Positions 1 to 60,496 are shown, numbered from the stretch's first letter. The stretch is DNA of 60,496 bases from Candidatus Adlerbacteria bacterium RIFCSPLOWO2_01_FULL_51_16 (GCA_001775485.1 MEWX01000014.1:29479-89974), one strand, 5' to 3'. The notes: generated by a model from the letters alone, not told the origin. Program-made: numbers and translations.

Positions 1-31
1 CCAGACTGAATAGTCGGGTACCCTTTTTATT

Positions 32-667
32 ATGCAAAAGGCCCCAACCAAGCGGCAAAAAGACCTTCTTAGCGTGATATATAACTACCTTGCAAGTACC
101 GGCTACCCCCCCACTTTCGAAGAAATGCGTGAAAATCTTGGCGTATCGTCCAACCAGTCAATTGTCGACCTGCTAGAAAAGCTCCGCAAGGGCGGCTATA
201 TCAAGAAAGACAGCGGGGCTCGTAGCCATGCCATTCTCCAATTGGGGTATGTAGCAATTGGCCGCCCAGCGCTGGCTCCTGTCCTCGGCACGACTACGGC
301 AGGCCTTCCCGTTGAATCTATAGAGATTGCAGGGGAGTGGCGTTCTATATCCTCGGATGTCGCAAGATTTGTCGAGGATGTGTTTATGCTCAAGATATCA
401 GGTAATTCCATGATTAACGCAGGTATCGATGATGGCGACGCCGTACTAGTGCAGACAATGAAAGAATTTGTGTCAGGGGATATTGTCTTTGCAGAAATTG
501 GCGATGAGGGCACGGTCAAGCGGTTCATGTCGGAGGACAAGCCGCCCTATGTGTATCTCAAGCCAGAAAATCCAAACTATAAAAATATCCTTTTTACCGA
601 CGACATACGACTCAAAGGCAAGGTCATCTCTGTGCTGAAGAGCGAACGTTGGCAGTCGGTAAAATAA
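32..667 (+). CDS. lexA: LexA-type repressor (winged-helix DNA-binding domain + S24 self-cleaving peptidase domain)
   Basis: 211-aa ORF. LexA-like N-terminus (KRQKDLLSVIYNYLASTGYPPTFEEM), candidate Ala-Gly cleavage site (TTAGLPV), catalytic Ser (GNSMINAGI) and Lys (GTVKRF) in canonical order. Confidence 0.85.
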   Translation: MQKAPTKRQKDLLSVIYNYLASTGYPPTFEEMRENLGVSSNQSIVDLLEKLRKGGYIKKDSGARSHAILQLGYVAIGRPALAPVLGTTTAGLPVESIEIAGEWRSISSDVARFVEDVFMLKISGNSMINAGIDDGDAVLVQTMKEFVSGDIVFAEIGDEGTVKRFMSEDKPPYVYLKPENPNYKNILFTDDIRLKGKVISVLKSERWQSVK

Positions 668-669
668 CT

Positions 670-2616
670 ATGGTTACAAAGAAACCAAATCGCACAGAAG
701 AGATTATCGGGAAAATCTTTCGTGATACCGAAATGGCGTTCGGTCTGAAAGAGTTCGAAGGTATCGACATATACAAAGTCCTTGAAATTACGGAGGAGGA
801 AAAAGATCGCTACTACCTTAAAGATCTAAAATCCGGCAAATCACGGTTTGTGTTCGACGAGAAGAAAGGCACCGGTAAGCCAGAAGAAATCGTACGCCAG
901 CTTTGGCTCCATAAACTTAACGTGCACTACAAATATCCGCTTGACCGCATGGATACAGAAAAAGATATTCACTTCGGGCGCGAGATACACAGCAAGGCGG
1001 TGGACATTGTGGTCTATAAGAAGGACAAAATCACACCGTACATTCTCGTGGAGGTGAAAGCGCCGAGTGAAAGCAAAGGGATTGATCAAATGAAGGGATA
1101 TCTGAACGCAGAAGGCTCGGAAATCGGTGTCTGGTCCAATGGCAGAAAGCGAGTCATTCTCTACCGTCCGTATCCGAAAGAGTTTGATGATACGTTGCCG
1201 GATCTGCCTACGGCCGACAAAACAATAGATGATCTACTTGAGTCTAAAAAGACTTATTTTGAGTACACAACTACAAAGGTAAGTCTCAAAGACACCGTCG
1301 AGTCCATGGAAGAATTGGTGCTTGCGAACTCGGGCGACGATGTATTTACTGAAGTCTTTAAGCTAGTTTACGCGAAGCTCTACGATGAACAAGAGGCAAA
1401 ATTACATAGACCAGACAGCGAAGTTTTTTTCCGAAAATATCGCGATCCAGCGAAGACCTATGCAGTAATCAATGAACTTTTCAAGAAAGCGATAAAACGA
1501 TGGCCGGGGACATTCTACGACCAAGAGAATATAAATCTTTCGGCTGAACATCTTTCTATTGTCGTGGGCGAATTGGAGAGGACGCGTCTTTTCGGATCCG
1601 ATCTTTCCATTATTGACGAAGCGTTTGAACATCTTATTCCGGAGGTGGCAAAGGGGAAAAAGGGCCAATATTTCACTCCACGACACGTCATCGGGATGGC
1701 GGTGAAAATGCTTGATCCGAAGGCAGGCGAGTATGTGATTGACCCTGCGGCGGGTTCCGGCGGCTTTTTGATCGGTGCGATGTATTGGGCGAAGGAAAAG
1801 CACCTGCGAGGCTCGGAAGAAGCAATGCGCGAATACGCAAAAGATTATATTTGGGGAATCGATTTTGCAGAGGAAATCTCAAAAGTGTCCCGTGCCTTAA
1901 TGCTTATCGCGGGGGATGGGCGCTCCCATTTGTTCAAGCTCAATTCTCTTGATTCGCGCGAATGGCAGGGCGAGGATGCCCAGTTGCTCGATGCGCGCTC
2001 CAAATTACAGACGCGACTTCTTGATATGAGGTCGAGCGCGGACAACGCCGAGAACAAGAAGACCTTTCACTACATGAACTTCGACGTCTTGCTGACGAAC
2101 CCGCCGTTTGCAGGTGAGATAAAAGACCAAGGGCTTTTGCGCCAGTATTTCTTCGGCAAGAAAAAAGGAAAGCTCATCAATAAAATCGAGCGGCATATTC
2201 TCTTTATCGAACGCACACTCGACATGCTTCGCCCTGGCGGGCGAATGGCGATTGTTTTACCGCAGGGCGTACTTAACAACACCAACATGGAAAACGTACG
2301 TGAGTATCTTTTTGAGAAAGCTCGCATCCTCGCGGTGGTCGGGCTTCACGGCAACACCTTCAAGCCGCATACGGGTACCAAGACGAGTGTACTTTTCTTG
2401 CAGAAGTGGGGAGCCGAAGCGGGAGAACCGCAAAAGGACTATCCAATCTTTATGGCCGTCTCAAAAAAAGGAGGCAAAGATAATTCCGGCGATTATATCC
2501 ACAAGAAAGGCTCGAATGGAGAATATGTTCACGATACCAAAGGCCGCAAAGTCCTCGATCACGACCTCGACGAAATCGCGGACGGGTTCTTGAAATTTTT
2601 TGACGATAAAAAATAA
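670..2616 (+). CDS. hsdM: Type I R-M-like N6-adenine DNA methyltransferase (HsdM-like) fused to an N-terminal HsdR-N / PD-(D/E)xK-like domain
   Basis: Motif I VIDPAAGSGGFL and motif IV NPPFAG of gamma-class N6-MTases. The N-terminal ~190 aa carry DIVVYKK...ILVEVKAP, as in the HSDR_N domain. ATG at 670 lies 3 nt after the lexA stop; an in-frame TTG at 649 would overlap lexA. Confidence 0.8.
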   Translation: MVTKKPNRTEEIIGKIFRDTEMAFGLKEFEGIDIYKVLEITEEEKDRYYLKDLKSGKSRFVFDEKKGTGKPEEIVRQLWLHKLNVHYKYPLDRMDTEKDIHFGREIHSKAVDIVVYKKDKITPYILVEVKAPSESKGIDQMKGYLNAEGSEIGVWSNGRKRVILYRPYPKEFDDTLPDLPTADKTIDDLLESKKTYFEYTTTKVSLKDTVESMEELVLANSGDDVFTEVFKLVYAKLYDEQEAKLHRPDSEVFFRKYRDPAKTYAVINELFKKAIKRWPGTFYDQENINLSAEHLSIVVGELERTRLFGSDLSIIDEAFEHLIPEVAKGKKGQYFTPRHVIGMAVKMLDPKAGEYVIDPAAGSGGFLIGAMYWAKEKHLRGSEEAMREYAKDYIWGIDFAEEISKVSRALMLIAGDGRSHLFKLNSLDSREWQGEDAQLLDARSKLQTRLLDMRSSADNAENKKTFHYMNFDVLLTNPPFAGEIKDQGLLRQYFFGKKKGKLINKIERHILFIERTLDMLRPGGRMAIVLPQGVLNNTNMENVREYLFEKARILAVVGLHGNTFKPHTGTKTSVLFLQKWGAEAGEPQKDYPIFMAVSKKGGKDNSGDYIHKKGSNGEYVHDTKGRKVLDHDLDEIADGFLKFFDDKK

Positions 2617-2620
2617 TTCC

Positions 2621-3337
2621 ATGTCGTCTTTAATAAACTCAATCAAATCTGTTAGAAAGGGCGTAGTTGCTATAGCTTATAAACAACACAACGTGCTCGA
2701 TAATTCTGATCAGATTTCTGTGGCAGGGACGGGATTTCTTTTTTCTAAAGAAAAGTTGCTGATCTGTACCTGTGCTCATGTTGTCGCACCTAATGGCATA
2801 CAGCGAACCGATGCACAGCTTCAGGTTGGAATTGTGACTGAAAGAAATGTTGTTGGATATCCAGCAAAAATAGTGAGTCTAGATTTCAAAAAAGACTTGG
2901 CCATACTTAATGTGCCATCGGGAGATCCAAAAGTCATAGCAACCTTGGAAGAATTGAAACTGGGAGATTCAAAGCCTCTTGAACAAGGCGAGGAAATAGG
3001 GTTTCTCGGTTTTCCTTTTGGAATGGTTCTCAGCAACGACATAACACCTTCTGCGGCAAAAGGTATAATCTCGGCATTCAGAAGAGATTTGACCACAGGT
3101 TCGACAGAACTGATACAGCTTGACGCTGTCGTGGGTGGAGGAAACAGTGGCGCTCCGGTTTTTCTTTCCTCAACATCAGAAGTCATTGCAATCGTAAAAG
3201 GGAGATTTGATCCGCTAATGAAGGGAAGGCCACCAAAATTAATAATTGATGGCGAACCTCTTGAAATTTTTACAAATATTGGCTTTGCACAGCCAATAAA
3301 TGTTGCCAAGGGCTTTTTGCTTTCCTCTCTAAAATGA
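2621..3337 (+). CDS. Trypsin-like (S1/chymotrypsin-fold) serine protease, no signal peptide
   Basis: Catalytic triad contexts in order: CTCAHVV (His), KKDLAILNV (Asp), GGGNSGAPVF (Ser). The hydrophilic N-terminus MSSLINSIKSVRKG has no TM segment or signal peptide. ATG at 2621 lies 5 nt after the hsdM stop (alternative TTG at 2600). The stop overlaps the hsdS ATG (ATGA at 3334-3337). Confidence 0.75.
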   Translation: MSSLINSIKSVRKGVVAIAYKQHNVLDNSDQISVAGTGFLFSKEKLLICTCAHVVAPNGIQRTDAQLQVGIVTERNVVGYPAKIVSLDFKKDLAILNVPSGDPKVIATLEELKLGDSKPLEQGEEIGFLGFPFGMVLSNDITPSAAKGIISAFRRDLTTGSTELIQLDAVVGGGNSGAPVFLSSTSEVIAIVKGRFDPLMKGRPPKLIIDGEPLEIFTNIGFAQPINVAKGFLLSSLK

Positions 3338-4704
3338 TTGCTTATTCCGTAATCTCAAAGTCCCAACTTGAAGGCACAAGGCGGCTCGATGCTGAATATT
3401 ATCAGCCGGAATATTTGGAAATTGTGCAGAAAATCCAGTCTGTTCCGCATACGTCTTTGGATAGTTATGCAGAGAAAGTATTTAGCGGACCTTTCGGATC
3501 AACCCTCAAAAGTGAGTCATATCAAGAAACAGGAGTCCCGTTTATTAGAATCAGCGACATATCTGATCTCTTCATCGATCAAGACACTCTAGTTTTTATT
3601 TCGCCGAGTGAACACAAACGAATTTATAGCACCCATTTGAGTGTTGGGGATATAGTTTTATCCAAAATCGGGACAGTTGGAAGGTTGTCGGTGATTTCTG
3701 AAGAACTTGGGGAGGTAAACATCAGCGAGAACAATATCGGAATTAGATTATCAAAACTTCCTGAAGAAAAAAAGATAGCACTACTCTTTCTACTACTTGG
3801 TAAATACGGTCAAAAGCAGCTCCTAAGGAAAGCAAGCGGCAACATTCAGCTTAAACTAAACGTTAGCGATGTTGAGTCTATACAAGTACCGATTTTCGAT
3901 GAGGTGATGCTGCGAGCACTAATGGATATTTATACAGATTTCTTGTCAAAAAGAAATGAGAGCGACTCTCTTTACTTACAAGCCGAGAATCTACTCTTGG
4001 AAAAATTGGGACTCAAAAATTTCAAGGCCGATGAAGATTTGTACAGCGTTGTGAATTTCTCGAATATAAAATCGGCGAATCGGATGGATGCCGAATACTT
4101 TCAGCCGAAGTACGAGAGACTCATTGTTAAACTTAAAGCACAAAAGGCGCAGCCGTTGGTAGATGTACTGGAGAGTATATCGGCGAAATTTAATCCGCTG
4201 ACCCAAGCAGATAAAATTTTTAAGTATGTTGAGCTTTCAAATATCAACGGCTCCATAGGGATAATCGATGGTTATACAGAAACATCGGGAAGAGAGGCAC
4301 CAAGTCGGGCGAAGCGCGTTTTAAAAAAAGGCGATGTCGTCGTTTCAACGGTTGAAGGATCGCTTGGTAAGGTTGCACTTGTTCATAAAGAACAGGAGGG
4401 GTGCCTGGCGTCGACGGGTTTTTTTCAATTCAGAAGCGAGGATTTGTTGCCGGAAGTATTGTTAGTGATTGCCAAAAGCTTTATTTTTCACAATCAGCTT
4501 GAACAGCGTTGCGCGGGCACTATTTTGACCGCGGTGCCGAAGGATAGCATCAAAGATATTCTTGTGCCGATTTTGCCGAAAGCAACGCAGGAGAAAATTG
4601 CCGGCCTGGTTCGTGAATCGCATACCGCACGCAAAAAGGCAAAAGAACTTTTAGAAGAGGCCAAGCGCACGGTCGAAGAATTCATAGAGCAGAAAACAAA
4701 ATAA
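3334..4704 (+). CDS. hsdS: Type I restriction-modification specificity subunit HsdS (two target-recognition domains)
   Basis: 456 aa. Duplicated HsdS half-repeat signatures RLDAEYYQPEY (N-terminal half) and RMDAEYFQPKY (second half). C-terminal helical region KKAKELLEEAKRTVEEFI. Confidence 0.85.
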   Translation: MIAYSVISKSQLEGTRRLDAEYYQPEYLEIVQKIQSVPHTSLDSYAEKVFSGPFGSTLKSESYQETGVPFIRISDISDLFIDQDTLVFISPSEHKRIYSTHLSVGDIVLSKIGTVGRLSVISEELGEVNISENNIGIRLSKLPEEKKIALLFLLLGKYGQKQLLRKASGNIQLKLNVSDVESIQVPIFDEVMLRALMDIYTDFLSKRNESDSLYLQAENLLLEKLGLKNFKADEDLYSVVNFSNIKSANRMDAEYFQPKYERLIVKLKAQKAQPLVDVLESISAKFNPLTQADKIFKYVELSNINGSIGIIDGYTETSGREAPSRAKRVLKKGDVVVSTVEGSLGKVALVHKEQEGCLASTGFFQFRSEDLLPEVLLVIAKSFIFHNQLEQRCAGTILTAVPKDSIKDILVPILPKATQEKIAGLVRESHTARKKAKELLEEAKRTVEEFIEQKTK

Positions 4705-4747
4705 GCGAGTGGAAACTTGGGGGATTTGGGGTTGATTGTAAAGAAAG

Positions 4748-5044
4748 ATGAGTTTAATACTGAAGCGGCCCAGTGCGTGGGTGCCGATTGCATTGTCGCT
4801 CGCCATGCTGGCGTTCATCCTTATTCTCCTTGGCGTATACGGTGTTCCTACCCCCGACCCCAATGCAGATGAGGGGACAGCCGCGCACCTCTTTCAGCTC
4901 TGGTTGGTTTTAGAAATATTTTTGGTGGCATTTTTTGCAATCAAGTGGCTCCCACGCGCTCCGGGGCCGGCATTCCTCGTTCTAGTGGTCCAAATCGCCG
5001 CCGCCCTCGCCGCCTGCGCCCCCGTCTTCCTCCTCCACCTCTAA
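4748..5044 (+). CDS. Small integral membrane protein (about 3 TM segments)
   Basis: 98-aa ORF with three long hydrophobic stretches. No recognisable family. Confidence 0.5.
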   Translation: MSLILKRPSAWVPIALSLAMLAFILILLGVYGVPTPDPNADEGTAAHLFQLWLVLEIFLVAFFAIKWLPRAPGPAFLVLVVQIAAALAACAPVFLLHL

Positions 5045-5071
5045 CCACAGAATTATCGCCCCCCACCCATC

Positions 5072-5347
5072 ATTCTAGCTTTTTGCAAAAAGCTGTAATA
5101 GCTCAATAATCATCCAAATTACCCGTCCACCTTTTCACCCCGCATTCTTTAAGGCCCCCACCCCCCTCCCTTATTTTTTAACGCATCAGCTCTTATTCTA
5201 GTGTTTTGCAAAACACTGCAATAGCCCAATAATCACCCAAATCACTAATCTACTTTTTCACCCCGTATTCTTTAAGGCCCCCACTCCCCTCCCTTATTTT
5301 TTAACGCATCAGCTCTTATTCTAGTATTTTGCAAAACACTGCAATAG
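5072..5347. repeat. 123-bp tandem repeat, 2.25 copies, each unit starting with the 30-bp palindromic element
   Basis: ATTCTAG... element starts at 5072, 5195 and 5318 (period exactly 123 nt). Units are near-identical (…ttcaccccgNattctttaaggccccca…cccttattttttaacgcatcagctctt). Confidence 0.9.
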
Positions 5348-5365
5348 GGAATATACTGCGCGCAT

Positions 5366-5641
5366 ATGGCCACACCAAACTATCGGGCGCTGGAGCGCAT
5401 TGTAAAGGGATTTGCCAATCATCGGCGCTTGCAAATCCTCGATCTGCTCAAGAGGGAACCGGAACTCTCGGTTGCCGATATTGCGGAGCGGTTGAATATC
5501 GGGTATGAAAACACCTCCGACCATATCCGAAAAATGGCCATAGCCGGCCTTCTTCTCAAACGCAACCAAGGCCCTGCCGTACTCCATAAACTCACACCCC
5601 GCGCCGAAGCTATTCTAGTGTTTTGCAAAAAACTGCAATAG
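5366..5641 (+). CDS. ArsR/SmtB-family winged-helix transcriptional regulator (paralog 1)
   Basis: 91 aa. HRRLQILDLLKREPELSVADIAERL...SDHIRKMAIAGLLLKR matches the ArsR HTH_5 pattern; no metal-binding CxC in helix 3. The last 9 codons plus TAG are encoded by palindromic element copy D. Confidence 0.8.
   Translation: MATPNYRALERIVKGFANHRRLQILDLLKREPELSVADIAERLNIGYENTSDHIRKMAIAGLLLKRNQGPAVLHKLTPRAEAILVFCKKLQ
5612..5641. repeat. 30-bp palindromic element, copy D (inside the 3' end of ArsR paralog 1)
   Basis: attctagtgttttgcaaaaaactgcaatag. Same element as at 5072, 5195, 5318, 13686, 13980 and 57556. Confidence 0.9.
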
Positions 5642-5709
5642 CGAACAAAATGCAGTGGAAACGGCCATTTGATATACTTACAACCTTAACCTTCTAATCA
5701 AAAATATAT

Positions 5710-6093
5710 ATGGCTAAATATGTTGATGGGTTTGTATTGGTAGTGCCTAAGAGCAAGATTGCGGCCTACCGCACAATGGCTGCTGCCGGGGCGAGGATGT
5801 GGAAGAAACATGGCGCCCTCGACTACAAGGAGTGCATAGGAGACGACCTCAACCCCCATATGGGTGGGATGCCAGCGCTCACATTTCCGAAGTTGGTTAA
5901 GCTCAAAAAGGGCGAGACGGTGGCTTTCTCTTACATTGTGTACAAAAGCCGTGCGCACCGAGACCAAGTTAATAAAAAGGTGATGGCACAAATGGATAAA
6001 GAGTATAAGGGCAAGAAGATGCCGCCCATGCCCTTTGATATGAAGCGCATGGCCTACGGCGGCTTTAAAGTCATCGTCAGCGCAGGAAAATAG
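5710..6093 (+). CDS. DUF1428-family protein
   Basis: 127 aa. The N-terminus MAKYVDGFVLVVPKSKIAAYRTMA...KHGALDYKEC is typical of the DUF1428 (YbaA-like) family. Confidence 0.7.
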   Translation: MAKYVDGFVLVVPKSKIAAYRTMAAAGARMWKKHGALDYKECIGDDLNPHMGGMPALTFPKLVKLKKGETVAFSYIVYKSRAHRDQVNKKVMAQMDKEYKGKKMPPMPFDMKRMAYGGFKVIVSAGK

Positions 6094-6146
6094 GTGTATA
6101 ATCATCGCTCGTTCGGAATTAAAAATAAATTCTCACTCGCTCAATT

Positions 6147-7025
6147 ATGAAAACCGCCCTTATTGCCATCGTTCTTATAGTCATAGTCGGTGCAGGCATT
6201 TATTTCGTTCCTAAATATTTTTCCGGCCCCGCGGGGCAGGAGCAACCTACTCCACCCGTGACTGAACAGGCAACTACAACGGAGCGGGCGGCCGTAGAAG
6301 CAATCGGCAAATCCGTTGAAGAGCGCGATATCACCGCATACCACTACGGCACCGGCGAAACGGAACTTCTGTTTGTCGGCGGTATCCACGGCGGATACTC
6401 ATGGAACACGGTACTCGTCGCCTACGAACTCATGGACTACTTGGCGGCAAACCCGGGCGCTATCCCCGAGAATATAACGGTAACGGTTATCCCGGTTTTG
6501 AATCCGGACGGCCTCAACAAAATTGTCGGCACTGCAGGCCGCTTTGAAGCTTCTGATGTTCCGCAAGGATCAACCGTATCGGGCCGCTTCAACGCAAACA
6601 ATGTAGACCTCAACCGCAACTTTGATTGTGAATGGCAGGCAAGTGGTACATGGCAAAACACAAAAGTAAGCGGCGGGAGCAAGGCGTTTTCCGAGCCGGA
6701 GAGTGCTGCCATCAAAGCCTTTATAGAGGCGCACAAACCGAGCGCGGCAATTGTCTGGTACAGCGCCGCAGGCGGAGTATTTGCTTCAAACTGCAACGAG
6801 GGCGTTTTGCCCGAAACGCTCGCCCTCACCAATGCGTATGCAAAAGCATCCGGCTACAAGGCCTACGAGACCTTCGACTTCTACAGCATCACCGGCGACA
6901 TGGTGAACTGGTTTGCAAAACTGGAAATCCCCGCAATCAGCGTTCTCCTCACCAACCACACGGATATAGAGTGGGAAAAGAATCTCAAAGGTATCGAGGC
7001 GCTTCTGAAAGAGTACGCCGAGTAA
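6147..7025 (+). CDS. Secreted M14-like (zinc carboxypeptidase fold) protein, catalytically degenerate paralog
   Basis: N-terminal TM/signal segment. GGIHGG, NPDG and NANNVDLNRNFDCEW blocks are shared with the downstream paralog, but it has S, Y and L where the paralog has the E, H and E expected for M14 catalysis (IHGGYSWN, IVWYSAAG, ISVLLTN). Confidence 0.7.
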   Translation: MKTALIAIVLIVIVGAGIYFVPKYFSGPAGQEQPTPPVTEQATTTERAAVEAIGKSVEERDITAYHYGTGETELLFVGGIHGGYSWNTVLVAYELMDYLAANPGAIPENITVTVIPVLNPDGLNKIVGTAGRFEASDVPQGSTVSGRFNANNVDLNRNFDCEWQASGTWQNTKVSGGSKAFSEPESAAIKAFIEAHKPSAAIVWYSAAGGVFASNCNEGVLPETLALTNAYAKASGYKAYETFDFYSITGDMVNWFAKLEIPAISVLLTNHTDIEWEKNLKGIEALLKEYAE

Positions 7026-7032
7026 ATTTGTT

Positions 7033-7890
7033 ATGGGCAAGTGGGGAGTCATCACCTTGCTCGCGCTTGCTGTGGTGCTTGCGGCGGGTGCGTTTGCATT
7101 TGTGCGCCTCTCTCAGATAGAGCCGCAGGTGCTACTTGCACCAAGCGAGGTGAAGACGGAAATAGTCGGCACATCGGTTGAGGGCCGCGCAATTACCGCC
7201 TACTCCTTCGGCCAGGGTGAGACGGTACTGCTTTTTGTCGGCGGAATACATGGCGGGTATGAATGGAACAGCACACTTCTTGCGTATCAGTTTATAGATT
7301 ATCTAAAAGCAAATCCGAAAGTCATTCCCCCAAATCTCACGATCGCCGTCATTCCGTCTGCTAACCCCGACGGTCTCCATGTGGTAACCGGTGCGGAAGG
7401 TCGCTTTGCCGCCGCAGACATCCCCGCACAGACAACAACGGTGCCGGGCCGCTTCAATGCAAACAATGTAGACCTCAACCGGAACTTTGATTGCAAATGG
7501 AAACCCGAGAGCATGTGGCGGGGAGAGGTGGTGAGCGCTGGGTCGGCGGCGTTTTCCGAACCGGAAGCGCGGGCTATCAGGTACTTCGTTTGGAATCACG
7601 ATCCGAGCGCCGTCGTTTTTTGGCACAGCCAATCAAACGCGGTGTATGCATCCGAGTGCGAAGAGGGGATTCTGCCAAGCACGCGTGCGGTTATGAACGC
7701 GTATGCGACTGCCTCCGGCTACCCGGCGGTCGACTCCTTTGATGCCTACGAGATCACGGGTGATGCCGAGGGGTGGCTCGCTTCCATACATATCCCCGCT
7801 ATTACCGTAGAGCTTAAAACCCACGAGGATGTCGAGTGGGAGCGCAACCTCGCCGGCGTCACCGCACTCTTTAATTTGTATAAAAAATAA
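7033..7890 (+). CDS. Secreted M14-family zinc carboxypeptidase-like protein
   Basis: N-terminal TM/signal segment. IHGGYEWN (His...Glu), NVDLNRNF (Asn-Arg substrate-binding block), FWHSQSN (second zinc His) and ITVELKT (catalytic Glu context). Confidence 0.75.
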   Translation: MGKWGVITLLALAVVLAAGAFAFVRLSQIEPQVLLAPSEVKTEIVGTSVEGRAITAYSFGQGETVLLFVGGIHGGYEWNSTLLAYQFIDYLKANPKVIPPNLTIAVIPSANPDGLHVVTGAEGRFAAADIPAQTTTVPGRFNANNVDLNRNFDCKWKPESMWRGEVVSAGSAAFSEPEARAIRYFVWNHDPSAVVFWHSQSNAVYASECEEGILPSTRAVMNAYATASGYPAVDSFDAYEITGDAEGWLASIHIPAITVELKTHEDVEWERNLAGVTALFNLYKK

Positions 7891-7906
7891 ATGATATAAT
7901 TTGACC

Positions 7907-8044
7907 ATGGATATCATCATTAATTTTTTGCAGATGGTGCTCGGGTTTTTGCTCCAGCTCATAACGCTTATCATCGGTTTCTTTATTTCCGTTCTCAACC
8001 TCATTTTGAACTTCGCTCGCGCTCTTGTCTCTACTGTTCTCTAA
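7907..8044 (+). CDS. Possible 45-aa hydrophobic peptide
   Basis: ATG-to-TAA ORF below the track cutoff (MDIIINFLQMVLGFLLQLITLIIGFFISVLNLILNFARALVSTVL). TATAAT at 7894-7899 lies just upstream. No homology evidence. Confidence 0.25.
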   Translation: MDIIINFLQMVLGFLLQLITLIIGFFISVLNLILNFARALVSTVL

Positions 8045-8088
8045 CCCCACGGTGGTAAGATTTACATATAGGATGCGTCAATAAAAAT

Positions 8089-8511
8089 ATGAAAACTACA
8101 TCCGTGGTCTTGATTTTTGTTGTAGCTGTGGCCGCTCTCGTGGGGGTGTGGCTGTTTTTGAGCGGCACTCCTGTGGGAGAAAGTTTTCTCCCCGCAAACC
8201 AAGGGGGAGAAAACCCGCCGAACTCCGCCGGGGGCGCCCCGCCGGGCTCTATACATAATCTTCCTCTGCCTCCCGCGGTTGCTGCCGCCAAGGCACGCGC
8301 CGCGGCGGATGCAAACACAACCGAAGACAAAATTTTTATTGAAACTGCCTACGAGCGCGAGTGGCCGGATGGCTGTTTGGGGCTTGCCGGTGCCGGCGAA
8401 TTTTGTACACAAGCTCTTGTCCCGGGCTGGGAGGTGACGGTTATGGTCGGCGGCGAGACCCGCGTCTACCGCACAAATATTGACGGCACAGTTATCCGCC
8501 GCGCTTCGTGA
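8089..8511 (+). CDS. Secreted/anchored hypothetical protein
   Basis: 140 aa. N-terminal TM segment, Pro/Ala/Gly-rich linker, Cys-containing C-terminal domain. Its stop overlaps the next ORF start. Confidence 0.5.
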   Translation: MKTTSVVLIFVVAVAALVGVWLFLSGTPVGESFLPANQGGENPPNSAGGAPPGSIHNLPLPPAVAAAKARAAADANTTEDKIFIETAYEREWPDGCLGLAGAGEFCTQALVPGWEVTVMVGGETRVYRTNIDGTVIRRAS

Positions 8512-9047
8512 AGATAATACTCACAATTGTTTCTGTAGTAGCGGCCGGTCTCCTCCTTTGGTTTTACGTGCCGCAGGTACGCGAGCTTGCGCCCACGCCA
8601 GGTGGAGGAGGCGGGCCTGTTGCATGCACGGCGGAGGCGATGCAGTGCCCCGACGGCAGCTGGGTCGGCCGCACGGGCCCCAATTGCGAGTTTGTCTGCC
8701 CGGGCGGCAATTCAGGCGGAGGGGGCATCTTGCCTTATAACTCCGGCATCCGCGGCACGGTCATGGTCGGCCCCACCTGCCCGGTTGAACGCATCCCGCC
8801 CGACCCAAACTGTGCCGACAAACCCCTTCAAACGCTTGTTGCAATCTACCGCCCGACCGACCTCGTACACGCGATTGTGCTCATGCAAAGCGACGCGAAG
8901 GGCACGTTTGAGGTGTCGCTCCCGCCGGGGGAGTATGCGGTCGGGGCGGGGGAAAGTACCCCCCCGAACTGCCCCTTCACAGAGGTTGTGGTAGGGCCCG
9001 ACGCCTACACCTCAATTGTCATCTCCTGCGACTCTGGCATCCGCTAG
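8508..9047 (+). CDS. Secreted/anchored Cys-rich protein with a carboxypeptidase-regulatory-like beta domain
   Basis: 179 aa. N-terminal TM segment, CTAEAMQCPDGSWVGRTGPNCEFVCPG module, then GTVMVGPTCP...DAKGTFEVSLPPGEYAV. Confidence 0.5.
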   Translation: MKIILTIVSVVAAGLLLWFYVPQVRELAPTPGGGGGPVACTAEAMQCPDGSWVGRTGPNCEFVCPGGNSGGGGILPYNSGIRGTVMVGPTCPVERIPPDPNCADKPLQTLVAIYRPTDLVHAIVLMQSDAKGTFEVSLPPGEYAVGAGESTPPNCPFTEVVVGPDAYTSIVISCDSGIR

Positions 9048-9074
9048 TCGGGGGAAGGGTATACACTGGAGTGT

Positions 9075-9365
9075 ATGTATATGAACCAATGGGGAGGGAA
9101 TGAGACGTGGTTTATTAATATGCCGTATTGGGTTCCGGGAGTTTTGGCCTTGCTCGCACCACTGATTTTGCTTTTTGTGTTGTGGTCGCTTGTGTGGAAG
9201 GGCTTGGCTCTGTGGCACTCGGCACGGCGCGGGCAATATTGGTGGTTTGTTATCCTACTTGTCGTCAATACGCTCGGAATATTGGAGATCGTATACCTCT
9301 TCGGAGTTGCGAAGCTCCATATCCGCGACCTCTTCTCCAAAAACTCTCACCCGCACCAGCACTAG
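9075..9365 (+). CDS. DUF5652-like small membrane protein
   Basis: 96 aa. LWSLVWKGLALWHSARRGQYWWFVILLVVNTLGILEIVYLF is the pattern typical of DUF5652 proteins in CPR genomes. Confidence 0.6.
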   Translation: MYMNQWGGNETWFINMPYWVPGVLALLAPLILLFVLWSLVWKGLALWHSARRGQYWWFVILLVVNTLGILEIVYLFGVAKLHIRDLFSKNSHPHQH

Positions 9366-9683
9366 TTAGATATTGAAGTGTTTTCCGAATTGTCCGACCA
9401 AGGGCAGCGGCGCCTCTTTGCCTTGCACGACATTGATGATGCCGAGTACCGCGAGAATGAAGATACCGAGGTTTATGAGTTGGTAGAACATCCAAAACTG
9501 CCACATGGTCATGCTCACTACCCACACAATGGCGCTTATTACCAAAAGCACCAAACCCTGCTTAATGTGGTATTTAACAAACGGGTCGTCCTTAGCGACG
9601 AGAAAGGAAATAATAACCAGCGGCCCCAAATAGCACAGCACCCCCATGAGTGTATTTTTCTGCCCGGTGTGTTGTTCGGGCAT
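9366..9683 (-). CDS. DUF4870-like membrane protein
   Basis: 105 aa. MGVLCYLGPLVIISFLVAKDDPFVKYHIKQGLVLL pattern, 3 TM segments. Confidence 0.65.
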   Translation of the reverse strand: MPEQHTGQKNTLMGVLCYLGPLVIISFLVAKDDPFVKYHIKQGLVLLVISAIVWVVSMTMWQFWMFYQLINLGIFILAVLGIINVVQGKEAPLPLVGQFGKHFNI

Positions 9684-9684
9684 G

Positions 9685-9849
9685 TTAGTAGGTGGGGCTC
9701 GTGTCGCCTACGTTTATTTGGATACCGGAAGCATCTTCTTGCGGCATGCCGGGGCCATATGTTTTGTACCACCAGATGCCACCTCCAACCAAAAGTACAA
9801 GCACGATGACGATAAGAATAGTGTTCACATTGCTGCTACCCATATACAT
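9685..9849 (-). CDS. Possible 54-aa single-TM protein
   Basis: ATG ORF below the track cutoff (MYMGSSNVNTILIVIVLVLLVGGGIWWYKTYGPGMPQEDASGIQINVGDTSPTY). Its stop lies 1 nt before the start of the downstream DUF4870 gene. Confidence 0.35.
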   Translation of the reverse strand: MYMGSSNVNTILIVIVLVLLVGGGIWWYKTYGPGMPQEDASGIQINVGDTSPTY

Positions 9850-9953
9850 TAAAAATTAGCTGCTAATATTCTCCCCTAAGTATACCCCCAACTGTTAATT
9901 AAATCACTTCAATCAAACTCTTGAGAAAAAAGCTAGTCATGTTTCAGAGACTT

Positions 9954-10844
9954 TCAATCCGGAAAGTTTACCGCATCTAGGATTTGGGACAAGAGCCCTT
10001 CTTGTTCCACAGAAAGTTGGTATTTAAGACTTATATTCAGGTCCGATACCCCATTACCATCAAGGTCGTAGGAGATTGGGCCGACTTCCGTAGTTTTCTT
10101 TATCGGCAGAGTTATCACAGTATCTGTTGTAAAAGGGATAGAAATAGGTCCTGTCACAGCACATTTGTTACCCTCACCTCTTATTTCTAAGTAGATTATT
10201 CCATAGCCCTTCCCCTTCACGACAAGTTTTCCATCTAGTAACTTGTCAAGAGAAAAAATTAGTACCCCATTGGATTCTGTGCGCTGCCAATAGTCAGAAC
10301 TCTCGGTTGTTAAAAAATTGACTTCAATTTTTTGTATTGAATCTTTGCCGTCAGTTTTTATACCGAACCATAGCCCTACCGCGGAAAGAGAAACATCTTT
10401 TCCATCAAGTTTGTCCTCAATAAATTTATCAAAAGTCTCCTCTGAAACATTCGTTCCTTCTATACACACTGTTCCTTCTGGCGTGGGTCGTTCAATATAT
10501 CCTGGCTTCGCTGCACGAAGCCGATCGAGAAGCTCCCCTAAAGTTTGGTCAATAGAAACCGATAAAGCTGGTGAAGGTGGATTTTGTGGGTTTGTTACAA
10601 TAGTTCCTGCAGATTCCTGTGGAAAAGTAGTAGGAACGTTTTGAGCAGGGTTTGAGAAGGGTAGATTAGGAAGATTTGAATCAGACAATCCTTGAGCGGT
10701 TGTGGCTACAGTTTCAGTAGTTACCGACGGAGGAGTGACGTCTTGAGTAGGCGCCACCCCACTGGCCATTGTGCCAATAGCAACAAAAAAGCCAATAATC
10801 ACTGTTACTGTCTTTGTAAAGATAGCGCTTACAAAATCAAACAT
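9954..10844 (-). CDS. Membrane-anchored secreted hypothetical protein
   Basis: 296 aa. N-terminal TM segment, Thr/Pro-rich linker, beta-rich C-terminal part. AT-rich relative to core genes. Confidence 0.5.
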   Translation of the reverse strand: MFDFVSAIFTKTVTVIIGFFVAIGTMASGVAPTQDVTPPSVTTETVATTAQGLSDSNLPNLPFSNPAQNVPTTFPQESAGTIVTNPQNPPSPALSVSIDQTLGELLDRLRAAKPGYIERPTPEGTVCIEGTNVSEETFDKFIEDKLDGKDVSLSAVGLWFGIKTDGKDSIQKIEVNFLTTESSDYWQRTESNGVLIFSLDKLLDGKLVVKGKGYGIIYLEIRGEGNKCAVTGPISIPFTTDTVITLPIKKTTEVGPISYDLDGNGVSDLNISLKYQLSVEQEGLLSQILDAVNFPD

Positions 10845-10876
10845 GTTATTAAAGAGTCCAATCTTTTTGACTTCTT

Positions 10877-11257
10877 TTAAGGATTAGTTCCCGGAATGTA
10901 TTTTTTGGTGAACTTTCTAACCAAGAGCCCGATAGCAACAGGCGTAAAAATATAGATTACGAGAATTAACCACATCCCGATTTCTTGCGAGGAGATTGTG
11001 AGCCAAAGGAGAGGAAGGCAAATTAGGATAGCCCACAGAAACCACCATCTACTACCAAAAGTTGAGAGCACTAGCGTGGCGAGGATAGGGATACCGAATA
11101 TTACTCCAACCGCTTGGCGCGCATCAACCCAATGGCCTCCACCACCGGAGAGGCTATCGAGAAACTTTCCAATTTCATATGAAAAGTACCACCCCAAAAA
11201 GATGGTTAATACTACCAAGCCTAAATTCCATCCCTGTGCAATAAAGACATCTTTCAT
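10877..11257 (-). CDS. Integral membrane protein (4 TM segments)
   Basis: 126-aa strongly hydrophobic ORF in the same AT-rich cluster. Confidence 0.5.
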   Translation of the reverse strand: MKDVFIAQGWNLGLVVLTIFLGWYFSYEIGKFLDSLSGGGGHWVDARQAVGVIFGIPILATLVLSTFGSRWWFLWAILICLPLLWLTISSQEIGMWLILVIYIFTPVAIGLLVRKFTKKYIPGTNP

Positions 11258-11281
11258 TTAAGAGTCATTTTACCATCCCTT

Positions 11282-13615
11282 CTAGCGCAAGCCGATATAA
11301 GTCCACTGGGTAGTACCGTCGTCTAATTTGACGAATATCTTGTACCAGTAGCCCGCCTTCACCCCCTTTGTGCTCCAGTTGTAGATGTATTGCTGTGTCG
11401 TTGAGTCCCACGTGAAGGAGCTACCGGTTGTCGCCGGGTCAGAATAGACCGTCTCGTCCACTGAGGCGTTCATAGCGGCTCCTTTTTGTGGCTCAAGCCA
11501 TTGTGGCGCGGATGCCGCCTGGATTACTGTCCCATCAGCCCTTTTGAGCTGGAGTTTGATCGGGGCCGTACTCCCACCCTTAAACACGCTAGTGTTTGCA
11601 GTTATTTTATGCGCGGTGTCATTGATCGGCTGGAGGAAGCCGTCCCAGCGATAAAGTATGTTGAGCGCTCGATTTGCGGTTGAGAGGGTAAAAGTACTTT
11701 CAATGATTTGCTCGGGGGCTGTGATGCCGCTTGTCTCTGCTTCTACATCACCTTGTGTGTCGATGTAATCAGCAACGATGGTGTACTCGCCGCCGTTTCC
11801 CGTACCTATGGTTTTGACTCTGTACTCGCCGGGGAGGGGGTTCACTATGACCGCGTACTCGTTGTCGGTGAGGAAGCCGGAGTAAAAAGCATCGGGTATT
11901 TCATCAAACTCTTGGTTTGTTAAAAAATCTTTCCCCAGCCGCTTCCCATCTGGGGCAATTATCTGCATGTCAATGGGGGAATGAAGAATCACCCACAACA
12001 AAGGCAAATCTGTTTGTATCCCATTACTGACGATAGTTTCAGGTTCTTGGCCAGTTAAAATCTCATAAACTGGTCTCGCAGCTGAGGAGGGTAGCGTTAC
12101 GTGATCTACATTAATCGTTTGATATTCTGGGGCAACTGATACGGAACTTAGGAACGGTACTGTCCCGTCACCATCTCCTCGCAAAATTCCCCCATTGGTT
12201 GGTTTGCCATGCTCCCATTTGGGTAATTCGTCTGAAGGCACAATGGTGTAGCCGGTGATAGTGTTGCCTTCAACAGAGCCAATAATATTTTCAACTTGCA
12301 CTCGCTGTGTAAGGAGGTTTACAGAGCCGCGCAGATCCTCAAGAAAGACATTGCGCGGATAATTATCTGGATACTCGCGTAGATTCCGCCCATCAAAAAT
12401 ATAATCGTAAATAGGTAAAAGTTCCTGGACGGAAATTATAGGCCTAATACGAACATACGAAAACACATCCGAATATCCATTTTTTCTTGCTTCGCTCTTG
12501 AATATTAGATTAAACAATTGGCCTCCAAGCTCTAAAGGGTTGTTGGTATATTGTCCCGCTTCCCACATCAGATACGTTTTTGGAGCGCCGAGGTGGGGTG
12601 TGCCGAGAAAGACCATTTGATCGACGTCGTTTTCATAAGAATCCGATTGAATATATTGTCGCGCGGCCAGCCCACCCATCGAGTGTGCTACAAGATCTAT
12701 TTTTTGGCAGTCACAAATCTCTTGCACCTCGTTTATCTTTTCCTGCAGCAAAACAGCTGTCTCTACGTTTGACTCGCGCCAGTTATAAGGAAAGGTAAAT
12801 AAGTCCTGTTCCTCTACATATCCGTTGGCCGCGAGAGTGTCTATGAGGTCGTTGTAAACACCGAACACGGGGTCTATCAACCAAACGCCGTTTTTTTCCC
12901 ATGAGCCGAGGATGCCCGGGATAATAATTACAGGGTCTAGAGTCGCGGGAGGGGAGTAGGTGTTGGTGATGGTGCAGGTAACTACCTCGGCAAGGACGAG
13001 ATTAATAGTATTTCCTATCTGGTGGCCGAAGTCACAATCCCACGAACCGGGAGTGTAATTTGAAGGGCCGCTTTCAGTAAGTGTGTAAATCACATCGGCT
13101 TTGACGTTATGAAAAGCGTCTGAACCTCCTGTGTCAGTAAAACTTCCATTTCCTGCTGCCGTAAGCTGCCAGTCGCTTGGTTGTGCGGTGCCGCCGTTTA
13201 CAATTTTTACTAATTTAAGTGTTGGAGCTATGTCATCGTTCACAGCAGTACAAGTAACCTGTTCGCCATCCATGATCCGGACCGAATCGACTCCTTCCGG
13301 TTGACTGTTGCCGGCACAATTCCATCTGGATTCATATCCGGATGGAACAGAATCAAGATCTTCCCAAAGATCATACAAACCGGGTGGAACAACTTGTGTG
13401 GTGGTGGAACCATCGGTCCAAACGAGAGTCTGGGTATCGGGGTTATAGGCTTGGATATACCCGGGTGAGCCGGTGTATGTGCCCCCGCCGTCATTTATAA
13501 CTTGCTTTGCAAGTGTGAGGTTCGTGTCGGCAGCAAAAGCTTGCGGCGCACCAAAAGAGCAAAATAGGCCGAATAACAGGGCTCCCGAGAAGAGAAAATG
13601 CCTTCCGTAACGCAT
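11282..13615 (-). CDS. Secreted alpha/beta-hydrolase lipase/esterase (LCAT/PGAP1-like) with N-terminal prealbumin-like domains and a C-terminal beta domain
   Basis: Nucleophile elbow LVAHSMGGLAARQY (GxSxG). Signal peptide MRYGRHFLFSGALLFGLFCSFGAPQAFA starts at the ATG at 13615 (the track's GTG at 13657 is less likely). Repeated ...SGYES/W.C.. cell-surface-type domains. Confidence 0.7.
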   Translation of the reverse strand: MRYGRHFLFSGALLFGLFCSFGAPQAFAADTNLTLAKQVINDGGGTYTGSPGYIQAYNPDTQTLVWTDGSTTTQVVPPGLYDLWEDLDSVPSGYESRWNCAGNSQPEGVDSVRIMDGEQVTCTAVNDDIAPTLKLVKIVNGGTAQPSDWQLTAAGNGSFTDTGGSDAFHNVKADVIYTLTESGPSNYTPGSWDCDFGHQIGNTINLVLAEVVTCTITNTYSPPATLDPVIIIPGILGSWEKNGVWLIDPVFGVYNDLIDTLAANGYVEEQDLFTFPYNWRESNVETAVLLQEKINEVQEICDCQKIDLVAHSMGGLAARQYIQSDSYENDVDQMVFLGTPHLGAPKTYLMWEAGQYTNNPLELGGQLFNLIFKSEARKNGYSDVFSYVRIRPIISVQELLPIYDYIFDGRNLREYPDNYPRNVFLEDLRGSVNLLTQRVQVENIIGSVEGNTITGYTIVPSDELPKWEHGKPTNGGILRGDGDGTVPFLSSVSVAPEYQTINVDHVTLPSSAARPVYEILTGQEPETIVSNGIQTDLPLLWVILHSPIDMQIIAPDGKRLGKDFLTNQEFDEIPDAFYSGFLTDNEYAVIVNPLPGEYRVKTIGTGNGGEYTIVADYIDTQGDVEAETSGITAPEQIIESTFTLSTANRALNILYRWDGFLQPINDTAHKITANTSVFKGGSTAPIKLQLKRADGTVIQAASAPQWLEPQKGAAMNASVDETVYSDPATTGSSFTWDSTTQQYIYNWSTKGVKAGYWYKIFVKLDDGTTQWTYIGLR

Positions 13616-13685
13616 GGTTCGGTACTCTACACAAACCGAAATCCCCGTGCAAGTCACCAGGCTCCGTTACCCCTCCGCTCTTACT

Positions 13686-13715
13686 ATTCTAGTTTTTTGC
13701 AAAAAACTAGAATAG
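13686..13715. promoter_or_regulatory. 30-bp palindromic element, copy E (candidate ArsR operator, abutting a TATACT -10-like hexamer)
   Basis: attctagttttttgcaaaaaactagaatag. The first 28 nt are a perfect palindrome. It is followed by taaTATACTgcctatATG (start of ArsR paralog 2). Confidence 0.6.
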
Positions 13716-13730
13716 TAATATACTGCCTAT

Positions 13731-14009
13731 ATGCAAAAGGGAAGTGAGTATCGGCGGCTTGAGCGAGTGATCAAGGGTTTTGCCAACCATCGACGCTTAC
13801 AAATCCTTGATTTACTCAAACGTGAACCAGAACTGTCGATTGAGGATATTTCGGCGCGTCTGAAGATAGGGTACATGAATGCTTCCGACCATTTACGCAA
13901 AATGGCAATAGCTGGCCTCGTTCTCAAACGTAATGAAGGAGTTACTGTGCGGCATAAACTTTCACCCCGCGCCGAATCTATTCTAGTTTTTTGCAAAAAA
14001 CTAGAATAG
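13731..14009 (+). CDS. ArsR/SmtB-family winged-helix transcriptional regulator (paralog 2)
   Basis: 92 aa, roughly three quarters identical by eye to the 5366-5641 product. Same HRRLQILDLLKREPELS core. The C-terminal ILVFCKKLE plus TAG is encoded by palindromic element copy F. Confidence 0.8.
   Translation: MQKGSEYRRLERVIKGFANHRRLQILDLLKREPELSIEDISARLKIGYMNASDHLRKMAIAGLVLKRNEGVTVRHKLSPRAESILVFCKKLE
13980..14009. repeat. 30-bp palindromic element, copy F (inside the 3' end of ArsR paralog 2; 30/30 identical to copy E)
   Basis: attctagttttttgcaaaaaactagaatag. Confidence 0.9.
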
Positions 14010-14031
14010 ATTGGTGTGGTAATGTGGATAT

Positions 14032-14427
14032 ATGGAAGGGTATGTGGTGGATATTGAAAAGGCGACTCTTGAGAACGAAAATTTCCGGACAGTGCTCTAC
14101 ACCGGAAAATTCAGCCAGCTCGTCGTGATGAGTATCCCACCCGGCGGCAATATTGGAGAGGAGGTGCACACACTCGACCAATTTTTGCGCTGCGAGGCGG
14201 GGGAGGGGAAGGCGATTTTAGACGGAGTCGAACATGTAATGGGCGTCGGCTCCGCGGTTGTCGTGCCTGCGGGTGCGCGGCACAATCTTCTGAACACCTC
14301 TCCCGATAAACCCCTTAAGCTCTACACCGTATACTCGCCGCCAAACCATCGCGATGGGGTGGTGCATAACACAAAAGCACAGGCAGAGACGGACGAGGAG
14401 CATTTTGACGGCAAAACAAGTGAATAA
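14032..14427 (+). CDS. Cupin-domain protein
   Basis: 131 aa. GGNIGEEVHTLDQFLRCEAGEGKAILDG...VVVPAGARHNLLNTS fits the two cupin motifs. Confidence 0.7.
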   Translation: MEGYVVDIEKATLENENFRTVLYTGKFSQLVVMSIPPGGNIGEEVHTLDQFLRCEAGEGKAILDGVEHVMGVGSAVVVPAGARHNLLNTSPDKPLKLYTVYSPPNHRDGVVHNTKAQAETDEEHFDGKTSE

Positions 14428-14465
14428 CTCTTATTTGAAAAGCGGGAGTGTCGTATACTTTAGGT

Positions 14466-14636
14466 ATGGCTAAAAATGCGGCAAAAGGGAAGGGGCGCAA
14501 GGGCGAAGTGAATAAACGCTCGCAGGTCTTGTCTCCGCGCAACAAGCGCTGGACAAAAGTCGACAACAAAACAGGTCGCTTTATAGATCAGATGAAGCGA
14601 AAAGGAAAAACGTTTAAGGGAGTGCGGATGAAATAA
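14466..14636 (+). CDS. Small highly basic protein
   Basis: MAKNAAKGKGRKGEVNKRSQVLSPRNKRW... Its stop overlaps the msrB ATG (TAATG at 14634-14638). An alternative GTG start lies at 14448. Confidence 0.4.
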   Translation: MAKNAAKGKGRKGEVNKRSQVLSPRNKRWTKVDNKTGRFIDQMKRKGKTFKGVRMK

Positions 14637-15034
14637 TGGCCGGACCTGAAATGTTCAAGACAGAGGCGCAATGGCGCGAGGAGCTCACTCCGGAGCAGTA
14701 TGCCGTGTTGCGCGAGCGGGGGACCGAAGCGCCTTTTTCCGGAAAATTGTTGAAAGAGAAGCGCGACGGCATGTATCGTTGTCGTGCGTGCGGCAAAGCA
14801 CTCTTCCCTTCGAACACAAAATTTGATTCCGGCACCGGCTGGCCTTCTTTTGATGACGCACTTCCCGGCGCTGTTACACTTGTAGAAGACGATTCTCACG
14901 GAATGCGTCGCACCGAAGTCGCGTGTGCAAACTGCGGCTCACACTTGGGGCACCTGTTTGACGATGGTCCTACAGAAACCGGCAAACGCTACTGCATCAA
15001 TTCGGTGTGTCTTCTGCTTGAGGCGCGGCCGTAA
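14636..15034 (+). CDS. msrB: Peptide-methionine (R)-S-oxide reductase MsrB
   Basis: 132 aa. Zinc CxxC pairs (RCRACGKALF, CANCGSHLGHLFDDGP) and the GWPSF motif. Confidence 0.9.
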   Translation: MAGPEMFKTEAQWREELTPEQYAVLRERGTEAPFSGKLLKEKRDGMYRCRACGKALFPSNTKFDSGTGWPSFDDALPGAVTLVEDDSHGMRRTEVACANCGSHLGHLFDDGPTETGKRYCINSVCLLLEARP

Positions 15035-15107
15035 GTTGATAACCGATTCTCCGTCTTAATACCTGGTGTATAATTATCAATACGTAAGGGTACGTAAAAA
15101 AATATTT

Positions 15108-15842
15108 ATGACAAAAATAATAAAATGGATAGTGGTTGGGGGGCTTATGTTTCCCGCACTGGTGCTCGCACAAGGAATTTCTACCACAACACGGCCGGGC
15201 CCCCAGATTAAAGACGCGGCACACACGCGGGTGGAAGCGTGGCGAGGGGCAATGCAGCAGAAGTTTGCTTCAACAAGCGAGGAGCTTAGGGCTAAGCGCC
15301 AAGAGCTTCAAGGCGCTTTTGCCGAGCGGCGCGAGGCAATCATTATGGATATGAAGACGAAGCGCGATGAGTTTCTTGCGCTTCTGAAACAAAAGGTCGC
15401 CTCTACGAGCGAAGCAATAAAAGAAAAGAAAGAGGCGCTCAAAGAGGAAGCACAACAGCGCCGGGCGGACATTATTGAGCGCTACTACACAAGGGTGGGA
15501 GCAATGTTTGAGACCCGTATCGACCGCCTCGCGCGCATAGCCGACCGTCTTGCGGAACGCATAGTAAAGATTGAGGAAGAGCACGACGTTGATCTCTCCA
15601 GTGCCTCTGCTTTTCTTGAGGACGCGCAAGCTCTTTTGGACACCGCAACACAAAAAGCAGAGGAGTTCTCCGACAAAGCGGATGACGTGGTAGACCCGAC
15701 AGCAACGCAGGAAGCTATTGCAGAGATGAAAGCTCTGCGGCAGGAAGTATGGGACGCGATTAAAGCGGCGCACCAAAAACTTGTTGAAGCGATCGCGGCT
15801 GTTAAGGCGGGGCTTGGAGAAGAAGACAGCCACGAGGACTAA
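15108..15842 (+). CDS. Secreted coiled-coil (apolipoprotein-like) protein
   Basis: Signal peptide MTKIIKWIVVGGLMFPALVLAQG, then a long Glu/Lys/Ala/Arg-rich helical repeat region. The ATG at 15108 is preferred over the track start at 15066. Confidence 0.5.
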   Translation: MTKIIKWIVVGGLMFPALVLAQGISTTTRPGPQIKDAAHTRVEAWRGAMQQKFASTSEELRAKRQELQGAFAERREAIIMDMKTKRDEFLALLKQKVASTSEAIKEKKEALKEEAQQRRADIIERYYTRVGAMFETRIDRLARIADRLAERIVKIEEEHDVDLSSASAFLEDAQALLDTATQKAEEFSDKADDVVDPTATQEAIAEMKALRQEVWDAIKAAHQKLVEAIAAVKAGLGEEDSHED

Positions 15843-15853
15843 TTGAAAACAGT

Positions 15854-16144
15854 ATGGAACAACAAAACAACATGAGTGCAGGAGTTCCGGTGGGCGAAAC
15901 TAGAGCCATGCCTCCTGCTCCGCAGCACTCAAACACCTCTTTGATAGTTGTCTCTATCGCGCTGGTTATTACGCTTCTGGTACTTGGGTACTTTGTTTGG
16001 ATGAGCGGCGTTTGGCAAAGCCTTATGCCCTCGGCTGCCGACGTTGCTCCTGCACAGAGCGAAACATCTGATCTTGAGGCGGATCTTCAAGGTGTTGATG
16101 TTGGAGGTGACGCTGAAGTAGATGCGCTCGAGGCACAGCTATAA
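15854..16144 (+). CDS. Single-TM hypothetical protein
   Basis: 96 aa, one TM segment (SLIVVSIALVITLLVLGYFVWM), acidic C-terminus. Confidence 0.45.
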   Translation: MEQQNNMSAGVPVGETRAMPPAPQHSNTSLIVVSIALVITLLVLGYFVWMSGVWQSLMPSAADVAPAQSETSDLEADLQGVDVGGDAEVDALEAQL

Positions 16145-16155
16145 AAAAGCGATAC

Positions 16156-16341
16156 ATGGATGAACAGCTCCAGCGCATCGAACAAAAAGTAGATGCGCTG
16201 TACGCATCGTCTGAAAAGATGCGGAAATATTTCCTTTGGACGCTTATTATTACCGCTGCGGTTATCTTCATACCACTTCTTATACTGCCGATGGTTATTC
16301 CGTTTTTTCTCTCTTCGCTCGTCCTGCCTCCCGGGTTTTAG
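16156..16341 (+). CDS. Small membrane protein
   Basis: 61 aa. N-terminal helical part, then two hydrophobic segments. Confidence 0.4.
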   Translation: MDEQLQRIEQKVDALYASSEKMRKYFLWTLIITAAVIFIPLLILPMVIPFFLSSLVLPPGF

Positions 16342-16456
16342 ATACCCTATACACCCCCTTGCTTGAATGTTTAAAGGGGGCGTGATACGGTGCTTCTTAG
16401 AAAAGCTCTCGTTCCCTGCGCTTGGGCGATTATTTCCTAATAAACCGTTATTCACT

Positions 16457-17125
16457 ATGTCATTTTTGCGATATTCGGTCTGTGTGACTGTATTGGCAGT
16501 GGGGCTTTTTGCGGCAATGCCCGCTCTCGCATCTGCCGCAACCCTCTATGTCGATGTAAATGTAGTGGGTTCTTACAACAACAACGACCGCGACCCAAAC
16601 GACTTTACGATCGAAGTGGACGGAGAAGACGTATCTCCGGACTCGTTTAAAGGCACTTCTTCAGGGAAGGGTAAAAAGGTAACACTTGATGAGGGCGATT
16701 ATACCGTTCGGGTAAAAAATACCTACGGATATAGTGTGAGCTACTCTTCCGGTTGTCGCGGTGATATTGACGACAACGATACCGAATACTGCACGGTGAC
16801 TCTCCGGGGTTCAAACTATTACAACCCGGGCTCGTGCCAATATGACGATTACTGTGATTCGGGATGCCAGAATTCATACTGCAATACCCAACCGTGTCAG
16901 GGTTCATGCGCGCCGACGTACTACCAGCAACCCTGCCAGAGCTCATGCGCACCTACCTACTACGCACAACCCGTGATTACTAAAGGATACGTCCCGTACT
17001 TCCCAAACACCGGTTTTGAGCCGGTAAACCAGGGAGCGCTTGCGCTTGCAGTAGTAATGCTTCTTGCGGCCGGCTACTTCCTCTACCCGCATGTCAGAAA
17101 AGCATTTATTGCTGTCCTCAGCTAA
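16457..17125 (+). CDS. Cys-rich secreted protein with a C-terminal sortase sorting signal (FPNTG + TM + basic tail)
   Basis: Signal peptide MSFLRYSVCVTVLAVGLFAAMPALASA at the ATG at 16457. C-terminus ...YFPNTGFEPVNQGALALAVVMLLAAGYFLYPHVRK. Short tandem QPCQ(G/S)SCAPTYY repeat. Confidence 0.6.
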   Translation: MSFLRYSVCVTVLAVGLFAAMPALASAATLYVDVNVVGSYNNNDRDPNDFTIEVDGEDVSPDSFKGTSSGKGKKVTLDEGDYTVRVKNTYGYSVSYSSGCRGDIDDNDTEYCTVTLRGSNYYNPGSCQYDDYCDSGCQNSYCNTQPCQGSCAPTYYQQPCQSSCAPTYYAQPVITKGYVPYFPNTGFEPVNQGALALAVVMLLAAGYFLYPHVRKAFIAVLS

Positions 17126-17831
17126 ATCAGGAGTATTAATCTCCAGTGGCTCGCGCGATTTTGTAGCGTGGTTTAACGACGATTCTACGTGGAGCGCGCG
17201 GGTGCGCATAGGGGCGCTCGCAGTTGGCCTTGCCGTGGTTGTCGTTGGGGGTGTAGATATACTCTCCCGCGTAGCGCCCACAATGCCCAACAATACCGGG
17301 TACCTGGCGTTTGCTCCGGCGATTGTCGCACTTGATCCGAGTGTCTTGCCGTTCCTAACCCCCGCATCCGGAGCGACGACCACCCCCCTGACTCCTGCGC
17401 GTCTCGCCATCCCTTCGTTGAATGTTGACGCAAGAGTTGAAGAGGTTGGTGTCAAAGAAAACGGCCAGATGGCAAACCCTTCCGGTTTTTCGACTGTTGG
17501 TTGGTACAAATACGGCTCGGAGCCGGGAGGCGAAGGACGGGCGGTCATTGCGGGTCATGTCAACAATGCGCTTGGGCTCTCGGGAGTTTTTGCCCGTCTT
17601 TCCGAAATTGCGATAGGGGAGAAGATTGTCGTTTCCGATAGCACAGGTAGAACGCTTACGTATATCGTCCAGACCAAAAACCAATACGACTCAAGCGACG
17701 CCCCACTTGCAGAAATCTTTAAAATTACGGGCCTTTCTGAGCTTGTTCTTATTACCTGCGAAGGGGACTGGATCCCTTCTGCGCGCTCGTACGACAAGCG
17801 GTTGGTGGTGGTTGCGCGTCTCGCCCTTTAG
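17091..17831 (+). CDS. Sortase-family transpeptidase
   Basis: TM anchor, catalytic His (VIAGHVNN), Cys (LVLITCEGDW; TLxTC-type) and Arg (RLVVVARL). The start overlaps the 3' end of the putative substrate gene. Confidence 0.75.
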   Translation: MSEKHLLLSSAKSGVLISSGSRDFVAWFNDDSTWSARVRIGALAVGLAVVVVGGVDILSRVAPTMPNNTGYLAFAPAIVALDPSVLPFLTPASGATTTPLTPARLAIPSLNVDARVEEVGVKENGQMANPSGFSTVGWYKYGSEPGGEGRAVIAGHVNNALGLSGVFARLSEIAIGEKIVVSDSTGRTLTYIVQTKNQYDSSDAPLAEIFKITGLSELVLITCEGDWIPSARSYDKRLVVVARLAL

Positions 17832-17938
17832 TGCTACAGTGTCGCCGTTCGGTAAGTTCTCCTGTGCCGGCGCTCATCGCCCTGGTCGGGGAGGTCGCCT
17901 TACGCGAACGTTCTTAAGAAATAGTTTTTTCGCGTAAT

Positions 17939-18193
17939 ATGGCACGCAAATTGTTCGTGGGTGGCCTACCATACCGTACAACGGGAGACGAGTTGAAAGA
18001 CGCGTTCTCGAAGGCGGGGGAGGTTGCCTCGGCAAGCATCGTGACTGATCGGGAAACTGGTCGCTCGAGGGGCTTCGGCTTCGTCGAGATGGCCAATGAC
18101 TCAGACGCAGAAGCCGCAATCTCCATGTGGAATGGCAAAGATTTCGGTGGACGCATGCTGACCGTCAGCGACGCTCGTCCGAAAGCTGCATAG
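17939..18193 (+). CDS. RRM-type RNA-binding protein
   Basis: 84 aa. RNP2 KLFVGGL and RNP1 RGFGFVEM motifs. Confidence 0.85.
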   Translation: MARKLFVGGLPYRTTGDELKDAFSKAGEVASASIVTDRETGRSRGFGFVEMANDSDAEAAISMWNGKDFGGRMLTVSDARPKAA

Positions 18194-18214
18194 ATTCTTT
18201 TCTGCAGCTCTCGC

Positions 18215-18245
18215 AAAAATCCGCCCTCAAGGGCGGATTTTTGCT
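18215..18245 (+). terminator. Rho-independent terminator
   Basis: aaaaatccgccc-tcaa-gggcggattttt stem-loop with a T tract. Confidence 0.8.
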
Positions 18246-18260
18246 TTACCCCGTTAGAGA

Positions 18261-19151
18261 ATGCATCCTGCGGCTTGCCGCAAAATGCGTTTCTCCCATA
18301 TGAGCGCGGAGTTTAATGTCCCACGGGAGTTCTCTAACGGGGTTTACAATGACTGCATGAAAGAGTTGTTGCGCGCCTTGAGGAAACATTACAGCGCTCA
18401 TCGTCGGAATTTGCCTTGGCGGAAGACCCGCGACCCGTACAAAATTTTGGTTTCAGAGGTGATGCTCCAACAAACACAGGTGGAGCGGGTAATACCGTAC
18501 TACGAAGCGTTTGTAGAAAAATTTCCTACCGCAAGAGTACTCGCCGCAGCCCCGCTCTCGCAAGTACTCTCGGCGTGGCAGGGTTTGGGATATAACCGCA
18601 GGGCGAAGTTCTTGCGCGAGGCGGCAAAACTCATTTCAAAAAGCGGATTTCCGCGTGCGGTAGGGGAGATAGAAAAGCTGCCTGCGGTCGGCTATTACAC
18701 CGCCCGCGCGATCGCCGTTTTTGCGTGGAATTATCCGGAAGTGTTTGTTGAGACCAACATCCGCACAGTTTTCTTGTATCACTGCTTCCCAAACCGCAGA
18801 AAAGTTGCTGATAAAGAAATTTTGGTGCTGGTTGCTGAGGCAATGGTGCTGTCAAAGATGGAACCGCGCGATTTTTATGCGGCACTCATGGATTATGGTG
18901 CGTCCCTCAAAAAGGAAGGGATTAAACTCAACAGCAAAAGTCGTCACTACGCTCCGCAATCAAAATTTGAAGGGTCGGCGAGACAATTGCGCGGCGCTAT
19001 TTTGCGGGAGCTCCTCAAGCATCACGCGACACTTTCCGTCTTAGCACATAAAATACCGCGCAATCAGCAGGAGCTTGCGCACGAACTTGCCCGCCTCACC
19101 GCCGAAGGCCTGGTAGCGCTCCGTGGTCGCTACTTCTCAATTTCGGAGTGA
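18261..19151 (+). CDS. HhH-GPD base-excision DNA glycosylase, MutY-like, without a recognisable Fe-S cluster loop
   Basis: LPWRKTRDPYKILVSEVMLQQTQV, LGYNRRAKFL, HhH LPAVGYYTARAI and catalytic Asp context ALMDYGA. No C-x6-C-x2-C-x5-C motif follows. The true start may be an internal Met (MKELL). Confidence 0.65.
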   Translation: MHPAACRKMRFSHMSAEFNVPREFSNGVYNDCMKELLRALRKHYSAHRRNLPWRKTRDPYKILVSEVMLQQTQVERVIPYYEAFVEKFPTARVLAAAPLSQVLSAWQGLGYNRRAKFLREAAKLISKSGFPRAVGEIEKLPAVGYYTARAIAVFAWNYPEVFVETNIRTVFLYHCFPNRRKVADKEILVLVAEAMVLSKMEPRDFYAALMDYGASLKKEGIKLNSKSRHYAPQSKFEGSARQLRGAILRELLKHHATLSVLAHKIPRNQQELAHELARLTAEGLVALRGRYFSISE

Positions 19152-21023
19152 TTACATTCCCAAAATAACGGGAATGACGATAGGACGTTTGTTAGTCTTC
19201 TCAAAGAGAAAACGGGAAACGGCGTCGGTAACGTTACTTTTCACAAAATCGAAGTTAATCGGTTGTTGTCCTCTCGCGCCGTCCTCGATTGTTTTCTTGA
19301 CGATGAGACGCGCCTGCTGGAGAAGCTCCTGGCTCTCGCGCAAATACACAAAGCCGCGTGAAATTATGTCGGGCGATTTGCGCAAGCGGCCATTTTTGGG
19401 GTTAACAGTTGCGATAATCACAAACATTCCTTCTTGTGCCAAAACGGTTCTGTCGCGGATCACAACTTCCTGAATATCGCCGATAGAGAAGCCGTCCACC
19501 AGCCGAAGCCCTGATGGAGCGCTTTCCTTAAGCCGTACGAGCTTCTGTCCCTCGTCTTGAATCTCTATGACAACCCCGTTGTCGGGGACGATAATCTCAT
19601 CCTCGCCTCTTCCGCAGGCCTTCGCGATGTCCGCATGCACGCGGAGCATGTAGTGGTAGCCGTGGAGCGGCATAAAGAAGCGGGGGTTTATCTTTTGGTG
19701 TATCCAAAACGTCTCATCGCGGTTGGCGTGGCCGGATGAGTGCACATCCATGGTGTCGCGATGAATGATACGCGCGCCTTGGCGGGAGAGGTTGTCTTTA
19801 AGTTTCTGCACCGCGCGCTCGTTGCCGGGGACGATGGAAGAAGAGAGCACAATCGTGTCACCCTTTTTTATTTTGACGTATTTGTGGGTCTTCATCGCTA
19901 TCCGCATCAGCGCCGCGAACTCATCTCCCTGCGCACCTGTCGCAAGGATCATAATTTTGTTGTCGGGGAGTGACTCGAGCCCCTCGGGACCGATAAAGGC
20001 TTTTTCACTGACCTTGAGAAGCCCCAAGTGCTTCACGATCTCGATGTTTATCTTCATGCTGCGCCCCTCGATCAAAATTTTGCGTCCGATGCGCTCGGCG
20101 GTTTCGATGATGCGCATGAGACGCTCAAGTTGAGAGGAGAAGGTACCGACAAGGAGGCGCCCGGGAGTTGTCGCAATAATCTCGTCCATATTCTGCTTCA
20201 CGGTGCGCTCGGGTATTGAGAAGCCGGGCCTCTCAACGTTTGTAGAATCGGCCGCAAGAAAGAGCACTTTTTTATCCTTGAAAAAGGCGAATTCTTTTTC
20301 TTCCTGCTCCGTCGGAATTCCGTTTACGTGGTCAAGTTTGAGGTCGCCGGTGAAAACAACGAGTCCGTAGGGAGTTTCAAGTATGACGCCCATTGCGTCG
20401 GGAATCGTATGGGTCACGGAGAAGAAGCGCACTTTCAGTTTGCCCGCGCGCACGGTCTCTTCTTTTTCCACCTCGTGGATGTCGAGCGGTTTAAGATGCG
20501 GAAATTCCTCCTGACGTTTGCGTATCATGACCGCGGTCAGCCGGCGCGTGTAGATGGGCGGATAGCCGATGCGGTCGATGATGTAGGGGATACCGCCGAT
20601 GTGGTCGAGGTGGCCGTGGGTGATAAAAAGCCCGCGGATTTTTTCTTGCCGGTCTTCGAGGTATTTGGTGTTAGGGAGAATGTAGTCAACGCCCGGGGTA
20701 TCGTCTTCGCGGAATTGGAAGCCGCAGTCGACGATGATAATGTCGTCGCCGAATTCAATCGCGGTCATATTGCGGCCGATTTCCTCTACTCCGCCAAGCG
20801 GGATGATGCGGATATTATTCGCCTCAAGCGGGGGAATGGGTTTCTCATCTCCGTTGCCGCCCTGCTCCAGGGGTTCGCGCGGCGGATGCGGTTGATGCGG
20901 GCGCTGTCTGCCGCGCAAGCTCCGGTGAGCGTTACGTCCTCTGCCGCCGCGGGGGCGGCGACCTCCACCGCCGAAAGGCGTGGCGGAGGAGGGAGGTATA
21001 TTTGGTTTTTTGTGTTGGTCCAT
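19152..21023 (-). CDS. rnj: Ribonuclease J (metallo-beta-lactamase/beta-CASP) with an Arg/Gly-rich N-terminal extension
   Basis: 623 aa. FITHGHLDHIGG motif, beta-CASP and C-terminal domain organisation. The first ~60 aa are RG/Pro-rich. Confidence 0.9.
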   Translation of the reverse strand: MDQHKKPNIPPSSATPFGGGGRRPRGGRGRNAHRSLRGRQRPHQPHPPREPLEQGGNGDEKPIPPLEANNIRIIPLGGVEEIGRNMTAIEFGDDIIIVDCGFQFREDDTPGVDYILPNTKYLEDRQEKIRGLFITHGHLDHIGGIPYIIDRIGYPPIYTRRLTAVMIRKRQEEFPHLKPLDIHEVEKEETVRAGKLKVRFFSVTHTIPDAMGVILETPYGLVVFTGDLKLDHVNGIPTEQEEKEFAFFKDKKVLFLAADSTNVERPGFSIPERTVKQNMDEIIATTPGRLLVGTFSSQLERLMRIIETAERIGRKILIEGRSMKINIEIVKHLGLLKVSEKAFIGPEGLESLPDNKIMILATGAQGDEFAALMRIAMKTHKYVKIKKGDTIVLSSSIVPGNERAVQKLKDNLSRQGARIIHRDTMDVHSSGHANRDETFWIHQKINPRFFMPLHGYHYMLRVHADIAKACGRGEDEIIVPDNGVVIEIQDEGQKLVRLKESAPSGLRLVDGFSIGDIQEVVIRDRTVLAQEGMFVIIATVNPKNGRLRKSPDIISRGFVYLRESQELLQQARLIVKKTIEDGARGQQPINFDFVKSNVTDAVSRFLFEKTNKRPIVIPVILGM

Positions 21024-21028
21024 AGGTA

Positions 21029-22801
21029 TTAGTTACGGGTAGTTACAAAGAAGGGCCAGACATAATCGGTCTGCGTATGCCAATCTAGAATTGATAGAAA
21101 GCGGTCGCTCGAGACTTCGATGAACCCAAGCTCGAGGCCTTGAATAGTATCGGGGACAGAATATACAAAGTCCGGTGCGTAGAGAATCAGTGCAGGCAGG
21201 TCCTTTTTAAATTCTGTGACAAATTTTTGGTACAGTGCCATACGCTCTTCTGGATTTCCGGTCTCGCGCAATTGCTCGAGCGTTCTGTCGACCGTCGAAT
21301 TGGCATAGAGTGCGATATTGAGCCCTGGGTCGTTGCGTTGAGAGGAGTGCCAGAAAGGGAAGAGATCTAACTCCCTTCCGATAACTTCTCCAAAAAGAAG
21401 CGCGTCGTATTTGCGTGGGCGGATGACATTTTGAGAGAGGTCACCTTGATCGAATATTTTAACTTCTACCGCTGCCCCCATTTGGCTCCAGCTCCGGCGC
21501 AACGCTTCTGCTGCCACGCGTAGCTCCGGCACGTTACCGGTTGCAAGTGAGAAAGAAAGAACGGTCGTTTTTTTAGTTTTGCCGCTTCCGGTTGTCTTTT
21601 GCAGTATGCCGTTTTCTCCCGCTACCCACCCGCGGGACAGAAGCCCCTCGCGCGCGGCAAGAGCCGGGTCCCGCCCCTCCACTGCTTGCAGCATCACGTT
21701 ATCTTCTGTTTGAGTAAGAAGGTTGGGGGGCACGGGCTCCTGAAGCAGAGTGCCGTAACCCGCAAGCACTTCGGAAACGATTTTTTGGCGGTCGAGAGAC
21801 TCACCAAGAGCTACACGGACGTCTCTGTCGCGCAAAACCTCGGACTGATTTTGGTTGAAGAAGACCCCGAATATCCGATTAAGCGGCGCACGTTCGGTGT
21901 GCGTACCCTCCGGCAAATCGGTAAGGAGTGAAGGTGAAGTGCCGCTTGCGGCGTCCACCTCTCCCGTTTTGAGTGCATCGATAAGCGCTGCCTCACTTTG
22001 GTAAAAATGCAACACAATATGCTTGAGATACGGTCCGCCAAGGGCGTAGTTTGCAAACGGCTGGAGGTCATAGGAGGACGGAATACCCGCAGAGCTTCGC
22101 GAAATCGAGCTTATTTTGAAAGGTCCGGAGCCAACGGGAGAAGTATTAAGCTCGCTGAAGGGGAATTCTTCGTCAGCGACACCTCCCCAGAGATGTCCGG
22201 GGAGTATCCCCAATGTCAGATTTTTAACAAAAGGAGCGTAGGGGCTCGTAAGAGTAAAACGCACGGTTCGCTCGTCTACTTTTTCAACCTCGACTCCGTC
22301 CCAATTTACCCGGAGAGGACTTTTGAGCGTCGGGTTTTGAATTTTGAGAACGGTAAAGACGATATCATCGGCAGTGACTGGCGCTCCGTCATGGAAGGAG
22401 GCATCCGGCCGGAGTACAAAGGTGTAGCTTGTTCCGTCTTCTGAAACCTCGTAACGTGCCGCCAAATCTGGCAGATACCGTCCGTCGGGTGTAGCCCGGA
22501 GTAGCCCCGAGTAGACAAGCGAGACCAAATCGCGATCAGCATCCGATATCGCAAGTATCGGATTTATGAAACGCGGGCTTCCGATAATACCTTCCGCATA
22601 GCTGCCTCCGGGTGAGGGTACCGCAACAAGTAGCGACTGGTTGAGGATGTAGAGAAGTCCAAACGAGCTCACGACCAGCATCCCCGCAAAAAGATAAAAA
22701 AGGACACGACCGCTTGCAGTAAAGGAATGCAAAATCTCCTCCGTAGTTTGGATAAACGGCAGATGAGCTGAACGGGACGCTGAGCGCCAAAATTCACGCA
22801 T
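21029..22801 (-). CDS. Membrane-anchored ABC-type substrate-binding protein, family 5 (peptide/nickel type)
   Basis: 590 aa. N-terminal TM segment. PDLAARYEVSEDGTSYTFVLRPDASFHDGAPVTADDIVFT is typical of SBP_bac_5. No permease or ATPase gene is adjacent. Confidence 0.75.
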   Translation of the reverse strand: MREFWRSASRSAHLPFIQTTEEILHSFTASGRVLFYLFAGMLVVSSFGLLYILNQSLLVAVPSPGGSYAEGIIGSPRFINPILAISDADRDLVSLVYSGLLRATPDGRYLPDLAARYEVSEDGTSYTFVLRPDASFHDGAPVTADDIVFTVLKIQNPTLKSPLRVNWDGVEVEKVDERTVRFTLTSPYAPFVKNLTLGILPGHLWGGVADEEFPFSELNTSPVGSGPFKISSISRSSAGIPSSYDLQPFANYALGGPYLKHIVLHFYQSEAALIDALKTGEVDAASGTSPSLLTDLPEGTHTERAPLNRIFGVFFNQNQSEVLRDRDVRVALGESLDRQKIVSEVLAGYGTLLQEPVPPNLLTQTEDNVMLQAVEGRDPALAAREGLLSRGWVAGENGILQKTTGSGKTKKTTVLSFSLATGNVPELRVAAEALRRSWSQMGAAVEVKIFDQGDLSQNVIRPRKYDALLFGEVIGRELDLFPFWHSSQRNDPGLNIALYANSTVDRTLEQLRETGNPEERMALYQKFVTEFKKDLPALILYAPDFVYSVPDTIQGLELGFIEVSSDRFLSILDWHTQTDYVWPFFVTTRN

Positions 22802-22805
22802 CCCG

Positions 22806-22826
22806 TTAGAAGTAGGGCGCGGACAT
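22806..22826 (-). other. 6-codon upstream ORF (MSAPYF) with a strong Shine-Dalgarno, 4 nt before the SBP start codon
   Basis: Minus strand: AGGAAGG-acattt-ATG TCC GCG CCC TAC TTC TAA-cggg-ATG(22801). Confidence 0.35.
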
Positions 22827-22939
22827 AAATGTCCTTCCTGCTTTAATTACGCTGTTAATGTTATGTGAACACTTATTCATATTTCGGAAAATGAGTCCGC
22901 GTCTTCTAACGGGACGCATGTAAGAAACCGATACGGTTA

Positions 22940-23170
22940 TTAGGTTATGACGAGAGCAAGAAACGCTGACGCACAAAACAAAACACCAATGACGATAGTC
23001 GCGTAGAAGAGGAATTTCTCCGAACCGCGGCGGGTGTGGTAGGAGGCGGAGAAGTTGTCTCCACCGAACGCTCCGCCTAAAGATGCTCCCGTTTGCTGCA
23101 GAATAACAGCGACAATAAGGAGCACACTCAGTATCACCTGTATGTAGGGGAGAACCCCCGCTATGGTCAT
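22940..23170 (-). CDS. secG: Preprotein translocase subunit SecG
   Basis: LLIVAVILQQTGASLGGAFGG...SYHTRRGSEKFLFYATIVIGVLF pattern, two TM segments. The ATG at 23170 (MTIAGVL) is preferred over 23206. Confidence 0.8.
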   Translation of the reverse strand: MTIAGVLPYIQVILSVLLIVAVILQQTGASLGGAFGGDNFSASYHTRRGSEKFLFYATIVIGVLFCASAFLALVIT

Positions 23171-23218
23171 TGGCTCAAGAGTATCATACGCTTCTGCCGG
23201 GTGCAACCGTCATTTCAT

Positions 23219-23248
23219 TTGACAGAGACAGGCCGGTTTCTATATACT
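23219..23248 (+). promoter_or_regulatory. Sigma-70-type promoter upstream of groES
   Basis: TTGACA (23219-23224), then a 16-18 nt spacer and TATATACT (TATACT at 23243-23248). The same ATATACTGC string precedes both ArsR paralogs. No CIRCE inverted repeat was seen. Confidence 0.5.
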
Positions 23249-23270
23249 GCGCACGCTAAGTTTGAGAATC

Positions 23271-23600
23271 ATGAAAAAGAAAACGAAATCAAAAGTTTCA
23301 GCTACTTCGGTCGGGTTTAACCCCGGCGGGGATAGGGTGCTTATACGCCCCGCTCTTCCGGAAAGAACGACATCTTCAGGCATTATCATTCCGGAAACGG
23401 TTGATAAAGAGAAGCCGGAGCAGGGCAAAATCGTTGCTGTGGGGCCAGGGAAAAAAAATGATGACGGCAAGACAATCCCCGTTTCTTACAAGGTGGGGGA
23501 TAAGGTGATGTTCTCTAAATATGGTTACGACGAGGTCAAAATAAACGGCGTTGAGTACTATATAGTTTCTGAAAATAATATCTTAGGGATTTTTAAATAA
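23271..23600 (+). CDS. groS: Co-chaperonin GroES
   Basis: GDRVLIRP...IIIPETVDKEKPEQGKIVAVGPG...GDKVMFSKYG pattern, immediately upstream of groEL. ATG at 23271 (the track TTG is at 23262). Confidence 0.9.
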   Translation: MKKKTKSKVSATSVGFNPGGDRVLIRPALPERTTSSGIIIPETVDKEKPEQGKIVAVGPGKKNDDGKTIPVSYKVGDKVMFSKYGYDEVKINGVEYYIVSENNILGIFK

Positions 23601-23605
23601 TACCT

Positions 23606-25255
23606 ATGGCAAAACAAATTCTATACAACGAGCGGGCTCGTCGGGCACTAAAAAGCGGGATAGATAAGGCGGCAAATGCGGTGAAGATTACGCTCGGCCC
23701 CCGGGGGCGCAATGTTGCTATTGAAAAGGGGTACGGTGGCCCGACAATCACAAACGACGGCGTCTCTATAGCAAAAGAGATTTCTTTTCGCGACAAATTT
23801 GAGAATATGGGCGCCGAGATCGTAAAAGAAGTTGCCAGCAAAACCAACGATATCGCAGGTGATGGCACCACAACTAGCGTGGTGCTCCTGCAGGCCCTCA
23901 TCGAAGAGGGGATGAAGCACACGGAGATGGGTCAGAGCGCCATGGAGGTGCACGACGGGATACTTAGCGCCTCGCGTAGCGCGGTAGAGGCGCTTAAAAA
24001 GCTTTCAAAAAAGATTGAAACGCACGACGAGGTGCGTCAGGTCGCTTCACTTGCCGCAGAAAACAGCGAACTCGGTACCACGATTGCCGACACGATTAAA
24101 GAGGTGGGGAAAGACGGCGTTGTTACTGTTGAGGAATCGCAATCGCTTGGGATTGAAAAGGAAGTTGTTGAAGGACTCCAATTTGATCGCGGATACGTCA
24201 GCGCATACATGATAACGGATGCGTCGCGGATGGAGGCGGTGTATAAGGATGCTCCGATTTTGATAACGGATAAGAAAATTTCTTCTATACAGGAGGTACT
24301 GCCGATTTTGGAAAAAGTGGCACAGAGCGGCAAAAAAGATTTGGTGATCATCGCCGAAGATGTGGATGGCGAGGCGTTGACGACCTTTGTCGTCAACAAA
24401 TTGCGCGGGACCTTTAATGTGCTTGCGGTTAAAGCGCCAGGCTACGGCGACCGCAAAAAAGAAATGCTTCAGGACATCGCGACTGTCACGGGTGGCGAGG
24501 TAATCTCGGAAGGGGACCAGGGCATTAAATTTGAAAACGCGACACTTGAGATGCTCGGCCGTGCACGCAAAGTCATTGCAACCAAAGAAGATACGGTTAT
24601 TGTCGGCGGCAAGGGTGCTAAAAAAGACATAGAAAAGCGCATAGCCCAGCTACGCAAGCAGATAGAAAACACCGACGGAAAATTTGATAAAGAAAAACTT
24701 GAAGAGCGGCTTGCGAAGCTCTCGGGTGGGGTTGCGGTCATACGGGTTGGTGCCGCAACGGAAACTGAGATGAAGTATCTGAAACTCAAAATTGAGGATG
24801 CGGTAAACGCCACCAAGGCCGCAATTGAAGAGGGGGTTGTACCGGGCGGTGGGGTCGCGCTTGTGAAAGCGGGTCAAGAGGTTGGAAAACTTTTTGCAAA
24901 AGACAAAGAGGGGATGAGCGAGGGCGTACGCATTGGATACGAAGTGGTGCTCAAGGCACTTGAGATGCCTTTGCGGCAAATTGCATCAAACGCCGGGGTG
25001 GACGCGGGTGTTATTGTAGACAAGGTAAAAAATGGCAAGGGCAATGCCGGATATGACGCCTTTAAAAATGAAATTGTAAAAGATGTGATGGAAGCGGGCA
25101 TCATTGATCCGGTTAAAGTAACACGCACGGGGCTTGAAAAGGCCGCATCCGCTGCCGCAATACTCCTCACAACTGAAGCGGCGATAGCCGAAGAGCCAAA
25201 AGAAGAAAAAGATAGCCCTATACCAGCAGGAGGTATGGGTGACATGGACTATTAA
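23606..25255 (+). CDS. groL: Chaperonin GroEL
   Basis: 549 aa. AGDGTTTSVVL ATP-binding motif and a C-terminal GGMGDMDY tail. Confidence 0.97.
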   Translation: MAKQILYNERARRALKSGIDKAANAVKITLGPRGRNVAIEKGYGGPTITNDGVSIAKEISFRDKFENMGAEIVKEVASKTNDIAGDGTTTSVVLLQALIEEGMKHTEMGQSAMEVHDGILSASRSAVEALKKLSKKIETHDEVRQVASLAAENSELGTTIADTIKEVGKDGVVTVEESQSLGIEKEVVEGLQFDRGYVSAYMITDASRMEAVYKDAPILITDKKISSIQEVLPILEKVAQSGKKDLVIIAEDVDGEALTTFVVNKLRGTFNVLAVKAPGYGDRKKEMLQDIATVTGGEVISEGDQGIKFENATLEMLGRARKVIATKEDTVIVGGKGAKKDIEKRIAQLRKQIENTDGKFDKEKLEERLAKLSGGVAVIRVGAATETEMKYLKLKIEDAVNATKAAIEEGVVPGGGVALVKAGQEVGKLFAKDKEGMSEGVRIGYEVVLKALEMPLRQIASNAGVDAGVIVDKVKNGKGNAGYDAFKNEIVKDVMEAGIIDPVKVTRTGLEKAASAAAILLTTEAAIAEEPKEEKDSPIPAGGMGDMDY

Positions 25256-25284
25256 GTTTTCTCCAAAAATGCTACAATAGAGGT

Positions 25285-25845
25285 ATGAGTCCGCTCTATG
25301 TAATCCTTATTGTTCTTGCGATTGTTGGGGCGTGGGTAATATTTGCTTACAATAATTTTGTGCGGATGGTAAACCGCGCTAAGGAAGCGTGGGCGGATAT
25401 CGACGTCCAACTCAAGCGTCGCTACGATTTGATACCTAATCTCATCGAGTCGGTCAAGGGTTATGTAAAACATGAGCGCGAAACCCTGGAGAAGGTGACC
25501 GCCGCTCGCGTTGCCGCGATGGATGCCTCGGGGCCTGCCGCGCGCGGAGCTGCGGAGAATATGCTGACCGGCGCTTTGAAATCGCTTTTTGCGGTTGCAG
25601 AGGCCTACCCCGACCTCAAGGCGAACCAAAACTTCTTGGAGCTCCAGCGCGAGCTGTCGGACACCGAAAACAAAATCCAAGCGGCGCGCCGCTTCTACAA
25701 CGGCAATGTGCGCGACCTCAATACCGCGACAGAGAGCTTCCCCGGCAATATCATTGCAGGAGTGTTTCACTTTGTCCCGCGCGAGTTCTTTGAGCTTGAG
25801 GCAGGGGAGGCAGCCGCGCGCCAACCGGTAAAGGTCTCTTTCTAG
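25285..25845 (+). CDS. lemA: LemA-family protein
   Basis: N-terminal TM segment, then the signature NNFVRMVNRAKEAWADIDVQLKRRYDLIPNL. Confidence 0.85.
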   Translation: MSPLYVILIVLAIVGAWVIFAYNNFVRMVNRAKEAWADIDVQLKRRYDLIPNLIESVKGYVKHERETLEKVTAARVAAMDASGPAARGAAENMLTGALKSLFAVAEAYPDLKANQNFLELQRELSDTENKIQAARRFYNGNVRDLNTATESFPGNIIAGVFHFVPREFFELEAGEAAARQPVKVSF

Positions 25846-25847
25846 TC

Positions 25848-26324
25848 ATGGAGATAAAAGACAAGGAGATGCACCGCATCGCGGTCACGGCTATTATCTA
25901 TAAGCCCAACCGGACGTATCTCATCACCAAGCGCGGGGAGAAAAAAGTATTTCCCGGTAAATGGATGGCACCCGGCGGCGGCCTCTCGACCGACGATTAT
26001 ATACACGGGAAGCCGAGTCTCGGCGGACAGTGGTACCACTCACTTGAAAAGGCACTACGGCGCGAAATACAAGAAGAGGTCGGTATTGACATAGGAAAGC
26101 CGGAATATCTTATGGACCTGACCTTCGTGCGACCCGACAGAGTGCCGGTCTTGGTATTGAGCTACTTTGCGCCGTATGTTTCGGGCAAGGTACATATCGG
26201 GAAGGACGAGGACGTTGTAGATTTTGCGTGGGTGAGCGCCAAAGAAGCGTCCACGTACGATTTGCTTGAAGGAATGCTTCACGAAGTAGAAGAAGTCGAC
26301 CGCATTCTTTCATCACGGAAATAG
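25848..26324 (+). CDS. NUDIX hydrolase
   Basis: Nudix box G...EKALRREIQEEVGI. Confidence 0.75.
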   Translation: MEIKDKEMHRIAVTAIIYKPNRTYLITKRGEKKVFPGKWMAPGGGLSTDDYIHGKPSLGGQWYHSLEKALRREIQEEVGIDIGKPEYLMDLTFVRPDRVPVLVLSYFAPYVSGKVHIGKDEDVVDFAWVSAKEASTYDLLEGMLHEVEEVDRILSSRK

Positions 26325-26325
26325 T

Positions 26326-27222
26326 ATGGCCACTCTCTATACACATAAGGATCAAAATATCGCGAAGACATGGGTGTTAATGGCCCTGTTTTTTGTCGTT
26401 GTGATGGCGATAGGGTGGGCGGTGTCTTACTATTTTGACAACCCCGGTATTTTAGTGTTTGCAGTTATGTTTGCTCTGGTAATGAATGTGGGAAGTTACT
26501 GGTGGAGCGATAAGCTGGTCGTTGCTATGGCGGGGGCAAAGCCCGCAAGCGAAACTGAGTTTGCCAAGCTCCACAATTTGGTTGAAAATTTGGCTATTAC
26601 CGCAGGTCTTCCTAAGCCGCGCATCTATATCATCGCCGACCCGGCGCCGAATGCGTTTGCAACTGGGAGGAACGCTACACATGCGGTTGTTGCGGTCACG
26701 ACAGGACTTTTGGGGATGCTCGAACACAATGAATTAGAAGGGGTCATAGCCCACGAGCTCTCCCACATCGGCAACCGCGATATGCTGCTCTCCACCGTTG
26801 CGGTCGTCTTGGTGGGGTTTGTCACTTTAGTTTCTGACTTTTTCTTGCGCAACTCTCTGTGGGGCGGGAGGCGCGACAATGGTGATGGCCGGGCAAATGC
26901 TATCTTAGCTATTATCGCGATTGCGCTGATTGTATTGGCGCCCATTGTCGCAATACTTTTACAACTTGCAATTTCGCGCAAGCGCGAGTTTTTGGCCGAT
27001 GCCTCCGGCGCACTTCTCACGCGCTACCCGGAAGGACTCGCAAATGCTCTGCGCAAAATTGGTGCTTACCAAGCGCCTATGCGCCGCGCCAACAACGCGA
27101 CCGCTCACCTGTATATTTCAAACCCCTTTGGTCCCCGGGCTGCAATGTCGGGCCTCGCCAAGCTCTTTATGACCCACCCGCCCGTAGAGGAGCGGATAAA
27201 AGCCCTCATCGGCAATAGATAA
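26326..27222 (+). CDS. htpX: Zinc metalloprotease HtpX (M48)
   Basis: HELSHIGNRD zinc motif, 4 TM segments, C-terminal THPPVEERI. Confidence 0.9.
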   Translation: MATLYTHKDQNIAKTWVLMALFFVVVMAIGWAVSYYFDNPGILVFAVMFALVMNVGSYWWSDKLVVAMAGAKPASETEFAKLHNLVENLAITAGLPKPRIYIIADPAPNAFATGRNATHAVVAVTTGLLGMLEHNELEGVIAHELSHIGNRDMLLSTVAVVLVGFVTLVSDFFLRNSLWGGRRDNGDGRANAILAIIAIALIVLAPIVAILLQLAISRKREFLADASGALLTRYPEGLANALRKIGAYQAPMRRANNATAHLYISNPFGPRAAMSGLAKLFMTHPPVEERIKALIGNR

Positions 27223-27253
27223 AAACCCTTCAATTTGGTAAGGTGTGTCAATT

Positions 27254-27338
27254 GGAGGCGTCGGATAGTGGTTTATTCCACCACCTTGGAAAGGTGGCAT
27301 ACCGCAAGGTATCGTGAGTTCAAATCTCACCGCCTCCG
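27254..27338 (+). tRNA. tRNA-Ser (anticodon GGA)
   Basis: Manual cloverleaf: acceptor GGAGGCG/CGCCTCC, anticodon arm CCACC-TTGGAAA-GGTGG, long variable arm, T arm GTGAG-TTCAAAT-CTCAC. No encoded CCA. Confidence 0.85.
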
Positions 27339-27364
27339 CATTCTCGGTGCGTTATACTATTTCT

Positions 27365-27829
27365 ATGAAATACATTTTGATACCGCTCGCGTTTGTAGGA
27401 ATTTTGCTCGCCTCTCTCACGATTGAGCGGCCTGCTCCTAGAGATCCACTCTCTCCTTCGGTGCAGAGCTTGTCTTATGTGTCTGTGGGCTCAACGACCA
27501 TTTCGGTTGAAGTTGCTGATACTCAGGGTGAGCGTACCCAAGGGCTCTCGGGCCGCACCACACTTCCCGAAGGACATGGCATGCTGTTTGTTTTTGAAAG
27601 GGAAGGGGACTGGGGCATCTGGATGAAAGATATGAAATTTTCTATAGATATTATTTGGATGAACCGCGAAGGCAACATTATAACCATTGCCCGTGACGTT
27701 GCTCCGCAGACGTATCCAAACGCTTTTTACCCCACACAACCGGCTCTCTATGTACTGGAAGTACCAGCTGGGTTTTCAGATAAAAACGGGGTTGCCGAAG
27801 GGATGGGTGTTGTGTTAAAATTGCTCTAG
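27365..27829 (+). CDS. DUF192-family protein (secreted)
   Basis: Signal/TM MKYILIPLAFVGILLA. GLSGRTTLPEGHGMLFVF...WMKDMKFSIDIIWMN pattern. The start is trimmed to the ATG at 27365 to avoid tRNA-Ser. Confidence 0.7.
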   Translation: MKYILIPLAFVGILLASLTIERPAPRDPLSPSVQSLSYVSVGSTTISVEVADTQGERTQGLSGRTTLPEGHGMLFVFEREGDWGIWMKDMKFSIDIIWMNREGNIITIARDVAPQTYPNAFYPTQPALYVLEVPAGFSDKNGVAEGMGVVLKLL

Positions 27830-28206
27830 CGCGTTGAATAACAGCCCTGGCCCTGTCTTCACGGATGGATGGCCGGGGAGGAAAGTCCGAACACTAAGCG
27901 CTGCACCGTGTGGTGCGAGAGTAGCAGGTAACCCCTGTCGTATGCTTTTTGCGGGCATAAGAGGTGCGAGCAGTGACGCTTCTGTCTGAAAAGGCAGGAG
28001 GGGCCCGATCCCAAGCTAGTCGGCCCAATTCCGCCATAGGGATAAGAAAGCGGAAGTGAAACGGCTAAACCCTTACTTTAGTGCAAGGCCGTGTCGCCCT
28101 CTTCTAGTTTTTAGAGGATGGGTGAAGTGCCGCTCGAGCTCCGCGGCGACGCGGAGCCTAGATAAATTGTTGTTCACGACAGAATTCGGCTTACAGACGC
28201 GCGCGC
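27829..28206 (+). ncRNA. rnpB: RNase P RNA (bacterial type A)
   Basis: Universally conserved blocks GGAGGAAAGTCCGAAC (P4 5' side) and CCTAGATAAATTGTTGTTCACGACAGAATTCGGCTTACAG (P4 3' side). Possible P1 pairing agcgcgt/acgcgc. Ends are approximate. Confidence 0.8.
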
Positions 28207-28210
28207 AGAA

Positions 28211-28249
28211 ACACAAACACCCCGCCAAAAGCGGGGTGTTTGTGTTTTT
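28211..28249 (+). terminator. Rho-independent terminator after rnpB
   Basis: acacaaacaccccgc-caaaa-gcggggtgtttgtgt, followed by tttt. Confidence 0.75.
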
Positions 28250-28355
28250 ACCCCCTGTGGATAGAGCGCCCACCGCTCATTCCACGATGCTACACTTATA
28301 GAGGACGACATTATTAAGTGAATAAAGGGGCGTTGTGCCCCCTAAAGTAATTGTT

Positions 28356-30701
28356 ATGCATTCACGACTCGTTTCGTGGTCGCGTAACGCGTACCTGGCA
28401 GGCATCGTGCTTGCAATGGTCCTCGTTATCCCGACTGCATGGTTTCCGTTCCAATTATCAAAACTTAGTGCCTTCGCGCTCGCGGCACTCGTCGCGGCAG
28501 TCCTCCTGTCTCTTGCAGGAGGAGTCAAAGAACTCCTACATTCCCGTGGGGTTAGAGGCGCGTTGCTGGTCGGACTCTTGCCGCTTGTCTATTTCACCTC
28601 GGCACGGTTTGCCGTAGATCCTTCGGTTGCCTACACAGGCTCCGGCATTGAGGCTGACACCGTATTGTTTACGGTTCTTGCCTTTGTGGCGTTTCTCCTC
28701 TCGTTTACATACTTCCGCACGCTCCGGACCGCGCGGCTTCTTCTCACCGTTCTCTCCGGCGCCTTGGTTGCCGCGGTACTGTTTCAGCTTGTCTCTATTG
28801 TGTTCGGGACCAATCTTATACCCTTCCAGACCTTTGCCGACCGCTCGGTCAACCTAATCGGTAAGTGGAATGACCTAGGACTTCTTGTCGGGCTTTTGGT
28901 GATGTTTCTTCTTGTGCGAGTTGAGCTCATGGCGGGAACAAAATTCTTCCGCGTGGGAGCGGCGATTGGGTGTGCGGTGCTCGCAGTGCTTCTCGGAGTC
29001 ATCAACTTTCCGCTCATATGGGGACTCCTCCTTGCGTTCTGTGTTGCGCTCGCGTTAGTTAAATTCATCACGGAGAAAGTTCCGGAGTCGCAAGGAGAGA
29101 CCTCCGAGCAGGCATGGTTACGCCGCTTGCCGTGGTTTTCCGGCATTGTAGCGCTTGTCGCCGTTGTATTTCTCTTCTTTGGTACGGCCTTTAACACAGG
29201 GCTTACCAGCATTTTTCCGGTCTCTTCTCTTGAGGTGCGCCCTTCGTACGAATCGACTCTCGGGGTCGGGAGTGCCGTTCGCGGGAGCTCGTTTGGGCGG
29301 CTTCTTGTCGGCTCGGGCCCCAATTCGTTCGGAGAGCAATGGCTTCTGCACAAACCTTCGGAAGTGAATCAGTCGCCATTTTGGAATGTCGATTTTAATG
29401 TCGGCTTCTCGACCTTGGTCACCGCTCTTCAAACCGTGGGGCTTCTGGGGCTTCTTGCGTGGCTCGTTCCCCTGATCCTTGTGCTTGCGGGAGCGGTGCG
29501 CGCTGTGCGGCTTTCCGTTTTAGGGAAGGAGGACAGGGGGATTGCTGCGGCGCTCATCATCGGAAGCTTGTTTCTTCTTTCGGCTCTCGCGCTTTATGTT
29601 CCGAGTCCAAACCTGATTCTTCTTGCGTTTGTTCTCTCCGGCGCCGCCTTCGGCTTTCTTTGGCGGCAAGGGCAAGAGAGTGCGGGAGCTGAACACGCAT
29701 CTTCGCGCCTCAAAATGCTTCTCATGGCGGGGGCGGCGCTCGCACTTATCGCACTCACGCTTCTTGCCGCAGTGGTGATAGTGCGCCGCACCGTTTCTGA
29801 AATATTTGTGAATCGTGGTGCTCTTACGCTACAAAGCGGAAACGCTGATGCGGCATTTCAAAGTGCCGCCTCCGCTGCGCGCATTGAAACAACCGGTAAT
29901 GTGCTGCGCCTTGCCGCGAGCGCCGGCGCCCAGAAGCTTGGACAGATCGCGCAGGACACGACGCTCTCGCAAGAACAAGCGCGCGCAAGCTTCGAGTCAA
30001 CCCTTCAACAAACCATTGCGGCGGGAAACCAGGCGGCGCTCCAAAACCCCGGAGATTACCGTCCGCATCTTATCTTGGCGAGCGTGTACGACTTCTTGGC
30101 GGGGCTCAGCGTAGAGGGTGCTTACGAAAGTGCAACAGCCACGTATGCGGAAGCGGCAAAGCGTAACCCCAACAATCCAGCTGTTCCTTTTGCGCTCGCG
30201 CGCCTTGAGGGTGCGAGGGGCAATATTGCAGGGTCACGTACGGAAGTAGGAAAAGCCCTCACGCTCAAACCGAACTATACCGACGCAATACTCCTTGTTG
30301 TTCAGCTCGATATTGCGGAAAACGATATTCCCTCGGCAATTCAAGCGGCAACTGCTGCCGCGCAGACCGCACCCGGAGTCGCTCCGATATGGTTTCAGCT
30401 CGGGCTCCTCTACTATGTTGCCGGTAATGCCACAAATGCCGCATTAGCGTTCGAGCAGGCTCTCACTCTGGTCGCTGATTACGCAAATGCAAAATATTTC
30501 CTCGGGCTTTCGTACGCGACACTCAATAGAAACGATGAGGCAATAAAGCAATTCCAGGATCTCGAAAAAACGAACCCCGATAACGCGGAAGTAAAGAGTA
30601 TCCTCCAGAATCTGCAGGCAGGTAATGCTCCGTTTGAAGGGGCAACTCCTCCGGTAACGCCTCGTTCTCAAGCACAACCTCCTGCTCCCATAGAGGAGTA
30701 G
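28356..30701 (+). CDS. Polytopic membrane protein with C-terminal TPR repeats (O-antigen ligase/Wzy-like architecture)
   Basis: More than 10 hydrophobic segments over the first ~480 aa, then TPR-like repeats (...YYVAGNATNAALAFEQALTLVADYANAKYFLGLSYATLNRNDEAIKQFQDLEK...). The family call rests on architecture only. Confidence 0.5.
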   Translation: MHSRLVSWSRNAYLAGIVLAMVLVIPTAWFPFQLSKLSAFALAALVAAVLLSLAGGVKELLHSRGVRGALLVGLLPLVYFTSARFAVDPSVAYTGSGIEADTVLFTVLAFVAFLLSFTYFRTLRTARLLLTVLSGALVAAVLFQLVSIVFGTNLIPFQTFADRSVNLIGKWNDLGLLVGLLVMFLLVRVELMAGTKFFRVGAAIGCAVLAVLLGVINFPLIWGLLLAFCVALALVKFITEKVPESQGETSEQAWLRRLPWFSGIVALVAVVFLFFGTAFNTGLTSIFPVSSLEVRPSYESTLGVGSAVRGSSFGRLLVGSGPNSFGEQWLLHKPSEVNQSPFWNVDFNVGFSTLVTALQTVGLLGLLAWLVPLILVLAGAVRAVRLSVLGKEDRGIAAALIIGSLFLLSALALYVPSPNLILLAFVLSGAAFGFLWRQGQESAGAEHASSRLKMLLMAGAALALIALTLLAAVVIVRRTVSEIFVNRGALTLQSGNADAAFQSAASAARIETTGNVLRLAASAGAQKLGQIAQDTTLSQEQARASFESTLQQTIAAGNQAALQNPGDYRPHLILASVYDFLAGLSVEGAYESATATYAEAAKRNPNNPAVPFALARLEGARGNIAGSRTEVGKALTLKPNYTDAILLVVQLDIAENDIPSAIQAATAAAQTAPGVAPIWFQLGLLYYVAGNATNAALAFEQALTLVADYANAKYFLGLSYATLNRNDEAIKQFQDLEKTNPDNAEVKSILQNLQAGNAPFEGATPPVTPRSQAQPPAPIEE

Positions 30702-30714
30702 TAAGTAATAGCAA

Positions 30715-32400
30715 ATGGTACGCGCATTTCTCTCCGCATTCACACACGAGGTGCGCGGGTTGCATGAGGCCGCCTATCTTCTGGCGGCCTTTGCTCTGTC
30801 TTCGCAGCTATTGGGGCTCATACGCGACCGGTTGCTCGCCGGCACCTTTGGTGCCGGCGAAACGCTAGACGGCTACTACGCTGCATTCCGTATTCCGGAT
30901 GTCTTATTTGCGACCGTTGCCTCCCTTCTCTCCCTCTATGCACTCTTACCAATACTCTCCCGCCTCGAGGAGGAGAACCAGGGCTTTGCGATTGCGTTTC
31001 TGCGGCGATCACTCCTTCTGTTTTTCGGGGGAATGGCCGTGGTCTCGGGGATAGCGTTTCTTCTCGCTCCTGTTCTTATTCCGTTTGTTGCTCCTGGAAT
31101 AGCGGAGGGGGGAGGGTATGACGATCTGTTGCTTCTGACACGTATGCTGCTCTTGCAGCCGATACTGCTCGGGGCATCTAATGTTGTTGCGGCGTTGACT
31201 CAACTCCGGCATCGTTTTTTTCTCTACGCGATATCGCCGCTTCTCTATAACCTCGGCATTATCGGGGGCATTGTATTTCTCTATCCCGTTTTGGGAATTG
31301 CGGGTTTGGGGTGGGGGGTGCTTCTTGGAGCGCTCCTGCACTTCCTCGTCCAAGCGGGGTTTTTTGCACGTGAAGGGATAAGTCAGGAGCACTTACCGCC
31401 CTCGCGTTTTTGGTCGTCGTTTGGAGAGGTACTTTGGCTTTCCGTGCCGCGCACCCTTTCGCTTGCGGCGGGGCAGATTTCACTGTTGGTGCTGGTTGCT
31501 CTCGCTTCATTATTTGCACCCGGTTCGATTGCGGTCTTTATGTTTGCATTTAACCTGCAGGCGGTGCCGTTGGCTATTATCGGCGTTTCTTACTCGGTCG
31601 CCGCATTTCCGACCCTGGCCCGACTTTTTGCCTCGGGCAGCAACAAGGACTTCCTTTGGCATCTGGAGGTGGCGCTCAGGCACATTATTTTCTGGACGGT
31701 ACCCGCGATGCTTTTGGTGATAGTGCTGCGCGCGCAATTAGTGCGCACTATCCTCGGTAGCGGTGCGTTCGATTGGGACGCGACGCGCCTAACCGCAGCA
31801 GCGCTTGCACTTTTTGTTCTTTCGCTTTCAGCACAAAGTATTACGCTCCTTATTGCGCGCGCATACTATGCCGCAGGAAAGACGGCGCTTCCTCTGCGAC
31901 TCGGCGCGCTTTCGGTCGTAGTGTCTGTGGGTTCGGCACTTCTTTTCATAACGCTCTTCCACGCCCACCCGCTTATTCGTCTCTTCCTTGAGTCAGCTCT
32001 GCGTGTCAGCGATATTCCGGGGACAACTGTGCTTATGCTTGCGCTCGGTTATGCGACAGGGGCTCTCGTGCAGGCCGGAGCAGGGCTCTGGTATTTGCGG
32101 CGTGATTTTGGAATAGCTCTTTCCGGTTTACGGGAACTCGGATTTCAAAGCTTTAGTGCGGGCATGATTGGTGGCGCCGCTGCCTACGGCACTCTCTGGG
32201 TTATGGGTGGGGTGGTTGATATCAATACCGTCTTCGGGATTGTCTCGCAGGGTTTTGTTGGAGGAATTGTAGGACTTTTAGTCACTGGCATCGTTTTGAT
32301 GCTACTAAAAAATGCAGAGTTTACCGAAGCGGTATCGGCATTCCGGAGGCGCTTCGTCGACACCCCGCCAGTTGTGTTGGAACCAACCGACGTGTCATAG
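30715..32400 (+). CDS. murJ: Lipid II flippase MurJ (MviN family)
   Basis: 561 aa, about 14 TM segments. N-terminal LLGLIRDRLLAGTFGAGETLDGYYAAFRIPD signature. Confidence 0.85.
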   Translation: MVRAFLSAFTHEVRGLHEAAYLLAAFALSSQLLGLIRDRLLAGTFGAGETLDGYYAAFRIPDVLFATVASLLSLYALLPILSRLEEENQGFAIAFLRRSLLLFFGGMAVVSGIAFLLAPVLIPFVAPGIAEGGGYDDLLLLTRMLLLQPILLGASNVVAALTQLRHRFFLYAISPLLYNLGIIGGIVFLYPVLGIAGLGWGVLLGALLHFLVQAGFFAREGISQEHLPPSRFWSSFGEVLWLSVPRTLSLAAGQISLLVLVALASLFAPGSIAVFMFAFNLQAVPLAIIGVSYSVAAFPTLARLFASGSNKDFLWHLEVALRHIIFWTVPAMLLVIVLRAQLVRTILGSGAFDWDATRLTAAALALFVLSLSAQSITLLIARAYYAAGKTALPLRLGALSVVVSVGSALLFITLFHAHPLIRLFLESALRVSDIPGTTVLMLALGYATGALVQAGAGLWYLRRDFGIALSGLRELGFQSFSAGMIGGAAAYGTLWVMGGVVDINTVFGIVSQGFVGGIVGLLVTGIVLMLLKNAEFTEAVSAFRRRFVDTPPVVLEPTDVS

Positions 32401-32426
32401 CGAGGGGGGTGTGGTAGATTCTCTCT

Positions 32427-34202
32427 GTGCAACACATACGGAATTTCAGCATTATCGCGCATATCGACCACGGTAAATCAACCCTTGCCGACCGTTTTTT
32501 GGAGCTCACAAAAACCATAGAGAAGCGCAAAATGCGCGAGCAAGTGCTTGATTCTATGGAGCTTGAGCGCGAGCGGGGCATCACAATTAAGATGCAGCCG
32601 GTCAAAATGGTATGGAAAAACCACGTCTTCAATTTGATAGACACTCCGGGGCATATCGACTTCTCCTACGAGGTTTCCCGTGCGCTCTCTGCGGTTGAAG
32701 GCGCTATTCTTCTTGTAGATGCGACCCAAGGGGTACAGGCACAAACTCTTTCGGTTCTGCGTCAGGCAAAGGAACTAGGGCTCGTTATTGTGCCCGCTGT
32801 TTCAAAAATTGATTCTCCTCTTGCACAAACAGATGATGTCAAGAATCAGCTCGCGAAATTGCTTGAGGTATCTCCGGACTCGGTTCTTCTTTGTTCGGGT
32901 AGAACAGGGGAGGGGGTCGATGCCTTACTTCAGGCGGTTATTGAAAGAGTTCCTCCGCCAAAGGAAGGAGGAAAGCACGCCCCTCCACGCGCGCTCGTGT
33001 TTGATTTTCAGTATTCCGACCACCAGGGTGTTATCGTGTATTTGCGGATATTTGGCGGTTCGCTCAAAAAAGGGGACGCCCTCGAGTTTGCCGCAAACGA
33101 CAGGTCGTTTGTTGCTCTTGAAGTGGGTACCTTCTCCCCGGCGCCATCGCCCGCCCCGGCACTTGAGGCGGGCGCTATCGGTTATGTAGTGACCGGCATC
33201 AAAGAGCCGGGGCTTGCGCGAGTAGGAGACACGGTGCGCGGCAAAAATACTAAGTCTGCCCCGCTTGCGGGCTACGCGGAGCCGCGGCCGGTCGTGTGGG
33301 CTAGCGTGTATCCCGAGAGCCAGGATGATTTTACGAAATTGCGACAGTCGCTCTCTCGCTTGCGACTTTCCGACTCCTCGCTTTCGTTTGAAGAAGAATC
33401 TTCGGGAGTTTTGGGGCGGGGCTTCCGGTGCGGTTTTTTGGGTATGCTCCACCTTGAGATTGTTACCGAACGCCTACGTCGCGAATTTAATTTGGAACTC
33501 GTCGTCACGACCCCGACAATTTCCTACGAGGTGGAAACAAAAAATGGTGAAAAGCGCACAATATACTCGCCCTCGCTTTTCCCCGAGTACGGGCAAATCC
33601 TCTCCGTACGCGAATCACAGGTTCTCGCAAAAATAATACTCCCCGCACAATATTTGGGAAACGTTGTGTCGCTTTTATATGAACACGAGGCGAGTGTCGA
33701 GTCGACGACTAATTTTAGTGAGGGGCGCATCATGCTTGCGGTAGTGATGCCTCTGCGCGAGCTTATGCGAAATTTTTTTGACAAGGTAAAAAGTGCGACA
33801 CAGGGGTACGCCTCTATCTCGTATGAAATAAAAGAGATGCAAAAGGCAGAGGTCGCCCGCCTCGATATTCTCGTTGCCGATGAGTTGATCCCCGCATTTT
33901 CCCGCATTGTTGCGGAGGGGCGTGCTTTTGAGGAAGCAAAAGCGGCAGTAGAAAAACTCTACGGCATACTGCCGCGGAGCCAGTTTGCAACCAAAATCCA
34001 AGGGGTTGCACTCGGCCGCATCCTCTCCTCGCGTACTTTGCCGGCGATGAGTAAAAATGTTACCCAGCACATGTACGGCGGTGACAGAACCCGCAAAATG
34101 AAATTATGGGCAAAGCAAAAGCGTGGTAAAGAAAAGCTAAAAGAGCGGGGGCGTGTCAACATCCCCGGGGAGGTTTTTCTCAAAATGGTTAAGAGTGAGT
34201 AG
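32427..34202 (+). CDS. lepA: Elongation factor 4 (LepA)
   Basis: IRNFSIIAHIDHGKSTLADR G1 motif, DTPGHIDF G3 motif, LepA C-terminal domain. GTG start. Confidence 0.95.
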   Translation: MQHIRNFSIIAHIDHGKSTLADRFLELTKTIEKRKMREQVLDSMELERERGITIKMQPVKMVWKNHVFNLIDTPGHIDFSYEVSRALSAVEGAILLVDATQGVQAQTLSVLRQAKELGLVIVPAVSKIDSPLAQTDDVKNQLAKLLEVSPDSVLLCSGRTGEGVDALLQAVIERVPPPKEGGKHAPPRALVFDFQYSDHQGVIVYLRIFGGSLKKGDALEFAANDRSFVALEVGTFSPAPSPAPALEAGAIGYVVTGIKEPGLARVGDTVRGKNTKSAPLAGYAEPRPVVWASVYPESQDDFTKLRQSLSRLRLSDSSLSFEEESSGVLGRGFRCGFLGMLHLEIVTERLRREFNLELVVTTPTISYEVETKNGEKRTIYSPSLFPEYGQILSVRESQVLAKIILPAQYLGNVVSLLYEHEASVESTTNFSEGRIMLAVVMPLRELMRNFFDKVKSATQGYASISYEIKEMQKAEVARLDILVADELIPAFSRIVAEGRAFEEAKAAVEKLYGILPRSQFATKIQGVALGRILSSRTLPAMSKNVTQHMYGGDRTRKMKLWAKQKRGKEKLKERGRVNIPGEVFLKMVKSE

Positions 34203-34341
34203 CTCTAGAGTTAAAGAGCGAAGTAAGTGAGTATCATACTCGCCGCGACGATGAGCGCGACCACGATACCAAAGATGCGCACCGCCTTCTGGCCCTTTTT
34301 GCTGAATAGAAACAAGTGCATTGAGGTACAATATAACATGT

Positions 34342-34737
34342 ATGCAGGATTTCAGCAAAGTAAGACATCGCCAGGGACTTGAGTTGCTGCGGTTGTGTGC
34401 GACGGTTGCGGGTACTGTAGCCCTCGCGTTTCTGATTATTGTCTCGGCGCGTGCAGCGTGGGATATGTACGGAAAGTTTTCTGCAGCGAGCGAAAGCCGG
34501 CAGGCAGCCGAGAGCGAGCTCCAGGCTCTCCAGGAGAAAAAAGAACGAGTAGAAGCGGCAGTTGTCTCTCTTTCCTCGGAGCGTGGTGTTGAAGCAGAAG
34601 TGCGGGAGCGTTTTGGGGTTGCAAAACCCGGGGAAGGGGAAATAAAAATAGTACGCGACGAGAGTCAGGATGCCCCAGATGTTTCAAAGTCGAAAAATAT
34701 CTTTCAGCGTATTTGGGAGGCGCTTTTTGTATGGTAA
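34342..34737 (+). CDS. Septum formation initiator-like protein (FtsB/DivIC family)
   Basis: Single TM segment, then a coiled coil (ESELQALQEKKERVEAAV) and the ...EVRERFGVAKPGEGEIKIV motif. Confidence 0.6.
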   Translation: MQDFSKVRHRQGLELLRLCATVAGTVALAFLIIVSARAAWDMYGKFSAASESRQAAESELQALQEKKERVEAAVVSLSSERGVEAEVRERFGVAKPGEGEIKIVRDESQDAPDVSKSKNIFQRIWEALFVW

Positions 34738-34802
34738 CCGGTGCGAGTGGGGGGAACCCCGCAGGAAACGCTTCGCGTTCCAACGGGGCAGGTCGAACTC
34801 TG

Positions 34803-34873
34803 TGCGGATAGGGAGAATCGAACTCCCGCCTACTGCTTGGGAAGCAGTCATTCTACCACTAAACTATATCCGC
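34803..34873 (-). tRNA. tRNA-Gly (anticodon CCC)
   Basis: GCGGATA-TA-GTTTAGTGGTAGAAT-G-ACTGC-TTCCCAA-GCAGT-AGGC-GGGAG-TTCGATT-CTCCC-TATCCGC-A. Confidence 0.85.
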
Positions 34874-35002
34874 CTGTTTTTTTGGAAGTTTACCCCGTTC
34901 ACTTTGCGAAGCAAAGTTGTTCGGGGCATCTGTTCTGCCACTAAACCACACTCGCAGGATATTTATATCTCGTGCAAGTGAATTTTATGCTATAGTTTTG
35001 GT

Positions 35003-35245
35003 ATGGACAAGCATGTCACCATTTATTCAACGCCGACCTGCCACTTTTGCAAAATGGCAAAAGATTTCTTTACTGAAAAAAATGTTCCCTTTACTGCCTA
35101 CGATGTCGCGGCCGACGCCGCAAAGCGTGCCGAGATGATAGGCCTAACCGGCCAGCTCGGCGTCCCCGTCATTGTTATCAATGATGAAATCCTGGTCGGC
35201 TTTGATAGAGAGAAGCTTGCTGCTAAACTAGGCATCCAAGCGTAA
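35003..35245 (+). CDS. Glutaredoxin-like protein (NrdH/Grx family)
   Basis: 80 aa. VTIYSTPTCHFCKMAKDFF active-site CxxC and GVPVIVIND. Confidence 0.8.
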   Translation: MDKHVTIYSTPTCHFCKMAKDFFTEKNVPFTAYDVAADAAKRAEMIGLTGQLGVPVIVINDEILVGFDREKLAAKLGIQA

Positions 35246-35322
35246 AGTCGCCATAAGCATAGCTCGTGACGGCTCGCTCGGGAAAAATGAAGATATGGTA
35301 TCTTCATCTTGTCCCTCGCTTC

Positions 35323-35394
35323 GCCGCCATAGTTCAATGGATAGAACAGCCCCGTCCTAAGGGGTAAATGTGGGTTCGATTCCTGCTGGCGGCA
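35323..35394 (+). tRNA. tRNA-Arg (anticodon CCU)
   Basis: GCCGCCA...TGGCGGC acceptor, anticodon arm GCCCC-GTCCTAA-GGGGT, T loop TTCGATT. The T stem contains two G-U pairs. Confidence 0.75.
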
Positions 35395-35409
35395 TGATAA
35401 CATTGTCTC

Positions 35410-35664
35410 GTGGACGCTGAAATAGACGAGTTGAGGGAGCTGGTGCAGCGGAATATAAAAATTACCGAGGATACCAACAAGGTAGTCCACGGTATGCGCC
35501 GCTCTATGCGTTTTACCCGCGTGCTAAAACTCCTGTGGTGGGCGACGCTTATCGGTATATCAAGTGCCGCATACCTTATCTACTTTCAACCCTACGTTGT
35601 GCAGATACAGCAGTTCTACGGTAACGCGCAAAATATACTTGAAAATTTTCGTCCAGGACAATAG
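35410..35664 (+). CDS. Small single-TM protein
   Basis: 84 aa, GTG start. Helical N-terminus, then TM segment LKLLWWATLIGISSAAYLIYF. Confidence 0.45.
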   Translation: MDAEIDELRELVQRNIKITEDTNKVVHGMRRSMRFTRVLKLLWWATLIGISSAAYLIYFQPYVVQIQQFYGNAQNILENFRPGQ

Positions 35665-35675
35665 CTGGCTTTTTG

Positions 35676-35748
35676 TGCTTGGGGCCGGGATCGAACCGGC
35701 GACCTCACCCTCTTCAGGGGCGCGCTCTACCAACTGAGCTACCCAAGC
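35676..35748 (-). tRNA. tRNA-Phe (anticodon GAA)
   Basis: GCTTGGG-TA-GCTCAGTTGGTAGAGC-G-CGCCC-CTGAAGA-GGGTG-AGGTC-GCCGG-TTCGATC-CCGGC-CCCAAGC-A. Confidence 0.9.
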
Positions 35749-35791
35749 AATTTGGGCATTCTACTACACCCCAGACCCTAGTGACTAGACC

Positions 35792-36280
35792 CTAATTTGA
35801 TTTAACCTTGAGTTTTGCTTGGCGGCCTTTGTCTACCTTTGGCAAGCGCACGGTAAGGAGGCCGTGCTTTTCGGTTGCCTCCGCTTCCTCTATCTCAACC
35901 TCTTGAGGGAGCACCACCGTGCGGGCAAAGGAGCCCCAATAGAGCTCCTGGAAAAAGAAGTCGCCGCTAGTGCCTTCGGTATGTCTCTCGCGCTTTCCCC
36001 GAACGGTTACCATGTCGCGTGTTATTGAAATGTCTAAATCCTCCGGCCGCACTCCCGCTATCATCGCTTTGATGACGATATGGGTCGGAGTTTGGTACAC
36101 GTCCACAGCCAACTCTCCGTCTATTTGTTCTTCCGGGACCTCGGCCATGGCGCGCTTGTCAACCCGTGCGGGAGCACCTCCAAAACCGTTACCGCTTTCT
36201 ATATCCTCAAAAGAGTAGTCGGTATCAGCCTCCGCTCCGCCGGTTAGCCAATCAAACAAGGATCGTTTTTTTCGTGCCAT
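35792..36280 (-). CDS. Hsp20/alpha-crystallin small heat-shock protein
   Basis: 162 aa. Alpha-crystallin domain ELAVDVYQTPTHIVIKAMIAGVRPEDLDISI...GLLTVRLPK. Confidence 0.9.
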   Translation of the reverse strand: MARKKRSLFDWLTGGAEADTDYSFEDIESGNGFGGAPARVDKRAMAEVPEEQIDGELAVDVYQTPTHIVIKAMIAGVRPEDLDISITRDMVTVRGKRERHTEGTSGDFFFQELYWGSFARTVVLPQEVEIEEAEATEKHGLLTVRLPKVDKGRQAKLKVKSN

Positions 36281-36292
36281 TGTAATTAGTTT

Positions 36293-36354
36293 CTAGGGGC
36301 TAGGTTTTAGTGATTAGGTTTTAACTAGAAGCTGAAAGCTAGAAGCTAGTAGCT
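36293..36354. repeat. CTAG-rich dispersed element, copy 1
   Basis: ctaggggctaggttttag...ctagaagctgaaagctagaagctagtagct. Block-wise matches the reverse complement of 47131-47196. Confidence 0.7.
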
Positions 36355-36357
36355 GGC

Positions 36358-37044
36358 TCAGCAGTAGTCTCGAGCGGGGCGCTTGACGCGTTCAGTGAGT
36401 AGTAAAACCGAGAGAATTCCAAACCAGATCGTGAGAAACACCCAAAACGTAACGCCGCTCCCAGCCCCTAGTATAAAAAAGTTAAATATCGTATGCAAGA
36501 CAATGGCAAGGACAACTCCAAGGAGTACGGCGAGCCGGCGTGTCTCGGCGCTTCTGTAAAAAGAGAGTGCGAGCGCCAACCCGACCGTCGCCGAAGAGAG
36601 TGTGTGGAGCAGCGTTGCTCCGATAAAGCGCAGATCTCCGGTCACTATGGTGCGCAACACGTCTCCTTGCTGCAGAGGCCCCCAAAGAAAAAGTGCATTC
36701 TCAAGCGCAGAGAAGCCAAGCGCCACGGTGACCAAGTAAATGATAGCGTCGAGCGGCTCGTCGTATGCCCGCGAGCGCAGAGCTATAACATATGCAGCGC
36801 CAAACTTGAGTATCTCCTCAAGGGCGGCCCATACAAGGAGGAGCATTGTGCCGGTAAAATAGCCGACCGCGAGCCGCTCGAGCGGTAACACGAGTGCCAC
36901 CGCGGCCATTCCACCGAGAAAGGAGAAAAAGATATAGCGCTTTGGCTCCGGCTCACAACGGTCCTCCATGAGCCAGAAGAAAAGCCACAAAAGTGCGGGC
37001 AGAAGCCCCCCTAAGAATGCAACGAAAATTAACGGAGAGGCCAT
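36358..37044 (-). CDS. PrsW-family intramembrane metalloprotease-like protein
   Basis: 228 aa, polytopic. EEILKFGAAY, FSALENALF and ATLLHTLSSA motifs as in PrsW. Confidence 0.65.
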   Translation of the reverse strand: MASPLIFVAFLGGLLPALLWLFFWLMEDRCEPEPKRYIFFSFLGGMAAVALVLPLERLAVGYFTGTMLLLVWAALEEILKFGAAYVIALRSRAYDEPLDAIIYLVTVALGFSALENALFLWGPLQQGDVLRTIVTGDLRFIGATLLHTLSSATVGLALALSFYRSAETRRLAVLLGVVLAIVLHTIFNFFILGAGSGVTFWVFLTIWFGILSVLLLTERVKRPARDYC

Positions 37045-39116
37045 GCTTCAACCATTATATAACCCTTTTTGCCCGGGAGACTCTGCCATATTTCCTCAGT
37101 AATAAAGGGCATAAAAGGATGCAAGAGCTTGAGCGAATTTTCAAGAATGTAGTGGAGCGTCTCGGCGTACTCGGGTTTGCCCTTGCTCTCTTCTATAATT
37201 TCTGCAGCAAAACGGTCCCAAAGATAATGATAAAGCTTTTCTGCAGCGAGATAGACGCGATAGTTTTCTATATCGTCGGTTACTTCGGCGGCGAGAGCAT
37301 CGAACTCTGTTTTTAATTCTTGTTTCAGTTCACCTCCGCGCACTTCCGAAAGCACAAACCGTGCAATGTTCCACAGTTTGTTGGCGAACAGTTTGTAGGC
37401 TCTGATTTTATCTTCTGAAAGAGCCATGTCCTGCCCCGGTGTGTTACCGACTAAAAATGCCATGCGCAGGGCGTCGGTACCGTACTGTTTAGTCACCGCA
37501 AGCGGATCTATGACATTACCTTTGCTTTTGCTCATTTTTTGTTTGTGCACGTCTCGCACAAGCCCGTGGAGGTACACGTCGCGGAAGGGGACCTCTCCAG
37601 TGCGGTAGAGCCCCAGCATAATCATCCGCATCACCCAAAAAAAGAGTATGTCATAACCCGTCTCCATGACCGAGGTCGGGTAATAGGTCTTGTAATCGGT
37701 GGAGTCAGGGTAGCCAAGCGTTGCAAATGGCCACTGACCGGAGGAGAACCAGGTGTCAAAGGTATCCGGGTCTTTACTCCAACCTTCGCCGGGCGATTCT
37801 TCTCCGATTTTGATTTCATCACCCTTAAACCACGCCGGTATTGGAATACCCCACACAATTTGTCGCGAGATATTCCAGTCCCGGAGATTTTGGAGCCAGT
37901 GGAAGAATATCTTTTTTTGAAAGTCGGGGAAAATGCGGATGTTTCCCCCCTCAACCGCTTCTTTTGCAAGGGCCGCAAGCGGTTCCATTTTTACGAACCA
38001 TTGTGGGATAATACGCGGCTCCAGAATATCGTTCTCGCTTTTGTAATTAACAACTATAGTGTGCGTGTAGCTCTCGTCTATTTTTTCGATAAGGCCTTTC
38101 TCTTGCAAATCTTTAACGACCGCCGCGCGTGCCTCCATTATTTTCATTCCCGCATATTTTCCGCATTTCTCGTTCAATTTTCCGTAGCGGTCTATCACTT
38201 CAACCACTGGCAAATTGTGCCGCTGCGCGATTTCGAAGTCGTTAGGGTCATGCGCGGGGGTGACTTTGATGATGCCGGTGCCGAATTCGGGGTCGACATA
38301 CTCATCTGCGACGACTTTTAACTTAACTAGGCCAATGAGCCCCTCAAACTCGATTTCTTTGCCTACCCATTCCGCATAGCGCTTATCTTTGGGGTTGACC
38401 GCGACAGCGGTGTCACCAAATTTTGTTTCCGGGCGCACGGTTGCAAGGGTGAACGGTCCGTACTTGAGATAATAGAGCGGGTCTTTGCGCTCTATTGCTT
38501 TGGTTTCCAGGTCAGAAAGGGAAGTCTGATACTTGTTCGACCAATTGACCGGCCGCGCTCCGCGATATACCAAACCGTCATCGTAGAGCTTTTTGAACGT
38601 GTCGTAGACCGTTTTTACAATGTCGGGGTCGAGCGTAAACTTTTCCCGACTCCAGTCGCAGGAGGCGCCGAGATCCCGTAGCTGGCCCTCCATAAACTTT
38701 TTATTTTCTAAAGTGAAGGCGAGCGTTTCTTTGTAGAATTCATCTCGCTCCATCTTGAAGCGTGAGCGGCCTTCTTTTTCTAACTTTTTCTCATATACGA
38801 GCTGTGTTTCAAAACCAGCGTGGTCGGCGCCAGGGAGCCAGAGGGCCTTATAGCCCCGCATGCGCTTATAGCGGATGAGAAGATCCTGGAGCGTTACAAA
38901 GAGGGCATGCCCAACGTGGAGCGAACCGTTGGCATTTGGCGGCGGCATAATGATGGTATAGGGCTCTTTTCGCTCCTGCTTCCTACCGTCAGTATCTTCG
39001 ATCGGTGGTAGTTTGTCGGGGTTGAAAAAGCCGCTTTCTTCCCAGCGCTTATATATCGCACCCTCGGTTGCCTGGTGGTCGTAGGGCTTCTTAAATTTCT
39101 CGGGCATAGAGGGCAT
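37029..39116 (-). CDS. valS: Valine--tRNA ligase (short form lacking the C-terminal coiled coil)
   Basis: PPPNANGSLHVGHAL (HIGH), LPGADHAGFETQ, KMSKSKGN (KMSKS). Only 695 aa, with about 165 aa after KMSKS. Confidence 0.9.
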   Translation of the reverse strand: MPSMPEKFKKPYDHQATEGAIYKRWEESGFFNPDKLPPIEDTDGRKQERKEPYTIIMPPPNANGSLHVGHALFVTLQDLLIRYKRMRGYKALWLPGADHAGFETQLVYEKKLEKEGRSRFKMERDEFYKETLAFTLENKKFMEGQLRDLGASCDWSREKFTLDPDIVKTVYDTFKKLYDDGLVYRGARPVNWSNKYQTSLSDLETKAIERKDPLYYLKYGPFTLATVRPETKFGDTAVAVNPKDKRYAEWVGKEIEFEGLIGLVKLKVVADEYVDPEFGTGIIKVTPAHDPNDFEIAQRHNLPVVEVIDRYGKLNEKCGKYAGMKIMEARAAVVKDLQEKGLIEKIDESYTHTIVVNYKSENDILEPRIIPQWFVKMEPLAALAKEAVEGGNIRIFPDFQKKIFFHWLQNLRDWNISRQIVWGIPIPAWFKGDEIKIGEESPGEGWSKDPDTFDTWFSSGQWPFATLGYPDSTDYKTYYPTSVMETGYDILFFWVMRMIMLGLYRTGEVPFRDVYLHGLVRDVHKQKMSKSKGNVIDPLAVTKQYGTDALRMAFLVGNTPGQDMALSEDKIRAYKLFANKLWNIARFVLSEVRGGELKQELKTEFDALAAEVTDDIENYRVYLAAEKLYHYLWDRFAAEIIEESKGKPEYAETLHYILENSLKLLHPFMPFITEEIWQSLPGKKGYIMVEAWPLR

Positions 39117-39181
39117 GATAGCCCATTTTTTGGCTTTGTGGTATGGTTATTTTAGACACTTAAACGCAGAGAGGAATTCTC

Positions 39182-39490
39182 ATGCAAGCGAAAGCGCCGG
39201 AGTTTGGGCGATTTGAAAACTGGGTGGACCTGGTGTTGCCCTGGGGGGTCCATTTTCAGGTCAGCAAGCTCGACCTTGTTAAAACCCCCAAGGGGTATGA
39301 GCTCAAAAGCACGGAGCGTCCCATCCACGTGTACCCCGGACGCTGGCCTGTGCCGGCGGTCGACGATGAGCCCAACATCATCGATGGGGTAGCTGTTGAG
39401 GTCGACGAGGCAATCATTAGGGTTATCGACGAACGAGCGGGTATCCATAAATCCGGCACGGCGAGTTCCCAAGCGACACAAGCCGTCTAG
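39182..39490 (+). CDS. Hypothetical protein (strand assignment uncertain)
   Basis: 102-aa ATG ORF with the SD-like agagg 7 nt upstream. A 109-aa antiparallel ORF (39152-39481, TTG start, no SD) covers the same DNA. Confidence 0.35.
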   Translation: MQAKAPEFGRFENWVDLVLPWGVHFQVSKLDLVKTPKGYELKSTERPIHVYPGRWPVPAVDDEPNIIDGVAVEVDEAIIRVIDERAGIHKSGTASSQATQAV

Positions 39491-40620
39491 GCAGCAATAG
39501 AAAGATTCCCAACGGCGCGTATTTCCGCGCCGTTTTCTTTTTGTTTTCCCGAAAGTAAGCGGGCGAGCGCAGTTTGGGCGATCATTACCGCATTGTCGCC
39601 GGTTATGGAGAGCTCCGGCAGGCGAAATTCAACATCAGGAAATTCTTTTGTGATTAGATTTTGAAGCGACTCGCGCAAGTGTTTGTTTGCGGCAACCCCG
39701 CCGCCGATAACAAACGTTTGCGTCCCTGTTTCTTCAAGTGCGCGCCGCGTTTTTGCAACAAATACTTCCGTAACCGCATCTTCAAACTCGCGTGCGAACG
39801 CCGCTCTCTCTTTTTCAGTTAATTTTTTACCTCGCAATGCGTAAAGCGCGGCGGTTTTAAGACCCGAAAAAGATACGTCACAATTTTTGCTCGTGAGCAT
39901 GGGGCGAGGGAGCCGGAAAGAAGTGTCCTTGAGCAAATGGTCTGGCCCCGCCTCGCGACCTCGAAGAAAGGGAACGGGCGGGGAAACCCGAGGACCTTTG
40001 CGAGAGGATTCTTCTTGAAGGCGATGTTTTTCTGCAAGTTTGCTAATTTCGGGGCCGCCGGGGTAGGGGAGGCCGAGCATCCGTGCCACCTTATCGAAAC
40101 ACTCACCGACCGCATCATCCAAGGTCTCGCCGATAACCTCGTACTCAAACCACTCTTTCATTAACACAAATTCCGTGTGCCCGCCCGACACTAAAAGGGC
40201 TAACACCGGCAGTTTTATATTTTCCAGTCTTCCTTCTTGTGCCAAAGAGGAAATGAGGTGTGCCTCCATGTGGTTGATGGGGATCAGTGGCCTTTGCCAT
40301 TTTTTTGCCAAATCTTGTGCAAAGGTGATGCCTTGCCAGAGCGCGGGCTCAAGCCCCGGTCCATACGTCACCGCAATCGCATCTACCTCCTCTTTTTCAA
40401 ACTCTCTAAACAACAGAGGCAAGTTTTTCTGGTGCTCGCGCTTGGCGAGGTTAGGGTAGACGCCTCCATACTCGGCATGGAGATGTGCTTGCGAAAGGAG
40501 CGCGGCACGGAGTGTTTTAAATTCAAAATCAATCCCTCCTGTATCGGGATGTCGGGCAGAGCCCTCCACAACCGCTATTCCTGTTTCGTCGCACGAGGTT
40601 TCTACCGCGAGAACTTTCAT
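39487..40620 (-). CDS. tsaD: tRNA N6-adenosine threonylcarbamoyltransferase TsaD
   Basis: MKVLAVETSCDETGIAVV, INHMEAHL, LLVSGGHTEFVL, GETLDDAVGECFDKVARMLGLPYPGGP. Contains an insertion of about 35 aa after ISKLAEKH. Confidence 0.9.
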   Translation of the reverse strand: MKVLAVETSCDETGIAVVEGSARHPDTGGIDFEFKTLRAALLSQAHLHAEYGGVYPNLAKREHQKNLPLLFREFEKEEVDAIAVTYGPGLEPALWQGITFAQDLAKKWQRPLIPINHMEAHLISSLAQEGRLENIKLPVLALLVSGGHTEFVLMKEWFEYEVIGETLDDAVGECFDKVARMLGLPYPGGPEISKLAEKHRLQEESSRKGPRVSPPVPFLRGREAGPDHLLKDTSFRLPRPMLTSKNCDVSFSGLKTAALYALRGKKLTEKERAAFAREFEDAVTEVFVAKTRRALEETGTQTFVIGGGVAANKHLRESLQNLITKEFPDVEFRLPELSITGDNAVMIAQTALARLLSGKQKENGAEIRAVGNLSIAA

Positions 40621-40826
40621 TTAGACCGCTCTTGCCACCAGGCCATAACAAACGCAACAAATCCTACCACACCAAGAATCCAGGAAATGAATCCAAGTGA
40701 GTCTGCGGTCGGATTGGAGAGAGCTTGCCACACCTCAGGCGGGATGGGCCAGGCAAAACTAATAAAACTTCCAATAAGAAATGCCGCCGAAAACAACGCC
40801 GCAGAAAGAAAATATGCGTTTTTCAT
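40617..40826 (-). CDS. Small two-TM membrane protein
   Basis: 69 aa. Its stop overlaps the tsaD start (ATGA). Confidence 0.45.
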   Translation of the reverse strand: MKNAYFLSAALFSAAFLIGSFISFAWPIPPEVWQALSNPTADSLGFISWILGVVGFVAFVMAWWQERSK

Positions 40827-41002
40827 GACATGCGTAAAAACTATTAATAATTTTTATTCTACCACTTTTTGTGGTCACAAGTTCGCTTGCGCCAGCCGCG
40901 CAAGCGACCCGCGACCCCGGCTCGCGGCCACGCAGGTGCGTGGCAATGCTCCGCCTCGCACAAAGCAGAAAATATGCAGCAGTGCATATTTTCCGTCCTT
41001 TG

Positions 41003-41075
41003 TGCGCGGTGCAGGACTCGAACCTGCGACCCTCCCCACGTCAAGGGGATGCTCTACCAACTGAGCTAACCGCGC
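41003..41075 (-). tRNA. tRNA-Val (anticodon GAC)
   Basis: GCGCGGT-TA-GCTCAGTTGGTAGAGC-A-TCCCC-TTGACGT-GGGGA-GGGTC-GCAGG-TTCGAGT-CCTGC-ACCGCGC-A. A hairpin aaaatatgca-ctgc-tgcatatttt follows on the minus strand. Confidence 0.9.
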
Positions 41076-41109
41076 GTCAAAACACGATAGCAAAAAAGTG
41101 TGTACGTTG

Positions 41110-41538
41110 CTACTTTTGGGGAGACATTACCGGCTGAATCATCCCAAATATGTTACCCTCGGTATCTTTGTAGTAGCGCAGAAGCCCAACGCCGGGCACG
41201 TTCATTTTTTCGGTTTGGGGTTTTGCACCTGCCGCATCGGCTTTGGCGATATAGGCATCGATATCGTCAACGGCCACGATGCAGGTAAAAGCGTTTGGTG
41301 AGTGACCATCGGGCGGCAGGGGGGCATTGCGCTTCATCAGCCCACCATTGATGCCAACATTTTCCATAGTTACCTTCCCCTTAACTATCTCATCCGGCCC
41401 GGGGCCGGTTACAACAATGCGGTACCCGCCAAACCCTGGGCCTGTCTCAATAAACTTCCACCCGAACACTGACTCATAAAATTTCTGCGCCCGGTCGAGA
41501 TCATCTGCTTGGATCTCGAAATGTACTACTCGATTCAT
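41110..41538 (-). CDS. VOC-family (glyoxalase/bleomycin-resistance fold) protein
   Basis: 142 aa. VVHFEIQADDLDRAQKFYESVFGWKF pattern. Confidence 0.8.
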   Translation of the reverse strand: MNRVVHFEIQADDLDRAQKFYESVFGWKFIETGPGFGGYRIVVTGPGPDEIVKGKVTMENVGINGGLMKRNAPLPPDGHSPNAFTCIVAVDDIDAYIAKADAAGAKPQTEKMNVPGVGLLRYYKDTEGNIFGMIQPVMSPQK

Positions 41539-41625
41539 ACAGTTATTTATTATTGGTAACTGAAGCAGTATAGCAAAACACCCAAAAAAATGTTATTTTG
41601 CTTCTGTTCTGAAGTGCCACATACT

Positions 41626-41712
41626 GGAGAGGTGGCTGAGTGGTCGAAGGCACCGCACTCGAAATGCGGCGTGGGGGAAACCTCACCGTGAGTTCGAATC
41701 TCACCCTCTCCG
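41626..41712 (+). tRNA. tRNA-Ser (anticodon CGA)
   Basis: GGAGAGG acceptor, anticodon arm CCGCA-CTCGAAA-TGCGG, long variable arm, T arm GTGAG-TTCGAAT-CTCAC. Confidence 0.85.
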
Positions 41713-41713
41713 C

Positions 41714-41785
41714 GGCCCCATCGTCTAACGGTTAGGACATCGGCTTTTCAAGCCGGTAATCGGGGTTCGATTCCCCGTGGGGTCA
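41714..41785 (+). tRNA. tRNA-Glu (anticodon UUC)
   Basis: GGCCCCA-TC-GTCTAACGGTTAGGAC-A-TCGGC-TTTTCAA-GCCGG-TAAT-CGGGG-TTCGATT-CCCCG-TGGGGTC-A. Only 1 nt separates it from tRNA-Ser. Confidence 0.85.
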
Positions 41786-41787
41786 TG

Positions 41788-41823
41788 AATACAAAATGCC
41801 GGCTTCTGCCGGCCTTTTGTATT
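41788..41823 (+). terminator. Rho-independent terminator after the tRNA-Ser/tRNA-Glu pair
   Basis: aatacaaaatgccggc-ttct-gccggccttttgtatt. Confidence 0.75.
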
Positions 41824-41936
41824 CACTATGATACCTGGGAGGTAAATCGAACCGCCGGAGCCGTGCCGCTTTGCGGCAGGCGAGGCGTGTCCCGCGGCAC
41901 TTATGAGCGAAGCGAATTTGTGACCGTCAGGATCGA

Positions 41937-41952
41937 ATTCCCCGTGGGGTCA
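41937..41952 (+). repeat. Duplicate of the 3' end of tRNA-Glu (16/16 nt)
   Basis: attccccgtggggtca at 41937-41952 is identical to 41770-41785. It is followed by its own long hairpin (cacaaaaagacacaaacattccgc-ctgc-gcggaattttgtgctttttgtg). Confidence 0.7.
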
Positions 41953-42275
41953 CAAAAAGACACAAACATTCCGCCTGCGCGGAATTTTGTGCTTTTTGTG
42001 AAGCCGGAGCGTTGTTTTGCAATTGCAAAACCGCGAGGCGGGGGCTGCGTGCGAGTTTGCTGACGAGCAAACTCGACATGTGGCTCACAGATGACAGACG
42101 GAACCATGTTTTGCCAGCAAGCAAAACAGGTGAGTTGGGGCCGGCGACCTCGCTTGCGCGACGGCACAAGCGAGAGTTGTGGGCCACTTGTGACAATTAC
42201 GAGGCGGGGTCGCGAAATTCCTGAGCGACGGCGAAGAAATATTTGTGACCACAGTCTGGTAGTATTCAAAATGTT

Positions 42276-42932
42276 ATGCAATCCGAACAACTGAAGCCTG
42301 AAGAATTTGACGCACATATAGCAAGCGGGACGTTTCGTCTTGCGTTTATAGGTATGTCTAATGCCGGCAAAAGCTACCGCTCAAAGACCTTGCATAAAGA
42401 AAAAGACTTTTTGTGGTACCAAGTGGATGAAGAGATTTGGAAGGCGCTCGGTTTTGACACCATAGCAGAGATTTCCTCATGGATCGGTTATCCGACCGAC
42501 GAAGGGTATGCCGAGCGCGAGCGGCAGTATCTCGAACTTGAAAATAAATTCACCGAGCGCGCGTCGATGCGCACAGGCGGCAAGAATTTTGTATTTGACA
42601 CGACAGGCAGTGTCGTCCACCTAGAACCGAAGACCCAGCACATACTGAAGGAAAACTGTCTTGTCGTGCACTTGGATGTGGGGGAGAGCGCGATCGAGCA
42701 TATGACGGAGAAGTTTTTTCTGCACCCAAAGCCGATCGCGTGGTGCGGTTATTTTTCCATGCAGCCGGCTGAATCAAAAGAAGAGGCGTTGCGGAGATGC
42801 TACCCCGAGCTTCTCCTAGAGCGGCTCAAGCGGTACCGGGAGTTCTCTCATATGACTATCAGAGCCAAAGAAGTGTACGACAAGTCGGGGGAGGAGACGC
42901 TCGCTATCATCAGAAATCACTTGGTACAATAG
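42276..42932 (+). CDS. P-loop kinase-like protein (shikimate/adenylate-kinase-like fold)
   Basis: 218 aa. Walker A FIGMSNAGKSYRS near the N-terminus. No closer family assignment is possible by eye. Confidence 0.45.
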   Translation: MQSEQLKPEEFDAHIASGTFRLAFIGMSNAGKSYRSKTLHKEKDFLWYQVDEEIWKALGFDTIAEISSWIGYPTDEGYAERERQYLELENKFTERASMRTGGKNFVFDTTGSVVHLEPKTQHILKENCLVVHLDVGESAIEHMTEKFFLHPKPIAWCGYFSMQPAESKEEALRRCYPELLLERLKRYREFSHMTIRAKEVYDKSGEETLAIIRNHLVQ

Positions 42933-42936
42933 ACCC

Positions 42937-43332
42937 ATGTACCGCAAACTGCTCTCTTTTTTCGACAGGCTTGAGGACAAGATCCGTATTCGCTTGAGCC
43001 ACAGCCCCGTTCTCTACTCGCTCATTGGAGCAGTCGGTATTGTGCTCATCTGGAAGGGTGTGTGGGAGACAGCCGAGCTCTTCCCATGGCTCTTTGGCCC
43101 TGCCTCGGTGTTACTCGGCGTTATCATTCTTCTTGTGACAGGGCTCCTCGTTTCTTTCTTTATCGGCGACAGTATCATTATTTCAGGCTTCAAGCAGGAG
43201 AAAAAACTTGTCGAAAAGACGGGAGATGAGGTGAAATCGGAGATGGAGGTTTTAATAAAGATGGAGAAAAAGATTGAACATCTGGAGAAGGATGTTCATG
43301 AAATACAAGGGGAGAAACGCCGGATTATTTAG
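42937..43332 (+). CDS. Membrane protein with a C-terminal coiled coil
   Basis: 131 aa. Two TM segments, then a Lys/Glu-rich helix. Confidence 0.5.
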   Translation: MYRKLLSFFDRLEDKIRIRLSHSPVLYSLIGAVGIVLIWKGVWETAELFPWLFGPASVLLGVIILLVTGLLVSFFIGDSIIISGFKQEKKLVEKTGDEVKSEMEVLIKMEKKIEHLEKDVHEIQGEKRRII

Positions 43333-44251
43333 CCGCCCGCAAAAAGAAATAGATATCCTCAAGCGCCTTCACCGCATCGCCTGCGGCGATGTTGTTTTGA
43401 TGGTAGAGCTCGTCTGAGCAATCGCCCGCAGCCCAAACCCCTGCCATTGAGGTGCGCTGATTTTTGGCGTTCACTTTGACCCGACTCCACTCGTCGAGCT
43501 CTAGAAGCCCTTTTACAAAGTCGGTTGCGGGGACCATGCCGATTTCTACAAATACCCCCGAAGCGGGGATCTCTTGTGTCTCGCCGGTTTTATTGTTTTT
43601 AACCACAACGCCGGTTACAAATTTTTCTCCCCTGACCTCGGCGGGCTCTGTATTGATAAGGAGCTTCATGTTGGGATGAGCGAGTACTGCGTCGACGGTT
43701 GTTTTGTCAGCGCGGCTACACTCGGCACTCCGGTGAATGAGTGTCACCGACTTCGCGTAGGCCAAAAGCTGTGCTGCGGTTTCAAACCCGGCGTTCCCCC
43801 CGCCTATTACCACCGTATCCTGGCCGGAGAAAAGGGGTCCGTCACAGGAGGCACAGTAGGTAACGCCTTTATTTTCAAATTCGAGGGCTCCGGGAACCCC
43901 TAGCTTTTTGCGGGAACCACCGCTTGCGACAAGAACCGCTCTGGCCTTATGAATGCCCTTGTTTGTTCGTATCGAAAATTCATCTCCTGCTTTTTCTATC
44001 AACTCCGCCTTCTCCCCGATATGGAGCTCGACGATATCGTCCGCATAGGTCCGCATATGACCCTCAAGCGCTTTTTGGAACTCAAGTCCCGCGATGTGCG
44101 GTGTTCCTATCCAATTTTGGATATCTTGCGAGTCGGTTGATTGTCCGCCGATAACCTCGGCTATCAAAATAGTTTTGAGGCGCTTGCGCGCGGCATACAC
44201 TCCTGCGGCAACGCCTGCCGGTCCGCCGCCAATAATTGCTAGATCAAACAT
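43325..44251 (-). CDS. trxB: Thioredoxin-disulfide reductase
   Basis: FDLAIIGGGPAGVAAGVYAAR (FAD), redox CASCDG, VVIGGGNAGFE (NADPH), GVWAAGDC. Confidence 0.9.
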   Translation of the reverse strand: MFDLAIIGGGPAGVAAGVYAARKRLKTILIAEVIGGQSTDSQDIQNWIGTPHIAGLEFQKALEGHMRTYADDIVELHIGEKAELIEKAGDEFSIRTNKGIHKARAVLVASGGSRKKLGVPGALEFENKGVTYCASCDGPLFSGQDTVVIGGGNAGFETAAQLLAYAKSVTLIHRSAECSRADKTTVDAVLAHPNMKLLINTEPAEVRGEKFVTGVVVKNNKTGETQEIPASGVFVEIGMVPATDFVKGLLELDEWSRVKVNAKNQRTSMAGVWAAGDCSDELYHQNNIAAGDAVKALEDIYFFLRAAK

Positions 44252-44380
44252 CCAGACAGTATACGCGAAGTAAAAACAAATCTGAAGGGCAATGATGTTG
44301 AGCGCGACTGGCGCGAAATGTAAGAATTTTCTAGCAAGAAAATTCTAGTGACCTGAAGACTTCGTTTTTGCGAAGCGTTC

Positions 44381-45532
44381 CTATTTGATTTTCGGGCGGC
44401 GCAAGAATGACGGCACCGCACCCCATTCATCTTCCTCCTCTTCTTTTGGTTTGGATGCGTGCTCCTCTTTCTTTTCTTCTTTTTCGCTAGGAGCAGGATA
44501 GACCTTGCCGATGGGAGATTCCTCTTTTTCTCCACGGCCAAACCCAAAGAGCGGGGTGCCGCGCGGCGCTATCCCTGCTGCAGGGAAACCGGTTGCAATA
44601 ACCGTAACGCGAACATCATTTTTCTTGAGTTTTTCGTCGCGAATAGCGCCGAAGATAATTTTGGCGTTTGAATCAACTGACTCGGTAATTACCTTAGCTG
44701 CCTCGTGTACCTCTATCATGCCGAGATCGTCGCCGCCGGCAATCGCAAAGAGGACCCCCTTGGCGCCGTTAATTGAGAGTTCAAGGAGGGGAGAGGAGAC
44801 CGCCGCGCGTGCCGCAACCTGGGCTCGATTTTCGCCGCTTGCGGTTCCAATACCCATGAGTGCCGAGCCGGCGTTCTCCATAACCGCGCGAATGTCGGCA
44901 AAGTCCACGTTGATGATACCGGGGTGGGTGATGAGGTCTGAGATACCTTCAACCGCCTGCATCAAAATATCGTCGCACATCGCAAAAGCCTGCTTCAGGG
45001 TTGTTTCTTTGGCGACGGTTGCGAGGAGCCGGTCGTTCGGTATTACGATCAAGGCATCCACTTCTTTGCGCAAATCATCGAGCCCTTGGTCGGCCAAACG
45101 CATACGCTGGGCTCCCTCAAAGGAGAAGGGTTTGGTAACAACGCCGACGGTAAGCGCTCCCATCTCTTTTGCCGTTTTTGCGACAACAGGTGCTGCCCCC
45201 GTGCCGGTTCCGCCTCCCATGCCGCACGCAACAAAAACCATGTCGGAGCCCTTGAGCGCCTGCTGGATTTCTTCCTTTGTCTCGTCGGCGGCGCGCTTGC
45301 CAAGCTCGGGGTTCATACCCGTACCCAGCCCCCTGGTCAAATTTTTGCCGATGTGAATTTTTTTCTTTGCTTGTGAGTGATGGAGATCCTGGGCATCTGT
45401 GTTTATTGCAATAAAATCAACGCCTCGAACTTTGCTCTCAACCATGTGGTTGACGGCGTTTTTACCCGACCCTCCGACTCCGACGACCCGTATGCGAGCG
45501 AATGCTTCAATCTCCGGTTGTAATTGCGCCAT
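44381..45532 (-). CDS. ftsZ: Cell division GTPase FtsZ
   Basis: [13 protein letters not shown] tubulin signature, NTDAQDL, and an acidic/Lys-rich C-terminal linker. Confidence 0.95.
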
Positions 45533-45651
45533 AAAGAAATTAGGTTGCCCTGATAAGCTGTAGCGAAACTACTGTATCATCTCGTATTTCCTTTGCAAAC
45601 CCCTCGCCCGAAGGAGCGGGTTGACAAAATTGAGCGGTGTTTTCTTTCTTG

Positions 45652-46830
45652 TTACGGCAAAAACTTTCTAAACCATCTGAAGAAGTATGAAAATATATCA
45701 AAGATGCCGCTTCCTTCGTGTGTTTCAAGGCCGTCGCCTTGTGTGAAGCCCCAAATAGTGAGGCCGTAGGCGACCGCCCACGAACCGTCACGCAGTTGCA
45801 TCTTGGCTGCCGGACCGTCGGCAAGTGTGGCGGTCTTGGAGGGGAGGCGTAGGACCGCTTTTGCCAAATCGGACATGGTAGCAACGGAGGAGCCGCCGCC
45901 GGTTAAAATCACTCCCGCAGGCAAGAGTTCGTCTTTGCCGATTTTTTTGAGGTGTGCTTCGACAAGTTTAAACATATCGGATACTCTCCGGGTGATAATG
46001 TCCTCGACTTTACGCTTGGAGTACGGAGCACCGAGGACCGCGCCTTGCTTTAACTGTTCCGCTTCTTCGGGGCTGATACGAAGCCCCAATGCGATATCGT
46101 TGGTGATATCCGCTGCTCCCATAGGAAAAACTTTAACAGAAATCGGCATTGTATCTTCAAACACGACAGTAGAGAGTGTTTCCGCGCCGATGTTGGCAAG
46201 GATGCACCCCACTCGCTTCTGCATCTTACTGAGCGCTACAAAGCTTGCGGCGATAGGGGAGGCGACCACATCTTCAACCTCGACACCCGCAGCTTCGGTT
46301 GCCTCGACCAGATCGTTCACGTGCCGTTCAAGGCAGGTGACGAAAAGCGTATCGACCGAGAGCCGCATGCCCTTCATCCCGACCGGGCTTCGCCCGAGGA
46401 CCCGTCCACCGTCGACGTAGTAGCGTAGGGGTATGGTGTGTATGATTTTGCGGTTTAACACTGCCGCAGGCGGCAGCGAAAGTTTAGAAGCATCGATCGC
46501 ACGCGGGATATCGCGGCCCGTTATTTCAGAATCTCCCCGTTCAACGACCGCATCTCCGCGCGAGAGGGCCTCATCGAGCCCGACCCCGCCTATACCGAGG
46601 TACGCCTTTTTGACCCTGACACGCGCGGCTTTGGAGGCCTGGGCAACCGCGGCGCCAATGGAGCGGGAAACCTCAGAAATAGAGATAATATAGCCGTGTT
46701 TCAGCCCGCGACTCTCGGCATACCCGGTGCCTAAAATGCGCGGTGTTTCGCGGAGGTTTGCGGGACGTTCAGCAATGACCACTTTGACGTGGTACGTGCC
46801 GACATCGATTCCAGTAACGTAATTAGGCAT
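45652..46830 (-). CDS. ftsA: Cell division protein FtsA
   Basis: Actin-fold motifs GIDVGTYHVKVVI, LGIGGVGL and VILTGGGS, directly upstream of ftsZ. Confidence 0.9.
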   Translation of the reverse strand: MPNYVTGIDVGTYHVKVVIAERPANLRETPRILGTGYAESRGLKHGYIISISEVSRSIGAAVAQASKAARVRVKKAYLGIGGVGLDEALSRGDAVVERGDSEITGRDIPRAIDASKLSLPPAAVLNRKIIHTIPLRYYVDGGRVLGRSPVGMKGMRLSVDTLFVTCLERHVNDLVEATEAAGVEVEDVVASPIAASFVALSKMQKRVGCILANIGAETLSTVVFEDTMPISVKVFPMGAADITNDIALGLRISPEEAEQLKQGAVLGAPYSKRKVEDIITRRVSDMFKLVEAHLKKIGKDELLPAGVILTGGGSSVATMSDLAKAVLRLPSKTATLADGPAAKMQLRDGSWAVAYGLTIWGFTQGDGLETHEGSGIFDIFSYFFRWFRKFLP

Positions 46831-47176
46831 TGCGGCGAAAACGAAACCGCTTTAAAAGGCGGTCCTCTTCGCCCTCCATTGTACCACTGTGCCTCAACCC
46901 TTTTAAATGTAAAAGTCCGTGGATAAAAAGATATTCAGAGGTGTAGGGCTTTGCCGCGGCGCGGCAGATAAGTATTTCGCCCGAGTTTTTTGAGAGCGGA
47001 AACGCCAGGACATTAGATACTTTACTTTTTCCCTTTGTGCGGCGGGTTACCGCGCGCATTTTTTGCGGAGGCAAAAAAGCGACCGAGAGGTCGTAGTGCT
47101 TACCTAGAACAAAATCCTTAATTTTGTTCAAGCTTCTAGCTTCTAGTTTTGAGCTTCTAGCTAGAGTTTTTTTCAT
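46823..47176 (-). CDS. ybeY: rRNA maturation endoribonuclease YbeY (short form)
   Basis: HGLLHLKGLRH (H-x3-H-x5-H zinc motif). The first ~18 codons lie inside the CTAG-rich repeat, so the true start is uncertain. Its 3' end overlaps the ftsA start. Confidence 0.65.
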   Translation of the reverse strand: MKKTLARSSKLEARSLNKIKDFVLGKHYDLSVAFLPPQKMRAVTRRTKGKSKVSNVLAFPLSKNSGEILICRAAAKPYTSEYLFIHGLLHLKGLRHSGTMEGEEDRLLKRFRFRRNA

Positions 47177-47196
47177 GCTAAAACCTAGTCCCTAGC
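47131..47196. repeat. CTAG-rich dispersed element, copy 2
   Basis: agcttctagcttctagttttgagcttctagctag...gctaaaacctagtccctagc. Its reverse complement matches 36293-36354 in blocks (ctaggttttag, ctagaagct x2). Confidence 0.7.
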
Positions 47197-47210
47197 ACCT
47201 CGAAGCTATT

Positions 47211-47465
47211 CTAGCGGCGGCGGGGGCCACGCGGAGCGCGTTCCAACATTTTGCCGAGTTTGATGAGCTCCTGCACCTCCTCACGGCGCTTGATGACCTT
47301 GAGTGTATGTTTACGGCGCACCTCGCGCGATTTTATCCGTAGGTGGTAGCGTCGTCCGCGCAGGCGCTGAATCACACCCGCGCCTTGCACGCGTTTGGAA
47401 AAGCGGCGGATTAAATTTACCGCCGTCTCGTTTTCATTTTTCTGCACTTCCGCGTTGACTCCCAT
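47211..47465 (-). CDS. rpsU: 30S ribosomal protein S21 (bS21)
   Basis: 84 aa, very basic. VNLIRRFSKRVQGAGVIQRLRGRRYHLRIKSREVRRK matches the S21 pattern. Confidence 0.75.
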   Translation of the reverse strand: MGVNAEVQKNENETAVNLIRRFSKRVQGAGVIQRLRGRRYHLRIKSREVRRKHTLKVIKRREEVQELIKLGKMLERAPRGPRRR

Positions 47466-47493
47466 TGCGCGGATGATAATAGCACAAAAAGTT

Positions 47494-48645
47494 TCAGGTA
47501 CGCAAGCTCTTGAGGATCCGCGGCAGGTGCGCCAACTCGACGATTGTTTGAGAAGAGTTTTTTACTTCGCGCACGATGATCGTGCCGTCAAGCGCCTCCC
47601 GTTGACCCATAATAAGGACGTGGGAGACACCGATACCTCCGGCCAAGCCAAGCTGCGGGGAGAGCCGGCTTGAGTCAAAAGATTGTGAGACAGGGACACC
47701 CGCCCGCCAGAGCATATCCAAGACAGAGAGCCCCTGGAGTTTTGCAAGCGAACCCAACTGCACAAAAAATACTTTCGGAGATCGTGTTTTTTTTGGGGAG
47801 GTGAAATTGCTCCGCGCTGCGCCCTTTTTGCGGAAGTAAATGCTTGCGGAGGCAACCGCGCCCTCCTTGCGTCCGGTCGTACGCCGCAAATATTCGTCCC
47901 ACCTTCCTCCGGTGCTTCCCAAAATTGTTGCGTCGGGCTCTTTGAGGTCGACGGCAAAGACAATATGCTGTTCGCGGTCGTCTCCGACGAGGAGATCATC
48001 AAGCTCGTAGGAAAATCCCAAGCCCTCAACCTGCTCTAAAACCGCCCGGAAATGCGCGCGGCTTTTTTCAGATAGAAAATTAACGCTGCGCGGGCCTTCA
48101 CTTAGGAGCGCGCGACAGGTTGTGTGTGCGCAGCGGTATGCCGCAAACGGATTTTTTGCCAGATTTTCTTGGCAGGCAGCATCAAACTCCGGGGTGCGGC
48201 GGCGGACGTACGAAAATAGCTCCCGGGTATAGCGCTCCCTGCTGTCTCTATCGCCGAGCGCGTTGAGCCGCACGCGTGCAACCGGTGCGCCCCACTCGGA
48301 AACAATTGCCGAAATTGTTTTGAGTATCACCATCTCGCCGACACTCTCTTTAGTGCCGACAACGCACAAACCAAACTCGCCCGTTTCCCGGCTGAGAAGA
48401 TTTCCGGGCAAATGTGCAGGGGAGGGGGTTGCAAAGAACGCGAGCACAGGCTCTTGCGGACGGGCGGCTCCCGCGGCGGTTGCGAGGTGTGCTATCGCAA
48501 CGGAGGCGGAAGGACTAATAATCTTTGGACGGTCGACGCGCTTGAGGCCGCGCAAAAGTTCGCGCGTATTACGAAAGCCATAAAACGATGCGACATGCGA
48601 GGAGAGTTTGAGAAACGAGACGGGAGACACTCGGGTGTTACTCAT
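47494..48645 (-). CDS. Histidyl-tRNA-synthetase-like protein with degenerate catalytic motifs
   Basis: By eye it aligns to the HisRS core (…RVRLNALGDRDSRERYTRELFSYV…, SEKSRAHFRAVLEQVEGLGFSYELDDLLV, GGRWDEYL matching GGRYDGL) and to a C-terminal HGTP anticodon-binding domain. The motif-2 region reads LSRETGEFGL instead of FRHERPQKGRYRQF. Confidence 0.6.
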   Translation of the reverse strand: MSNTRVSPVSFLKLSSHVASFYGFRNTRELLRGLKRVDRPKIISPSASVAIAHLATAAGAARPQEPVLAFFATPSPAHLPGNLLSRETGEFGLCVVGTKESVGEMVILKTISAIVSEWGAPVARVRLNALGDRDSRERYTRELFSYVRRRTPEFDAACQENLAKNPFAAYRCAHTTCRALLSEGPRSVNFLSEKSRAHFRAVLEQVEGLGFSYELDDLLVGDDREQHIVFAVDLKEPDATILGSTGGRWDEYLRRTTGRKEGAVASASIYFRKKGAARSNFTSPKKTRSPKVFFVQLGSLAKLQGLSVLDMLWRAGVPVSQSFDSSRLSPQLGLAGGIGVSHVLIMGQREALDGTIIVREVKNSSQTIVELAHLPRILKSLRT

Positions 48646-48647
48646 GG

Positions 48648-49205
48648 TTATTGTTTTACAGATACAGCTCCGGGGAGAATATCAAGATGTTTTAGCGGCA
48701 AAAGACGTAAGAATGCCCGGCCGACGATATTTTCGCGCGGCAAGGTTCCCCATACGCGGGAGTCGGAACTCTCCTTGCGGTTGTCGCCGAGCACAAAGTA
48801 GTCGTCTCCCTCGAGCGTTTTCTTTAAATATCCGCCGTTGCCGTCGTTTACAATATAGGGTTCAGAAAGTGTTATCATTTTTCCATCAACAGTCGTGATA
48901 GTTATCGTGCCCCCCGCAATTTCTACGGTCTCGCCGGGAAGCCCGATGACGCGTTTTATATAAAATTGTGAGGTGTCCCGCGGCGGGCGGAAGATAATAA
49001 CATCTCCCCGCTGCGGCTCCCCCAAACGGTAGGAGAGTTCGTCGACAATCAGATAATCGTGGTCCTCAAAGGTAGGAGTCATCGAAGCACCAGAGACGAC
49101 AAAGGGTTGTGCAATAAAAAGTCGTATGGGGAGCACAATGACAGCGGCGATGAGAGCAAATTTCAGGAGTTCGGTGAAAAAACCTTCACGCTTCTCCTCT
49201 GGCAT
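48648..49205 (-). CDS. lepB: Signal peptidase I
   Basis: VSGASMTPTF (catalytic Ser), YIKRVIGLPGE (Lys), GDNRKESSDSR. Confidence 0.9.
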   Translation of the reverse strand: MPEEKREGFFTELLKFALIAAVIVLPIRLFIAQPFVVSGASMTPTFEDHDYLIVDELSYRLGEPQRGDVIIFRPPRDTSQFYIKRVIGLPGETVEIAGGTITITTVDGKMITLSEPYIVNDGNGGYLKKTLEGDDYFVLGDNRKESSDSRVWGTLPRENIVGRAFLRLLPLKHLDILPGAVSVKQ

Positions 49206-49399
49206 GGGAGTATTGTATGCTTCTCTATGCGTCGCGCAAGCCCCGCACCAAACTTGCGCATTATTTTTGCTGTTTGGCTAGAGTGCCTCGCGGATTTATT
49301 AGTGAACAGGTAAGCAGAAACTGTGTTGAAAGCGGAGAAAAATGGAACAACGATGCGTAAGTGTGGTGTCGGGGCAAGCCGTTTGCTACACTAGACCAC

Positions 49400-49933
49400 A
49401 TGCAATGGATATTGGTAGGGCTCGGAAACCCAGGGGAGGAGTACACGGGGAGCCGCCACAACGTCGGCAGGGAGTTTTTGCTCGCGCTTGAAGGCAAAAT
49501 CGGGAAAAGGGCGAAGATGTTGACTCCGGACTCGTACATGAACAACTCGGGGGCAGCAGTAAAGAAGCTCGTACCGTCGCTCAAGGCGGCAAAACAGCTG
49601 GTGGTACTCCACGATGAACTCGATATGCCCCTCGGAGCGGTCAAAATCTCCTTCGGATCAGGTTCTGGCGGGCATAGGGGTGTCGACTCAATAATCAAAG
49701 CGCTCAAAACGAAAGATTTTATCCGCATCCGTATCGGCATCAGCCCCGCGACTCCGAGTGGCAAGTTAAAAAAACCCGACCAGGAGAAGATAATTGATTT
49801 TGTCTTGGGCAAATTTAAGCCAAGTGAACAGGCAAAACTAAAAAATGCAAAGAAAATTGTGGGCGACGCACTCGAACTCTTGCTTGCTGACGGTCTCGCC
49901 GCCGCAATGAACACAATAAATTCGCGCGCGTAA
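49400..49933 (+). CDS. pth: Peptidyl-tRNA hydrolase
   Basis: ILVGLGNPGEEYTGSRHNVG signature. The ATG at 49400 is preferred over the track start at 49361. Confidence 0.9.
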   Translation: MQWILVGLGNPGEEYTGSRHNVGREFLLALEGKIGKRAKMLTPDSYMNNSGAAVKKLVPSLKAAKQLVVLHDELDMPLGAVKISFGSGSGGHRGVDSIIKALKTKDFIRIRIGISPATPSGKLKKPDQEKIIDFVLGKFKPSEQAKLKNAKKIVGDALELLLADGLAAAMNTINSRA

Positions 49934-49964
49934 GTTCCGCAAAAACGAAATTTGCCGGAACGCG

Positions 49965-50131
49965 GAAAATTTTCTGCTGATAAATTTTCCCGTTGCCCTG
50001 CCGCCGCACCTCTCAACGTTCCGTCAAACTTGTTTTTGCTCCACTTCTCACGCGGAGTAAAAGAACCTTGAAGGAGGCTTTCGAGCACGACGGTGCGAGA
50101 ACTTGAGAAAATTTATCAGCAGAAAATTTTC
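49965..50131. repeat. 25-bp perfect inverted repeat pair enclosing 117 nt
   Basis: gaaaattttctgctgataaattttc (49965-49989) and its exact reverse complement gaaaatttatcagcagaaaattttc (50107-50131), between the convergent pth and rpsA genes. Confidence 0.9.
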
Positions 50132-50172
50132 GTGCTCCTGAAGGGTTGCTTTTACGGAGCGATTTTGCGAAG

Positions 50173-51291
50173 TTACTTCTTATCGCCGGAGAAGGCGAGA
50201 GCCATGCGCATTTCTTTGGGATCAAAAAGAGAAATGGTGAAGGGGTAGCGCTTGCCGAGCTCCAGGTTGCCGCGGAGCTTCTCGTCGCTCCCAAATTCTG
50301 AAATGTGTACCAAGCCGGCGATACCTTCCTCGATCGAGGCCAAGGCGCCGTGTTTGTTGAACTTGATGACGACGCCCTCCACCTTGTCACCTTTTTTATA
50401 TTTTTCGCCAGCAGTCTGCCACGGGTTTTCTTTCAGCTGTTTGACCGAGAGCGAAACCTTGCCTTCCTTGATGTCGATTATTTTTACCTTCACCTTCTCA
50501 CCGACTTTGAAGAAGTGTCGCGGGTCATCCACCAGGCCCCAGTCAATTTCTGAAATGTGAACCAACCCCTCCAACCCTTCCTCGAGTTTCACAAAGACAC
50601 CGAAATCAACCATGCCGGTTATCTCGCCGGAGACCACGTCGCCCACCTGGTAGGAGGCGATGAGCTCTTTCTTTTCTTTATCGTCAACTCCCTTCTCGGA
50701 GAAAATAAGTTTACCTTCTTTTGGTGCGGCGCCGATTAGAGAAACCGCGAGCTTTTCTCCGACCAGTTTGCGCAACTCATCCAAAATTTTGTCTTTGTCG
50801 CCGTCGAGTACACGCGGGTAGTGCTCGGGCTTGAGCTGGGAAGCGGGTAGAAACCCCGCGATGCCTTGCCATTCCAAAATGAGGCCGCCTTTGTTTGCTT
50901 CTTTGACCACCAAATCAAACTGAGTTTTATTTTTTACCGCCTCTTCCGCCTCGGCCCACAAAATTGCCTGACGCGCTTCCTTCAGCGATAGTTCGATGTA
51001 GCCGTCTTTAGTATTGATTTCTAGTACCTTGGCAGCAATGCGGTCGCCGACGTTGGTGCGTTTGATTACCTCGCGGGCGTTGAGGTATTCGCGGCCAAAG
51101 ATAACTCCCGTGCCCCAGGGCGCTATGTCGATATAGAGTCGCGCACGGTCGAGCGCGATAACCGGGCCCTCAACGATGTCGCCGGGTTTCGGAGGTTCCT
51201 GCGCGCGCGAAGCGAGCCCTTCCATGAGCGTGGGTTCTCGTAGCGTATCTTCAACTTGAGCCGCAATAAGAGCGGCTTTTTTTGCTGACAT
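50173..51291 (-). CDS. rpsA: 30S ribosomal protein S1 (four S1 domains)
   Basis: 372 aa. Repeated S1 OB-fold modules (GDIVEGPVI..., GDRIAAKVL..., GDVVSGEITGMVDFGVFVKL, GDKVEGVVIKFNKHGALASI). Confidence 0.85.
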   Translation of the reverse strand: MSAKKAALIAAQVEDTLREPTLMEGLASRAQEPPKPGDIVEGPVIALDRARLYIDIAPWGTGVIFGREYLNAREVIKRTNVGDRIAAKVLEINTKDGYIELSLKEARQAILWAEAEEAVKNKTQFDLVVKEANKGGLILEWQGIAGFLPASQLKPEHYPRVLDGDKDKILDELRKLVGEKLAVSLIGAAPKEGKLIFSEKGVDDKEKKELIASYQVGDVVSGEITGMVDFGVFVKLEEGLEGLVHISEIDWGLVDDPRHFFKVGEKVKVKIIDIKEGKVSLSVKQLKENPWQTAGEKYKKGDKVEGVVIKFNKHGALASIEEGIAGLVHISEFGSDEKLRGNLELGKRYPFTISLFDPKEMRMALAFSGDKK

Positions 51292-51405
51292 GATATTTAA
51301 CTGTTGGTCGGGTCCTAGATTCCTAGATTATTCCCGAGCCGGTTAATAAAGGTAGCAACCTTTATTGGTTGGAAAGATACACCATCCCCTCCGCAATTGC
51401 AAGTA

Positions 51406-51445
51406 TGAAAAGAAAAAGCCGGGTTCGCATGATGCGAACCCGGCT
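51406..51445 (-). terminator. Rho-independent terminator (minus strand)
   Basis: Minus strand: agccgggttcgc-atcat-gcgaacccggct, followed by tttttcttttc. Confidence 0.75.
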
Positions 51446-51499
51446 GCCCCACACACTGAAGTGGGGAGGGCTTTAGTTTTAGTAGAAGTCAGTCGAAGA

Positions 51500-51814
51500 T
51501 CAGTCGAGACCGGCGCCGCGGCCGGGCGGGCGATGATGACCGGGACGCATCCTCGGCGTCTGGCTCCTGCCGACATGATGCGTAGTGACATCTTTGCCCC
51601 GCGGCTGCGGCGCATCGAAAGGCGATTTCTCGCCGGCGGGCTCTTTCGGAGCTTCGGCGGGCGGTCTCGCTGGGCCGCCACTGCCCTCAGCGTGTTTCGG
51701 CGGGGCGCCGGGACGAGGCATCTGCATCGGTTGCAACATGAAGGAATGGAGCGGAGAGTCCACATCAGGGCGGCGCATGCCACGTCCCTGCGGTATCGAG
51801 ACAGTCGACTGCAT
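51500..51814 (-). CDS. Possible Pro/Arg/Gly-rich small protein
   Basis: This frame ends 55 nt before the minus-strand terminator. The ATG at 51814 is preceded by GGAAGGG. Low-complexity product (…PRPGAPPKHAEGSGGPARPPAEAPKEPAGEK…). The competing long ORFs in other frames and on the other strand run through the terminator. Confidence 0.35.
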   Translation of the reverse strand: MQSTVSIPQGRGMRRPDVDSPLHSFMLQPMQMPRPGAPPKHAEGSGGPARPPAEAPKEPAGEKSPFDAPQPRGKDVTTHHVGRSQTPRMRPGHHRPPGRGAGLD

Positions 51815-51962
51815 CTGGTTCCCTTCCAAAAGAACACTGCACCGCCTATCGGTGCAGGTAGGGTAGGGAATATATACAAGAAAACCCTGTAAGTCAAATA
51901 GAAAATCCCTAGGGCCTCCAATTTTTATCCTGCCAAGCTACTAATACACATTTTTTGTTATT

Positions 51963-52008
51963 ACAAAAAATGACCCCGGCAATCAGCGTCGCGCTGAGCG
52001 TCGGGGTC
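51963..52008 (-). terminator. Probable terminator (minus strand)
   Basis: Minus strand: gaccccg...cggggtc compound hairpin, followed by attttttgt. Confidence 0.55.
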
Positions 52009-52028
52009 GTGGCCAGGGCCTGGCAAGT

Positions 52029-52214
52029 TCAGTGAGTATTACCCACCACATGCCTGTCGGCCCAAACTAGTTCTTGTGAGGTGTCATCCGTTTCCTCCAG
52101 AGTTCTGTTGAACTTGAAGAGAAGCGATTGGATCCTTTTCCCTAGATCCTCGGGCGTTTCGAGGACCTCTTTAGTATACGCTTTTTCAGCGTTTTTTGAC
52201 TCTTTTTGAAACAT
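52029..52214 (-). CDS. Small acidic hypothetical protein
   Basis: 61-aa ORF ending just upstream of the 51963-52008 terminator. Confidence 0.4.
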   Translation of the reverse strand: MFQKESKNAEKAYTKEVLETPEDLGKRIQSLLFKFNRTLEETDDTSQELVWADRHVVGNTH

Positions 52215-52281
52215 GAGGTGGGGATAGCGTACAGAGGCAAAATCGCTTGAAAATTAGGCCGAAATTTGCTACAATTAGGGT

Positions 52282-52902
52282 ATGGTAATCAGCTACCTCG
52301 GGGGCCAGTGCTTTAAGGTAAGCCATGGCGATTTGACCATTGCCTACAACCCCCCCGGCAAGAACTCCTCGTTTAAGGGGGTCAAATTCGGCTCCGACAT
52401 TGTGCTCTCCGCGCAAAACCATGAGGACTTCAACGGCATCGAAAATGCCTCCTTTGGCGAGCGTGCACCGTTTGTCATCGAGGGCCCCGGCGAGTATGAG
52501 ATAAAGGGGGTCCAAGTGCGCGGCTTTGCCTCCGACACGAGCTACGGCGGCAAAAAGAGTATCAACACTATTTACAGCGTCACCCTCGAGGGGATGAATC
52601 TTTGTTTCCTCGGGGCGCTCGGTTCTGCAACATTGCCGCCGGCCGCCAAAGAAGCACTCGACGACATCGATATTCTTTTTGTGCCGATAGGGGGGAAGGG
52701 AATGCTCGACTATGGCGAGGCCGAAAGCTTGGCGGTACAATTGGAGCCGAAGGCGGTCATCCCGATGCACGGGAGTCCTGAAAATTTAAAATCCTTTTTG
52801 AAGGAGGCCGGAGCCGAGGGCACTAAGCCCCAGGAGAAACTCACGGTGAAGCGCAAAGACCTCGACGGTAAAGAGGGCGAGATAATCGTGTTGTCATCCT
52901 AA
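52282..52902 (+). CDS. Metallo-beta-lactamase-fold (UPF0173-like) hydrolase
   Basis: 206 aa. MVISYLGGQCFKVSHGDLTIAYNP... N-terminus and overall pattern. The HxHxDH motif is degenerate (SAQNHEDF). Confidence 0.55.
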   Translation: MVISYLGGQCFKVSHGDLTIAYNPPGKNSSFKGVKFGSDIVLSAQNHEDFNGIENASFGERAPFVIEGPGEYEIKGVQVRGFASDTSYGGKKSINTIYSVTLEGMNLCFLGALGSATLPPAAKEALDDIDILFVPIGGKGMLDYGEAESLAVQLEPKAVIPMHGSPENLKSFLKEAGAEGTKPQEKLTVKRKDLDGKEGEIIVLSS

Positions 52903-53039
52903 ATTATGTATACGGAGCAAAACAAGTTGAGCGGAAACTCTCGGAGGGCGGACGGCCCGAGAGTGAGCAAATTTCCAGCAAGGAAATTATGCGTGTTCCG
53001 CGAGACTTCGTTTTGCGCAGTAATTTCGCTACACTAAAT

Positions 53040-53288
53040 ATGAAAAAATATTTAAAACACATTCAATCCAAAGAACCACACGACCGGCGCAACCACGCGC
53101 TCCAGATCGCGGGTACTTTGACGGCGATTCTTTTTGTCGGGTGGGTCACGACCCTCGGGTTTCGCTTTGGAGGTGGGGATGCAGAGGTCGCGCAAACCGG
53201 CGACTCTTCTCAAGCGGCAAGCCCGGCGGTCACACTCTCGCAAGACGGCGGGCTCCAAGTTTCAACGACAAGTACTATCAGTTATTAA
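53040..53288 (+). CDS. Small single-TM protein
   Basis: MKKYLKHIQSKEPHDRRNHALQIAGTLTAILFVGWVTTLGF... Confidence 0.45.
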   Translation: MKKYLKHIQSKEPHDRRNHALQIAGTLTAILFVGWVTTLGFRFGGGDAEVAQTGDSSQAASPAVTLSQDGGLQVSTTSTISY

Positions 53289-53289
53289 T

Positions 53290-53586
53290 ATGCCCGGTAG
53301 GACAACTTCGAATCGCTTTTACTACGTATATACCCTGCAAAGTATGATAGATGGAAAACGGTATATTGGATTCACTACCGATTTGGTCAAACGCGTACGC
53401 GAGCATAACAGCGGAGCCAGTTTAGCTACGGCGCCCAGGCGGCCGCTCTCCTTGGTATATTACGAAGCGTGCAAAGCTGAAAGTGACGCCCGAAGACGTG
53501 AGAAGTATCTCAAGACAACGGGCGGCCGCCGATTCCTCGCCAAGCGGCTAAAGGACTTTTATACGCGTAATTCGAAGTTGTACTAA
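53290..53586 (+). CDS. Stand-alone GIY-YIG nuclease-domain protein
   Basis: 98 aa. FYYVYTLQS...GKRYIGFTTDLVKRVREHN...RRREKYLKTTGGRRFL (GIY...YIG...R...E/N pattern). Confidence 0.8.
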   Translation: MPGRTTSNRFYYVYTLQSMIDGKRYIGFTTDLVKRVREHNSGASLATAPRRPLSLVYYEACKAESDARRREKYLKTTGGRRFLAKRLKDFYTRNSKLY

Positions 53587-53592
53587 CCGGGT

Positions 53593-56052
53593 ATGACAGA
53601 CGAACACGAAGATGCAGGGGGCATTGTGCCCCGAAATATTTCAACCGAGATGCGCGAAGCGTATCTCGACTACGCGATGTCGGTTATCACCGCTCGCGCT
53701 TTGCCTGATGTGCGCGACGGGCTGAAGCCCGTGCACCGCCGCATCCTCTACACGATGCACCGCCTGGGGCTCACCCCATCGAGCCGCTTCCGCAAGTCGG
53801 CGCTCGTTGTCGGCGATGTCTTGGGTAAATATCACCCGCACGGCGATGCTAGCGTTTATGACGCAATGGTCAAAATGGCGCAAGAATTTTCCATGCGCTA
53901 CCCGCTGGTGTTGGGGCAGGGGAACTTCGGCTCTATAGACGGCGATTCTGCGGCCGCGATGCGCTACACGGAAGCCAAGATGTCACCGATGGCCTTGGAG
54001 CTTTTGCGCGATCTGGAAAAGGATACGATTGAGTGGCGCCCCAACTACGACGGCTCGCTAAAGGAGCCAAGCGTTTTGCCCGCCACGGTGCCGAACATTC
54101 TCCTCAACGGCACGCTCGGTATTGCGGTCGGCATGGCGACCAATATTCCGCCGCATAACTTGGGCGAGCTCGCCCAGGCGCTTTCTCACTTGATTGAAAA
54201 CCCTTCCGCTACCGTTGAAGAGTTGATGCAGTTTGTGCAGGGCCCCGACTACCCAACGGGCGCTATCGCGTTTAATAAAAAAGATCTGCTCCACGCCTAT
54301 ACAACCGGCAAGGGTGGGGTGGTGACGCGCGGCAACGCCGAAATTGTTGAAGGCAAAAAGGGCGACTTCCAAATTATCGTCGACTCACTCCCGTACCGCG
54401 TCAACAAAGCCGACCTCATCGTCCATATCGCCGACCTCGTGAAAGACAAAAAGATAGAGGGTATCAGGGGCCTGCGCGACGAGTCGACCCGCGACATCCG
54501 CATCGTTGTGGAGCTGAAGCAAGGCGCTCAGCCGCAAAAGGTACTTAACTTTTTGTACAAGCACACGGCGCTTGAAGATACCTTCCATTTCAATATGGTG
54601 ATGTTGGTAAACGGCGTGCCCCAGACACTTTCACTCAAAGGTATTTTGCAGGAGTTTTTGAAGCATCGCCGCGAAGTTGTGCGCCGAAGGAGCGAGTTTG
54701 ATCTGCGTGAAGCACAAGCGCGCGAACATATATTGCTTGGCCTCAACAAAGCACTCGACCACATAGACGAGGTAATCAAAACGATCAAAGCGTCAAAAGA
54801 TGTCGCCGAAGCGCACGCAAACCTCAAAACCAAATTTAAATTCTCCGACCTGCAGGCAAGTGCGATTCTTGAGATGCGGCTCTCGCGGCTTGCAAACCTT
54901 GAGCGCAAAAAGATAGAAGATGAGTTGAAAGCGGTGCAAGCGACTATTGAAGAGCTCCAAACACTCTTGAAGTCCGAGAAAAAGATGCTTGGCGTCATCA
55001 AAGGAGAGATAGAGGAGGCCGCCAAGAAACATAGTGGCGAGCGCCGCACAAAAATAGTGAAGGGAGCCGCGGGAGTAATCTCCGAGGAAGACATGGTTGC
55101 CGACGCTGAGCAAGTGCTCGTTATCACCCAGGGCGGCTACGTAAAGCGCACCGACCCGTCTGAATTCCGCAAACAAAAGCGCGGCGGAGTTGGCGTTATT
55201 GATTTGGATACCAAAGAGGAAGACTTTGTCACGACCTTTCTCACAACCTCTACTCACAGCGACCTCCTCTTCTTTACCGAGCGGGGTCGCGCCTTCCAAA
55301 TTAAGATGTACGACTTGCCCGAGGGCAAACGCTCAACCAAAGGCAAGGCGATAGTGAACTTTTTGCCGCTGACGGATGCAGAAAAGGTCTCATCGGTACT
55401 CCCCATACGCAAAGGGCAAAAGAAAGGGGAGCAGGGTTTGGTAATGGTGACAAAGCAGGGGACTATCAAGAAAACCGACGCAACCGCGTTCCACGATGTG
55501 CGTCGGAGCGGGCTTATCGCAATAAAACTGCAGAAAGGCGACGAGTTGATTGCCGCACTTTTGGTAGACAAAGGCGATGAGCTCTTTTTGGCAACACAAA
55601 AGGGGCAATCAATCAGGTTTAAGGAAAGTGATGTACGCGCGATGGGGCGCACCGCCGGCGGCGTGCGCGGGATGAAATTGTCTGCGGGTGATGTAATTGT
55701 TGGCGCAGATGTAATCCCCAAAGGCCGCGAGGGCAAAGACCTTGAAGTGCTTGTTGTCTCGCGCAATGGCTACGGGAAGACTACTGAAACCGAGGAATAC
55801 AAAACCCAAAAACGCGGGGGAAGCGGCATAAAGACGATGAACGTGACCGCAAAGACGGGGCCGGTCATCGCCGCGCGTGTGATTTCAAAAGACGAAGGGG
55901 TGGGGGAGGACGAGATAGTAGTTATTTCCAAAAAAGGTCAGGTTATCCGCACCGAACTCGTGCAAATCCCCTCACTCTCGCGCTCAACCCAAGGCGTGCG
56001 CATCATGAAACTGCGCGACAAAGACGCTATCGCGTCTTTCGTCTGTCTATAG
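53593..56052 (+). CDS. gyrA: DNA gyrase subunit A
   Basis: 819 aa. [28 protein letters not shown] (active-site Tyr), C-terminal beta-pinwheel repeats. Confidence 0.97.
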
Positions 56053-56082
56053 GCACCCATAGAGAGGAAAAGGGAAAAAGCG

Positions 56083-56091
56083 TGGTATAAT
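56083..56091 (+). promoter_or_regulatory. Extended -10 promoter element (TGgTATAAT)
   Basis: cgTGgTATAAT lies 30 nt after the gyrA stop. No protein-coding gene follows for about 370 nt. Confidence 0.45.
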
Positions 56092-56400
56092 AAAAAAGTT
56101 GACCTTCGGGTCAACAGGGCCCCACTCTCCGAGTGGCATTATTCGGTAAGATATTTCTTTATGGAAATTCTTATAGAAAAACTGCCCACTCTCAGTCGAA
56201 CTGTTCGGAACTGAAGTCATTACTCAGGGAAGAACACATCCTCTCATGAGGGTGGGAAAAGAAGCCCTAGAAAGAGGATTTGATTGGATGCCAAGTGATA
56301 AACGTCGAAAACCGACGAGAGAACAGTCAAAGAGGTAATTCCAAATTGATCCAGTATCGTAAGCTTGCTGAGAAGCAGTCCTCAATTTAGGCGCGCAGGA

Positions 56401-56431
56401 GGTCGGCAGTTTTAGCCGGCCTTTTGTGTTT
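56401..56431 (+). terminator. Rho-independent terminator (plus strand)
   Basis: ggtcggc-agtttta-gccggcc, followed by ttttgtgttt. Confidence 0.6.
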
Positions 56432-56465
56432 CTGGCTGTTGTCAATCGCGAGGCATAATCGGGGC

Positions 56466-56669
56466 ATGAATCGAAACATTATGTATGTCATTGGAGGGGT
56501 GGCACTTGCGGCAGTCCTTTTCTTTGGGTATAGCAAGTACGCGCATATTACTTGTACGGAAAGTGCGAGGGACTTCACTAACGAAAATAAATCAGGGAAA
56601 TCTGTTTCTGATGCACAAAAGCTCTATGAGCTTTCCTATACAATCTGCATGGGCAAGAGGGGGCTTTAA
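56466..56669 (+). CDS. Small single-TM protein
   Basis: MNRNIMYVIGGVALAAVLFFGYSKY..., 67 aa from the ATG at 56466. Confidence 0.4.
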   Translation: MNRNIMYVIGGVALAAVLFFGYSKYAHITCTESARDFTNENKSGKSVSDAQKLYELSYTICMGKRGL

Positions 56670-56743
56670 GATTTAGGGTAACTTTTTTAGAAAATTCTTG
56701 GATAAGAATCTGCAACGATTGCCTACGAAGATTTTGAGAAGAT

Positions 56744-57130
56744 ATGAAAACAATTACTGAATTGAATAATCACTGGTGGTATCGAACAGTTAAGGTTCTT
56801 TTTATATTTTTTATTGGCTCTGCGTTTCTAGTTTCTTTGTTTGCTGCATGGGGGGAGTCTCAGGTTTCAGATTATAGTCTGTCGAAAGTTACGTGTTTAG
56901 ATGGGAGAATCTCTACTGTCGCAAGTATAGAAAAGGTATATGGGAGTGCTTTTGACGCAAACGAATTTTGCGGTAATTACTTATATTCGACCGATTGGCA
57001 ATACAAACGCGACTGGAGCTCGCTAGCCGATTGGATTTTTTGGATTTTCTTTTGGGCCGCCCTAGCAGTTCTAATTCTAAGAGGTAGTTTTTACTACATT
57101 GCGCTCGGTAAATTCAACCCCCCGGAGTGA
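56744..57130 (+). CDS. Membrane protein (2-3 TM segments)
   Basis: 128 aa, AT-rich. Shares a 19-nt identical leader/start with the ORF at 57149. Confidence 0.5.
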   Translation: MKTITELNNHWWYRTVKVLFIFFIGSAFLVSLFAAWGESQVSDYSLSKVTCLDGRISTVASIEKVYGSAFDANEFCGNYLYSTDWQYKRDWSSLADWIFWIFFWAALAVLILRGSFYYIALGKFNPPE

Positions 57131-57148
57131 ATCAATTTTTGAGAAGAT

Positions 57149-57277
57149 ATGAAAAATTTTGAAGATTTAGAAAATCGAGTAGACAAGCTCGAAAAAGTAC
57201 AAAAAGAAGGGATATGGGTTTTGAAGTTTTGGGTTGTAGTACTTCTAGTTCTGATCGCAGTATCCTTTTTCTTCTAG
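57149..57277 (+). CDS. Possible 42-aa tail-anchored peptide
   Basis: MKNFEDLENRVDKLEKVQKEGIWVLKFWVVVLLVLIAVSFFF. Same helix-plus-TM layout as the next ORF. Confidence 0.35.
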   Translation: MKNFEDLENRVDKLEKVQKEGIWVLKFWVVVLLVLIAVSFFF

Positions 57278-57285
57278 AACATAGC

Positions 57286-57537
57286 ATGGATTTAGAACAG
57301 CGGGTGCGGAAAATTGAAGAGAGGAATGCGGGAGTTGAAGCCGACAAGGCCTGGGAGACGAGTTGGGTGCGGCGCCTACTCATCGCTCTTTTTACCTACA
57401 TTGTCGCAAGTATCTTTCTTTGGTATATCGGCGTGCCAAACCCGCTCTTAAACGCACTGGTGCCTACTGGCGGGTTTGTACTCTCCACTCTCACCATATC
57501 CTTCTTCAAAAACCTCTGGCTCACCCCCCGCAAATAA
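57286..57537 (+). CDS. Small membrane protein
   Basis: MDLEQRVRKIEERNAGVEADKAWETSWVRRLLIALFTYIVASIFLWYIG..., 83 aa from the ATG at 57286. Confidence 0.45.
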   Translation: MDLEQRVRKIEERNAGVEADKAWETSWVRRLLIALFTYIVASIFLWYIGVPNPLLNALVPTGGFVLSTLTISFFKNLWLTPRK

Positions 57538-57555
57538 CCCAACCACCAAACTCTT

Positions 57556-57585
57556 ATTCTAGTGTTTTGCAAAAAACTGCGATAA
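57556..57585. repeat. 30-bp palindromic element, copy G (orphan, not attached to an ArsR gene)
   Basis: attctagtgttttgcaaaaaactgcgataa. The first 26 nt are identical to copy D. Confidence 0.85.
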
Positions 57586-57586
57586 C

Positions 57587-57620
57587 AACATCCCAACATT
57601 CTATAGAATGTTGGGATGTT
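57587..57620. repeat. Perfect 15-bp-stem hairpin / inverted repeat
   Basis: aacatcccaacattc-tata-gaatgttgggatgtt. No clear T tract on either side. Confidence 0.7.
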
Positions 57621-57683
57621 TGTGAGGTGGAAAAGTAATTGGGGGAGTGCTATATTCGCGGGTAGATAGGAGGAGGCAGGGCG

Positions 57684-57965
57684 ATGAGAGTTAGCAAAAG
57701 GCGGAACTACCGGGCGCCATTCTTTCCGTACGGCACCCTCGGTCGCACAATCCGCGTCCCGACCGAAGCGGAGCTTCAAGTAAAGAAAGTAAACCATACT
57801 CTCCGAGTGATCGATGCGGAGGATACAGAGCGGTTGAGCCGCAAGCATGTGCTCGAGGTGCAAAAGCACATGCCTTATATCCGCAAATGCAAGGCAAGGG
57901 GCAAACCACCGCGCCGTGTTTCCAAGAAGATTTTGGACATGGTGGAAAGACTCCACCTAGTTTGA
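57684..57965 (+). CDS. Basic hypothetical protein
   Basis: 93-aa ORF followed directly by a strong terminator. Confidence 0.45.
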   Translation: MRVSKRRNYRAPFFPYGTLGRTIRVPTEAELQVKKVNHTLRVIDAEDTERLSRKHVLEVQKHMPYIRKCKARGKPPRRVSKKILDMVERLHLV

Positions 57966-57967
57966 AT

Positions 57968-58009
57968 GACCCGCCTGCAGCCCATGCTGCAGGCGGGGTC
58001 TTTGTTTTT
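57968..58009 (+). terminator. Rho-independent terminator
   Basis: gacccgcctgcag-cccat-gctgcaggcggggtc, followed by tttgttttt. Confidence 0.85.
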
Positions 58010-58042
58010 GTGATAGGGTAGTCCGCAGTTTAGGAGGCAGCC

Positions 58043-58504
58043 ATGAAGGAACCGAAGCCCGCTGCGTCTGTGGTTCCTGTGGCGTATTTGCTTTTGGAGA
58101 AGCAAGGTGAGATTCTCCTTGTTCGTTCACTGCGTCAGAGTGTTGAAGGTCCGTGGAGCATCCCCTCCTGCGTTATAGGGAAGGGGGAGCTCCCACGAGC
58201 CGCCGCCGCGCGCCTTGGCAAGGATGAGTTCGGGCTCGAGCTTACCGCAATTGAGCTTGAGCGCGTCCACACTTCGTACTGGGTTAGTGGTAGCGATGGT
58301 GGCGTTGATACGGCGGCGTATATGTTTTTTGCACGCCGCCGGGACGGGTACTTTGCTGTTGATCGGCAACAGCGCGGTGAAGTGCGGTGGATGCCGTGGA
58401 GCGAGGTCCCGCTTGAGATCGGTGTCGGACCGCGGGAGATGCTCGAGCGTATCGATTGCGAAGGCATGTCCTACAGCGAGTTGCGTGAAGTAGTGGTTGC
58501 CTAA
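58043..58504 (+). CDS. NUDIX-family hydrolase (divergent Nudix box)
   Basis: 153 aa. WSIPSCVIGKGELPRAAAARLGKDEFGLEL approximates GX5EX7REUXEEXGU. Confidence 0.6.
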   Translation: MKEPKPAASVVPVAYLLLEKQGEILLVRSLRQSVEGPWSIPSCVIGKGELPRAAAARLGKDEFGLELTAIELERVHTSYWVSGSDGGVDTAAYMFFARRRDGYFAVDRQQRGEVRWMPWSEVPLEIGVGPREMLERIDCEGMSYSELREVVVA

Positions 58505-58509
58505 GCGTC

Positions 58510-58547
58510 GGCCCGTCCCAAAGAATCTGGGACGGGCCTTTCTTGTT
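58510..58547 (+). terminator. Rho-independent terminator
   Basis: ggcccgtccca-aagaatc-tgggacgggcc, followed by tttcttgtt. Confidence 0.85.
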
Positions 58548-58561
58548 ATACAATAAGAGGG

Positions 58562-59104
58562 ATGGCAGAGAGTTCGTTTTTAAATCCGAGTGCGGCGATA
58601 CAGGCGGCAAAGCTTCAAGAAGGTATGCATGTTGCTGACTTCGGCGCGGGTTCCGGCTTTTTTACCCGTGCCTCGGCGCGCGCTGTGGGGGAGGAGGGGC
58701 GCGTTTGGGCGGTTGATGTTCACCGCGATTTGCTTCCTCGCATTAAAGCGCTTGCAACAGCAGAAGGGCTTCACAACGTCGAGGTGATGCAGGGAGATGT
58801 GGAGCGCCCAGATGGGAGCCACCTGCCCTCCGAGGAATTTGACTTTGTCATCATCTCAAATCTTCTCTTTGGGAGCGAACATAAGGGGGCGATTGCGCAG
58901 GAAGCGCGACGCATCTTGCGGCGCACAGGGAAAGTACTTGTTATCGATTGGTCGGGCTCGTACGGCGGGCTTGGGCCCCACCCCGACCATGTCATTTCTG
59001 CCTCCGCGGCACGCAAAATTTTCGAAGAGAGTGGTTTTACACATATCGAAGAGGTCCCGGCGGGCGCATACCACTGGGGATTAACATTTCGCAAAAAAGC
59101 ATAA
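58562..59104 (+). CDS. Class I SAM-dependent methyltransferase
   Basis: Motif I VADFGAGSGFFT, post-I acidic residue (VWAVDV), FDFVIISNLL. Confidence 0.75.
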   Translation: MAESSFLNPSAAIQAAKLQEGMHVADFGAGSGFFTRASARAVGEEGRVWAVDVHRDLLPRIKALATAEGLHNVEVMQGDVERPDGSHLPSEEFDFVIISNLLFGSEHKGAIAQEARRILRRTGKVLVIDWSGSYGGLGPHPDHVISASAARKIFEESGFTHIEEVPAGAYHWGLTFRKKA

Positions 59105-59129
59105 AAAGGAGCACAATTACATAAAGCCC

Positions 59130-60425
59130 ATGTCCATTTTTCAGACAGTCGTTCTTGGCATATTTGTCGTCTTTATCGTCGCGGGAGTCGCGGTGTTTGC
59201 TATATTCTCTGGTTTTGGTGGCGCAGGCGATGTCGGTGCGGTCGCTATCTGGGGGACACAAGGCCTCGACACTGTGCAGAGAGTTATCGAAGACCTCCGG
59301 CAAGAAGAAGATGCCTTCCAAGAGGTCACGTATGTGCAAAAAAATGCCGCGACCTACCAGGCGGAACTTATCAACGCGATAGCGGCGGGACAGGGGCCGG
59401 ACCTTTTCTTTATTGAGCATAAAGACCTGTACGCCTTTTCCGATAAAATACTTACCATACCCTACAACGCCATTTCGCAGGCGCAGTTTATAAACTCATA
59501 TATTGATGAAGGCGCGCTCTTTTTAACAGGCCAAGGGTCGCTCGGGCTCCCGGTCCTTATTGACCCCCTTGTCATGTATTGGAACCGCGACCTGCTTGCG
59601 GGTGCTAATGTCGGCTCCGCACCACAATTTTGGAACGACTTTTTGGATCTGGCGCCGAAGATTACTTCGATAGATACCTCCTCCGGCGTGCGCAAAAGTG
59701 CGGTGGCGCTCGGCGAGTGGAGGAACATTCGGAATGCTAAAGCCATACTCTCAACGCTCATGATGCAGGCGGGCGACCCGATAGTAGCGCGCGCTGAAGG
59801 TGGGCGGCTCCAGAGTGTTTTGGCCGCTACTCCGGAAAATGCGGCGGAGAGTCCCGGACAGTCGGCACTGCGCTTCTACACCGAGTTTGCAAATCCGTCT
59901 AAGAAAAACTACTCATGGAACCGCTCTCTGCGCGAAGCGCAGGACATGTTCGTAGCGGGAGATTTGGCGGTTTACTTCGGTTTTGCAAGCGAGTACGCAA
60001 CACTCGCCGCGCGCAATCCGAATCTCCGCTTTGGGGTCTCGGTAATGCCGCAAATCGAGGGTAACTCCACCCGGCTTACATACGGCACGCTTACAGGACT
60101 CTCGATAGCGCGTGGCGCTAAAAATCCACAAGGAGCTCTCGCTATTGCGCAGCGGCTCACCGGAGCCCGCGGAGCGGGCCTTTTGGCGGCCAGTATGAGT
60201 TTGCCCTCTGTGCGGCGTGATGCACAGGTGGACACTTCGGGGAGCGCGGTCGGAGCTGTCTTTGTTGAGTCGGTCCTCATCGCACGCGGCTGGATTGACC
60301 CAAACCCCGCGACCACCAATACTATCTTCCAGACCATGATAGAATCGGTCTCAAGCGGGCGCTCTAGCCCCGCCGAAGCTGTTTCGGATGCCGACCAAGA
60401 GCTCCAGCAACTGTTACCGTTTTAA
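59130..60425 (+). CDS. Membrane-anchored extracellular solute-binding protein (family 1-like)
   Basis: 431 aa. N-terminal TM segment. The overall pattern (…PDLFFIEHKDL…, …WNRDLLAGANV…) fits a sugar-type SBP. No transporter partners are adjacent. Confidence 0.55.
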   Translation: MSIFQTVVLGIFVVFIVAGVAVFAIFSGFGGAGDVGAVAIWGTQGLDTVQRVIEDLRQEEDAFQEVTYVQKNAATYQAELINAIAAGQGPDLFFIEHKDLYAFSDKILTIPYNAISQAQFINSYIDEGALFLTGQGSLGLPVLIDPLVMYWNRDLLAGANVGSAPQFWNDFLDLAPKITSIDTSSGVRKSAVALGEWRNIRNAKAILSTLMMQAGDPIVARAEGGRLQSVLAATPENAAESPGQSALRFYTEFANPSKKNYSWNRSLREAQDMFVAGDLAVYFGFASEYATLAARNPNLRFGVSVMPQIEGNSTRLTYGTLTGLSIARGAKNPQGALAIAQRLTGARGAGLLAASMSLPSVRRDAQVDTSGSAVGAVFVESVLIARGWIDPNPATTNTIFQTMIESVSSGRSSPAEAVSDADQELQQLLPF

Positions 60426-60496
60426 TATGACCAATTTGAAACGAGATATTGCAAGTATTTTTATAGTGTTTTCTTTGGTCTTCCTCCCATTAGTGG

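Follow-up and report, generated by a model that had tools for sequence, protein, structure and literature searches.

Organization of the locus

The window, that is, the whole analysed stretch of DNA of 60,496 nucleotides, carries at positions 32–4704 of the plus strand four tightly packed genes. They encode a LexA repressor (32–667, 211 aa), a protein initially annotated as a methylase and here called the RM subunit (670–2616, 648 aa), a serine protease (2621–3337, 238 aa) and a specificity (S) subunit (3334–4704, 456 aa). The lexA stop codon TAA lies at 665–667 and the RM ATG at 670; the RM stop TAA at 2614–2616 is followed by the protease ATG at 2621; and the ATGA at 3334–3337 is the protease stop overlapping the S start, with the S stop TAA at 4702–4704. 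All coordinates and junctions of the initial annotation were reproduced, and the junction positions agree with its view that the four genes are one operon. The Pfam search also returned the domains that it had predicted, namely LexA_DNA_bind and Peptidase_S24, HSDR_N_2 and N6_Mtase, Trypsin_2, and Methylase_S.

No SNF2/DEAD/ResIII protein (HsdR) was found anywhere in the 60-kb window, whose other large ORFs encode RNase J, GroEL, MurJ, LepA, LeuRS, TsaD, GyrA and solute-binding proteins. In longer assemblies of the same locus (L001 and L003), the genes 5' of lexA are HTH_17-Fic, DUF1905, NERD and one unknown gene, and HsdR is absent within 7.4 kb; over this distance it is confirmed that no hsdR precedes the operon in the contig. 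None of 10 sister cassettes has an adjacent HsdR either. Independent loci whose flanking genes differ carry the same operon, and therefore the arrangement is not due to chance.

The RM and S subunits

Two Pfam domains were recognized in the RM subunit, HSDR_N_2 at aa 71–180 (1.7e-20), which corresponds to a PD-(D/E)xK nuclease domain at 880–1209, and N6_Mtase at aa 314–604 (1.9e-34), the methyltransferase domain at 1609–2481. The latter contains the SAM motif DPAAGSGGF (1741–1767) and the catalytic NPPF (2098–2109), and RM is a gamma-class N6-adenine methyltransferase (PADLOC MTase_I, 2.5e-166) that reaches only 37 bits against the hsdM model TIGR00497 (cut-off 242.75). Its best sequence match in the PDB is RM.BsaXI (3.4e-29), ahead of HsdM proteins. 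Foldseek also ranks BsaXI at the top (4e-15), followed by DrdV and BpuSI, with a poor global model behind this ranking, as the full-length RM prediction is of low confidence (pTM 0.36). The N-terminal domain was modelled better by AF2, with pLDDT 79–91 over aa 31–100 and lower values beyond, and has an alpha-beta3-alpha-beta topology; the interdomain linker at about aa 166–205 is predicted to be disordered.

The candidate nuclease residues are E97 (958–960), D112 (1003–1005), E128 (1051–1053) and K130 (1057–1059), and none of them varies among 8 cassette RMs or among 24 homologs. In BsaXI, E73, D90, E105 and K107 are essential for cleavage (PMC11997821). The spacing of the two quartets is similar, 15/16/2 in RM and 17/15/2 in BsaXI, the correspondence being one of motif and spacing and not of structural superposition. 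The HSDR_N_2 domain of the "methylase" is the predicted nuclease itself.

The S subunit is a full-length match to PADLOC Specificity_I (3.2e-40) and contains Methylase_S (Pfam, 5.7e-10), with two target-recognition domains (TRDs) and conserved spacer regions; the mosaic pattern of TRD1 and TRD2 identity between loci points to domain shuffling. Three sequence features of type IIB systems are present: a nuclease-methylase fusion, a separate type-I-like S and a conserved E...D...ExK. Judged from the sequences, RM and S are a complete type IIB-like system and not a type I system minus HsdR. The initial annotation had described the locus as type I-like with no visible HsdR, which has to be revised, since the nuclease sits in RM and BsaXI is the best match by both sequence and fold. 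Type I R-M was considered as a class and rejected: the gamma-class N6 methyltransferase and the two-TRD S are there, and HsdR is not.

More than 7,300 matches belong to the RM clade, whose top 120 clusters are 76–94% identical and come from many Patescibacteria lineages. In about 17 of 22 distant RM homologs (viral contigs, 37–45% identity), S directly follows RM, a slot gene and a neighbouring LexA both being absent, and such bare RM-S pairs suggest that RM and S are self-sufficient.

LexA and its putative operator

The LexA protein matches the LexA annotated in Candidatus Adlerbacteria RIFCSPLOWO2_01_FULL_51_16 at 100% identity and passes the NCBIfam lexA equivalog TIGR00498 (144.8 bits, cut-off 110.95). 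It is composed of a winged-helix DNA-binding domain (PF01726) and a self-cleaving S24 domain (PF00717). In an alignment with E. coli LexA, 11 cassette LexAs retain without exception the Ala-Gly site of self-cleavage and the Ser/Lys catalytic dyad (equivalents of E. coli A84-G85, S119 and K156).

Positions 1–31 hold the 3' part of the lexA promoter, with the putative operator CCAGACTGAATAGTCGGG at 1–18 (core palindrome GACT-N4-AGTC at 4–15) and a -10-like TACCCT at 19–24; the -35 TTGACT lies just beyond the 5' edge of the window. As only 7 nt separate TACCCT from the lexA ATG, the mRNA is probably leaderless. The element CCnGAMYnWWTAGTCRG is found between TTGAC and the -10 in all 11 lexA-headed loci, with one copy per locus that ends 12–15 nt 5' of the lexA ATG, and this conserved imperfect palindrome between the -35 and -10 hexamers is the putative LexA operator. 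A second copy is absent from the 60-kb window, and no copy away from lexA occurs in the window and the compared loci, DNA that has no recA or uvr genes, which belong to the wider DNA-damage regulon of an SOS LexA. We infer that LexA autoregulates through an operator within its own promoter. If it were the sole LexA of the organism, it would act as housekeeping SOS repressor, and the term "cassette regulator" would then cover only part of its role.

The slot protease

The gene between RM and S, a position that we refer to as slot X, encodes a PDZ-less HtrA-like serine protease (2621–3337; Trypsin_2, 2.9e-22). Its catalytic triad consists of H53 (CAHVV, 2771–2785), D92 (DLAIL, 2894–2908) and S176 (GNSGAP, 3140–3157) and is invariant in 13/13 members of the family. 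The protein shows neither a signal peptide nor a TM-like segment (maximal Kyte-Doolittle 19-residue mean 1.16), and the protease is predicted to be cytoplasmic with an intact triad, as had been proposed. A PDZ domain is likewise missing from the Pfam matches, the 238-aa protein ending with the protease domain. The AF2 model (pTM 0.79) matches Deg1, DegP, DegQ, HTRA1 and DegS-deltaPDZ in the PDB (Foldseek, TMq ~0.67, E ~1e-13, 24–26% identity). A loop of 25 residues after the catalytic Ser (aa 196–220) is strongly conserved and family-specific, and the model cannot place it. By sequence, the protease misses all cut-offs of the HtrA/DegP/DegS equivalogs widely (e.g. 68.5 vs 416 bits), and the nearest PADLOC profiles are RT-Protease class XI (7e-16) and LmuA (2e-7). 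The family is tiny: among 1.84e9 representatives, two clusters score above 380 bits and the next one is at 144 bits.

A recurrent cassette with an exchangeable slot

All 11 LexA genes examined, 7 of them reached via the protease and 4 via LexA homologs picked blind to context, three by the length of their contig and one by contig count, head an R-M operon. The flanks of the cassette vary by locus (NERD, clpP/tig, transposase, trmD, murJ, tspO), and the GC content of the island is 40–49% vs 51–63% in the flanks. LexA-RM-X-S is a widespread and very common cassette of Patescibacteria, and the window holds one variant of it; the layout, for which the initial annotation knew no counterpart, is not a one-off and its protease is replaceable. 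The neighbours of the loci include Fic, NERD, Zeta toxin, Shedu-like and Cas4-like genes, and the surrounding DNA resembles a defence/TA-like island.

Slot X is swappable. Between the window and the sister cassette L062, whose RM is 94% identical, DNA homology is lost at the RM stop codon and returns with the S start codon, and four LexA-headed cassettes have no protease (L062, L065, L067 and L101). In a small sample of 10 independent cassettes, the other occupants of the slot are an RnlA-toxin-like protein that carries a conserved RHTPAH motif (L011 and L101), a nuclease-like protein of 281 aa containing D..ECK, a 271-aa protein with 2-TM, coiled-coil and zinc-ribbon features, and a 369-aa coiled-coil/TM protein. 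None of these non-protease occupants has a significant family match, and labels such as nuclease-like and toxin-like refer to short motifs, hydrophobicity and below-threshold Pfam matches; for example, the L011 protein scores 24.6 bits against RnlA-toxin_DBD (cut-off 27) and the match of the L101 protein is weak. In this sense, the slot occupants in related bacteria appear to be mostly toxin-like.

The protease itself is not bound to one type of R-M system. Each of the 12 informative protease loci forms part of an R-M operon, and four or more kinds of such operons are represented, namely type IIB-like, type II (N6_N4+HNH, N6_N4+IceA-like, N6_N4+unknown and D12) and type III-like (Mod/Res). The initial annotation had named linkage of protease homologs to hsd genes as a test, in fact its key one, and linkage to R-M operons is evident. 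The protease reading frames in these operons usually overlap or nearly overlap their neighbours; in 5 loci the gene separates RM from S and is translationally coupled, and in L029 it follows S. Of the 8 protease loci with a visible 5' end, 7 begin with LexA. The type III-like locus L017 has no adjacent LexA, so LexA gating is not universal for the protease. The protease tree follows neither R-M type nor LexA and RM, and the closest protease relatives are found in different R-M types.

Possible functions of the protease

The explanation that we prefer, and to which we would give about an even chance, is that the locus is a LexA-gated type IIB-like R-M system with an interchangeable second-line effector, the horizontal mobility of the cassette being part of the same explanation. 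Judging from the conservation of the operator, LexA would bind it over its own promoter and hold the four-gene operon low. By homology to BsaXI and BcgI, RM and the two-TRD S would form (RM)2S, which would methylate host sites and cut unmodified DNA with no HsdR translocase. Infection or restriction would then lead to DNA breaks or ssDNA, active RecA, self-cleavage of LexA, whose cleavage site and dyad are intact, and derepression of the operon. The slot protease would be an effector of the abortive-infection type that degrades host or phage proteins and becomes active upon an expression surge or an infection cue, a step suggested by the diversity of the slot and by similarity to protease effectors elsewhere in defence. 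By this analogy we infer an effector function for the protease, which is probably independent of contact with a particular R-M enzyme. Since it is basally co-translated with RM, it must be harmless at a low level, and an activation step would be needed. Its confinement to R-M operons suggests a possible back-up defence layer.

The initial annotation had offered another model, in which the protease is a PrrC-like guard that is inactive in (RM)2S and is freed when a phage anti-restriction protein inhibits the complex. This would suit the five loci with translational coupling between RM and S, and also the Rx4H HEPN-type motif in the RnlA-toxin-like slot protein of L011 and L101, a motif class that is also that of the nuclease domain of PrrC. 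PrrC itself provides a precedent (PMC12707154). However, the protease family also occurs where S and a gamma-class methyltransferase are absent (N6_N4+HNH, N6_N4+IceA-like, D12 and Mod/Res), and a specific inhibitory interface would be hard to maintain over such unrelated R-M types, among which the closest protease relatives are distributed. With type II and type III-like hosts that have no M2S, the gene order of L029 and the decoupled phylogeny, control by M2S is very unlikely. What stands of the PrrC analogy is that sister slots hold RnlA-toxin-like (Rx4H), membrane and nuclease-like proteins; the masking by M2S is the part given up. The protease may also be a regulator, in one version cleaving LexA as a RecA-independent inducer, and in a second version trimming restriction, for example by cutting the linker between the nuclease and methylase of RM or by degrading separate REases, which would alleviate restriction after DNA damage. 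Regulator-cleaving pairs such as CapP/CapH, ImmA/ImmR and DegS/RseA exist, ClpXP alleviates restriction through EcoKI HsdR, and cleavage of regulators after allosteric activation is classical for HtrA-type proteases. The position of LexA in 7/8 protease loci, the fold match to DegS, the predicted disorder of the RM linker and the conserved loop at aa 196–220, which could be a partner-binding element, are consistent with such a role, and for type I systems it is established that restriction is controlled by proteolysis (PMC12707154, PMC4231737). Against it, the cassettes L062, L065, L067 and L101 do without the protease, L017 has the protease and no LexA, LexA retains its own self-cleavage machinery, and the proteins that replace the protease look toxin-like rather than regulator-like. 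The REases are also unrelated (PD-(D/E)xK fusion, HNH, IceA-like and Res helicase), and a single small protease is unlikely to recognise all of them. Taken jointly, the two versions seem to us unlikely.

The slot could also be a mere recombination hotspot for functionally unrelated cargo. The protease would then be an autonomous hitchhiker in an R-M hotspot or safe harbour, either a stand-alone defence gene or something else, which is co-transcribed and does not depend on LexA or the R-M enzyme. The sharp boundaries of the slot swap between the window and L062, the decoupling of the protease phylogeny from all neighbours and the defence/TA-like island around the loci all favour it, and so does the suggestion of the RptR authors that embedding sites in R-M operons are possibly recombination hotspots (PMC12255303). 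The invariant triad (13/13) indicates selection on catalysis and does not separate the effector and hitchhiker models. An independent gene would, however, be expected outside R-M operons too, yet 12/12 informative loci lie inside them, and we consider this account rather improbable, whichever form it takes.

Beyond the LexA-gated cassette with an interchangeable effector, we tentatively raise a wider reading, which we regard as possible but less than probable: a Patescibacteria-wide two-layer immunity, in which a type IIB-like cut gives a damage signal, LexA is removed in response and an exchangeable effector, for suicide or as a backup, is thereby licensed, and in which the protease would have travelled among operons of the type IIB-like, type II and type III-like kinds. 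If it is true, effectors dedicated to R-M would include a class not recognised before, that of the HtrA-like protease. A more radical form of this reading has the protease sense a phage cue and cleave LexA, which would mean RecA-independent defence induction in bacteria with reduced genomes.

Comparison with known systems

The closest relatives of the RM-S pair are the type IIB systems BcgI and BsaXI, which likewise join a gamma-class N6-adenine methylase (NPPF) to an N-terminal PD-(D/E)xK nuclease in one polypeptide and have a separate two-TRD S, no translocase, and an E-D-ExK quartet with similar spacing. Type IIB enzymes characteristically cut the DNA on either side of a bipartite recognition site. 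BsaXI is longer, 916 aa vs 648 aa in RM, and its match ends at RM residue 584, so that its C-terminal paddle, which is implicated in cleavage, is apparently missing from RM; the A subunit of BcgI has a length similar to that of RM. The operon here is also headed by LexA and has an extra gene between RM and S, and we found no description of either feature in type IIB systems.

RM is distantly homologous to MAD2 (304 bits) and S to MAD5 (151 bits) of the methylation-associated defence system MADS, which is a multi-gene system, with the same domain order, but these scores are far under the equivalog cut-offs (720 and 400 bits). A domain scan of the operon found no further genes with recognisable defence domains after S, and the genes next to the operon are unrelated, with no such domains apart from those named above. 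Membership in MADS was rejected on these scores and on the lack of counterparts of the other components, as judged by recognisable domains.

With regard to the protease, HtrA, DegS and DegP share the protease-domain fold, the catalytic triad and a C-terminal GFAIP-type motif, whereas the slot protein has no PDZ, signal peptide or membrane anchor and carries the 25-residue family-specific loop. Class XI UG/Abi RT-protease and Lamassu LmuA are also trypsin-fold serine proteases tied to defence systems; theirs come with RT or SMC-like sensors, as fusions or as partners, while the present one is free-standing (238 aa), and the matches to both profiles are weak and cover the domain only.

Accessory genes within R-M operons have been described before. 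The anticodon nuclease PrrC is embedded in the type IC EcoprrI locus (PMC12707154), which similarly is an R-M operon with an inner gene of toxic potential; PrrC joins an ABC-ATPase-like domain to a HEPN anticodon nuclease domain and has a type I host, whereas here a serine protease (Trypsin_2 only) lies in a type IIB-like host, and the presence of the protease in type II- and type III-like systems speaks against PrrC-style allosteric masking. DarTG2 lies within a type I R-M island headed by RptR (PMC12255303), which resembles our cassette in that the first gene encodes a repressor acting on its own promoter, that regulator and binding site are conserved across many genomes, and that an exchangeable defence module is built into the R-M system. 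The island differs in that RptR is a 9-kDa protein and our repressor a self-cleaving, damage-responsive S24 LexA, that the module lies between hsdS and hsdR instead of being a single gene between RM and S, and that the host lineage here is Patescibacteria. An accessory gene embedded in an R-M operon is therefore already known from PrrC and DarTG2, and what appears to be new here is a LexA-headed, type IIB-like cassette with a slot protease.

Organization of the operon and its surroundings

Four genes on the forward strand make up one operon structure: lexA (32–667; TAA stop at 665–667), the RM gene for a 648-aa fused nuclease-methylase (670–2616; ATG at 670, TAA stop at 2614–2616), the protease gene (2621–3337; ATG at 2621) and the S gene for a specificity subunit (3334–4704), whose start is joined to the protease stop by ATGA at 3334–3337. 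On re-checking, these reading frames, their junctions and their motifs were exactly as the initial annotation had described, and the Pfam domains that it expected were recovered, namely LexA_DNA_bind and Peptidase_S24, HSDR_N_2 and N6_Mtase, Trypsin_2, and Methylase_S. Scans for promoters and terminators within the operon gave signals not above shuffled expectation, so no internal promoter is claimed.

The initial annotation had pointed to the upstream sequence as a place to look for hsdR. In two longer assemblies of this locus (L001 and L003), the genes ahead of lexA are HTH_17-Fic, DUF1905, one for a NERD protein and one of unknown function; hsdR is absent from these 7.4 kb of upstream DNA and from the window, and on that basis a type I system with hsdR beyond the window edge was rejected. 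The remaining large reading frames in the window encode housekeeping proteins (RNase J, GroEL, MurJ, LepA, LeuRS, TsaD and GyrA).

The cassette lies in a GC-poor island (40–49%, versus 51–63% in the flanks), whose upstream part (L001 4623–7324) holds the Fic gene as an HTH_17-Fic pair, DUF1905, the nuclease-related NERD protein (4e-31) and the unknown protein of 183 aa. Downstream of S, a 123-bp tandem repeat (5072–5347; 2.2 copies, 89% match) occupies the intergenic region between a small TM ORF (4748–5044) and an ArsR/MarR-like HTH gene (5366–5641), with a sigma-70-like TTGCAA-N16/17-AATAAT in every unit. S and the HTH gene are 662 nt apart in the window, in L001 and in three other assemblies of the organism (L004, L005 and L006), and 539 nt apart in a further one (L002), which is shorter by exactly one unit; the number of repeat copies thus seems to differ from one assembly of this organism to another. 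Further downstream, at 6147–7890, come two paralogous Peptidase_M14 (carboxypeptidase-like) genes in tandem, both with an N-terminal hydrophobic segment; they are unrelated to the cassette.

RM and S as a type IIB-like restriction system

The locus had been described as type I-like without a visible HsdR. That label is not borne out, because RM itself has a nuclease domain and is closest to BsaXI, a type IIB enzyme with RM and S subunits, and the missing HsdR is thereby explained. The HSDR_N_2 domain at the start of the protein is a PD-(D/E)xK nuclease fold, in which E97, D112, E128 and K130 are invariant in eight cassette homologs and 24 database homologs. The spacing of this quartet (15/16/2) resembles that of E73/D90/E105/K107 in BsaXI (17/15/2), residues that are essential for cleavage by mutagenesis and conserved across type IIB enzymes (PMC11997821). 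By sequence, the nearest solved relative is RM.BsaXI (3.4e-29), ahead of every type I HsdM. The full-length AF2 model of RM is of low confidence (pTM 0.36), and we used from it only the topology of the N-terminal domain, which is mostly confident (pLDDT 79–91 for aa 31–100, lower beyond) with an alpha-beta3-alpha-beta arrangement, and the ranking of Foldseek matches, where BsaXI comes first, followed by DrdV and BpuSI (all fused nuclease-methylases) and then by HsdMs. Moreover, S directly follows RM in about 17 of 22 distant homologs on viral contigs (37–45% identity), which have neither a slot gene, as we call the gene between RM and S, nor an adjacent lexA. The invariant quartet, the closeness to BsaXI and the RM–S order in distant homologs strongly support RM and S as a complete type IIB-like system. 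Membership in the methylation-associated defence system MADS was rejected on equivalog scores and because the operon holds no further defence-like genes.

The S subunits compared (the window, L011, L062, L065, L067, L014 and L029) are mosaics. Their N-terminal, central and C-terminal conserved regions are common to all; TRD1 of L011 is about 70% identical to that of the window, but TRD2 is not common to both, while TRD2 of L065 and L067 is 52–75% identical to that of the window but TRD1 is not. This pattern of identities points clearly to active shuffling of specificity within the cassette family.

The LexA-headed cassette in Patescibacteria

The LexA of the window matches the one annotated for Candidatus Adlerbacteria RIFCSPLOWO2_01_FULL_51_16 at every residue, scores above the NCBIfam equivalog cut-off and falls within a large, highly conserved Patescibacteria clade. 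We picked four LexA homologs (71–83% identical) blind to gene context, three by the length of their contigs and one by contig number, and all four head an operon of the same order, LexA, RM, a slot gene and S, with unrelated flanks: clpP/tig, a transposase, trmD, and, in L101, a DpnII-type R-M system with a zeta toxin. Defence-related neighbours were also seen at two protease-bearing cassettes, two PDDEXK_1/Cas4-like genes at L014 and DUF4145 with SduA_C at L011. Together with the protease-bearing loci, LexA heads an R-M operon in 11 of the 11 LexA genes examined. The RM clade gave more than 7,300 matches, of which the best 120 clusters, 76–94% identical across many candidate phyla, are annotated merely as “N-6 DNA methylase” or “type I M protein”. 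The cassette sample is small, with 10 independent loci; even so, we regard it as highly probable that the operon architecture is as described and that the cassette is widespread in Patescibacteria. If true, thousands of such genes in Patescibacteria belong to complete LexA-controlled type IIB-like restriction systems, and this reclassification would alter the picture of defence in a large radiation that is mostly uncultured and in which CRISPR is reported to be uncommon.

The Ala-Gly site for self-cleavage and the Ser/Lys dyad are conserved in all 11 cassette LexAs. All 11 loci also have a common promoter, reading TTGAC, the operator CCnGAC(T/C)nnwTAGTC(G/A)G, TAnAnT, 6–8 nt and the lexA ATG; the core of the operator is GACT-N4-AGTC, with TAGTCGGG invariant. 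The operator occurs once per locus (bases 1–18 in the window), and no second copy was found elsewhere in the 60-kb window. As judged from sequence, a self-cleavable LexA with a conserved predicted operator in its own promoter is strongly supported. The mRNA of the operon is probably leaderless, because the -10-like hexamer (window 19–34 region) ends 6–8 nt before the lexA ATG in all 11 loci, leaving no room for a Shine-Dalgarno sequence.

About 9–10 nt upstream of the -35 hexamer lies a DnaA-box-like element (consensus AGTTATCCACA). It is present in eight of the 11 loci, exact in L062 and L013 and with 1–2 mismatches in six others, which comprise L065, L067, L101, L011, L029 and the window's own locus (L001 7358–7366, just upstream of window base 1). 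Such an element could couple expression of the cassette to the state of replication, or it could be a site for another factor.

No published LexA-headed R-M operon, or link between LexA and R-M in Patescibacteria/CPR, was found in the searchable literature, and LexA goes unmentioned in a comprehensive R-M review of 2025. If the arrangement holds, it would be a new regulatory link, coupling R-M expression directly to the SOS repressor.

An exchangeable slot between RM and S

The RM proteins of the window and of L062, a LexA-headed cassette without the protease, are 94% identical, and DNA homology between the two breaks off at about 2598, at the stop codon of RM, and returns at 3334, where S starts. 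The slot holds the protease in the window, L014, L015 and L026; the protease with a 206-aa RnlA-toxin-like protein in L011; and a 211-aa RnlA-toxin-like protein alone in L101, these two RnlA-like proteins having in common YRHTPAHF with an Rx4H HEPN-type motif. In L062 the occupant is a soluble protein of 281 aa that has a D..ECK motif; in L065 it is 271 aa long and combines a zinc ribbon and a coiled coil with two TM helices; in L067 it is a 369-aa coiled-coil/TM protein. L029 has two proteins in the slot, one LPD3-like (160 aa) and one TM protein (147 aa), and there the protease comes after S. The RM–S slot is thus exchangeable. The non-protease occupants had no significant match in Pfam, PADLOC or PHROGs scans, so their roles are read from motifs only. 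Most occupants lack known domains. If the effector reading is right, the slot would be a convenient place to find new effectors through guilt-by-embedding.

The 160-aa protein, whose LPD3 match is weak and below threshold, is 52% identical between L029 (4573–5055) and L017 (5263–5748), loci that differ in R-M type (type IIB-like versus type III-like) and that each have typA/bipA just upstream. Its gene may be another mobile accessory of R-M systems. In one cassette, L062, a 149-aa protein with two predicted TM helices (7640–8089) is inserted between lexA and RM, so the operon has another insertion point besides the slot.

The protease family

The AF2 model of the protease (pTM 0.79) matches the protease domains of the HtrA family, including Deg1, DegP, DegQ, HTRA1 and DegS-deltaPDZ (TMq about 0.67), and the protein lacks both a PDZ domain and an export signal. 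Neither a hydrophobic N-terminus nor a TM-like segment was found, in agreement with the earlier description. The most family-specific, nearly invariant segment is the loop at aa 196–220 (window 3206–3280), with F196, D197, P198, G202, P205, G211, P213 and T218–G221 conserved; it is also the only long segment of low confidence in the model (pLDDT <50) and may serve in regulation or in binding a partner. This family has very few members. Among 1.84 billion representatives searched with a profile, only two clusters score above 380 bits, and the scores then fall to 144 bits; species-representative genomes yielded only two true members, and metagenomes five close ones, one of them already known, the rest being generic HtrA-like proteins.

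In total 13 distinct loci were recovered, and in all 12 with visible neighbours the protease is inside an R-M operon. Six of the 12 have RM–S, four have N6_N4 type II systems (the partner being HNH, IceA/NlaIII-like or an unknown 322-aa protein), one has a type III-like Mod/Res and one a D12-class MTase; LexA heads seven of the eight loci whose 5' end is visible. An enzyme predicted to be catalytically intact, cytoplasmic, HtrA-like and restricted to R-M operons is strongly supported. An obligatory pairing of LexA and protease is ruled out by the LexA cassettes without protease and by L017, which has the protease without LexA, and a fixed position between M and S by L029, L013, L020 and L017.

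The protease tree is at odds with R-M type: the nearest relative of the window protease (66%) is in a type II operon, the L015 protease (RM–S) pairs with the L020 protease (type II, HNH) at 76%, and the L029 protease (RM–S) with the L028 protease (type II, IceA-like) at 84%. The LexA and RM of the window are closest to protease-less cassettes (83% and 94% to L062), and only 58–61% and 59–70% identical to those of other protease-bearing cassettes. By these comparisons the protease is evidently a mobile accessory gene specialised for R-M operons and not a co-evolving partner of one enzyme. Literature searches returned no description of an R-M-embedded or R-M-associated trypsin/HtrA-like protease, and nothing relevant on PDC-M35.

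Possible role of the slot gene and relation to known systems

We propose that LexA would hold the operon at a low level, and that infection or restriction, where DNA breaks or single-stranded DNA arise, would lead to RecA-dependent cleavage of LexA and so to induction. The slot gene would then supply a second-line effector, the protease being one of several alternatives. We hold this effector role tentatively, at slightly less than an even chance. In its favour, other slot occupants look toxin-like, the best PADLOC matches of the protease are protease effector domains (RT-Protease class XI and LmuA), and there are precedents in PrrC, embedded in EcoprrI (PMC12707154), and in a type I R-M system headed by RptR with an embedded DarTG2 (PMC12255303).

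Two other readings appear unlikely, and about equally so: that the protease is a regulator, cleaving LexA or causing restriction alleviation, or that it is an autonomous hitchhiker in a recombination hotspot. Less probable still is the idea first put forward for this locus, a PrrC-like guard held in check by the M2S complex, which is disfavoured since the protease family also occurs in operons without M2S. If the effector reading is true, free-standing HtrA-like proteases would join the R-M-dedicated components and could be linked to abortive infection or restriction alleviation; the compact cassette (four genes, 4.7 kb) makes heterologous tests feasible.

R-M operons that begin with a repressor gene and have accessory defence genes embedded in them are already known as a kind. 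What is new here is LexA at the head, a type IIB-like core, the slot between RM and S, and the protease that occupies it.
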